Shown: in pieces, positions 1 through 26,874 of the stretch | How the letters are laid out: the number at the start of each line of letters is the position of its first letter | Position numbering within the stretch: the first letter of the stretch is position 1 | IMG/VR virus record: IMGVR_UViG_3300032087_002889 | Location: 1-26,874 of that record | Reading direction: 5' to 3' (one strand) | Source: a virus | Taxonomy: Duplodnaviria > Caudoviricetes | DNA: 26,874 nucleotides | The notes under the pieces: generated by a model | The model's database searches: none | The model's input: the letters and a program-made list of their open reading frames with translations, nothing else | Told to the model about the DNA's origin: nothing | Translations under genes and position numbers: made by a program

Positions 1-119
1 TGTTTAGCTTTAGCACCTTCACCAATCCTACTAAAAGCAGGAGCGGAAGTAGTTGCAAGAGTAGCCATGATAGCCATAGTAACTGCGAACTCAGCAAGAC
101 TATTTCCTTTATTCCACAA
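1..119 (-). CDS. Type IV prepilin-like protein, N-terminus only (runs off window)
   Basis: Not in the ORF track. TTG start at 119 with GGAG 9 nt upstream; translates MWNKG|NSLAEFAVTMAIMATLATTSAPAFSRIGEGAKAK: short basic leader, G at -1, E at +5, hydrophobic helix, P at +19 (class III signal peptide pattern with N at +1 instead of F). Confidence 0.75.
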   Translation of the reverse strand, partial: MWNKGNSLAEFAVTMAIMATLATTSAPAFSRIGEGAKAK

Positions 120-396
120 GAGTTGCTACTCCATCTACTAAAATATGTTTACCAACTTTAATTGCACCTATTGTATTATCATGCAAGTTTTGACACTCTG
201 CATCATAATCGGATTGGGCAGTAATCCAAGAATCTGTTCTTGATACTACCGCCCCATCACTTGTAATTACATAAGTATGTCCTTGTGCATCAAATGAAAC
301 TGTTTCTTCAGGACTAAACCTATAAGTATTAGTTTCACTTCCTCTAGGTTTAAATATATAAACCTTATGACCTTGAGCACATTTACGGACAAGCAT
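109..396 (-). CDS. Hypothetical protein (late operon)
   Basis: 95-aa ORF overlapping both neighbours; no recognised motif. Confidence 0.75.
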   Translation of the reverse strand: MLVRKCAQGHKVYIFKPRGSETNTYRFSPEETVSFDAQGHTYVITSDGAVVSRTDSWITAQSDYDAECQNLHDNTIGAIKVGKHILVDGVATLVE

Positions 397-629
397 TATG
401 CTTCTGCTTCTTCCTCTGATTCAGATTCCAAAGACTCTTTTAAACGATTGATAAACGCTTCTTTACCAACATTAAGCTGGTCTAAGTTAAAAGCAGTACC
501 ATTGATTTTGTTTTCTAGGTCTGCTATATGATTTACCATTGTCTTTTGCTCATCCGTTAGGTCATCTAACAAATATTCTTTGTCAAATAAGTTTAACTTT
601 TGAGGCTCGTTTTTTTGTTTTTTAGCCAT
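396..629 (-). CDS. Small acidic coiled-coil protein downstream of tail fibre
   Basis: 77 aa, AGGAG RBS, predicted helical (MVNHIADLENKI...KEAFINRLKESL). Confidence 0.8.
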   Translation of the reverse strand: MAKKQKNEPQKLNLFDKEYLLDDLTDEQKTMVNHIADLENKINGTAFNLDQLNVGKEAFINRLKESLESESEEEAEA

Positions 630-649
630 TGTGTTATACTCCTATGTTA

Positions 650-973
650 TTAAAGTGCTTCTAAGTCTGATTTGAGAGCTTCCCAATCAGCTTTTTCTGA
701 TTGTAGCCTAGATATTTCGTTATCTTTATCTGCAATCTCTCTATCAATTTCAGAGATTTCAAAAGACTGAACTGCATCATCTAAGGCTTGTCCATTCATT
801 GGATTAAATTGTTTCTTTACTAATTGCAATTCTTCATGTGATTCTTCAGCTTCTGCTTCACGAACTACATTTCCATCATCATCTAATACTTCGCTTACTG
901 CTTCTTTATCGATGATTTTTTGCTTTCGTACAGAACAACATTCATCCTCTTTACCTTGAATATAATTTATCAT
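650..973 (-). CDS. Acidic coiled-coil protein, possibly tail-fibre associated
   Basis: 107 aa; start overlaps the tail fibre stop (TAATG); AAGGA RBS. Confidence 0.75.
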   Translation of the reverse strand: MINYIQGKEDECCSVRKQKIIDKEAVSEVLDDDGNVVREAEAEESHEELQLVKKQFNPMNGQALDDAVQSFEISEIDREIADKDNEISRLQSEKADWEALKSDLEAL

Positions 974-3900
974 TATTTATCCTTGAGTTGTTGTTTAAGT
1001 TCATTTACTTCGGCACTTAGTTCTTGTACCGCTTTAATTAATGGAAGAACAAATGCTTCAAAAGATACGTTTTGTCTGCCATCAGGATTTACATCCCATC
1101 CGCTAAAAGTATCTACACCTTGTTTATCCAATGCTTGTTTTACTTCTTGAGCAATTAAACCATGTATGACTTTATCGCCACCCATAGGCTCTTTATCATT
1201 CTCATCATAAGCGTTCCATTCTTTTGGAAATTCGCTTGGTGATTTATGCTTATATGTTACTGGTCTTATATCGTTTATAAAGTCAAGACCTAGTGTATCA
1301 TCTTTAATTTCTTTCTTTTGTCTTTCATCAGAAGAGTGTGTCCAAGTAGCATTAGTATTGTAATCATTATAAATATGACTTGTATTATTACCAATATGCA
1401 CTCTTGAATCAGCAGTTCCAGTAAGACTTTTCCCAATCACAATTTGATTTGATGAATTATTAGCACTAGTATCTGCTGTATAACCTATAATTATATTATC
1501 TTCGCCAGTTGTTATTGTATCTCCTGATGAGTAACCTAAAGCAATATTTCTTCTTGCAGAAGAAACTGAGCCTAAAGTATTGTATCCTACAGAAGTATTC
1601 CAACTTCCATTCGCCCCACTTGCTCCTTGACCTGCTAAAGCACCTATATAAGTATTTACACCACCAGTTGCATTTGCTCCAGCTTTATCGCCAATGTAAG
1701 TATTACTATTTCCACCAGCATTATCTTCACCAGCTTCATACCCTAAAAATGTATTACTAGCACCAGTTGTAATTGAGCGACCTGATTCATATCCGATAGC
1801 CGTATTATTAGCACCTGACGTTAAAGCACCAAGAGCATTATAACCTATTGCTATTGTACCAGTTTGAGTATTAGTGCTAGTTGCATCCATTGCAAGAGAA
1901 CCAATTACAACACATTGTTTTAATTCACCAGTACCGCCTTGACCTGATGCATTTCCAATTAAAACATTATGGTCTGCATTATCATTGTTTATATATCTAC
2001 CAGCGTAATCTCCAATAATAGTATTGTTATTTTCTCCATTATCAGCAGTTTGAAATGCTCCACGACCAAGAATAACATTACTTGAGTTATTAGTCATTGC
2101 ATAACCAGATTGATAACCTATGGCAATATTATTAGCACCTGTTGTCAAAGCATTAAGAGCTTGTCTACCTATTGCTATTTGACCAGTAGATTGACCACCA
2201 CTTGTTTTTCTAAGAGCATCTGTACCTATAGCAATGTTATGGTCTATTGTTACTCCACCAGTTCCTAAATCAGCACCACTTAAAGCATTAACACCTATTG
2301 CAATATTGTAATCAATATGTCCGCTTGTGCCTTCATCCATAGTTGACATTGAATTATAACCTATTGCAATATTTCCTATTTCTCCAGCACCTAAAGAATT
2401 ACTAGCACCATATCCAAGTGCTGTATTTCTCTGCCCACTAGTAATTGCATTTAAAGCACTATAACCCACTGCTACATTATTACCACCAGTTGTAACCCCA
2501 TTTAAAGCACTATGTCCTACTCCAACATTGGCACTATTATTATTTCCAGTAACACCTTGACCAGCTAATGCACCTATATATACATTAGAACTTAAATTTC
2601 CATTTGCACCAGCACTTTTACCAATAAAAACATTTTCATCTCCACCAGTAGTTGCATAACCAGCTCCGTAACCGATTGCAAGATTATAAAGACCATTATT
2701 ATTATATAAAGATTGATAGCCTATTGCTATACCATACACGCCACCAGTACCAACTCCCATTGCTTGATTACCAATAGCAATAGTTCTATTACCAGTTGCA
2801 TTTAAACCAGCATTTAATCCTATTATTACACAATTTGTAGCACCAGTGCTATCTCTACCAGCACTATGTCCAATATAAACTCCATTGTTTACATCTGTAA
2901 CGCTTTTACCAGCTTGATATCCTATTGCAGTTATTCCTGAAGCACTAGTGATTGAAAGTAAACTTTGATAACCTACAGCAATATTGTTATTATGCGAATT
3001 ACCACTAGCACTTTTCATTGATTCATAACCAATGGCTACATTATAATCTCCATTTACATTATTTTGCAATGATAAGTATCCATTAGAAACATTTCCAATA
3101 CCAGTATCATTCTGATATTGACTTCTATAACCTATAGCATGATTTCTTTGTTTTCCGCCACTTCCTATTTGCATAGCACCAGCACCAATAGCAATATTAG
3201 AACCATTTCCACTTACATGAGATTGTAATGCTTCTGCACCAACTGCAACGTTACTACCTGATGTTGTATTATCTCTTAATGCCCTATAACCTAAAGCTAC
3301 ATTAGAAGCAGAAGTTGTATTACTTTGAAGTGCAGTATATCCTAATGCTACATTGTTGCCACCAGTAGTAGCTCCTTTTAATGCCTCATATCCAACTGCT
3401 GTATTATTACTATGCGAATTGCCTGATACACCTTCTAAAGCACCTTTACCGATTGCTACATTAGCACTTCCAGTTTGATTTCTATATAAACTTTGTATGC
3501 CTAATGCGGTATTATATCCACCAGTAGTAATTCCAAGCATTGAAGTATGCCCAATAGCGGTGTTTTCCGTAGCAGTAGTAATATTTGTCAAACTTTGATA
3601 ACCTACAGCGGTATTGTTTGAATGTGAATTACCACCAGAACCCAACATTGATTCATGTCCAATAGCGACATTATTACTTCCAGTTTGATTTAATGCATTA
3701 GCATTATAACCAATAGCTATAGTTTTTTCACCAGTAGTTAAATATTTTGAAGTGCTTTTTCCTAGTCCTACATTATAACTACTACTAGTAACAGAATTTA
3801 ATGATTCATGCCCTACTGCTACACTATTACTACCAGTAGTAATTGAGTATAAACTTTGATAGCCTACAGCAGTATTGTTGGAATTTGAGTTTCCGCTAGC

Positions 3901-5484
3901 ACCTCGCATAGCTTCAACACCTATTGCGGTATTGAACTCTCCAGTTTGATTATAATACCCAGTAGAATAACCTATCATCGTATTGTCATTGCCAGTAGTT
4001 ATATTATAACCTGCACCATTTCCTAGTAGTGAATTAAATGAACCTGATGTCATTTCAAAACCAGCTTCTTTACCTACCGCAACATCATGATTACCAGTTG
4101 TAATTTTATATAAACTTCGATACCCTACAGCAGTGCCATTAGAATGTGAATTGCTAATAACACCATACATTGCTTGATTACCTATTGCAACATTATAAAG
4201 TCCAGTTTGATTAAATCTTAATGCATTTGCACCAACACCAACGTTTTGTTTATCGCCAGTTTGAGAATATAAAGACCTGTAACCAACTGCGACAGAATAA
4301 TCTCCATCTGTATCTGTATATAAAGATTCATATCCTAATGCAGTATTATGTCCGCCAGTAGTTAAATTATAACCACTTCTATATCCATATAAAACATTTG
4401 AATGAGCAGTTGTTATATCATAACCAGCTTGATAACCTATTATTGTACTACTAGAAGCACTAGTGATATTATAACCTGCTTGTACTCCAATTCCGATATT
4501 ATACTGACCACTAGTAATAAAATTGTGAGAGAAATAACCAACAGATACATTACCACTTCCAGTTGGAGCAATTCCACTAGTACCACCATATTGAGAAAAA
4601 GCACCTAAAGCAGTATTTTGAACACCACCAGTTCTATTATATTGCGACCTATGACCAACCGCAACATTGTAAGTATCTCCACTAGCATTATAAAATTTTA
4701 AAGACTCTTGTCCTATTGCAATATTTCTTCCATCATCATCCGCACTTTGTAAGGCTGAATACCCAATAGCTACATTTCCATCTCCAGTAGTGATATTTGC
4801 ACCAGCATTTTCTCCAAAAAAAGCACTATAATTACCACCACTAGCTAAGTCATTTCCAGCATTTTTACCAAAGACTGTATTTGATGTACCACTATCATTA
4901 TTAGATAGACTAATGCGAGAGTTGTCATCAATTATAAATCTTGTATTACTATTAGGTTGAAAACGAATATCACTACCACTTTTTATATAAAATGGGTCAG
5001 CATCTGTATGAAATAATTCATTTCCATCAATTTGTAAATTGTATGTTCCATCGTAAATATGTAAAATTTTTGACGGCGAGGATGTGCCGATACCAACCTT
5101 ACCATCGTTAGCAATGGTCATCATTTCTTGGACATTATTTGTATTATCAGTATAAAATCCAAAACGACCTTGATTTATACCTTCGTAAATATATCTAATA
5201 TATCCATCAGCGGTATCAGCTCTAAGATGTAATTGAGAATATGCTCCACCTGTACTTGAAGTATTTTCTATTCGAAGTCCTTTTTCAAATAGACCAACTC
5301 CTGTATCTGTTGAAGTTGTTGTGTTATCTGTGTATTGAACACTTAATTTACCTTGTACTATCTCATCATAAGCAAAACTACCACCACCCTCAACTTTAAA
5401 ATCTCCAGTAATAGTTAAATCGCCATCAACTGTACCGCCACTAGCTAAACCAGCACTTACATTACTTATCATTGATTTTAGCAT
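973..5484 (-). CDS. Long tail fibre/spike with 17-aa NxAxG repeats and C-terminal intramolecular chaperone (peptidase S74/ICA)
   Basis: 1503 aa; GKVGIGTSSP motif; roughly 60 or more (N)(T/V)A(I/V)GYxxL repeats; C-terminal SSDERQKKEI...IRPVTY...HGLIAQEV...LIKAVQEL plus coiled coil, the S74 signature. Confidence 0.9.
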   Translation of the reverse strand: MLKSMISNVSAGLASGGTVDGDLTITGDFKVEGGGSFAYDEIVQGKLSVQYTDNTTTSTDTGVGLFEKGLRIENTSSTGGAYSQLHLRADTADGYIRYIYEGINQGRFGFYTDNTNNVQEMMTIANDGKVGIGTSSPSKILHIYDGTYNLQIDGNELFHTDADPFYIKSGSDIRFQPNSNTRFIIDDNSRISLSNNDSGTSNTVFGKNAGNDLASGGNYSAFFGENAGANITTGDGNVAIGYSALQSADDDGRNIAIGQESLKFYNASGDTYNVAVGHRSQYNRTGGVQNTALGAFSQYGGTSGIAPTGSGNVSVGYFSHNFITSGQYNIGIGVQAGYNITSASSSTIIGYQAGYDITTAHSNVLYGYRSGYNLTTGGHNTALGYESLYTDTDGDYSVAVGYRSLYSQTGDKQNVGVGANALRFNQTGLYNVAIGNQAMYGVISNSHSNGTAVGYRSLYKITTGNHDVAVGKEAGFEMTSGSFNSLLGNGAGYNITTGNDNTMIGYSTGYYNQTGEFNTAIGVEAMRGASGNSNSNNTAVGYQSLYSITTGSNSVAVGHESLNSVTSSSYNVGLGKSTSKYLTTGEKTIAIGYNANALNQTGSNNVAIGHESMLGSGGNSHSNNTAVGYQSLTNITTATENTAIGHTSMLGITTGGYNTALGIQSLYRNQTGSANVAIGKGALEGVSGNSHSNNTAVGYEALKGATTGGNNVALGYTALQSNTTSASNVALGYRALRDNTTSGSNVAVGAEALQSHVSGNGSNIAIGAGAMQIGSGGKQRNHAIGYRSQYQNDTGIGNVSNGYLSLQNNVNGDYNVAIGYESMKSASGNSHNNNIAVGYQSLLSITSASGITAIGYQAGKSVTDVNNGVYIGHSAGRDSTGATNCVIIGLNAGLNATGNRTIAIGNQAMGVGTGGVYGIAIGYQSLYNNNGLYNLAIGYGAGYATTGGDENVFIGKSAGANGNLSSNVYIGALAGQGVTGNNNSANVGVGHSALNGVTTGGNNVAVGYSALNAITSGQRNTALGYGASNSLGAGEIGNIAIGYNSMSTMDEGTSGHIDYNIAIGVNALSGADLGTGGVTIDHNIAIGTDALRKTSGGQSTGQIAIGRQALNALTTGANNIAIGYQSGYAMTNNSSNVILGRGAFQTADNGENNNTIIGDYAGRYINNDNADHNVLIGNASGQGGTGELKQCVVIGSLAMDATSTNTQTGTIAIGYNALGALTSGANNTAIGYESGRSITTGASNTFLGYEAGEDNAGGNSNTYIGDKAGANATGGVNTYIGALAGQGASGANGSWNTSVGYNTLGSVSSARRNIALGYSSGDTITTGEDNIIIGYTADTSANNSSNQIVIGKSLTGTADSRVHIGNNTSHIYNDYNTNATWTHSSDERQKKEIKDDTLGLDFINDIRPVTYKHKSPSEFPKEWNAYDENDKEPMGGDKVIHGLIAQEVKQALDKQGVDTFSGWDVNPDGRQNVSFEAFVLPLIKAVQELSAEVNELKQQLKDK
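1440..4890 (-). repeat. Degenerate 51-bp (17-codon) tandem repeat array in the tail fibre
   Basis: Recurrent NTAVGYQSL-type units; NS(H/N)(S/N)N variant at ~4145, 3884, 3623, 3413, 2993 (spacings 87, 87, 70, 140 aa). Array boundaries approximate. Confidence 0.85.
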
Positions 5485-5822
5485 TCTACTATCCTAACTG
5501 CTCCAGTTGTTGTTGAGGTTGAGTTATAATTAAAATAGATCGTATTGCCCAAGCCTCTTGGAACTGTAATAAATGTGAGTGTGTTCTTTGGAATTAATAA
5601 ATCGTTTGAAGCATTTACATCTGTTTCACTAGATGCGAAGTTAAAATAAATCTCTACTGCACTATAAATACCTACAGATCCTGTAGATGCTTTGAGTAGT
5701 TGATGTGATGTGTTTGCTACATCAGCACTAGAACCTGCTGTCCCTGCTGATGCTACAGTCCATTCTCCCCCGACTGTAGTATTTAATGCTTCCTGTACTG
5801 AATATCTGTGAGTATCTGCCAT
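5478..5822 (-). CDS. Putative virion structural protein (beta-rich)
   Basis: 114 aa, T/S/G-rich, GGGAG RBS, lies between capsid and fibre genes. Confidence 0.7.
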   Translation of the reverse strand: MADTHRYSVQEALNTTVGGEWTVASAGTAGSSADVANTSHQLLKASTGSVGIYSAVEIYFNFASSETDVNASNDLLIPKNTLTFITVPRGLGNTIYFNYNSTSTTTGAVRIVEC

Positions 5823-5843
5823 TTTTCTCCCTCTCTAAGCTAT

Positions 5844-5871
5844 GACACAAGCGTGAACGAGACTTGTAGTC
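5844..5871 (-). other. Intergenic RNA hairpin in the late transcript
   Basis: Minus strand GAC(U)ACAAG-ucucguucacg-CUUGUGUC. Confidence 0.45.
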
Positions 5872-5874
5872 TAA

Positions 5875-6045
5875 TTATTTTTTCTTTTTCTTTTTGACCT
5901 TTTTAAACGGAGATAGGTCATCTTCTCCCTTTACCCTTATAAATCCTGCTTGTTCAAGCAATTCTAATTTTTCAGGGTGTTTACTAAAGACTTCATCTTC
6001 AAGTCTTTCTAGTTTTGCTAATTTCTCTGAATACCAATATTGCAT
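5875..6045 (-). CDS. Small protein after major capsid with poly-Lys tail
   Basis: Not in the ORF track; 56 aa MQYWYSEKLAKLERLEDE...SPFKKVKKKKKK; AGGAG RBS. Confidence 0.75.
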   Translation of the reverse strand: MQYWYSEKLAKLERLEDEVFSKHPEKLELLEQAGFIRVKGEDDLSPFKKVKKKKKK

Positions 6046-6060
6046 GTTATCTCCTAGTTA

Positions 6061-6087
6061 TTGGGGGCATGAAAAACACACCCCCAA
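6061..6087 (-). terminator. GC-rich hairpin just downstream of the capsid gene (partial terminator or mRNA stabiliser)
   Basis: UUGGGGGUGUG-UUUUU-CAUGCCCCCAA, 11-bp stem 10 nt after the MCP stop; no strong U-tract. Confidence 0.6.
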
Positions 6088-6097
6088 CTATTACTAA

Positions 6098-6991
6098 TTA
6101 AGTTACGTTTGTAAACTTAACACCTTTGATGTTATCAGAATCGTCAATGAGTTTTACTCCGTAAAGTAAATCACTAACAACTTTAGTACCAAGAGCATCG
6201 ATTGAATACTCGCTCTGTACCCTGACATCGTTTTGAACTGCTATTACACAAGCAGACTTGTGAAATACAGCTCCAGGAATTGTAGTTGCAGTACCACCAG
6301 TAGAAACTGTGTTTGACATATAAACATCAATTCCATATAGTGAACCAACTAGACCTGATCTTAAACCACGATTACCTTCACCGACTGCATCATTTCTAAT
6401 GAAATACTGAGCAATACCAGCAGATGGGTTAAGTATATCTGCAAATAGAGTTGGATTAACAACCATTGCACACTCACCATCCATGTAAGGAATATCGTTC
6501 TCACCTAAAATAGCGAGTACGCTTTCAAATACACCAGCAGTTAATGTGTCATCAGCAGAAAGAGCTTGAGATTGATTTAAGCCATCTAACTCAGCCCAAA
6601 TATCAGCATCAACTTGACGAGCAAGAGCCTCACCCATCATTCTTGAATACTTTTCTACTAAGTCAGCTTCTGATTGAATCATTAATACATCTTCAAATAA
6701 TTTTGCGACATATTTATGTTTATTAATTGTTAATTGAGTTTCTGTGGTTGCAGTTGCATCATAAGAGACATCTGTACCAGCATTTTTATCTGTAGCACCT
6801 ATCAAAGACATTTCAGGAATATGAATTACATCCCCATAACCTTTTCCTGCAACAAGAGCAGAATAATCTTCTACTAACCCACGAAAGACAGTTTTTCTTT
6901 CAAAGAATTTGTAGATACCATCAGCCCAAATTTCAGGTATAAAATGTTGGTCGGTTGATACTGTACTAGGATTTCCAGAATAAGTTGCCAT
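6098..6991 (-). CDS. Major capsid protein (HK97 fold)
   Basis: 297 aa; FIPEIW, GDVIHIP, LTINKHKY, GEALARQVD, GSLYGIDVYMSN, DLLYGVK motifs typical of phage coat proteins; follows the scaffold gene. Confidence 0.9.
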   Translation of the reverse strand: MATYSGNPSTVSTDQHFIPEIWADGIYKFFERKTVFRGLVEDYSALVAGKGYGDVIHIPEMSLIGATDKNAGTDVSYDATATTETQLTINKHKYVAKLFEDVLMIQSEADLVEKYSRMMGEALARQVDADIWAELDGLNQSQALSADDTLTAGVFESVLAILGENDIPYMDGECAMVVNPTLFADILNPSAGIAQYFIRNDAVGEGNRGLRSGLVGSLYGIDVYMSNTVSTGGTATTIPGAVFHKSACVIAVQNDVRVQSEYSIDALGTKVVSDLLYGVKLIDDSDNIKGVKFTNVT

Positions 6992-6996
6992 TTATT

Positions 6997-7500
6997 TTAC
7001 CTTTTCATGTATGACTCCAATATTGTATTCCAGTTCTTTCTTCTGTCTGCTCCTGACATTTCAGTCCAATCTCCTACTTGTTTAGTTGGGATTGTTCCTT
7101 TATTATCAGGTGGGTTTACAACTTCTACGTTAGTAAACTCTTCAACAATACTTAAAAGAACTTCTGTATCAACATTGGCAAATTTTTCTCGTTTATTTTC
7201 AGGAAGTTGAGCTAAAGCACCTTCACGAAGTCTTGCATCCATTGTTTCCCATCTTTCCTTATAAGGCTTGTAGGATTCAATTTCACCAGCAAGATCTGCA
7301 TTTAGTTCTTGCCATTTTTCTTCTTCACGAAGTTTTGCTCTTCGTTCTTCTTCCTCTTTACTTTTAAATGACTCAAGTGCTTCACGAAGGTTATTTCTTT
7401 CGTTAATAACTTCGTTCAATCTTGAAATCGGTACATTGTTTTCGACTTGTGTGTCGGCTTCCTGTTTTACATCTGTTTCGATGGTTGTTTCTTCTGACAT
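6997..7500 (-). CDS. Capsid scaffolding protein
   Basis: Acidic coiled coil with VPISRLNEVINERN motif directly upstream of MCP; GAGGT RBS. Confidence 0.8.
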   Translation of the reverse strand: MSEETTIETDVKQEADTQVENNVPISRLNEVINERNNLREALESFKSKEEEERRAKLREEEKWQELNADLAGEIESYKPYKERWETMDARLREGALAQLPENKREKFANVDTEVLLSIVEEFTNVEVVNPPDNKGTIPTKQVGDWTEMSGADRRKNWNTILESYMKR

Positions 7501-7540
7501 TTTAACCTCTTCAGTGAGTTATGAAATTGCAAGAATTACC

Positions 7541-7591
7541 CTTGCATTAATATATGGTATAATATAAATTAGTACATTAATCTAATGCAAG
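7541..7591. promoter_or_regulatory. Interlocked bidirectional sigma70-like promoter for terL (+) and scaffold/capsid (-)
   Basis: Plus: TTGCAT(7542)-N17-TAAATT(7565). Minus: TTGCAT(7590-7585)-N18-TATATT(7566-7561). The ends form a perfect 9-bp inverted repeat CTTGCATTA/TAATGCAAG. Confidence 0.6.
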
Positions 7592-8898
7592 AAAAAAATT
7601 ACGAATTTAAAAAAAAGTGGTTTGATTATTTAGGTTATAAACCACATCAAGGGCAACTGCCTTTACATTTTCCTAAAAAGCAAGATGCTAGATTTCAAGT
7701 TGTAGTATGTGGCAGAAGATTTGGGAAAACTTGGGCAAGTGCTATGGAGGCTACTTATGTAGCATCGCAACCTAATAAACGAATATGGGTTGTAGGTATG
7801 TCCTACAAGAAAGCTAGGCTTATATTTAGAGAAATATGGCAGAGAATGGTTATAGGACACCCTGATGATGTTGATAAAGCATCAGAAAAAGATATGTATA
7901 TTCGTTTTAAGTGGGGAACTATTGTAGAGGGAATGTCAGCAGATAATCCTTCTAGTCTTGTGGGAGAAGGTCTTGACCTACTTGTAATTGATGAGGTTGC
8001 CAAGATGAATAAGAAGATATGGGATATGTATTTATCTCCTACGGTAGCAGGTAGAAAGGGAAAAGTTATTTTTATTACAACACCTGAGGGTAGAAACTGG
8101 ATATATGATTTGTTTAAATTAGGCAGAGATGATCCTATGTGGGAAAGTCATAGCTCCCCATCGTGGATAAATGAGCATGAGTTTCCATTAGGTATTGAAG
8201 ATCCTGCTATAATAGAAAGAAAGAGAAATATGTCCAAAGAATTATTTGGTCAGGAGTTTGGTGCAGAGTTTTCTGTATTTGAGGGTAAAGTTTGGGATTT
8301 TAACAGAGATTTAGATGTTGGACACTATCCTTATAACCCTAATTTGCCTACATACTGTAGTATTGACTTTGGTTACAGGCAACCTGCTGTTTTATTTTTA
8401 CAAACAGAGTTTGATGGCAGTATTGACCATATTAGAATATTTGACTCTATATTACACAAACAAAACATTAAAACAGAAGATTTAATCAAAATGATTAAAA
8501 CAAAAGGCTATCCTATACTATCTTATTATGGCGATCCTGCTGGTAGCAATGTTCAAGGACAGAGTGGTGCAGGAGATATGGAGATATTTAGGAGAAGTGG
8601 TATTAGAATTTTATCAACTAGAGATAGAATGAGCAGAAATCTTGTGGCTAGTGTAGCTTATACTAGAGGATTTTTTGAAAGTGCTGATGGAGTAAGGAGA
8701 GTGCATGTAGATACAAGATGTAAGGAAATAATAGAAGATTTTGAAGAATATAGGTATCCTGAGAGTGAAGATGGCAAACCAATTAAAGAAGAACCATTGA
8801 AAGATGGTTTTCACGATCACGGAAACGATGCATTTAGGTATTTTATAATCAATAGATTTCCGATGAGAAATCAAGAAATGAAGAGGATTCAAAGATAA
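7585..8898 (+). CDS. terL: Terminase large subunit
   Basis: HQGQ Q-motif, Walker A CGRRFGKT, Walker B LLVIDE, ITTPEG coupling motif, RNase H-like nuclease IDFG...GDPAG...DHGNDAFRY. Confidence 0.95.
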   Translation: MQEKNYEFKKKWFDYLGYKPHQGQLPLHFPKKQDARFQVVVCGRRFGKTWASAMEATYVASQPNKRIWVVGMSYKKARLIFREIWQRMVIGHPDDVDKASEKDMYIRFKWGTIVEGMSADNPSSLVGEGLDLLVIDEVAKMNKKIWDMYLSPTVAGRKGKVIFITTPEGRNWIYDLFKLGRDDPMWESHSSPSWINEHEFPLGIEDPAIIERKRNMSKELFGQEFGAEFSVFEGKVWDFNRDLDVGHYPYNPNLPTYCSIDFGYRQPAVLFLQTEFDGSIDHIRIFDSILHKQNIKTEDLIKMIKTKGYPILSYYGDPAGSNVQGQSGAGDMEIFRRSGIRILSTRDRMSRNLVASVAYTRGFFESADGVRRVHVDTRCKEIIEDFEEYRYPESEDGKPIKEEPLKDGFHDHGNDAFRYFIINRFPMRNQEMKRIQR

Positions 8899-10187
8899 TG
8901 GAGAAGGTACTAAAAGATAAATTATTGGAAACTAAGCTAATGATGTCTCATGCTAGAAGAAATGAGATAAGAAAACATCTAGATTATTATTCAGGTGTCT
9001 CTACAGACCAGTATATTAATAATTATTTCACAGGGGATGCTTTTAATGAAATACCCCCAACGCTTACTAATTTTACTAGAAAGTTTATAAACAAGATAAG
9101 TAGAATATATAGCTTGGGTGCTAAAAGAACAGCAGGAGATAGTAGTGAAAGATATGCAGAGCTTATTCCCACTAAAGATGTTCGCATGAAACATTCTGAA
9201 AGAATGACTAGATTACTAGGAACTGTTGCTAATAGAGTATATTGGATGGATGGTGTATTTGATTATAGACCTATTTATTATTTTGAGTCATACTTTGACG
9301 AGAATCCATTTGAGCCTAGTGCTATTATATATCCTTTGTTAAATAGCACAGCAGACTTGTCTAATACAGCAGATTTACAGTGGGAATACTGGGATGCAGA
9401 GAAATATGGTGTTATGAATGAAGAAGGTGAGTTGATGTCTGAAATACCTAACCCATATGGCATAATTCCCTTTGTATTTACACACAGAGAAGATCAGATA
9501 GACTCATTTTTTGTAGAAGGAGCATCTGATATTGTAAACTGTAACGAACAGGTTAATATTGCCTTGACTGAAATGAATCTCGGTATGAGGTTTAACATGT
9601 TTGGACAACCGTGGGTAACTGGACTAAGAGCAGACCAAAGTATGTTGAGAGCAGGTTCTAACACTATTTTAGATATGGGAGAAGATGGTGCTTATAATAT
9701 AACTAGCCCATCAGGTAATATTGATGAGGCTATTAATAATATTAAGTTTCAAATGGAATTAGTTGCTACAAATAATCATCTGTGGATTACATGGGCAGAA
9801 TCAGGTGGAGAAGTTCCTAGTGGTATTTCTTTGATGATTAAAGATATGGAAAGAAAAGAAGATTATTATGACGATATAGCTCTTTGGAGAATGTATGAAA
9901 AGCAATTTTATAATGTAGAAAGAGTTATAGCAGAGTATAATGGTATTTCATTGCCTGAAGAATTTGGAGTAGATTTTGAAGAAGTAGAATACCCAAAGAC
10001 AGTTCAAGATCAGATACTTAAAGATGAATTTGATATTAAAAACAATCTTATAACTAGAGCAAAAATAATGGTTAGAGATAATAAAGATTTAACTGTAGCA
10101 CAAGCTCAGTTAATTATAGATGAAAACAGAAGTATTAATGAGCAAGAAAACCCTGTGGTAGTAAATGAAGTTAAAAATAACGACTAA
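8898..10187 (+). CDS. Portal protein (SPP1-like)
   Basis: 429 aa after terL; DYYSG, NFTRKFINK, PNPYGIIPFV, SGISL motifs. Confidence 0.85.
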   Translation: MEKVLKDKLLETKLMMSHARRNEIRKHLDYYSGVSTDQYINNYFTGDAFNEIPPTLTNFTRKFINKISRIYSLGAKRTAGDSSERYAELIPTKDVRMKHSERMTRLLGTVANRVYWMDGVFDYRPIYYFESYFDENPFEPSAIIYPLLNSTADLSNTADLQWEYWDAEKYGVMNEEGELMSEIPNPYGIIPFVFTHREDQIDSFFVEGASDIVNCNEQVNIALTEMNLGMRFNMFGQPWVTGLRADQSMLRAGSNTILDMGEDGAYNITSPSGNIDEAINNIKFQMELVATNNHLWITWAESGGEVPSGISLMIKDMERKEDYYDDIALWRMYEKQFYNVERVIAEYNGISLPEEFGVDFEEVEYPKTVQDQILKDEFDIKNNLITRAKIMVRDNKDLTVAQAQLIIDENRSINEQENPVVVNEVKNND

Positions 10188-10608
10188 TTATAGTTTTTCT
10201 AAGTTATCTGATAATTTAGATAAAATAATGAATGACTCTTTAAAAGACTATTCTAAAAAAGTAGCAGTTAACTCTAAGAAAAGAATAGACAGGGGATTAA
10301 GAAAACTTAATGATGTTACTATAAAGATTAGAAAACATAGGAATCAACCTCCAAGACCAGCATTAAAAGCTAGTGGTGCTTTATATAATAGCATAAAACC
10401 AGTAGATGATGGAATGCAAATATTAGAATATGGAATACTTCAGCATGGTCAATTTGGTGAAAAACCTAAAAGTTTTATTACTGGGGAAGGAAGTGCTGTC
10501 CCTAATAAAGAGGTCTTACCAAGACCATTTATAACTATAAATATAAAAGATAGACAAACAGTAAATAATAAATTTGTTTCTAATCTTAATAAGAATCTAA
10601 AAAAATAA
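10165..10608 (+). CDS. Putative neck/virion morphogenesis protein (Mu gpG / HK97 gp10-like)
   Basis: Basic 147 aa; ALKASGALYNSI...YGILQHG...PRPFI pattern. Confidence 0.65.
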   Translation: MKLKITTNYSFSKLSDNLDKIMNDSLKDYSKKVAVNSKKRIDRGLRKLNDVTIKIRKHRNQPPRPALKASGALYNSIKPVDDGMQILEYGILQHGQFGEKPKSFITGEGSAVPNKEVLPRPFITINIKDRQTVNNKFVSNLNKNLKK

Positions 10609-10647
10609 GTTATTGTATTAAATAAGTTATTATCCATAGATTAATAA

Positions 10648-10887
10648 ATGGATAATGAATTATTAAGGCTACTAATTGATTACATGGTTCAAAGAGAATC
10701 AGATATAGTGGATTTAAACAAAAAAATACTTGAATTAGAAGATTTGATGGTTATAAACAATAACCTACTGGGATTTTTAAGTCAAATTATTGCCCCATAC
10801 CAAAAACAAGAAAATATCATAGATAGAGAAATACAAAACTATTTAGCTAAATATGCTATCGAAAATGAATCTTGGGGTAAGTCATAA
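10648..10887 (+). CDS. Hypothetical coiled-coil protein
   Basis: 79 aa; preceded by TTGTAT-N18-TAGATT 5 nt before the ATG, so possibly leaderless. Confidence 0.65.
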   Translation: MDNELLRLLIDYMVQRESDIVDLNKKILELEDLMVINNNLLGFLSQIIAPYQKQENIIDREIQNYLAKYAIENESWGKS

Positions 10888-11033
10888 TGAATGATTTTGG
10901 GTTTTTAAAGTGTATTTGCTTAAAATGCCATTGGACTTGGGAAGTGTTATCTATAGATCCCGATAGAAACCAAGAATGTCCTGAGTGTAAGTCTTTTGAC
11001 ACTAGAAGTTTTTTAAAGGACTTTGATATTTAA
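10887..11033 (+). CDS. Small zinc-ribbon protein
   Basis: Not in the ORF track; 48 aa with CLKCHWTW...CPECKS; coupled by TAATG. Confidence 0.7.
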   Translation: MNDFGFLKCICLKCHWTWEVLSIDPDRNQECPECKSFDTRSFLKDFDI

Positions 11034-11636
11034 TGCTTTTTCTCGTTTTTCTACTTTTTCCTGCCATTCTTTACGCTGTCTAGGTGTTTGTCTACCTTGT
11101 TTAGGCATTTCTACACCTACAGCCTCTGCTCTTTCTCTCCACCTCCTAGCCTCTCTCCGTTTTTTATTTTTCTTAGCTTTTTTCTTTTCATCTAGCTTTA
11201 TTTGTACAGGATTTTCAGGAACTATTGGTCGTTGTGGAAATACTTGCACTTCTTCAATATCTTCAATAATCTCTGCTTCAACAGGAACTTGCGTATTTAA
11301 GAACTTCTCAAATGGGCTTTGATGGTTATCTACCTCAACTCGTTTTATAAGTTTACCCGAATGTTCTAATACGAGCCTACCAGCCTGAACATTACCAGCC
11401 TCAGCCTCACGAACCATACTATTTAATACATTAGGTAATCTAGCACCAAATGTAACCATATACTTTTGATAATATACTTCTACAAACTCAGGATCTTTGA
11501 ACCAATTTCGTATTGTAGCTGTCGTAACACCAGCTTTATCTGCAACAGCTTGTATTGACGACTCAGGAGCAGAAACTAGCATATCTATAGCGATAGATTT
11601 CTCTGGTTTCCACTTAACTGGCAATGTAACACTCAT
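11013..11636 (-). CDS. Putative terminase small subunit (N-terminal HTH, phBC6A51-like)
   Basis: HTH IQAVADKAGVTTATIRNWFKDPEF, helical core AEAGNVQAGRLVLEHSG, very basic C-tail; GAGGT RBS. Confidence 0.7.
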   Translation of the reverse strand: MSVTLPVKWKPEKSIAIDMLVSAPESSIQAVADKAGVTTATIRNWFKDPEFVEVYYQKYMVTFGARLPNVLNSMVREAEAGNVQAGRLVLEHSGKLIKRVEVDNHQSPFEKFLNTQVPVEAEIIEDIEEVQVFPQRPIVPENPVQIKLDEKKKAKKNKKRREARRWRERAEAVGVEMPKQGRQTPRQRKEWQEKVEKREKALNIKVL

Positions 11637-11658
11637 AATAAACCTCTATTTATGGTAT

Positions 11659-11687
11659 ATTCTACGGACTTTAATTTTTTTATACAA
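11659..11687 (-). promoter_or_regulatory. sigma70-like promoter of the terS-like gene
   Basis: TTGTAT-N17-TAGAAT, 22 nt upstream of the ATG. Confidence 0.65.
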
Positions 11688-11905
11688 GGGATTTTACCTG
11701 AATCCTAATAAGGCAATACTACTACTATACAATACACAAGATAAAAGCGTAGCTTTTATTAGGACTTTCTTTCAAAAAATTTTTTATAAGATTGGGCTAA
11801 GTGTTTGTTATACAACATTTTGTGGGGAATGCGAATACACGCTAAAAATTTCTAAAATATACGCCTATCGGGGGTAAATTCCAAATAAAAAATAAAGTTT
11901 TTTGC

Positions 11906-11934
11906 AAGATAACTAAAAACAGGGACAAAGTCAA
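11906..11934 (-). promoter_or_regulatory. Leftward sigma70-like promoter in the non-coding region
   Basis: TTGACT-N17-TATCTT. Confidence 0.5.
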
Positions 11935-12314
11935 TAGGCAAATTAAAAAACTTTTTTGGGTTGCATTTGTGGGAGGTATGAACGTACAAAATTTAAAATC
12001 CAAAATAAAAAAAAGTTTTATTAGGAATTACGATAAATGTTTTGTATTAATACCATTCTTTTCTCATATATACAAGGGTTAATTTAGTGCCTAGTTGGAT
12101 TCATGCAAAATTGATAGATTTTCACGACGACAAAACGCCAATATATAGCCAAATTCTTTAGATTATGCTTTTTTAGTAGTAACATACTTACGGATCACTT
12201 TCTGTCCATTTAGAGCCTTTTTTGGAGATCCTACGAAGTTTTGTAAAAGTCAAGAAAAAAATTACATAAAATGAATTTTTTTTGGATAGATTTAAAAATA
12301 GATGAAAAAAATAC

Positions 12315-12342
12315 TTGACTTTCTCATAAATTAGAATATTTT
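12315..12342 (+). promoter_or_regulatory. Upstream early promoter candidate
   Basis: A-tract, then TTGACT-N16-TATTTT. Confidence 0.4.
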
Positions 12343-12397
12343 CAAATCATTAATGGGAGCCAAAAAAAAATAAAGTTAAATGATTAACTTTTTTTAC

Positions 12398-12427
12398 TTG
12401 ACACATCCAAAAATAATTTTTTACATT
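12398..12427 (+). promoter_or_regulatory. Main early promoter
   Basis: TTGACA-N18-TACATT, preceded by inverted repeat AAAGTTAA-atga-TTAACTTT (12372-12391); AGAAAGG RBS follows. Confidence 0.65.
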
Positions 12428-12459
12428 TGAACTCAAATTAAATAGAAAGGTTATCAATT

Positions 12460-12813
12460 ATGAAATTAAAAACTACTTACAAACAAATTAAAGAGGGTAC
12501 GCACCCCGAACATTTAATTAAGGTTGGTTATTGTTCTCTTCAGTGGTTGCTAGGCTACAAACAAGCTTTTGCATATTCTTCGGGGCATTATGGTTGGAAT
12601 TGTGATTATTACGAATTTAATCTAAATGGAAAATACTTTGTAATTTCTACAGGATATAGACCGATTGGAAGAGATATTGATTACAAAATAGTAAAAAAAT
12701 ATGAAGATAAGGCTAGTAAATTGATGGGTAATTATGACAAGGAAGTTGTAAAAAATAGACCTCAATTATTAGACAAAGTTATTGAAGAATTTTTAACAGA
12801 AATAGAGGGGTAA
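12460..12813 (+). CDS. Phage early protein of unknown function
   Basis: 117 aa; VGYCSLQWLL...AYSSGHYGWNCDYY...STGYRPIG motifs recalled from other phage hypotheticals. Confidence 0.85.
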   Translation: MKLKTTYKQIKEGTHPEHLIKVGYCSLQWLLGYKQAFAYSSGHYGWNCDYYEFNLNGKYFVISTGYRPIGRDIDYKIVKKYEDKASKLMGNYDKEVVKNRPQLLDKVIEEFLTEIEG

Positions 12814-12816
12814 AAA

Positions 12817-13080
12817 ATGGTACATGATTTTTTAGTTTTATTTGTTTTGTTTGGAATGTTTTTTGGGTTGCTTGGTGTGGTTGGTTGCATTGTCCAAATA
12901 ATTAGGATTGAAATGAAAGAAAAAAGAGATAGAGCAACAAAGGAAACAAATGCAAAAATAGAGTTACTTGAATTTATGGCAAGTCAAACAGATGAAAACG
13001 AGTATTTCAAAATGTGCGATGAATTAGGGCTTTGTAGTAAATCCTCAGTAACTGAAGTAATTCTTGGTATTGAAAAATAA
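12817..13080 (+). CDS. Single-pass membrane protein
   Basis: N-terminal hydrophobic segment FLVLFVLFGMFFGLLGVVGCIVQII; GAGGGG RBS. Confidence 0.75.
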   Translation: MVHDFLVLFVLFGMFFGLLGVVGCIVQIIRIEMKEKRDRATKETNAKIELLEFMASQTDENEYFKMCDELGLCSKSSVTEVILGIEK

Positions 13081-13139
13081 GATTAGCTGAAGATGGCTTT
13101 ATTAGCCGAAACACCCAATATTTTTTGGGTGTCCTAATC
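13081..13139 (+). ncRNA. Type I hammerhead ribozyme 1 (cleavage after GUC, C13133)
   Basis: Stem I GAUUAG/CUAAUC; core CUGAAGA+U; stem II GGCU-uuauu-AGCC; GAAA; stem III CACCCAA-uauuuu-UUGGGUG; GUC triplet. Confidence 0.93.
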
Positions 13140-13158
13140 AAATTAGAAAGGTAATAAA

Positions 13159-13728
13159 ATGAGTGAAAAAAACGTAGTTATCAAAACACAAAAACCAACC
13201 GATGATGATATTAAAATGGTCATTAAGGCTGGGATTACACATAGTTTAGAGCAAGAAAAAATGGCTCAAATCATTGTTGCTGATATTGTTAATATGAATA
13301 AACAACATTGCACTACTAAAATGACTAGGGCTTTAGATGACATTTTTGCTAATGGAGAGGCTGAAGAGATAGACAATACAAAAAAGTTTGTTAAAACTCA
13401 GCTTCAAACTATCATTAAATCAAAAGCCGTTCAAACAGCTTTATTAGGTGAAGATATTAAACTAAAATCTTTGACTATTAAAAAAGTAAACAACGGGGTT
13501 TTAGATGGTGATAAGTGCCTAAATAAAGACAAATTCCAAGATAAGCATTTAGGTTTGTTTAGGGTTATAATTGAAAGCAAAAAAACAACCCCAAAGTCAT
13601 TTGATGAAGAGCTAAATAAACTCATGGAGAAACATGGCAAACATGCAAACGACCTAATCAGTAGTGCTTTAAATTGGTTATCAGTGGAACAGATAATGGA
13701 GGAATTAGAAATAAAACAAGTAGCATAA
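13159..13728 (+). CDS. Hypothetical early protein bracketed by two hammerhead ribozymes
   Basis: 189 aa, Lys-rich, helical; AGAAAGGT RBS; no recognised family. Confidence 0.85.
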   Translation: MSEKNVVIKTQKPTDDDIKMVIKAGITHSLEQEKMAQIIVADIVNMNKQHCTTKMTRALDDIFANGEAEEIDNTKKFVKTQLQTIIKSKAVQTALLGEDIKLKSLTIKKVNNGVLDGDKCLNKDKFQDKHLGLFRVIIESKKTTPKSFDEELNKLMEKHGKHANDLISSALNWLSVEQIMEELEIKQVA

Positions 13729-13734
13729 TCCTGT

Positions 13735-13794
13735 ATTATACTGAAGATGACCTAATGAGGTCGAAACAGGGGTTTTATATCCCCTGTCTATAAT
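13735..13794 (+). ncRNA. Type I hammerhead ribozyme 2 (cleavage after GUC, C13788)
   Basis: Stem I AUUAUA/UAUAAU; core CUGAAGA+U; stem II GACCU-aaug-AGGUC; GAAA; stem III CAGGGG-uuuuauau-CCCCUG; GUC triplet. Confidence 0.93.
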
Positions 13795-13809
13795 TTGGAG
13801 GAATTATTT

Positions 13810-14388
13810 ATGAACTTAAAACAAATTGAGAAATCAAAGCTATTTCAAGATGATTGGAATAATTGCACTGTAATTGCCTCATCAATAGCTTTTAATTTAG
13901 ATTATGACAAAACAAGCCGATTTTATACCCTACATGGTAGAAAATGGAGAGATGGTTTATATCATTGCGATACTGATAGAATCATCAAATTACTAGCCGA
14001 GCAAGAGGGTTATGAGGTTGATTTTTTTGCCTTTGATAAACATGAGGCAAAAATATTAAAAGGCGTTTATAATTGGAAAAGAGGAAAATTTATAAAAAGA
14101 CCTCATTTTCAGCGTTATAAATTCCAAGCTGATAAAAAGAATCCAATGGATTTAATGACCTTAACTCACAATCTAACACCTAACAATCAGCATATGTACT
14201 TAGAAAGAGGTGATTATATTTTAGGCTGTCAAGGTCATGTATTAGCTGTTAAAAATGGATTTGTGGAAGATTGGACAGAGGGTAGAAAACACAGAATAAA
14301 TAAAATTTGGAAGATAACCAAAAAAGATAAAAAAGTTAAATCTTTAACTTTTTCAGAATACTTCAATAATAGAGAAAGGTTGTTCTAA
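13810..14388 (+). CDS. Papain/C39-like cysteine peptidase-fold phage protein
   Basis: NNCTVIASSIA...GHVLAVKNGFVEDW gives a candidate Cys-His-Asp triad; start moved to ATG 13810 after GGAGG. Confidence 0.65.
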   Translation: MNLKQIEKSKLFQDDWNNCTVIASSIAFNLDYDKTSRFYTLHGRKWRDGLYHCDTDRIIKLLAEQEGYEVDFFAFDKHEAKILKGVYNWKRGKFIKRPHFQRYKFQADKKNPMDLMTLTHNLTPNNQHMYLERGDYILGCQGHVLAVKNGFVEDWTEGRKHRINKIWKITKKDKKVKSLTFSEYFNNRERLF

Positions 14389-14600
14389 TGAGCAAAAATA
14401 AAATGAATAAAGTAGTTACAGATATGCAAAAGAAAATAGCACTAGCTGTATTAGATGAAATAGAGGAACTTATAAATACAGGTGTGTTTTATAATTCGGG
14501 TTGGGATGAACCCGAACTAATGAAAGACATGGGTTTTAGGTTTGATGATGATGATTTACTTGGTGGTATTGAATTAGCAAGGGAGTATATCAATGGATAA
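14388..14600 (+). CDS. Hypothetical acidic protein
   Basis: 70 aa, coupled to both neighbours. Confidence 0.7.
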   Translation: MSKNKMNKVVTDMQKKIALAVLDEIEELINTGVFYNSGWDEPELMKDMGFRFDDDDLLGGIELAREYING

Positions 14601-14763
14601 ATTTGTAGTTATTGCTAATTGGGATTCATGCGATTCTATGGTCTATGGGTTGTTTGATTCCATTGAAGATGCCAATGAATTTTGTGATAATTGGAAGTGG
14701 GATGATTACGATTCTAGGCATGAGTTATATTTAGAGGTTGAAAAACTAAGGGAGGTAAAATGA
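14593..14763 (+). CDS. Small acidic hypothetical protein
   Basis: Not in the ORF track; 56 aa MDKFVVIANW...YGLFDSIEDANEF; GGGAG RBS. Confidence 0.7.
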   Translation: MDKFVVIANWDSCDSMVYGLFDSIEDANEFCDNWKWDDYDSRHELYLEVEKLREVK

Positions 14764-14930
14764 ATCATTTATCTGTTTTTCTAGCTATTTGTATAGGATC
14801 AATTTTTGGCTTTTTTATATTAGGTGGTCATTATTTCCTTATATATCTTAATTTATTATTTCCTAGTTTATTTTGGATTTACATGCTAAGTTTACTGATC
14901 AAAAAATTAAGGAGTTTAAAATATGAATAG
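14760..14930 (+). CDS. Small two-TM membrane protein
   Basis: Not in the ORF track; 56 aa, very hydrophobic, basic C-terminus; GGAGG RBS. Confidence 0.7.
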   Translation: MNHLSVFLAICIGSIFGFFILGGHYFLIYLNLLFPSLFWIYMLSLLIKKLRSLKYE

Positions 14931-15354
14931 TGTTAAGAAAGGTATAATTGGAGAGTCATTTACAAAAATTGACTTAATTAAGCGTGGTTTATATCCTCAC
15001 AAAGTAGAGTTAGATGATGATGGAGTAGACTTTATTGTCGAGAAAAAACCACAAGAGATTGGAAAAGGTTTATATACTAAATCCAAAACGTTTACTCTCC
15101 AAGTCAAATATAGAACTATTTACGATAGTAAAGATTCTGTAGTGTTTGATATAAAAAAGACTAGAGCCGATTGGGTTGCATTAGTACATGAGATTGAACA
15201 ACCAAATGGTTTGTCTAGTGCTATTGTAATGTATGTGAAAAACAAGCGTTATAATAAGCGTTGGCAAATTAACATAAGGATTGGTAATAGTTCCAATAAT
15301 AAGCAAACCAAGCTAGTACATTATTGGCAAGATTATATAAATCCTGAGTTTTAA
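14923..15354 (+). CDS. PD-(D/E)xK family endonuclease-like protein
   Basis: GIIGE...DDDGVDFIV...LQVK motif. Confidence 0.7.
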   Translation: MNSVKKGIIGESFTKIDLIKRGLYPHKVELDDDGVDFIVEKKPQEIGKGLYTKSKTFTLQVKYRTIYDSKDSVVFDIKKTRADWVALVHEIEQPNGLSSAIVMYVKNKRYNKRWQINIRIGNSSNNKQTKLVHYWQDYINPEF

Positions 15355-15359
15355 ATTGC

Positions 15360-15388
15360 TTGACTATAATTTATATTATATGTAACTT
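15360..15388 (+). promoter_or_regulatory. Internal sigma70-like promoter
   Basis: TTGACT-N17-TAACTT, followed by an AGGAG RBS. Confidence 0.65.
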
Positions 15389-15411
15389 CAAATCTAACAA
15401 TAGGAGAACTT

Positions 15412-15558
15412 ATGGAGATTATATTAATGTTATCTATTATGGCACTTATAATATGGGTTGCTAAATTGAAAACAGACTTAAACATTGAGAGAATGAAAGT
15501 AGATACTTACAGGTATTATTCTCTCAAACTTAACCATCAAATTAGGGGGATTAAATAA
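15412..15558 (+). CDS. Small membrane-anchored protein
   Basis: Not in the ORF track; 48 aa MEIILMLSIMALIIWVAKLK... Confidence 0.65.
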   Translation: MEIILMLSIMALIIWVAKLKTDLNIERMKVDTYRYYSLKLNHQIRGIK

Positions 15559-15731
15559 TGCTAAATAAAGTTACAAAAAAAGAGTGTATGGAGGCTATCG
15601 AGTATTTATTTACTATGGGTTATACTTTAGAAATGACTAGCGATAAGCGATTTTATACTGAGATACTACTTAAAAAAGTAGCTAATGATTATAATATTAA
15701 ACTTGATGGCATAGATGAGGTTGATGAATAA
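15558..15731 (+). CDS. Small hypothetical protein
   Basis: Not in the ORF track; 57 aa; TAATG coupling at both ends. Confidence 0.7.
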   Translation: MLNKVTKKECMEAIEYLFTMGYTLEMTSDKRFYTEILLKKVANDYNIKLDGIDEVDE

Positions 15732-15991
15732 TGAAAACTAATAGTAGTGAATGGAGAGATAAAGAGGCTGACCAGACTATCAAACATTGTAAGAAATGTA
15801 ATAAGTGTTGGGAAAGGATGGATATTGAAAAGTCTAGATTAGGTGGGCAAACAATAAATAAGTATGTTACGTTCTATGAGGACTTTGTAACATATGGTAA
15901 GGCTAAAGTTACTTGCCCTGTGTGCGAAGGTAAAACATCACATGCACAAATGCTTAGAGATTTTGTCTTATATGAAATAATAAAAAGTTAA
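15731..15991 (+). CDS. Zinc-finger protein
   Basis: CKKCNKCW...CPVC. Confidence 0.7.
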   Translation: MKTNSSEWRDKEADQTIKHCKKCNKCWERMDIEKSRLGGQTINKYVTFYEDFVTYGKAKVTCPVCEGKTSHAQMLRDFVLYEIIKS

Positions 15992-16017
15992 ACGTTTAAC
16001 TAATTAGGAGAACAATA

Positions 16018-16344
16018 ATGTTAAAGGAAAAACAAAAGATAGCATATCTTGAAACAAAGCAGTACCAAAAAGATTGTACTGAGTTTAATAAAGAACTATG
16101 TGATTTATTATCTGAATATGTAAATAGCATGAGCCAATTAAAGTTTGATAAATTTTCTGAGGTTGTGCTACCTACTGTATTAATACATCATATTAGTAAT
16201 TATTTTGAACATAATCTTATAAAAAATGAGGAGTCTTTAGATGCTTTTGTTGGCAGTATAAAAGACACCATAATGGATAATTGTGGCATAGAGCATGAGT
16301 GCAATGATTATAAATTCATTGAGGACTTGGGGGCGATTGCATGA
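16018..16344 (+). CDS. Hypothetical protein; candidate antisense target
   Basis: 108 aa, AGGAG RBS; start region complementary to 22768-22782. Confidence 0.8.
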   Translation: MLKEKQKIAYLETKQYQKDCTEFNKELCDLLSEYVNSMSQLKFDKFSEVVLPTVLIHHISNYFEHNLIKNEESLDAFVGSIKDTIMDNCGIEHECNDYKFIEDLGAIA

Positions 16345-16964
16345 ATGTATTAGAATTGTTTGCAGGTTCAAGATCACTTTCAAAAGTTGCAGAAAAATTA
16401 GGTCATAATACCTTTACATCTGATATTAATAACTTTGATAAGATTGATTATGTAACTAATATAATGGACTTCAACCCCAAGAAAGTACCATTTCAACCCG
16501 ACTTTATATGGGCATCTGTACCTTGCTATACATTTAGTGTAGCATCTATAGGTCATCATTGGAAAGGGGGCAACAGAAGTTATACACCTAAAACCTCAAG
16601 TGCATACATGGGATTAGCTATAGCCAAAAAAACTATAGAGATTATAAATCACTTCAATCCTAAGTATTATTATATTGAGAATCCTAGAGGACTATTAAGA
16701 AAGATGGAATTTATGCGAGGCTTACCTAGACATACTATATGGTATTGTCAGTACGGAGACGACAGAGCCAAGCCAACAGATTTGTGGACTAATGACAAGT
16801 CTTGGATTCCAAAGCCTGTATGTAAAAATGGAAACAAGGATTGCCACCACCAACCTGCACCAAGAGGTAGCAGAACAGGTACACAAGGTCTTAAGGGTAA
16901 TTATGAACGCAGTATAGTACCTAGAGACTTATGTTATGATATATTAAAAGATAAGGAGATATAA
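16341..16964 (+). CDS. Short C5-cytosine DNA methyltransferase-like protein
   Basis: Motif I LELFAGS, motif IV ASVPC, motif VI IENP. Confidence 0.85.
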   Translation: MNVLELFAGSRSLSKVAEKLGHNTFTSDINNFDKIDYVTNIMDFNPKKVPFQPDFIWASVPCYTFSVASIGHHWKGGNRSYTPKTSSAYMGLAIAKKTIEIINHFNPKYYYIENPRGLLRKMEFMRGLPRHTIWYCQYGDDRAKPTDLWTNDKSWIPKPVCKNGNKDCHHQPAPRGSRTGTQGLKGNYERSIVPRDLCYDILKDKEI

Positions 16965-17119
16965 TGACCAAGAGTAAAATACTAGCCGAGATTCAGAAAA
17001 TGATAATGGGTTTAGCAGAATCAGAGCGTAGAGATGTTTATAAATTCATATTTCACTTTATTGATAACATGGAAAGTTCAACGATAGATATATCAATTAA
17101 ACAATTTAAGAGGAGATAA
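16964..17119 (+). CDS. Small hypothetical protein
   Basis: Not in the ORF track; 51 aa; AGGAG RBS. Confidence 0.65.
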   Translation: MTKSKILAEIQKMIMGLAESERRDVYKFIFHFIDNMESSTIDISIKQFKRR

Positions 17120-17120
17120 T

Positions 17121-17276
17121 ATGGATAATGAAGATATTATTGAAAGATTAAGGGAGATAGAATATTTAGTAAATTATATGCTATCTAAAGATGAGAATAC
17201 AAAACTTTCTGATATTGAATATTATATTGACACTATCAGTTATGAAATTGAAAAACTAAGATTGGAGTTAAAATGA
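17121..17276 (+). CDS. Small helical hypothetical protein
   Basis: Not in the ORF track; 51 aa; GAGGAG RBS. Confidence 0.65.
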   Translation: MDNEDIIERLREIEYLVNYMLSKDENTKLSDIEYYIDTISYEIEKLRLELK

Positions 17277-17569
17277 AAATGCCTAGAGTTTATATTAAGG
17301 ATTATGTTTTAATAAAATATGAAAAGGAATCTAGTAAACTTAGAATGTCTGGTGGCAGTTGGACAATTAATGTAGAAAAATTTCCACTTGCAAAGTATCA
17401 TACTATTCGTTATATTACAAGGCAGTATGTCTACGATATAGATACAGAAGATGCACTTTCTAATGGTTTTTTTAAAAATCTAGGTGGTGAAAAGAAATTA
17501 GTCGTACCTATTAAACATTGGAGAAGAATAGAATATGCCCTATCCCTTTATAAAAAACATATTGCCTAA
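17273..17569 (+). CDS. Hypothetical protein
   Basis: 98 aa; GGAG RBS; ATGA coupling. Confidence 0.7.
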   Translation: MKMPRVYIKDYVLIKYEKESSKLRMSGGSWTINVEKFPLAKYHTIRYITRQYVYDIDTEDALSNGFFKNLGGEKKLVVPIKHWRRIEYALSLYKKHIA

Positions 17570-17583
17570 ACATAAGGAGAATA

Positions 17584-17802
17584 ATGATGTTAAGGATGAA
17601 CCGAGAAAAAAATACAATAAAGACATCCGTAAAAAATTATTGTGCAAATTATGATGCAGGTTATAAATGCAGTGGTGTTATGATTGATAAAGACCTCAAG
17701 CAGTATATTGATGAGGATTATTATAATAAACCATGCAAGATCGCTAACGGAGAAGAGTGCCAATATTATGATAATATAGTAAGAAAAACAGCAGGTTTCT
17801 AA
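17584..17802 (+). CDS. Cys-rich protein (cysteine-rich VLP-like)
   Basis: VKNYCANYD...C...C...CQYY pattern. Confidence 0.6.
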   Translation: MMLRMNREKNTIKTSVKNYCANYDAGYKCSGVMIDKDLKQYIDEDYYNKPCKIANGEECQYYDNIVRKTAGF

Positions 17803-17812
17803 AGGAGGAAAA

Positions 17813-18592
17813 ATGATTAATGGTTATTTTGGCATATTGCCAACCAATATAAGACATAATAAAAATCTCAAACCACTATCTAAATTATTGTTTTGTGAAA
17901 TAACAGCAAGTTTAGAAGATGATGGTATATGTGTAAAAAGAAATATATACTTTAGTAAAATAATGGATATATCAAAAGTATATGTATCAAGATGTCTAAA
18001 AGAACTTAGAGATAATGGTTATATTCATGTTGAAATTGAACTTGAAGAAGGCACTCAAAGGTTTATAAAAAGATACATTACCCCTATACCCACAGGTAAT
18101 GGGGTAAACCCAATTACAAGCCATACCCATTTACCTGTAGTTAATGGGGTAGATAAATCTCACGAGGGAGAAAGTATGCCTACCCCTAGTACCACAGGTA
18201 AAACATTATTATATAATAATAATATAGATATATCTCATACCAATAAACAGGCATTAAATACCCCTATTAATAAATCTATAAACTCAGAGCAATTAAAATA
18301 CATTAAGGAAGTTGTGAATAGTTTTTATAATATACAAAGCAGTAGGTTTCCACATTTGTATCCTAATTGGAAAGAGGATGGTAATTTAATAAATGAATCA
18401 ATTAATTCTATTTATGATTTAATAAGGTTAGATAAGGTAGATTATAAACTAATTAAGAAAGTTATATCTTGGGCATTACAAGATAGATTTTGGCATAAGA
18501 ATGTTTTATCATTAAGAAAATTAAGAACAAAATCAGAGAATGGTTTTACCAAGTGGAATAATCTATTAACTAAATATAGGAGTCAAGCATAA
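17813..18592 (+). CDS. Phage replication initiator (N-terminal winged HTH)
   Basis: YFGILPTNIRHNKNLKPLSKLLFCEI...VSRCLKELRDNGYI; Pro/Thr-rich linker; C-terminal VISWALQDRFWHKNVLSLRKLR; precedes the helicase. Confidence 0.8.
   Translation: MINGYFGILPTNIRHNKNLKPLSKLLFCEITASLEDDGICVKRNIYFSKIMDISKVYVSRCLKELRDNGYIHVEIELEEGTQRFIKRYITPIPTGNGVNPITSHTHLPVVNGVDKSHEGESMPTPSTTGKTLLYNNNIDISHTNKQALNTPINKSINSEQLKYIKEVVNSFYNIQSSRFPHLYPNWKEDGNLINESINSIYDLIRLDKVDYKLIKKVISWALQDRFWHKNVLSLRKLRTKSENGFTKWNNLLTKYRSQA
18079..18240. repeat. Iteron cluster plus AT-rich tract (putative replication origin)
   Basis: TACCCC-N7-ACAGGTAA at 18079 (+), 18151 (-) and 18181 (+), followed by an AT-rich run at 18202-18240. Confidence 0.7.
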
Positions 18593-20274
18593 TGACCTTT
18601 GAGGAGAATGGAATATTTGTGAATGGCAGTGGGCAGGTAAAGACTACTTGTCCTAAATGTAGTAAAGGTAGGAAGAAATCATACGACACATGTCTTTCAG
18701 TAAATGTAGATGAAGGTGTATGGCATTGTCATCATTGTAGTTGGAAGGGATCACTAAAAGAAAAAGTTAAACATTTAACTTTACCACCTATTGAAAAACC
18801 TAACCCACCTAAGACAGAAATACCCGAAGAAGTTTACAAATGGTTTGAGGATAGATGTATAACTAGAGCAGTGGTTGATGCAGAGAAAATAGGTTATGAA
18901 AATAGATGGATACACTTTCCCTTTTATAAAGATGAAGAAGTAGTTAATATTAAATCACGGACAGCAGATAAGAGATTTAAACAATCTAAGAATGCTGAGA
19001 AGTGTTTTTATAGATTTGATTCTATGAAAGGTATGGAGACTATTATAATTACAGAAGGTGAAATGGATGCTTTATCACTTGTACAAGCTGGGTTTATGAA
19101 TGTTGTATCAGTACCTGATGGTGCTCCTGCAAGTGGCTCAAATCCAACAGATAAGAAGTTCAGCTACCTGTTGTCAGCAGAAGAGCATTTAATGAATGCA
19201 GAAACGATTATATTATGCACTGATTCAGATAGTGCAGGTAAGTTTCTTAGGGATGAGTTATCAAGAAGAATAGGTAGAGAGAAGTGCTTTAGGGTTACAT
19301 ATCCCGATGGATGCAAGGATATGAATGATGTACTTGTAAAGCATGGAGAAGATGAGGTGCAGAATATAGTATCTAATGCACATCCATATCCTATTGATGG
19401 TGTTATAATGGTGCAGGATATTGAAGATGATGCCATTGATTTATTATTAAAGCCTCAGCATAAGGGTTTATCTACAGGTTGGAGTGCTGTTGATCCTCAT
19501 TATTTGGTTAGCCCATCAGAGGTTACAGTGGTTACAGGTGTACCTAATATGGGTAAATCAGAGTGGATGGATGCGTTAATGATTAATATGATTCAATCCT
19601 ATGGTTGGAGATTTGGTATATTCTCAGCAGAGAATTTTCCAGTTGAACATCATTTACTTAAATTAGTAGGTAAATTTTCGGGTAAGGCATTTTGGGGAGA
19701 AGATAAATTAAATGAAGAGACAGCACGAGGCTCTATGAAGATACTCAATGACCATATTAAGTTTATAGGTACACAAGAGGACTCTGTAACTATTGAATCT
19801 ATAATGGAACAGGCTAAGATACTTAACTATAGATTTGGTCTAAATGGTCTTGTTATCGATCCATGGAACACGATTGAACATAAATATGGGGATGGAGAGA
19901 ACGAGACTTTATATATATCAAGAGTACTTTCACAGCTTAGTGCATTTGCTAAAGTAAATGAATTACATGTATGGTTAGTTGCACATCCAAGAAAAATGGA
20001 GAATGGTGTTGATAGAAAACCTGTTGTGCCTACTCCATATGATATAAGTGGTTCAGCTAATTGGTTTAATAAATGTGATAATGCAATTACTGTACATAGG
20101 CATAAAACAGATGAAGATGATTATGCAGGTATTCATGTTCATAAGATTAGGTTTCAATATAAAAATGGTAAACCTAATCAAGGTCATCCTGCAAAACTAA
20201 AATACAATTTGACTAATGGTAGGTATTATGAGTATTTTGAAGAAACCCAATTTAAAGAAAATCTTTTTGAGTAA
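18592..20274 (+). CDS. Primase-helicase (T7 gp4/Twinkle-like)
   Basis: Zn finger CPKC...CHHC, TOPRIM ITEGEMDALS...DSDSAG...KDMND, SF4 Walker A GVPNMGKS, LVIDPW, VAHPRK, DISGS. Confidence 0.95.
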   Translation: MTFEENGIFVNGSGQVKTTCPKCSKGRKKSYDTCLSVNVDEGVWHCHHCSWKGSLKEKVKHLTLPPIEKPNPPKTEIPEEVYKWFEDRCITRAVVDAEKIGYENRWIHFPFYKDEEVVNIKSRTADKRFKQSKNAEKCFYRFDSMKGMETIIITEGEMDALSLVQAGFMNVVSVPDGAPASGSNPTDKKFSYLLSAEEHLMNAETIILCTDSDSAGKFLRDELSRRIGREKCFRVTYPDGCKDMNDVLVKHGEDEVQNIVSNAHPYPIDGVIMVQDIEDDAIDLLLKPQHKGLSTGWSAVDPHYLVSPSEVTVVTGVPNMGKSEWMDALMINMIQSYGWRFGIFSAENFPVEHHLLKLVGKFSGKAFWGEDKLNEETARGSMKILNDHIKFIGTQEDSVTIESIMEQAKILNYRFGLNGLVIDPWNTIEHKYGDGENETLYISRVLSQLSAFAKVNELHVWLVAHPRKMENGVDRKPVVPTPYDISGSANWFNKCDNAITVHRHKTDEDDYAGIHVHKIRFQYKNGKPNQGHPAKLKYNLTNGRYYEYFEETQFKENLFE

Positions 20275-20455
20275 GACCTCAGTTGTAACTAATGATAGGT
20301 ACAGAAATCAAAATAAAGATAGACATCTGAGGCATATGCGTAATAGACTAGCAGAAGAGTTTGATGAGATTTGGATTAAATATAATAACAATAAAGCCAC
20401 ATATAGCCAATGGGAACAAGCATTGGATAAGTGGATAAGTTCGGAGTTAATATGA
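20228..20455 (+). CDS. Hypothetical protein
   Basis: ORF fills the gap between helicase and phosphoesterase; start uncertain (20216 or 20228). Confidence 0.55.
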   Translation: MSILKKPNLKKIFLSKTSVVTNDRYRNQNKDRHLRHMRNRLAEEFDEIWIKYNNNKATYSQWEQALDKWISSELI

Positions 20456-21216
20456 AAGTAAAACGATATATAGTAACACCCGATAAACATTTTCCTATGG
20501 CTGATATGAAGGCTATAAGTGTTGTTTGTCAAGCTATAGAGATTATAAAACCAGACGGATATATAGATTTAGGCGACACAGGCGAGTGGAGTTCCGTGAG
20601 TCATTGGCAGTGGAAAAAGAAGAAAAGACCACCACTAGAATATCAGATACCATTTGTTGATGAAGAGATTGCTCAAGTTAATAAAGGTATGGATATAATA
20701 GATGAATCACTAGATAAGGCTAATGTAAAAGAAAGACATTTTGTTGAAGGTAACCATGAAGATTGGCTTAATAGATTTGTAGAAGAAAACCCATACCTAG
20801 CTAAGAATTATAAAGTACCTAACGCTCTACGATTGAAAGAGCGTGGCTATAAGTATCATAGATTAGGTAAGATATTAAAGATTGGTAAGTTAAATTTTTA
20901 TCATGGACATCACTATGCAGGTATTCAACATACTAGAAATCACTTACTTAGAATGGGTGGTAATGTTATGTATGGTCATCATCACGATATACAGCAATCT
21001 AGCGTAACTCACATTGATGGTGTTAAGTCTGCATGGTCTATTGGATGCTTGAAAGATATGAGTGCAGAGGCTAATGAGTGGCTTGGTAACAGGGCACATA
21101 ATTGGCAACATGCTTTTGCCATAGTAGACTTTTATAATAATGGATTTTTTACTGTACATCTAGTTCAGATTGTAGATGGTAAAACTTCATTATGGGGAGA
21201 GTTAATTAAAGGTTGA
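20452..21216 (+). CDS. Calcineurin-like metallophosphoesterase
   Basis: PDKH, DLGD, GNHE, HGH, GHHH motifs; start moved to ATG 20452 after GGAG. Confidence 0.9.
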   Translation: MKVKRYIVTPDKHFPMADMKAISVVCQAIEIIKPDGYIDLGDTGEWSSVSHWQWKKKKRPPLEYQIPFVDEEIAQVNKGMDIIDESLDKANVKERHFVEGNHEDWLNRFVEENPYLAKNYKVPNALRLKERGYKYHRLGKILKIGKLNFYHGHHYAGIQHTRNHLLRMGGNVMYGHHHDIQQSSVTHIDGVKSAWSIGCLKDMSAEANEWLGNRAHNWQHAFAIVDFYNNGFFTVHLVQIVDGKTSLWGELIKG

Positions 21217-21247
21217 TTTATATCAAAGGAAAGGAGTAACTTCTGAT

Positions 21248-21385
21248 ATGAAAAGAGAGACAATAAGAGTTGAGTTCCCTGAAGATTACAGCAGTGAGGA
21301 GATCACTTTTGTAAGGAACAGACTATTCAAATTATTAGAGAGGCATTCATGCACTCTAAGAAAGATTTCAGAACATGAAGAGTGA
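21248..21385 (+). CDS. Small hypothetical protein
   Basis: Not in the ORF track; 45 aa; AAGGAG RBS. Confidence 0.55.
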   Translation: MKRETIRVEFPEDYSSEEITFVRNRLFKLLERHSCTLRKISEHEE

Positions 21386-21638
21386 TGCTATATATTACGC
21401 TACTATAGGTTGGGATGGTATTGATGAGTACACTCAAGGAGACAGAACGATTACTAGGATGAATATTACTGATTTGATTGAGGGTGTACAAGACTATCTT
21501 CATACTTTTGAATCAAGGCATCCCTATCTAGAATGTGCTAGTGTAGAGTATAGGGATGGTAGGAAAACTGTTGAATATAAAGATTTGACAGAAACAATAA
21601 AAAACACAATAAAGGAGAATAAAAAGAATGGAAAATAA
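21375..21638 (+). CDS. Hypothetical protein
   Basis: 87 aa, coupled to neighbours. Confidence 0.65.
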   Translation: MKSDAIYYATIGWDGIDEYTQGDRTITRMNITDLIEGVQDYLHTFESRHPYLECASVEYRDGRKTVEYKDLTETIKNTIKENKKNGK

Positions 21639-22143
21639 TACATTCAAATTAAACCCAACTGATGCTAATGTTGTAGAATTGCTTTACAATCAACCTAAAA
21701 CAGGTACTAATAACTATGGAGATTGGTTCTTGTATGGTGTGAGAAAAGATGGTGTAGAGACTAGCTTTTTTGCAACAGATGCACTGCATAAGAAGTTATC
21801 AGCTTATAGTCAAGGTGCAAAGTTAAGCATACAAAAAGAGGAGTATGCTCCTGGTAAATCAGCTTGGACAGTTAAGCCTTTAGAAGGTACAACTGCATCT
21901 GCTCCTACCACTACTACTACAAGAACAATAGATGAAAGGACTCACGACATACATAAGCAGGTATGTTTGAAGTTAGCTGTTGAGTTGTTTGGTACTAAGG
22001 AAGGTGATATACTTTCGGGTAAAGATGTGTCAATCATCGAAGCAAATACTTTGGCATTATTAGACATATTAGAGTACAGTGAAAAAGTTAAAGGTTTAAC
22101 TTCTTCTGATGATCCTGTAATCAATGATGATATGCCATTCTAA
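21628..22143 (+). CDS. Putative single-stranded DNA-binding protein
   Basis: Beta-rich aromatic N-domain, T-rich linker, acidic C-terminal tip DDMPF typical of SSBs. Confidence 0.65.
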   Translation: MENNTFKLNPTDANVVELLYNQPKTGTNNYGDWFLYGVRKDGVETSFFATDALHKKLSAYSQGAKLSIQKEEYAPGKSAWTVKPLEGTTASAPTTTTTRTIDERTHDIHKQVCLKLAVELFGTKEGDILSGKDVSIIEANTLALLDILEYSEKVKGLTSSDDPVINDDMPF

Positions 22144-22154
22144 TTAATCCCTCT

Positions 22155-22517
22155 GTGAAAAAATCATTATCAAAGAAACTAGACCATGCATGGGCAGACA
22201 AAATTAAAGAATATGGAATGTGTGAATACTGCCACAAGACTAAGCCTCTTAATGCTCATCATTTTTACTCAAGGTCTATCCGCTCTGTTCGCTGGGATAT
22301 TGATAATGGTTTTTGTCTCTGCGTTGGATGCCATGTGTTCTCCTCCAAATTCTCTGCCCATAAGACTCCTGCCGAGTTTGTTGAGTGGGCAATAGAAAAG
22401 CGTGGCATCCAATGGTACGAGACTTTAAAAGAAAGAAAGAACCAAGTAGTAAAATTTTTAGATAGCGATTATGAGGAGATTATAACTAAATTAAGGCAAA
22501 TAGATTTTGATTTTTAG
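22155..22517 (+). CDS. NinG-like HNH endonuclease
   Basis: CEYC...AHHFYSR...VRWDIDNGFCLCVGCH. Confidence 0.8.
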   Translation: MKKSLSKKLDHAWADKIKEYGMCEYCHKTKPLNAHHFYSRSIRSVRWDIDNGFCLCVGCHVFSSKFSAHKTPAEFVEWAIEKRGIQWYETLKERKNQVVKFLDSDYEEIITKLRQIDFDF

Positions 22518-22526
22518 GAGAATTAA

Positions 22527-22751
22527 ATGAAAGTAAAAAAGATTAAAGATAAGGTAATGAGCATTTGGAATCATACTGAAATGGAGATGGATGATTTATC
22601 AAAGGCTGGTATAAAGAAACACATCGATAAGATTAGTGATATAGTTAATGAACTTATTGGTGATATAGAAGAATTAAAAACTTGCTCAGTTTGTAGCTTT
22701 GAAGTCTGCGATACATGTGTAGATGGTATGGAGCAACAATATGGCGAGTAA
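22527..22751 (+). CDS. Small protein with CxxC-x4-CxxC
   Basis: CSVCSFEVCDTC; AGGAG RBS. Confidence 0.7.
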   Translation: MKVKKIKDKVMSIWNHTEMEMDDLSKAGIKKHIDKISDIVNELIGDIEELKTCSVCSFEVCDTCVDGMEQQYGE

Positions 22752-22753
22752 TA

Positions 22754-22930
22754 TTTGCCCCTATAAATTTCCTTTAACATTAGAAACTCATAGAAAGGAT
22801 TCTATGAGGTATGTATAGAAGAGATAATAAATGAATTGGCGTTCAGGGGCAAAAAACTTAACAAGAGGCAAGGGAGTGTGTATCCTTTCAGTTACTCATT
22901 CTTATTTCCATAGCATACTCCCTTCGCTTC
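22754..22930 (+). ncRNA. Structured intergenic RNA with two stem-closed domains; putative antisense sRNA
   Basis: Stem TTTGCCCCT/AGGGGCAAA (22754-62/22845-53) enclosing hairpin CTCATAGAA-agga-TTCTATGAG; second stem AAGGGAGTGTG/CATACTCCCTT (22870-80/22914-24) with a 33-nt pyrimidine-rich loop. Confidence 0.65.
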
Positions 22931-22952
22931 TAAAACAAAAAAGGAGAATAAA

Positions 22953-23069
22953 ATGATAGAGATAATGTTAATGTTTGTACTAGCATTAGTAGTTTATAAT
23001 AGTAGTTTATGGGAAAGTGGTGCTTGGGAAACCACTAAGTCTAGATGGGTATATTGGAGAGACAAATGA
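22953..23069 (+). CDS. Small membrane peptide, Trp-rich
   Basis: Not in the ORF track; 38 aa; AAGGAG RBS. Confidence 0.65.
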   Translation: MIEIMLMFVLALVVYNSSLWESGAWETTKSRWVYWRDK

Positions 23070-23269
23070 GTTATAAACTAAGAAGTACATCACTATCTAT
23101 GGTTAATATACCTAAAGATACTATAGAAGAGTTAGGTTGGAATATTAATGATGATGTCAATGTAATCATAGCAGAAGAGCATTATGGTGAATATAATCAG
23201 TTCACTCACAATACTATAACTATTGAAAGAGTGGAGGATTATAATAAATATATAGAGGAGGAAGAATGA
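23066..23269 (+). CDS. AbrB/SpoVT-like DNA-binding protein
   Basis: SMVNIPKDTIEELGWNINDDVNV swapped-hairpin motif; start moved to ATG 23066 after GGAG. Confidence 0.65.
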   Translation: MSYKLRSTSLSMVNIPKDTIEELGWNINDDVNVIIAEEHYGEYNQFTHNTITIERVEDYNKYIEEEE

Positions 23270-23382
23270 ATGAATACTTAAGTGATTGTTGTTATGCTCC
23301 ATTTATTGAACCTAATTATCCCGATACAGATATATGTTGTTCATGTTATGAGCATTCGGGATTAGCGGAGATTGAAGAATGA
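23266..23382 (+). CDS. Tiny Zn-binding protein
   Basis: Not in the ORF track; 38 aa SDCCYAP...CCSCYEH; GAGGAGG RBS. Confidence 0.65.
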   Translation: MNEYLSDCCYAPFIEPNYPDTDICCSCYEHSGLAEIEE

Positions 23383-23699
23383 ATGTACCAGACTTTATGA
23401 AATGGGCAGAGTCTATGCAAGAAGAAGAGAATAGGCTTATGCTTGTAAAAGGAGAAGAGTACACTGTTTCTAATGAAGATAAGTTTAAGAACTTTAAAAG
23501 CATTGGAGAGAGAATGGAGTTAAATGCAGAACATGTTGCTTTAATCTATTTACTAAAGCACATGGACTCTATTAGGAACTATGTTCTTAATGGTAAAGAG
23601 GCTTCAGAAGAACCTATAATCGGCAGGATACAGGATGCAAGAAACTATTTATTATTGTTGGGTGGAATAATTGCCGAAAGAAAAAACACGAAAACTTGA
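23379..23699 (+). CDS. All-alpha nucleotide pyrophosphohydrolase-like protein (Nmad1/DUF1599-like)
   Basis: KGEEY...FKNF...KH...EPIIGRIQDARNYLLL pattern. Confidence 0.6.
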   Translation: MNVPDFMKWAESMQEEENRLMLVKGEEYTVSNEDKFKNFKSIGERMELNAEHVALIYLLKHMDSIRNYVLNGKEASEEPIIGRIQDARNYLLLLGGIIAERKNTKT

Positions 23700-23919
23700 T
23701 TCTATACAATGGGTTATTGATGCACTTGATAGCCCTATAATAGAAAAGAGATCACGAGAGAACCATAAAACTGATGAGATTAGGGCAGATGAATCTTTAT
23801 TTTGGTGTCCTGAATGCAGAAGAAAATGGAATATATTTGAGGGCGAAATGTGGAGTAGTCCTGATATGAAACTATGGGATGAAAAGATATGTCTAGATTG
23901 CGATTCCCCTGCAAGATAG
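23671..23919 (+). CDS. Zinc-finger protein
   Basis: CPECRRKW...CLDC. Confidence 0.65.
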   Translation: MPKEKTRKLDSIQWVIDALDSPIIEKRSRENHKTDEIRADESLFWCPECRRKWNIFEGEMWSSPDMKLWDEKICLDCDSPAR

Positions 23920-24248
23920 AAAATGGTAGTTTGGTTCTCCTAAACAGGGCAGAGTTTGATAGTGCTATCCTTAACCTTTCGGGAGAGTATTATCTTGAAC
24001 TTCACGAAACTGGAGTTCGCTCTGCCCAACAGAACAATTATTACTGGAAGATTGTTGAAATAATAGCAGATGACTTAGGATATACAACTCAAGAAATGCA
24101 CTCAACAATCAAAGCACACTTCAATGTGCAAAGCACTAAAACCTTATCTACTAAAGAGTTTGCTACATTTATAGAGCGTATAATTAGATGGTGTGCTGTG
24201 GATCTAAACATAGTTATACCTGACACTAAAACTCTTCTTCGATCCTAA
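23889..24248 (+). CDS. NinB/YbcN-like recombination protein
   Basis: RSAQQNNYYW...MH...STKTLSTKEFATFIERI...IP. Confidence 0.7.
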   Translation: MSRLRFPCKIENGSLVLLNRAEFDSAILNLSGEYYLELHETGVRSAQQNNYYWKIVEIIADDLGYTTQEMHSTIKAHFNVQSTKTLSTKEFATFIERIIRWCAVDLNIVIPDTKTLLRS

Positions 24249-25293
24249 GAGACACATCAAACACATCAGGTGCTACCTGAGTCATTCCTAAATTATCTTG
24301 CCCAAATCTAGCAAATAAATAATCAGAGTAATCTGGACTATCTTTATCTTGAGTAAATATAAATGGTGTATGCCTACCATTTGTTTTATTCCATAAATCT
24401 TCTATAATTGCTTCATCAGTTGGTTGAAATTCATTATAGTTATTAGGCATTATATCAGTTGAATTTAGATAGCTAAATTTCATATCGTATGACATTCTAC
24501 CACCGTATGCACCAAAGCTATTATAATATGTGTGAAATGGGCTTTTATTGCTATCAGATACATTGCTTCTTCCATGATTGGTCATTGTAGAATATCTCTG
24601 ACCGCCTATTGATTCTTTAATATCAACCCCATCAAAATCAATACTTCTTCTTACTGATAAATCAGGACTTCTAGGCATATCATAATATTGACCAAGTAAT
24701 ACACATCCTATTTTTAAATTAGTTGATGCATCAAATGTTCCATCAGGATGCCCTACACTAGACTGCCCAACTGTTCCTTCAAACTGTATACCCCAGTATC
24801 TATGTGCAGACTCATCAAATGTAACAATAGTATGTCCTGTTCCCCATGATGATTCATCATCAGATGATGCTTTATTATTAAAAATCTCATGCGTTCCAAT
24901 AACGCTAGTTAAAGTCATATTGCCTTCTGTATCATCAGCACCAGCGTGATCAATTGCTTGTACTTCACTTAATGTATTTGAGGCACTGATTCTTACTTTT
25001 GCATCTGCGGGGTGCATATTATGATTTAATATTGCCACAAAATCTACTCTAAAACCTGATGTTTTTAAATCAAACCACAAATTTACTGTACCATCAGTAT
25101 CTCCTGTTGTATTAAACTCTACTTGATTTAAAGGCTTCATGTCATATAGCTCTGCTATATTATTTCCTGATACAACATCTATTTGATCTGTGCCTGTTGA
25201 GATGCCATAATGACCTCCAGCAGTATCTCTATTTTGTAAAAAATTTATATAATCTACATAAAATCTTGGTGTTCTAATGTTTAAATTTGCCAT
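24226..25293 (-). CDS. Putative tail/baseplate protein
   Basis: 355 aa, beta-rich, last gene of the leftward structural block. Confidence 0.6.
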   Translation of the reverse strand: MANLNIRTPRFYVDYINFLQNRDTAGGHYGISTGTDQIDVVSGNNIAELYDMKPLNQVEFNTTGDTDGTVNLWFDLKTSGFRVDFVAILNHNMHPADAKVRISASNTLSEVQAIDHAGADDTEGNMTLTSVIGTHEIFNNKASSDDESSWGTGHTIVTFDESAHRYWGIQFEGTVGQSSVGHPDGTFDASTNLKIGCVLLGQYYDMPRSPDLSVRRSIDFDGVDIKESIGGQRYSTMTNHGRSNVSDSNKSPFHTYYNSFGAYGGRMSYDMKFSYLNSTDIMPNNYNEFQPTDEAIIEDLWNKTNGRHTPFIFTQDKDSPDYSDYLFARFGQDNLGMTQVAPDVFDVSLRIEEEF

Positions 25294-25311
25294 AGTTAAG
25301 CCCTTAACTTT

Positions 25312-26874
25312 TTATCCTACTTCTCTGCATTCTATTGATACAGCTCCTATTTTTCTGTTTAAGTTAGTTATCATATAGTATTTAGAACCTGACTCACTCC
25401 ATGTATGACCAAACGGATTTATTGGCATATTATCAAATTTTACTATATCCCCTACTTCCATAGCGTATGATTTTCCTGAGTTAATAATATCGCATGAAAT
25501 AATTTTTTTAATGTCTCCAAATATATTATTATAATATGAATAAAAATCTGCATTTGGATCTGTATTGGGAGTTGTAGCAGGTGTCCCTACATTCATATCT
25601 AAGTTTATATTTTTAATATTTTCTTTAGTTTGTATTTTATATTTAGTTCTAATCTCATCATTAGATGCTGTTGATGTTGATACATAGCTTGAAATAGCTG
25701 GGTGCTTTTCGTAATTAATATCCATTTTACTTATAGTATTATTAAATCCTGATGATGAAATTTGCAAGTTATTAATATCATTTTTTGTTAAAGATATTAC
25801 TTCACCGTTATTATCTTTTGTAGTATACTCACTTGACTGCAATACATGTATAACTCTGCTTGTTCCATCAGGTCTATATTTAAATATAAAACCAAATTCA
25901 TAAGTAATTTTATCTAAAATTGATTGTATATCTTTTGGTTCTAGTAACCAGTACCTAATTTCCCAGTTGTCGATGTGCCTATCATTATGTAAAGCTGTCC
26001 ATCCATCAGGATCAGTTGTATCTAAGCCTACAAATCTAACAAGTATATCTCTTAATGCTTCATGTCCATGCTCAATTAAGTCTGAGCTACCACTATATGT
26101 TTCACTTAACCCATCATTAGCAACGTATAATATATCTTCAGGTTCTTCTGAGACTCTTTGAGTAATTAAAAATACATCATATATTTTAACTTCTGCATCA
26201 AAAGCTGGAGTTAATCCAAAATCAGGATCAGCGGGATCTGCAACTTCATTTAAATCAAATACCATTTTTAATTTTAATTGAGTTGATTTATTTGCTTGAT
26301 TTACAAGTTCAGTTGTAGCAGATACATCATTACTATTAAAACCTATACCTCCAAAAGCAATATTAACAGTATTGTTACCTACATCATCATTACTTCTGTC
26401 AACATCAATAGCATATTTTATGCCTATAATATTAATTGTATTATTTAAAGATATTAATCTATTGTTATCGTGATCTTCTTTATCACTATCAAAAGCCCTT
26501 GTTACAGTTAAAGTATTAGACGATTTACTCAAAACAATCATTTTTTCATCATCTACTTTAATTACATCTCTATCACTTACATTAGTATCGTCATCAATAT
26601 TTACCCCTGTTTCAGAATCATCTAGATCCTCTGCTAATAAAACATTTATACCATCCGTATCTTTTAAAAAATCATAATCATCTGATGATTTACCTGATAC
26701 AGAATGAAAATTATAATCTAGTATAATTGTTTTGCTTGTATCTTCATTTAAATCTATTGAATAACTAGCATAAGTATTGCTATCTCCATCTAAAGCATTA
26801 TCTGCATTAGCTATAGTAACACCATTATTACTAGCAGTTTCTACTGATTCTGCTCTATGTTTAAAGGATCTAAT
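25312..26874 (-). CDS. Putative tail hub/baseplate protein, 5' end outside window
   Basis: Frame stays open from 26541 to the window end (IRSFKHRAES...); contains IKVDDEKMIV...LTVTR...H module and C-terminal MEVGDIVKF...YMITNLNR OB-like hub motif. Confidence 0.7.
   Translation of the reverse strand: MRSFKHRAESVETASNNGVTIANADNALDGDSNTYASYSIDLNEDTSKTIILDYNFHSVSGKSSDDYDFLKDTDGINVLLAEDLDDSETGVNIDDDTNVSDRDVIKVDDEKMIVLSKSSNTLTVTRAFDSDKEDHDNNRLISLNNTINIIGIKYAIDVDRSNDDVGNNTVNIAFGGIGFNSNDVSATTELVNQANKSTQLKLKMVFDLNEVADPADPDFGLTPAFDAEVKIYDVFLITQRVSEEPEDILYVANDGLSETYSGSSDLIEHGHEALRDILVRFVGLDTTDPDGWTALHNDRHIDNWEIRYWLLEPKDIQSILDKITYEFGFIFKYRPDGTSRVIHVLQSSEYTTKDNNGEVISLTKNDINNLQISSSGFNNTISKMDINYEKHPAISSYVSTSTASNDEIRTKYKIQTKENIKNINLDMNVGTPATTPNTDPNADFYSYYNNIFGDIKKIISCDIINSGKSYAMEVGDIVKFDNMPINPFGHTWSESGSKYYMITNLNRKIGAVSIECREVG

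Follow-up and report, generated by a model that had tools for sequence, protein, structure and literature searches.

Two type I hammerhead ribozymes, HH1 and HH2, lie in the consecutive intergenic gaps around a 189-aa gene of a tailed phage and probably cut the early transcript on both sides of this gene, which would free it as a linear single-gene mRNA. The arrangement is real and well conserved, and the layout itself is already known in phages. An earlier note on this DNA had interpreted it as protein-free processing of the early polycistron, with a possible circular mRNA, and as a layout without a characterised precedent. Its minimal claim, protein-free processing, is supported by the cores, folds and conservation described below and coincides with the reading published for similar arrays, as given in the available passages of Perreault et al. 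2011 (PMC3088659). The circular mRNA is not borne out, and the novelty claim falls, as those passages already contain the layout.

The window (the whole stretch of 26,874 nt that was analysed) is an entire linear virus record with an estimated completeness of 77%. It encodes the large and small terminase, a major head protein, a tail protein, a primase/helicase and a DNA methyltransferase, a gene set that identifies a tailed DNA phage; the primase/helicase is 28–34% identical to its 15 best cultured-phage matches. The sole genome match of the small terminase (69% identity) is on a 3.3-kb contig of a Flavobacterium MAG (L256). This contig is possibly a binning artefact, because the phage has strong Shine-Dalgarno motifs, and it is too weak a basis for naming the host. 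The hammerhead locus forms the head of a rightward run of small genes behind a sigma-70-like site at 12398-12427. Its features are as follows.

12398..12427, + strand: candidate sigma-70-type promoter for the early operon (TTGACA, 18 nt, TACATT), the best + strand site of the scan (10/12)
12460..12813, + strand: 117-aa ORF, the first of the early genes, without a family; it varies among relatives, with another gene in its place in L003
12817..13080, + strand: 87-aa ORF, whose stop codon immediately precedes stem I of HH1 (stop-to-core 6 nt)
13081..13139, + strand: HH1, type I hammerhead, predicted cut 13133/13134; optional among relatives
13140..13158, + strand: short leader after HH1, with Shine-Dalgarno-like AAGG at 13148-13151 (cut-to-AUG 25 nt)
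13159..13728, + strand: 189-aa mainly helical orphan protein, conserved among relatives and often placed first in the early operon
13729..13731, + strand: UCC, for which RNAfold predicts pairing with the GGA in the Shine-Dalgarno of the following gene, as a distal part of HH2 stem I
13735..13794, + strand: HH2, a type I hammerhead whose stem I consists of A-U pairs only, with its predicted cut at 13788/13789; it occupies the conserved slot behind the 189-aa gene
13797..13801, + strand: Shine-Dalgarno GGAGG of the downstream gene (cut-to-AUG 21 nt)
13810..14388, + strand: 192-aa protein, the usual neighbour behind the slot, with C19, H143 and D154 invariant in 32 homologues

The promoter candidate is conserved in the relative L003, at 3097-3126. 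The protein encoded between the ribozymes has a confident structural model (pLDDT 86.6) but no assigned function: no match was found in Pfam, in PDB by Foldseek or in the GenBank phage set, PHROGs gave one weak match to an uncharacterised family (phrog_38379), and named neighbours in the Atlas occurred only at chance level. Besides its homologues in related phages, it has only one viral homologue, an unnamed one. The 192-aa neighbour likely adopts a papain-like (C39-type) cysteine hydrolase fold. Papain-like proteases, or a protein containing one, fill its first five Foldseek rows, none at E ≤ 0.001, and the Atlas gives a lead to PF03412, on 19% of one cluster; no PDB sequence match was found for it. 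Elsewhere in the family, ORFs in the early regions of L012 and L064, at distances of ∼2.0 and ∼2.5 kb on the upstream side of the small terminase gene, resemble ArdA anti-restriction proteins in their N-terminal motif. The ardA gene is one of those with hammerheads on its flanks in the available passages of PMC3088659.

The earlier note had described complete type I hammerheads in both gaps around ORF 13159-13728, and the coordinates, a descriptor search and RNAfold agree on this point. HH1 consists of a 6-bp stem I, the core CUGAAGA, a 4-bp stem II, GAAA, an 8-bp stem III (A15.1-U16.1 included) and GUC; HH2 has the same CUGAAGA, GAAA and GUC elements with stems I, II and III of 6, 5 and 7 bp. 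Both fit the core consensus C3 U4 G5 A6 N7 G8 A9, G12 A13 A14 A15, U16 H17, as it is given in the passages of PMC3088659 at hand. In each, the three stems have no mispairs beside the core, stem I is open and stems II and III are loop-closed, and RNAfold returns the three-stem fold. The descriptor, which covers types I, II and III, matched HH1 and HH2 and no third hammerhead on either strand of the window, and gave 2 loose and 0 strict matches in total on 200 dinucleotide shuffles. A pattern search of five related records recovered the two sites of the early region and, in G001 and G004, a single further match within coding sequence. With cmscan, the Rfam search that had been suggested returned no hammerhead from the window up to an E value of 10, and no hammerhead was called at gathering score in eight loci, six of them with clear hammerheads. 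The motifs being real, these missing matches reflect the reach of the models and not the fold. The fragment between the predicted cuts is 655 nt long, the length given before.

As a tertiary contact, only 2–3 A-U bp can be proposed for HH1 and HH2, and pseudoknots of 5–9 bp are predicted in relatives. UUU at stem/loop II and AAA just 3′ of stem I, invariant in 11/11 HH1-class sequences, may form a short contact. Many hammerheads without a predicted contact are present in the set described in the accessible part of PMC3088659. On the minus strand, a promoter-like site (10/12) at 13735-13764 is aimed back into the 189-aa gene and is invariant in 8/8 HH2-class sequences; it arises from the conserved core. 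Stem I of HH2 also reads TATAAT on either strand; as a + strand -10 box it was rejected, as there is no -35 element and a start there would sit inside the RBS.

Comparison with relatives upheld the earlier claim that stem pairing is under selection. Across the 11 sequences of the HH1 class 98.9% of the cells are paired, with compensatory, two-sided changes at 9/17 pairs, and across the 8 sequences of the HH2 class pairing is complete (100%), with such changes at 7/18 pairs; slid controls gave 22–43% of cells paired. Stem I of the HH2 class is invariant in all 8 sequences. This strong covariation, together with the intact cores, argues for selection on catalysis-competent folds.

We gathered relatives via the 189-aa protein, the next protein and the small terminase (80 of 164 small-terminase matches were kept). 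A profile search yielded 92 copies of the 189-aa gene, of which the 45 distinct ones with sufficient downstream DNA formed the census set; classes without a descriptor match were assigned by eye from folds. The HH1+HH2 pair is present in 8/45 loci. A downstream hammerhead alone is found in 19/45 (18 by descriptor, plus L118, which has a variant core and was recognised by eye), and an upstream hammerhead alone in 0/45. No descriptor match was obtained in 19/45 loci: one is L118, and the other 18 carry non-ribozyme structures, namely (i) a long stem of 9–11 bp with an internal loop and a lower stem in 13/45, (ii) a tRNA-like minihelix (acceptor plus T-arm) ending in ACCA in 3/45 and (iii) a plain G+C hairpin in 2/45. 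A structured element thus stands behind the 189-aa gene in 45/45 loci. On the 189-aa protein tree the pair is limited to one clade of 9 rows (support 100/96), the ninth row, L020, having no HH1 and a promoter-like site directly upstream of the gene. The long-stem label requires at least 3 changes on well-supported branches. HH1-type ribozymes occur alone at other junctions further downstream in L023, L063, L074 and L077. Genes upstream of the 189-aa gene are present without HH1 in L065, L069, L072 and L077, which indicates that HH1 is not required. This distribution indicates that the conserved unit is the structured element behind the 189-aa gene and that the pair is one local solution. The swapping of cargo genes between ribozymes, which had been proposed as a check, was not seen: all 8 pair loci hold the same 189-aa family.

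The alternative occupants of the slot deserve a description of their own. The long stems (L026, L038, L054, L056, L063, L064, L074, L075, L079, L105, L108, L109 and L114) share a UCAUA-like loop of 5 nt, a 3′ side with five U and, below, a stem of CACC/GGUG type; they may act as weak terminators or as RNase III sites. The minihelix (L044, L045 and L031; in L044 at ∼990-1025 on the minus strand) lies just 5′ of the next RBS and combines a 3′ ACCA with an acceptor-like stem and a T-arm that carries the GGUUCGAUUCC loop region. Its shape resembles an RNase P or RNase Z substrate, and it is possibly a processing site for one of these enzymes; it was called neither by ARAGORN nor, in L044, by Rfam at gathering score. 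Core-variant hammerheads were seen in L037, L047, L051, L061, L072, L077 and L118, the variants being extra bases on both sides of stem II, U15.1-A16.1 in L037 and C at position 4 in L118.

These elements suggest the following course of events. Transcription would proceed from the promoter at 12398-12427, the early transcript would be cut at 13133/13134 and 13788/13789, and the weak stems I of 6 bp, made up entirely of A-U pairs in HH2, would let the pieces separate. Hammerhead chemistry would give every downstream piece a 5′-OH terminus 21–25 nt before its AUG. Owing to the type I topology, the ribozyme hairpins remain on the upstream piece, which would end in two hairpins (stems II and III) and a 2′,3′-cyclic phosphate. 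mRNA stability and output could then be set gene by gene. The selected function of the HH2 slot is likely to end the message behind the 189-aa gene; HH1 would be a clade-specific addition, likely providing a fresh 5′ end where extra genes separate the 189-aa gene from the promoter. 5′-OH ends resist RNase E, and 3′ hairpins slow exonucleases. The latter effect is also reported in the available passages of PMC1540722, and the excerpts of PMC6206723 describe an engineered hammerhead ahead of an RBS that increased mRNA about twofold and protein by a factor of two to ten. The complete cores, the folds, the covarying stems, the position between a stop codon and the next RBS and the distribution in the family all favour this linear processing, as does the precedent in PMC3088659, so far as its accessible passages go. 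On the other side, the direction of any effect on stability depends on the nucleases of the host, and the long stems may be mere terminators instead of cut sites.

RNA data, in the form of assembled contigs of environmental runs aligned to the window and to L003, add to this picture. A run search gave ten candidate runs, each with less than half of the sequence words looked for. The bracketed gene is covered by RNA contigs in 4/4 metatranscriptome runs. The contigs of three runs that align to the window come from a strain ∼90% identical to it in the bracketed gene, which tempers their use for linear processing; on L003, most contigs of X4, X5 and X6 are 99–100% identical, and a near-identical strain thus occurs in public metatranscriptomes. 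An RNA contig starts at L003:3148, and in three RNA runs the stretch 2436-3147 with the promoter is free of contigs, which is the pattern that RNA should give. In X2, X4 and X5, the contigs over the bracketed gene end, without a loose end, at one and the same HH2 core base (equivalent to window position 13746), a point past which DNA records continue, and contigs resume 18–40 nt 3′ of the predicted HH2 cut. In X4 the contig of the bracketed gene begins 23 nt 3′ of the HH1 cut and has no loose end on either side. These stops, in contigs of a relative, are a weak hint of cleavage: hairpins can break cDNA, cleavage may occur during extraction, and the runs are perhaps from one campaign. The contigs of run X1 do not cover the ribozymes, no DNA-run control spans the sites, and X7 consists of scattered pieces only. 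Contigs bridge a ribozyme in 0/6 crossings, against 13/18 ribozyme-free gene junctions (hand count; Fisher p 0.003, on non-independent rows), and, for four small pieces outside this count, the bin depths leave no room at either ribozyme. Given this dependence among rows, and since missing contig cover is no proof, we did not count this gap as evidence.

The reading in which the 655-nt piece becomes a circle, a host RtcB-type ligase linking its 5′-OH to its cyclic phosphate to give a stable molecule that is translated, appears highly improbable to us; the fuller version of it, in which two unrelated hammerheads and such a ligase generate an exonuclease-proof early-gene circle incapable of re-cleavage, has an equally slim chance of being right. 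The fragment ends are indeed RtcB substrates, RtcB is present in 10/14 control genomes, and RtcB circularised doubly self-cleaved retrozyme monomers in vitro with 30–80% yield, according to the accessible part of PMC7229834. The fragment length is also constant (650–656 nt across the 8 pair loci), and a minor circular fraction would be compatible with the contig data. However, the pair exists in just 8/45 loci, all in one clade; most loci have a lone downstream ribozyme or a non-ribozyme substitute, and these substitutes would not leave RtcB ends. Within the 655-nt piece, the first 25 nt and the last 60 nt have a pairing probability below 0.1 at every base, so that the ends are not predicted to pair. 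RtcB was found in 0/5 phage records, four of which have a completeness of 90% or more, although a host could supply it. The back-joint 13788>13134, for which the earlier note had proposed a search of metatranscriptomes, was found in none of the contigs of five RNA-type runs and one run of unrecorded kind, nor was any joint of another sort; this counts weakly, since contigs lose rare forms. Circular products were also sought in comparable arrays and not detected, in the available passages of PMC3088659, and the retrozymes known to form circles consist of tandem repeats whose RNA is highly self-paired, according to those of PMC7229834. The claim made for the junction holds in its letter, since 0 bp of stem I are re-formed there in the window and 0–2 bp in the 8/8 pair loci, a failure that follows from the different stem I sequences of HH1 and HH2 and that excludes self-ligation by the ribozyme. 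This failure is no pointer to a circle: the exon-skipping product re-forms just 1 bp of stem I in 8/8 pair loci, and this equal failure is no sign of selection for a circle. The variety of elements that fill the slot, with several subtypes of hammerhead as well as long stems and a tRNA-like minihelix, is a natural experiment and argues for selection for an RNA end, not for ligatable chemistry. A functional circle would, if true, be a new mode of phage gene control; it is not supported now.

Processing into linear mRNAs could be refined by translation. In this refinement, which we consider doubtful, a terminating ribosome would have the 5′ strand of stem I inside its mRNA channel and either delay folding or strip off the cleaved downstream piece, freeing the RBS, so that upstream translation would time both processing and the expression of the next gene. 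About 6 nt behind an A-site stop codon sit in the ribosome entry channel. The stop-to-core distance is 4–8 nt in 33/37 distinct family hammerheads, against 30/104 in the IMG/VR sample, and the cut-to-AUG distance, by contrast, ranges over 16–45 nt; in addition, a loop II pseudoknot of at least 5 bp is predicted over the Shine-Dalgarno in 9/36 family hammerheads. Against this, genome compaction explains the stop spacing equally well, the family rows are related, HH2 itself is 12 nt from its stop codon, and loop II pseudoknots are a known activity contact (PMC3088659, available passages). Little gating is predicted either: by nested folding, the gain in RBS access after cleavage has a median of 0.8 kcal/mol and reaches at least 2 kcal/mol in 3/36 hammerheads, with -0.4 kcal/mol for HH1 and 2.1 kcal/mol for HH2 of the window, and on these grounds cleavage-gated translation was rejected as a general rule. 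Seven long-stem-II hammerheads found behind the 189-aa gene (L012, L024, L029, L057, L060, L069 and L112) have a loop II complementary over 5–9 nt to a 3′ flank that includes part of the Shine-Dalgarno, loop and flank covarying, and are candidates for cleavage-gated translation on this pattern. No description of a ribosome-timed hammerhead was found in open-licence papers and preprints; such timing would, if true, be a new mode of phage gene control, and it is not supported now. The elements might instead serve decay or shut-off, or be slowly active, mobile low-cost spacers, and not raise the output of the bracketed gene; we regard this as improbable. 5′-OH ends speed decay in hosts with RNase J, as with glmS; HH1-type elements do sit at differing junctions in different relatives, and the long stems found in the HH2 slot finish with five U, like weak terminators. 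The strong covariation and intact cores, the structured slot in 45/45 loci and the presence of the bracketed gene in the RNA contigs of 4/4 metatranscriptome runs stand against it.

Gene-bracketing hammerheads are frequent beyond this family. A type I pattern was estimated to occur in ∼4200 stored IMG/VR stretches, by extrapolation from 2 of 64 parts. The sample examined comprised 125 loci, 119 of them distinct; a full type I hammerhead was present in 79 and at least two in 17, 45 of the loci being short-flanked. Among 31 adjacent pairs, 14 bracket a single ORF, which indicates that such pairs are ordinary in phages, and 21 would re-form at least 4 bp of stem I at a circle junction. Three loci of this sample (L183, L193 and L131) carry 4–6 type I hammerheads per 4–5 kb, many with near-identical stem I; pieces excised from them could re-form a ribozyme, which makes these arrays better candidates for circles or for DNA-level gene shuffling than the window.

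Perreault et al. 2011 (PMC3088659), in its available passages, provides the closest parallel. Multiple hammerheads flank individual prophage genes there, in Clostridium scindens, Azorhizobium caulinodans and the Agrobacterium tumefaciens ardA locus, around single genes or short blocks. Three native clusters cleaved in vitro and one in E. coli, and circular and spliced products were considered, none being detectable. The alignments of that study may already include relatives of HH1 and HH2. As in those clusters, the hammerheads of the window lie in consecutive intergenic gaps of a phage polycistron, on the coding strand, around one gene. According to excerpts of PMC13725137, type I hammerheads are usual in bacterial and phage DNA, and the purpose of phage hammerhead processing is called unresolved in those of PMC6765202. 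The window differs from the published clusters in belonging to another phage family, in its orphan cargo, in cleavage being predicted here from sequence, in one slot that is interchangeable with non-ribozyme structures and in a second ribozyme that is clade-specific, with RNA contigs that give a weak hint.

The T7 early RNA offers a second parallel, in that one early transcript is cut between genes, by RNase III at R1.1-type sites, and protective 3′ hairpins are left; the 13 relatives with an internal-loop long stem in the HH2 slot, as putative RNase III sites, extend this likeness. Internal loops restrict RNase III to a single cut, leaving 3′ hairpins, according to the available passages of PMC1540722. 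Unlike T7, the window needs no host enzyme and would leave 5′-OH and cyclic-phosphate ends. Retrozymes (PMC7229834, accessible part) resemble the window in that two type I hammerheads of the same orientation free a unit with ligatable ends. However, retrozymes are non-coding tandem repeats with self-paired RNA, whereas the unit of the window is single-copy and coding, its two ribozymes have unrelated stems and its ends are not predicted to pair. Finally, like the engineered insulator RiboJ (PMC6206723, in the passages at hand), HH1 and HH2 would place a self-cleaving ribozyme just 5′ of an RBS, trim the upstream RNA and fix the 5′ end; in contrast to RiboJ, they are natural and of type I, and the downstream mRNA would retain only a 21–25-nt leader.
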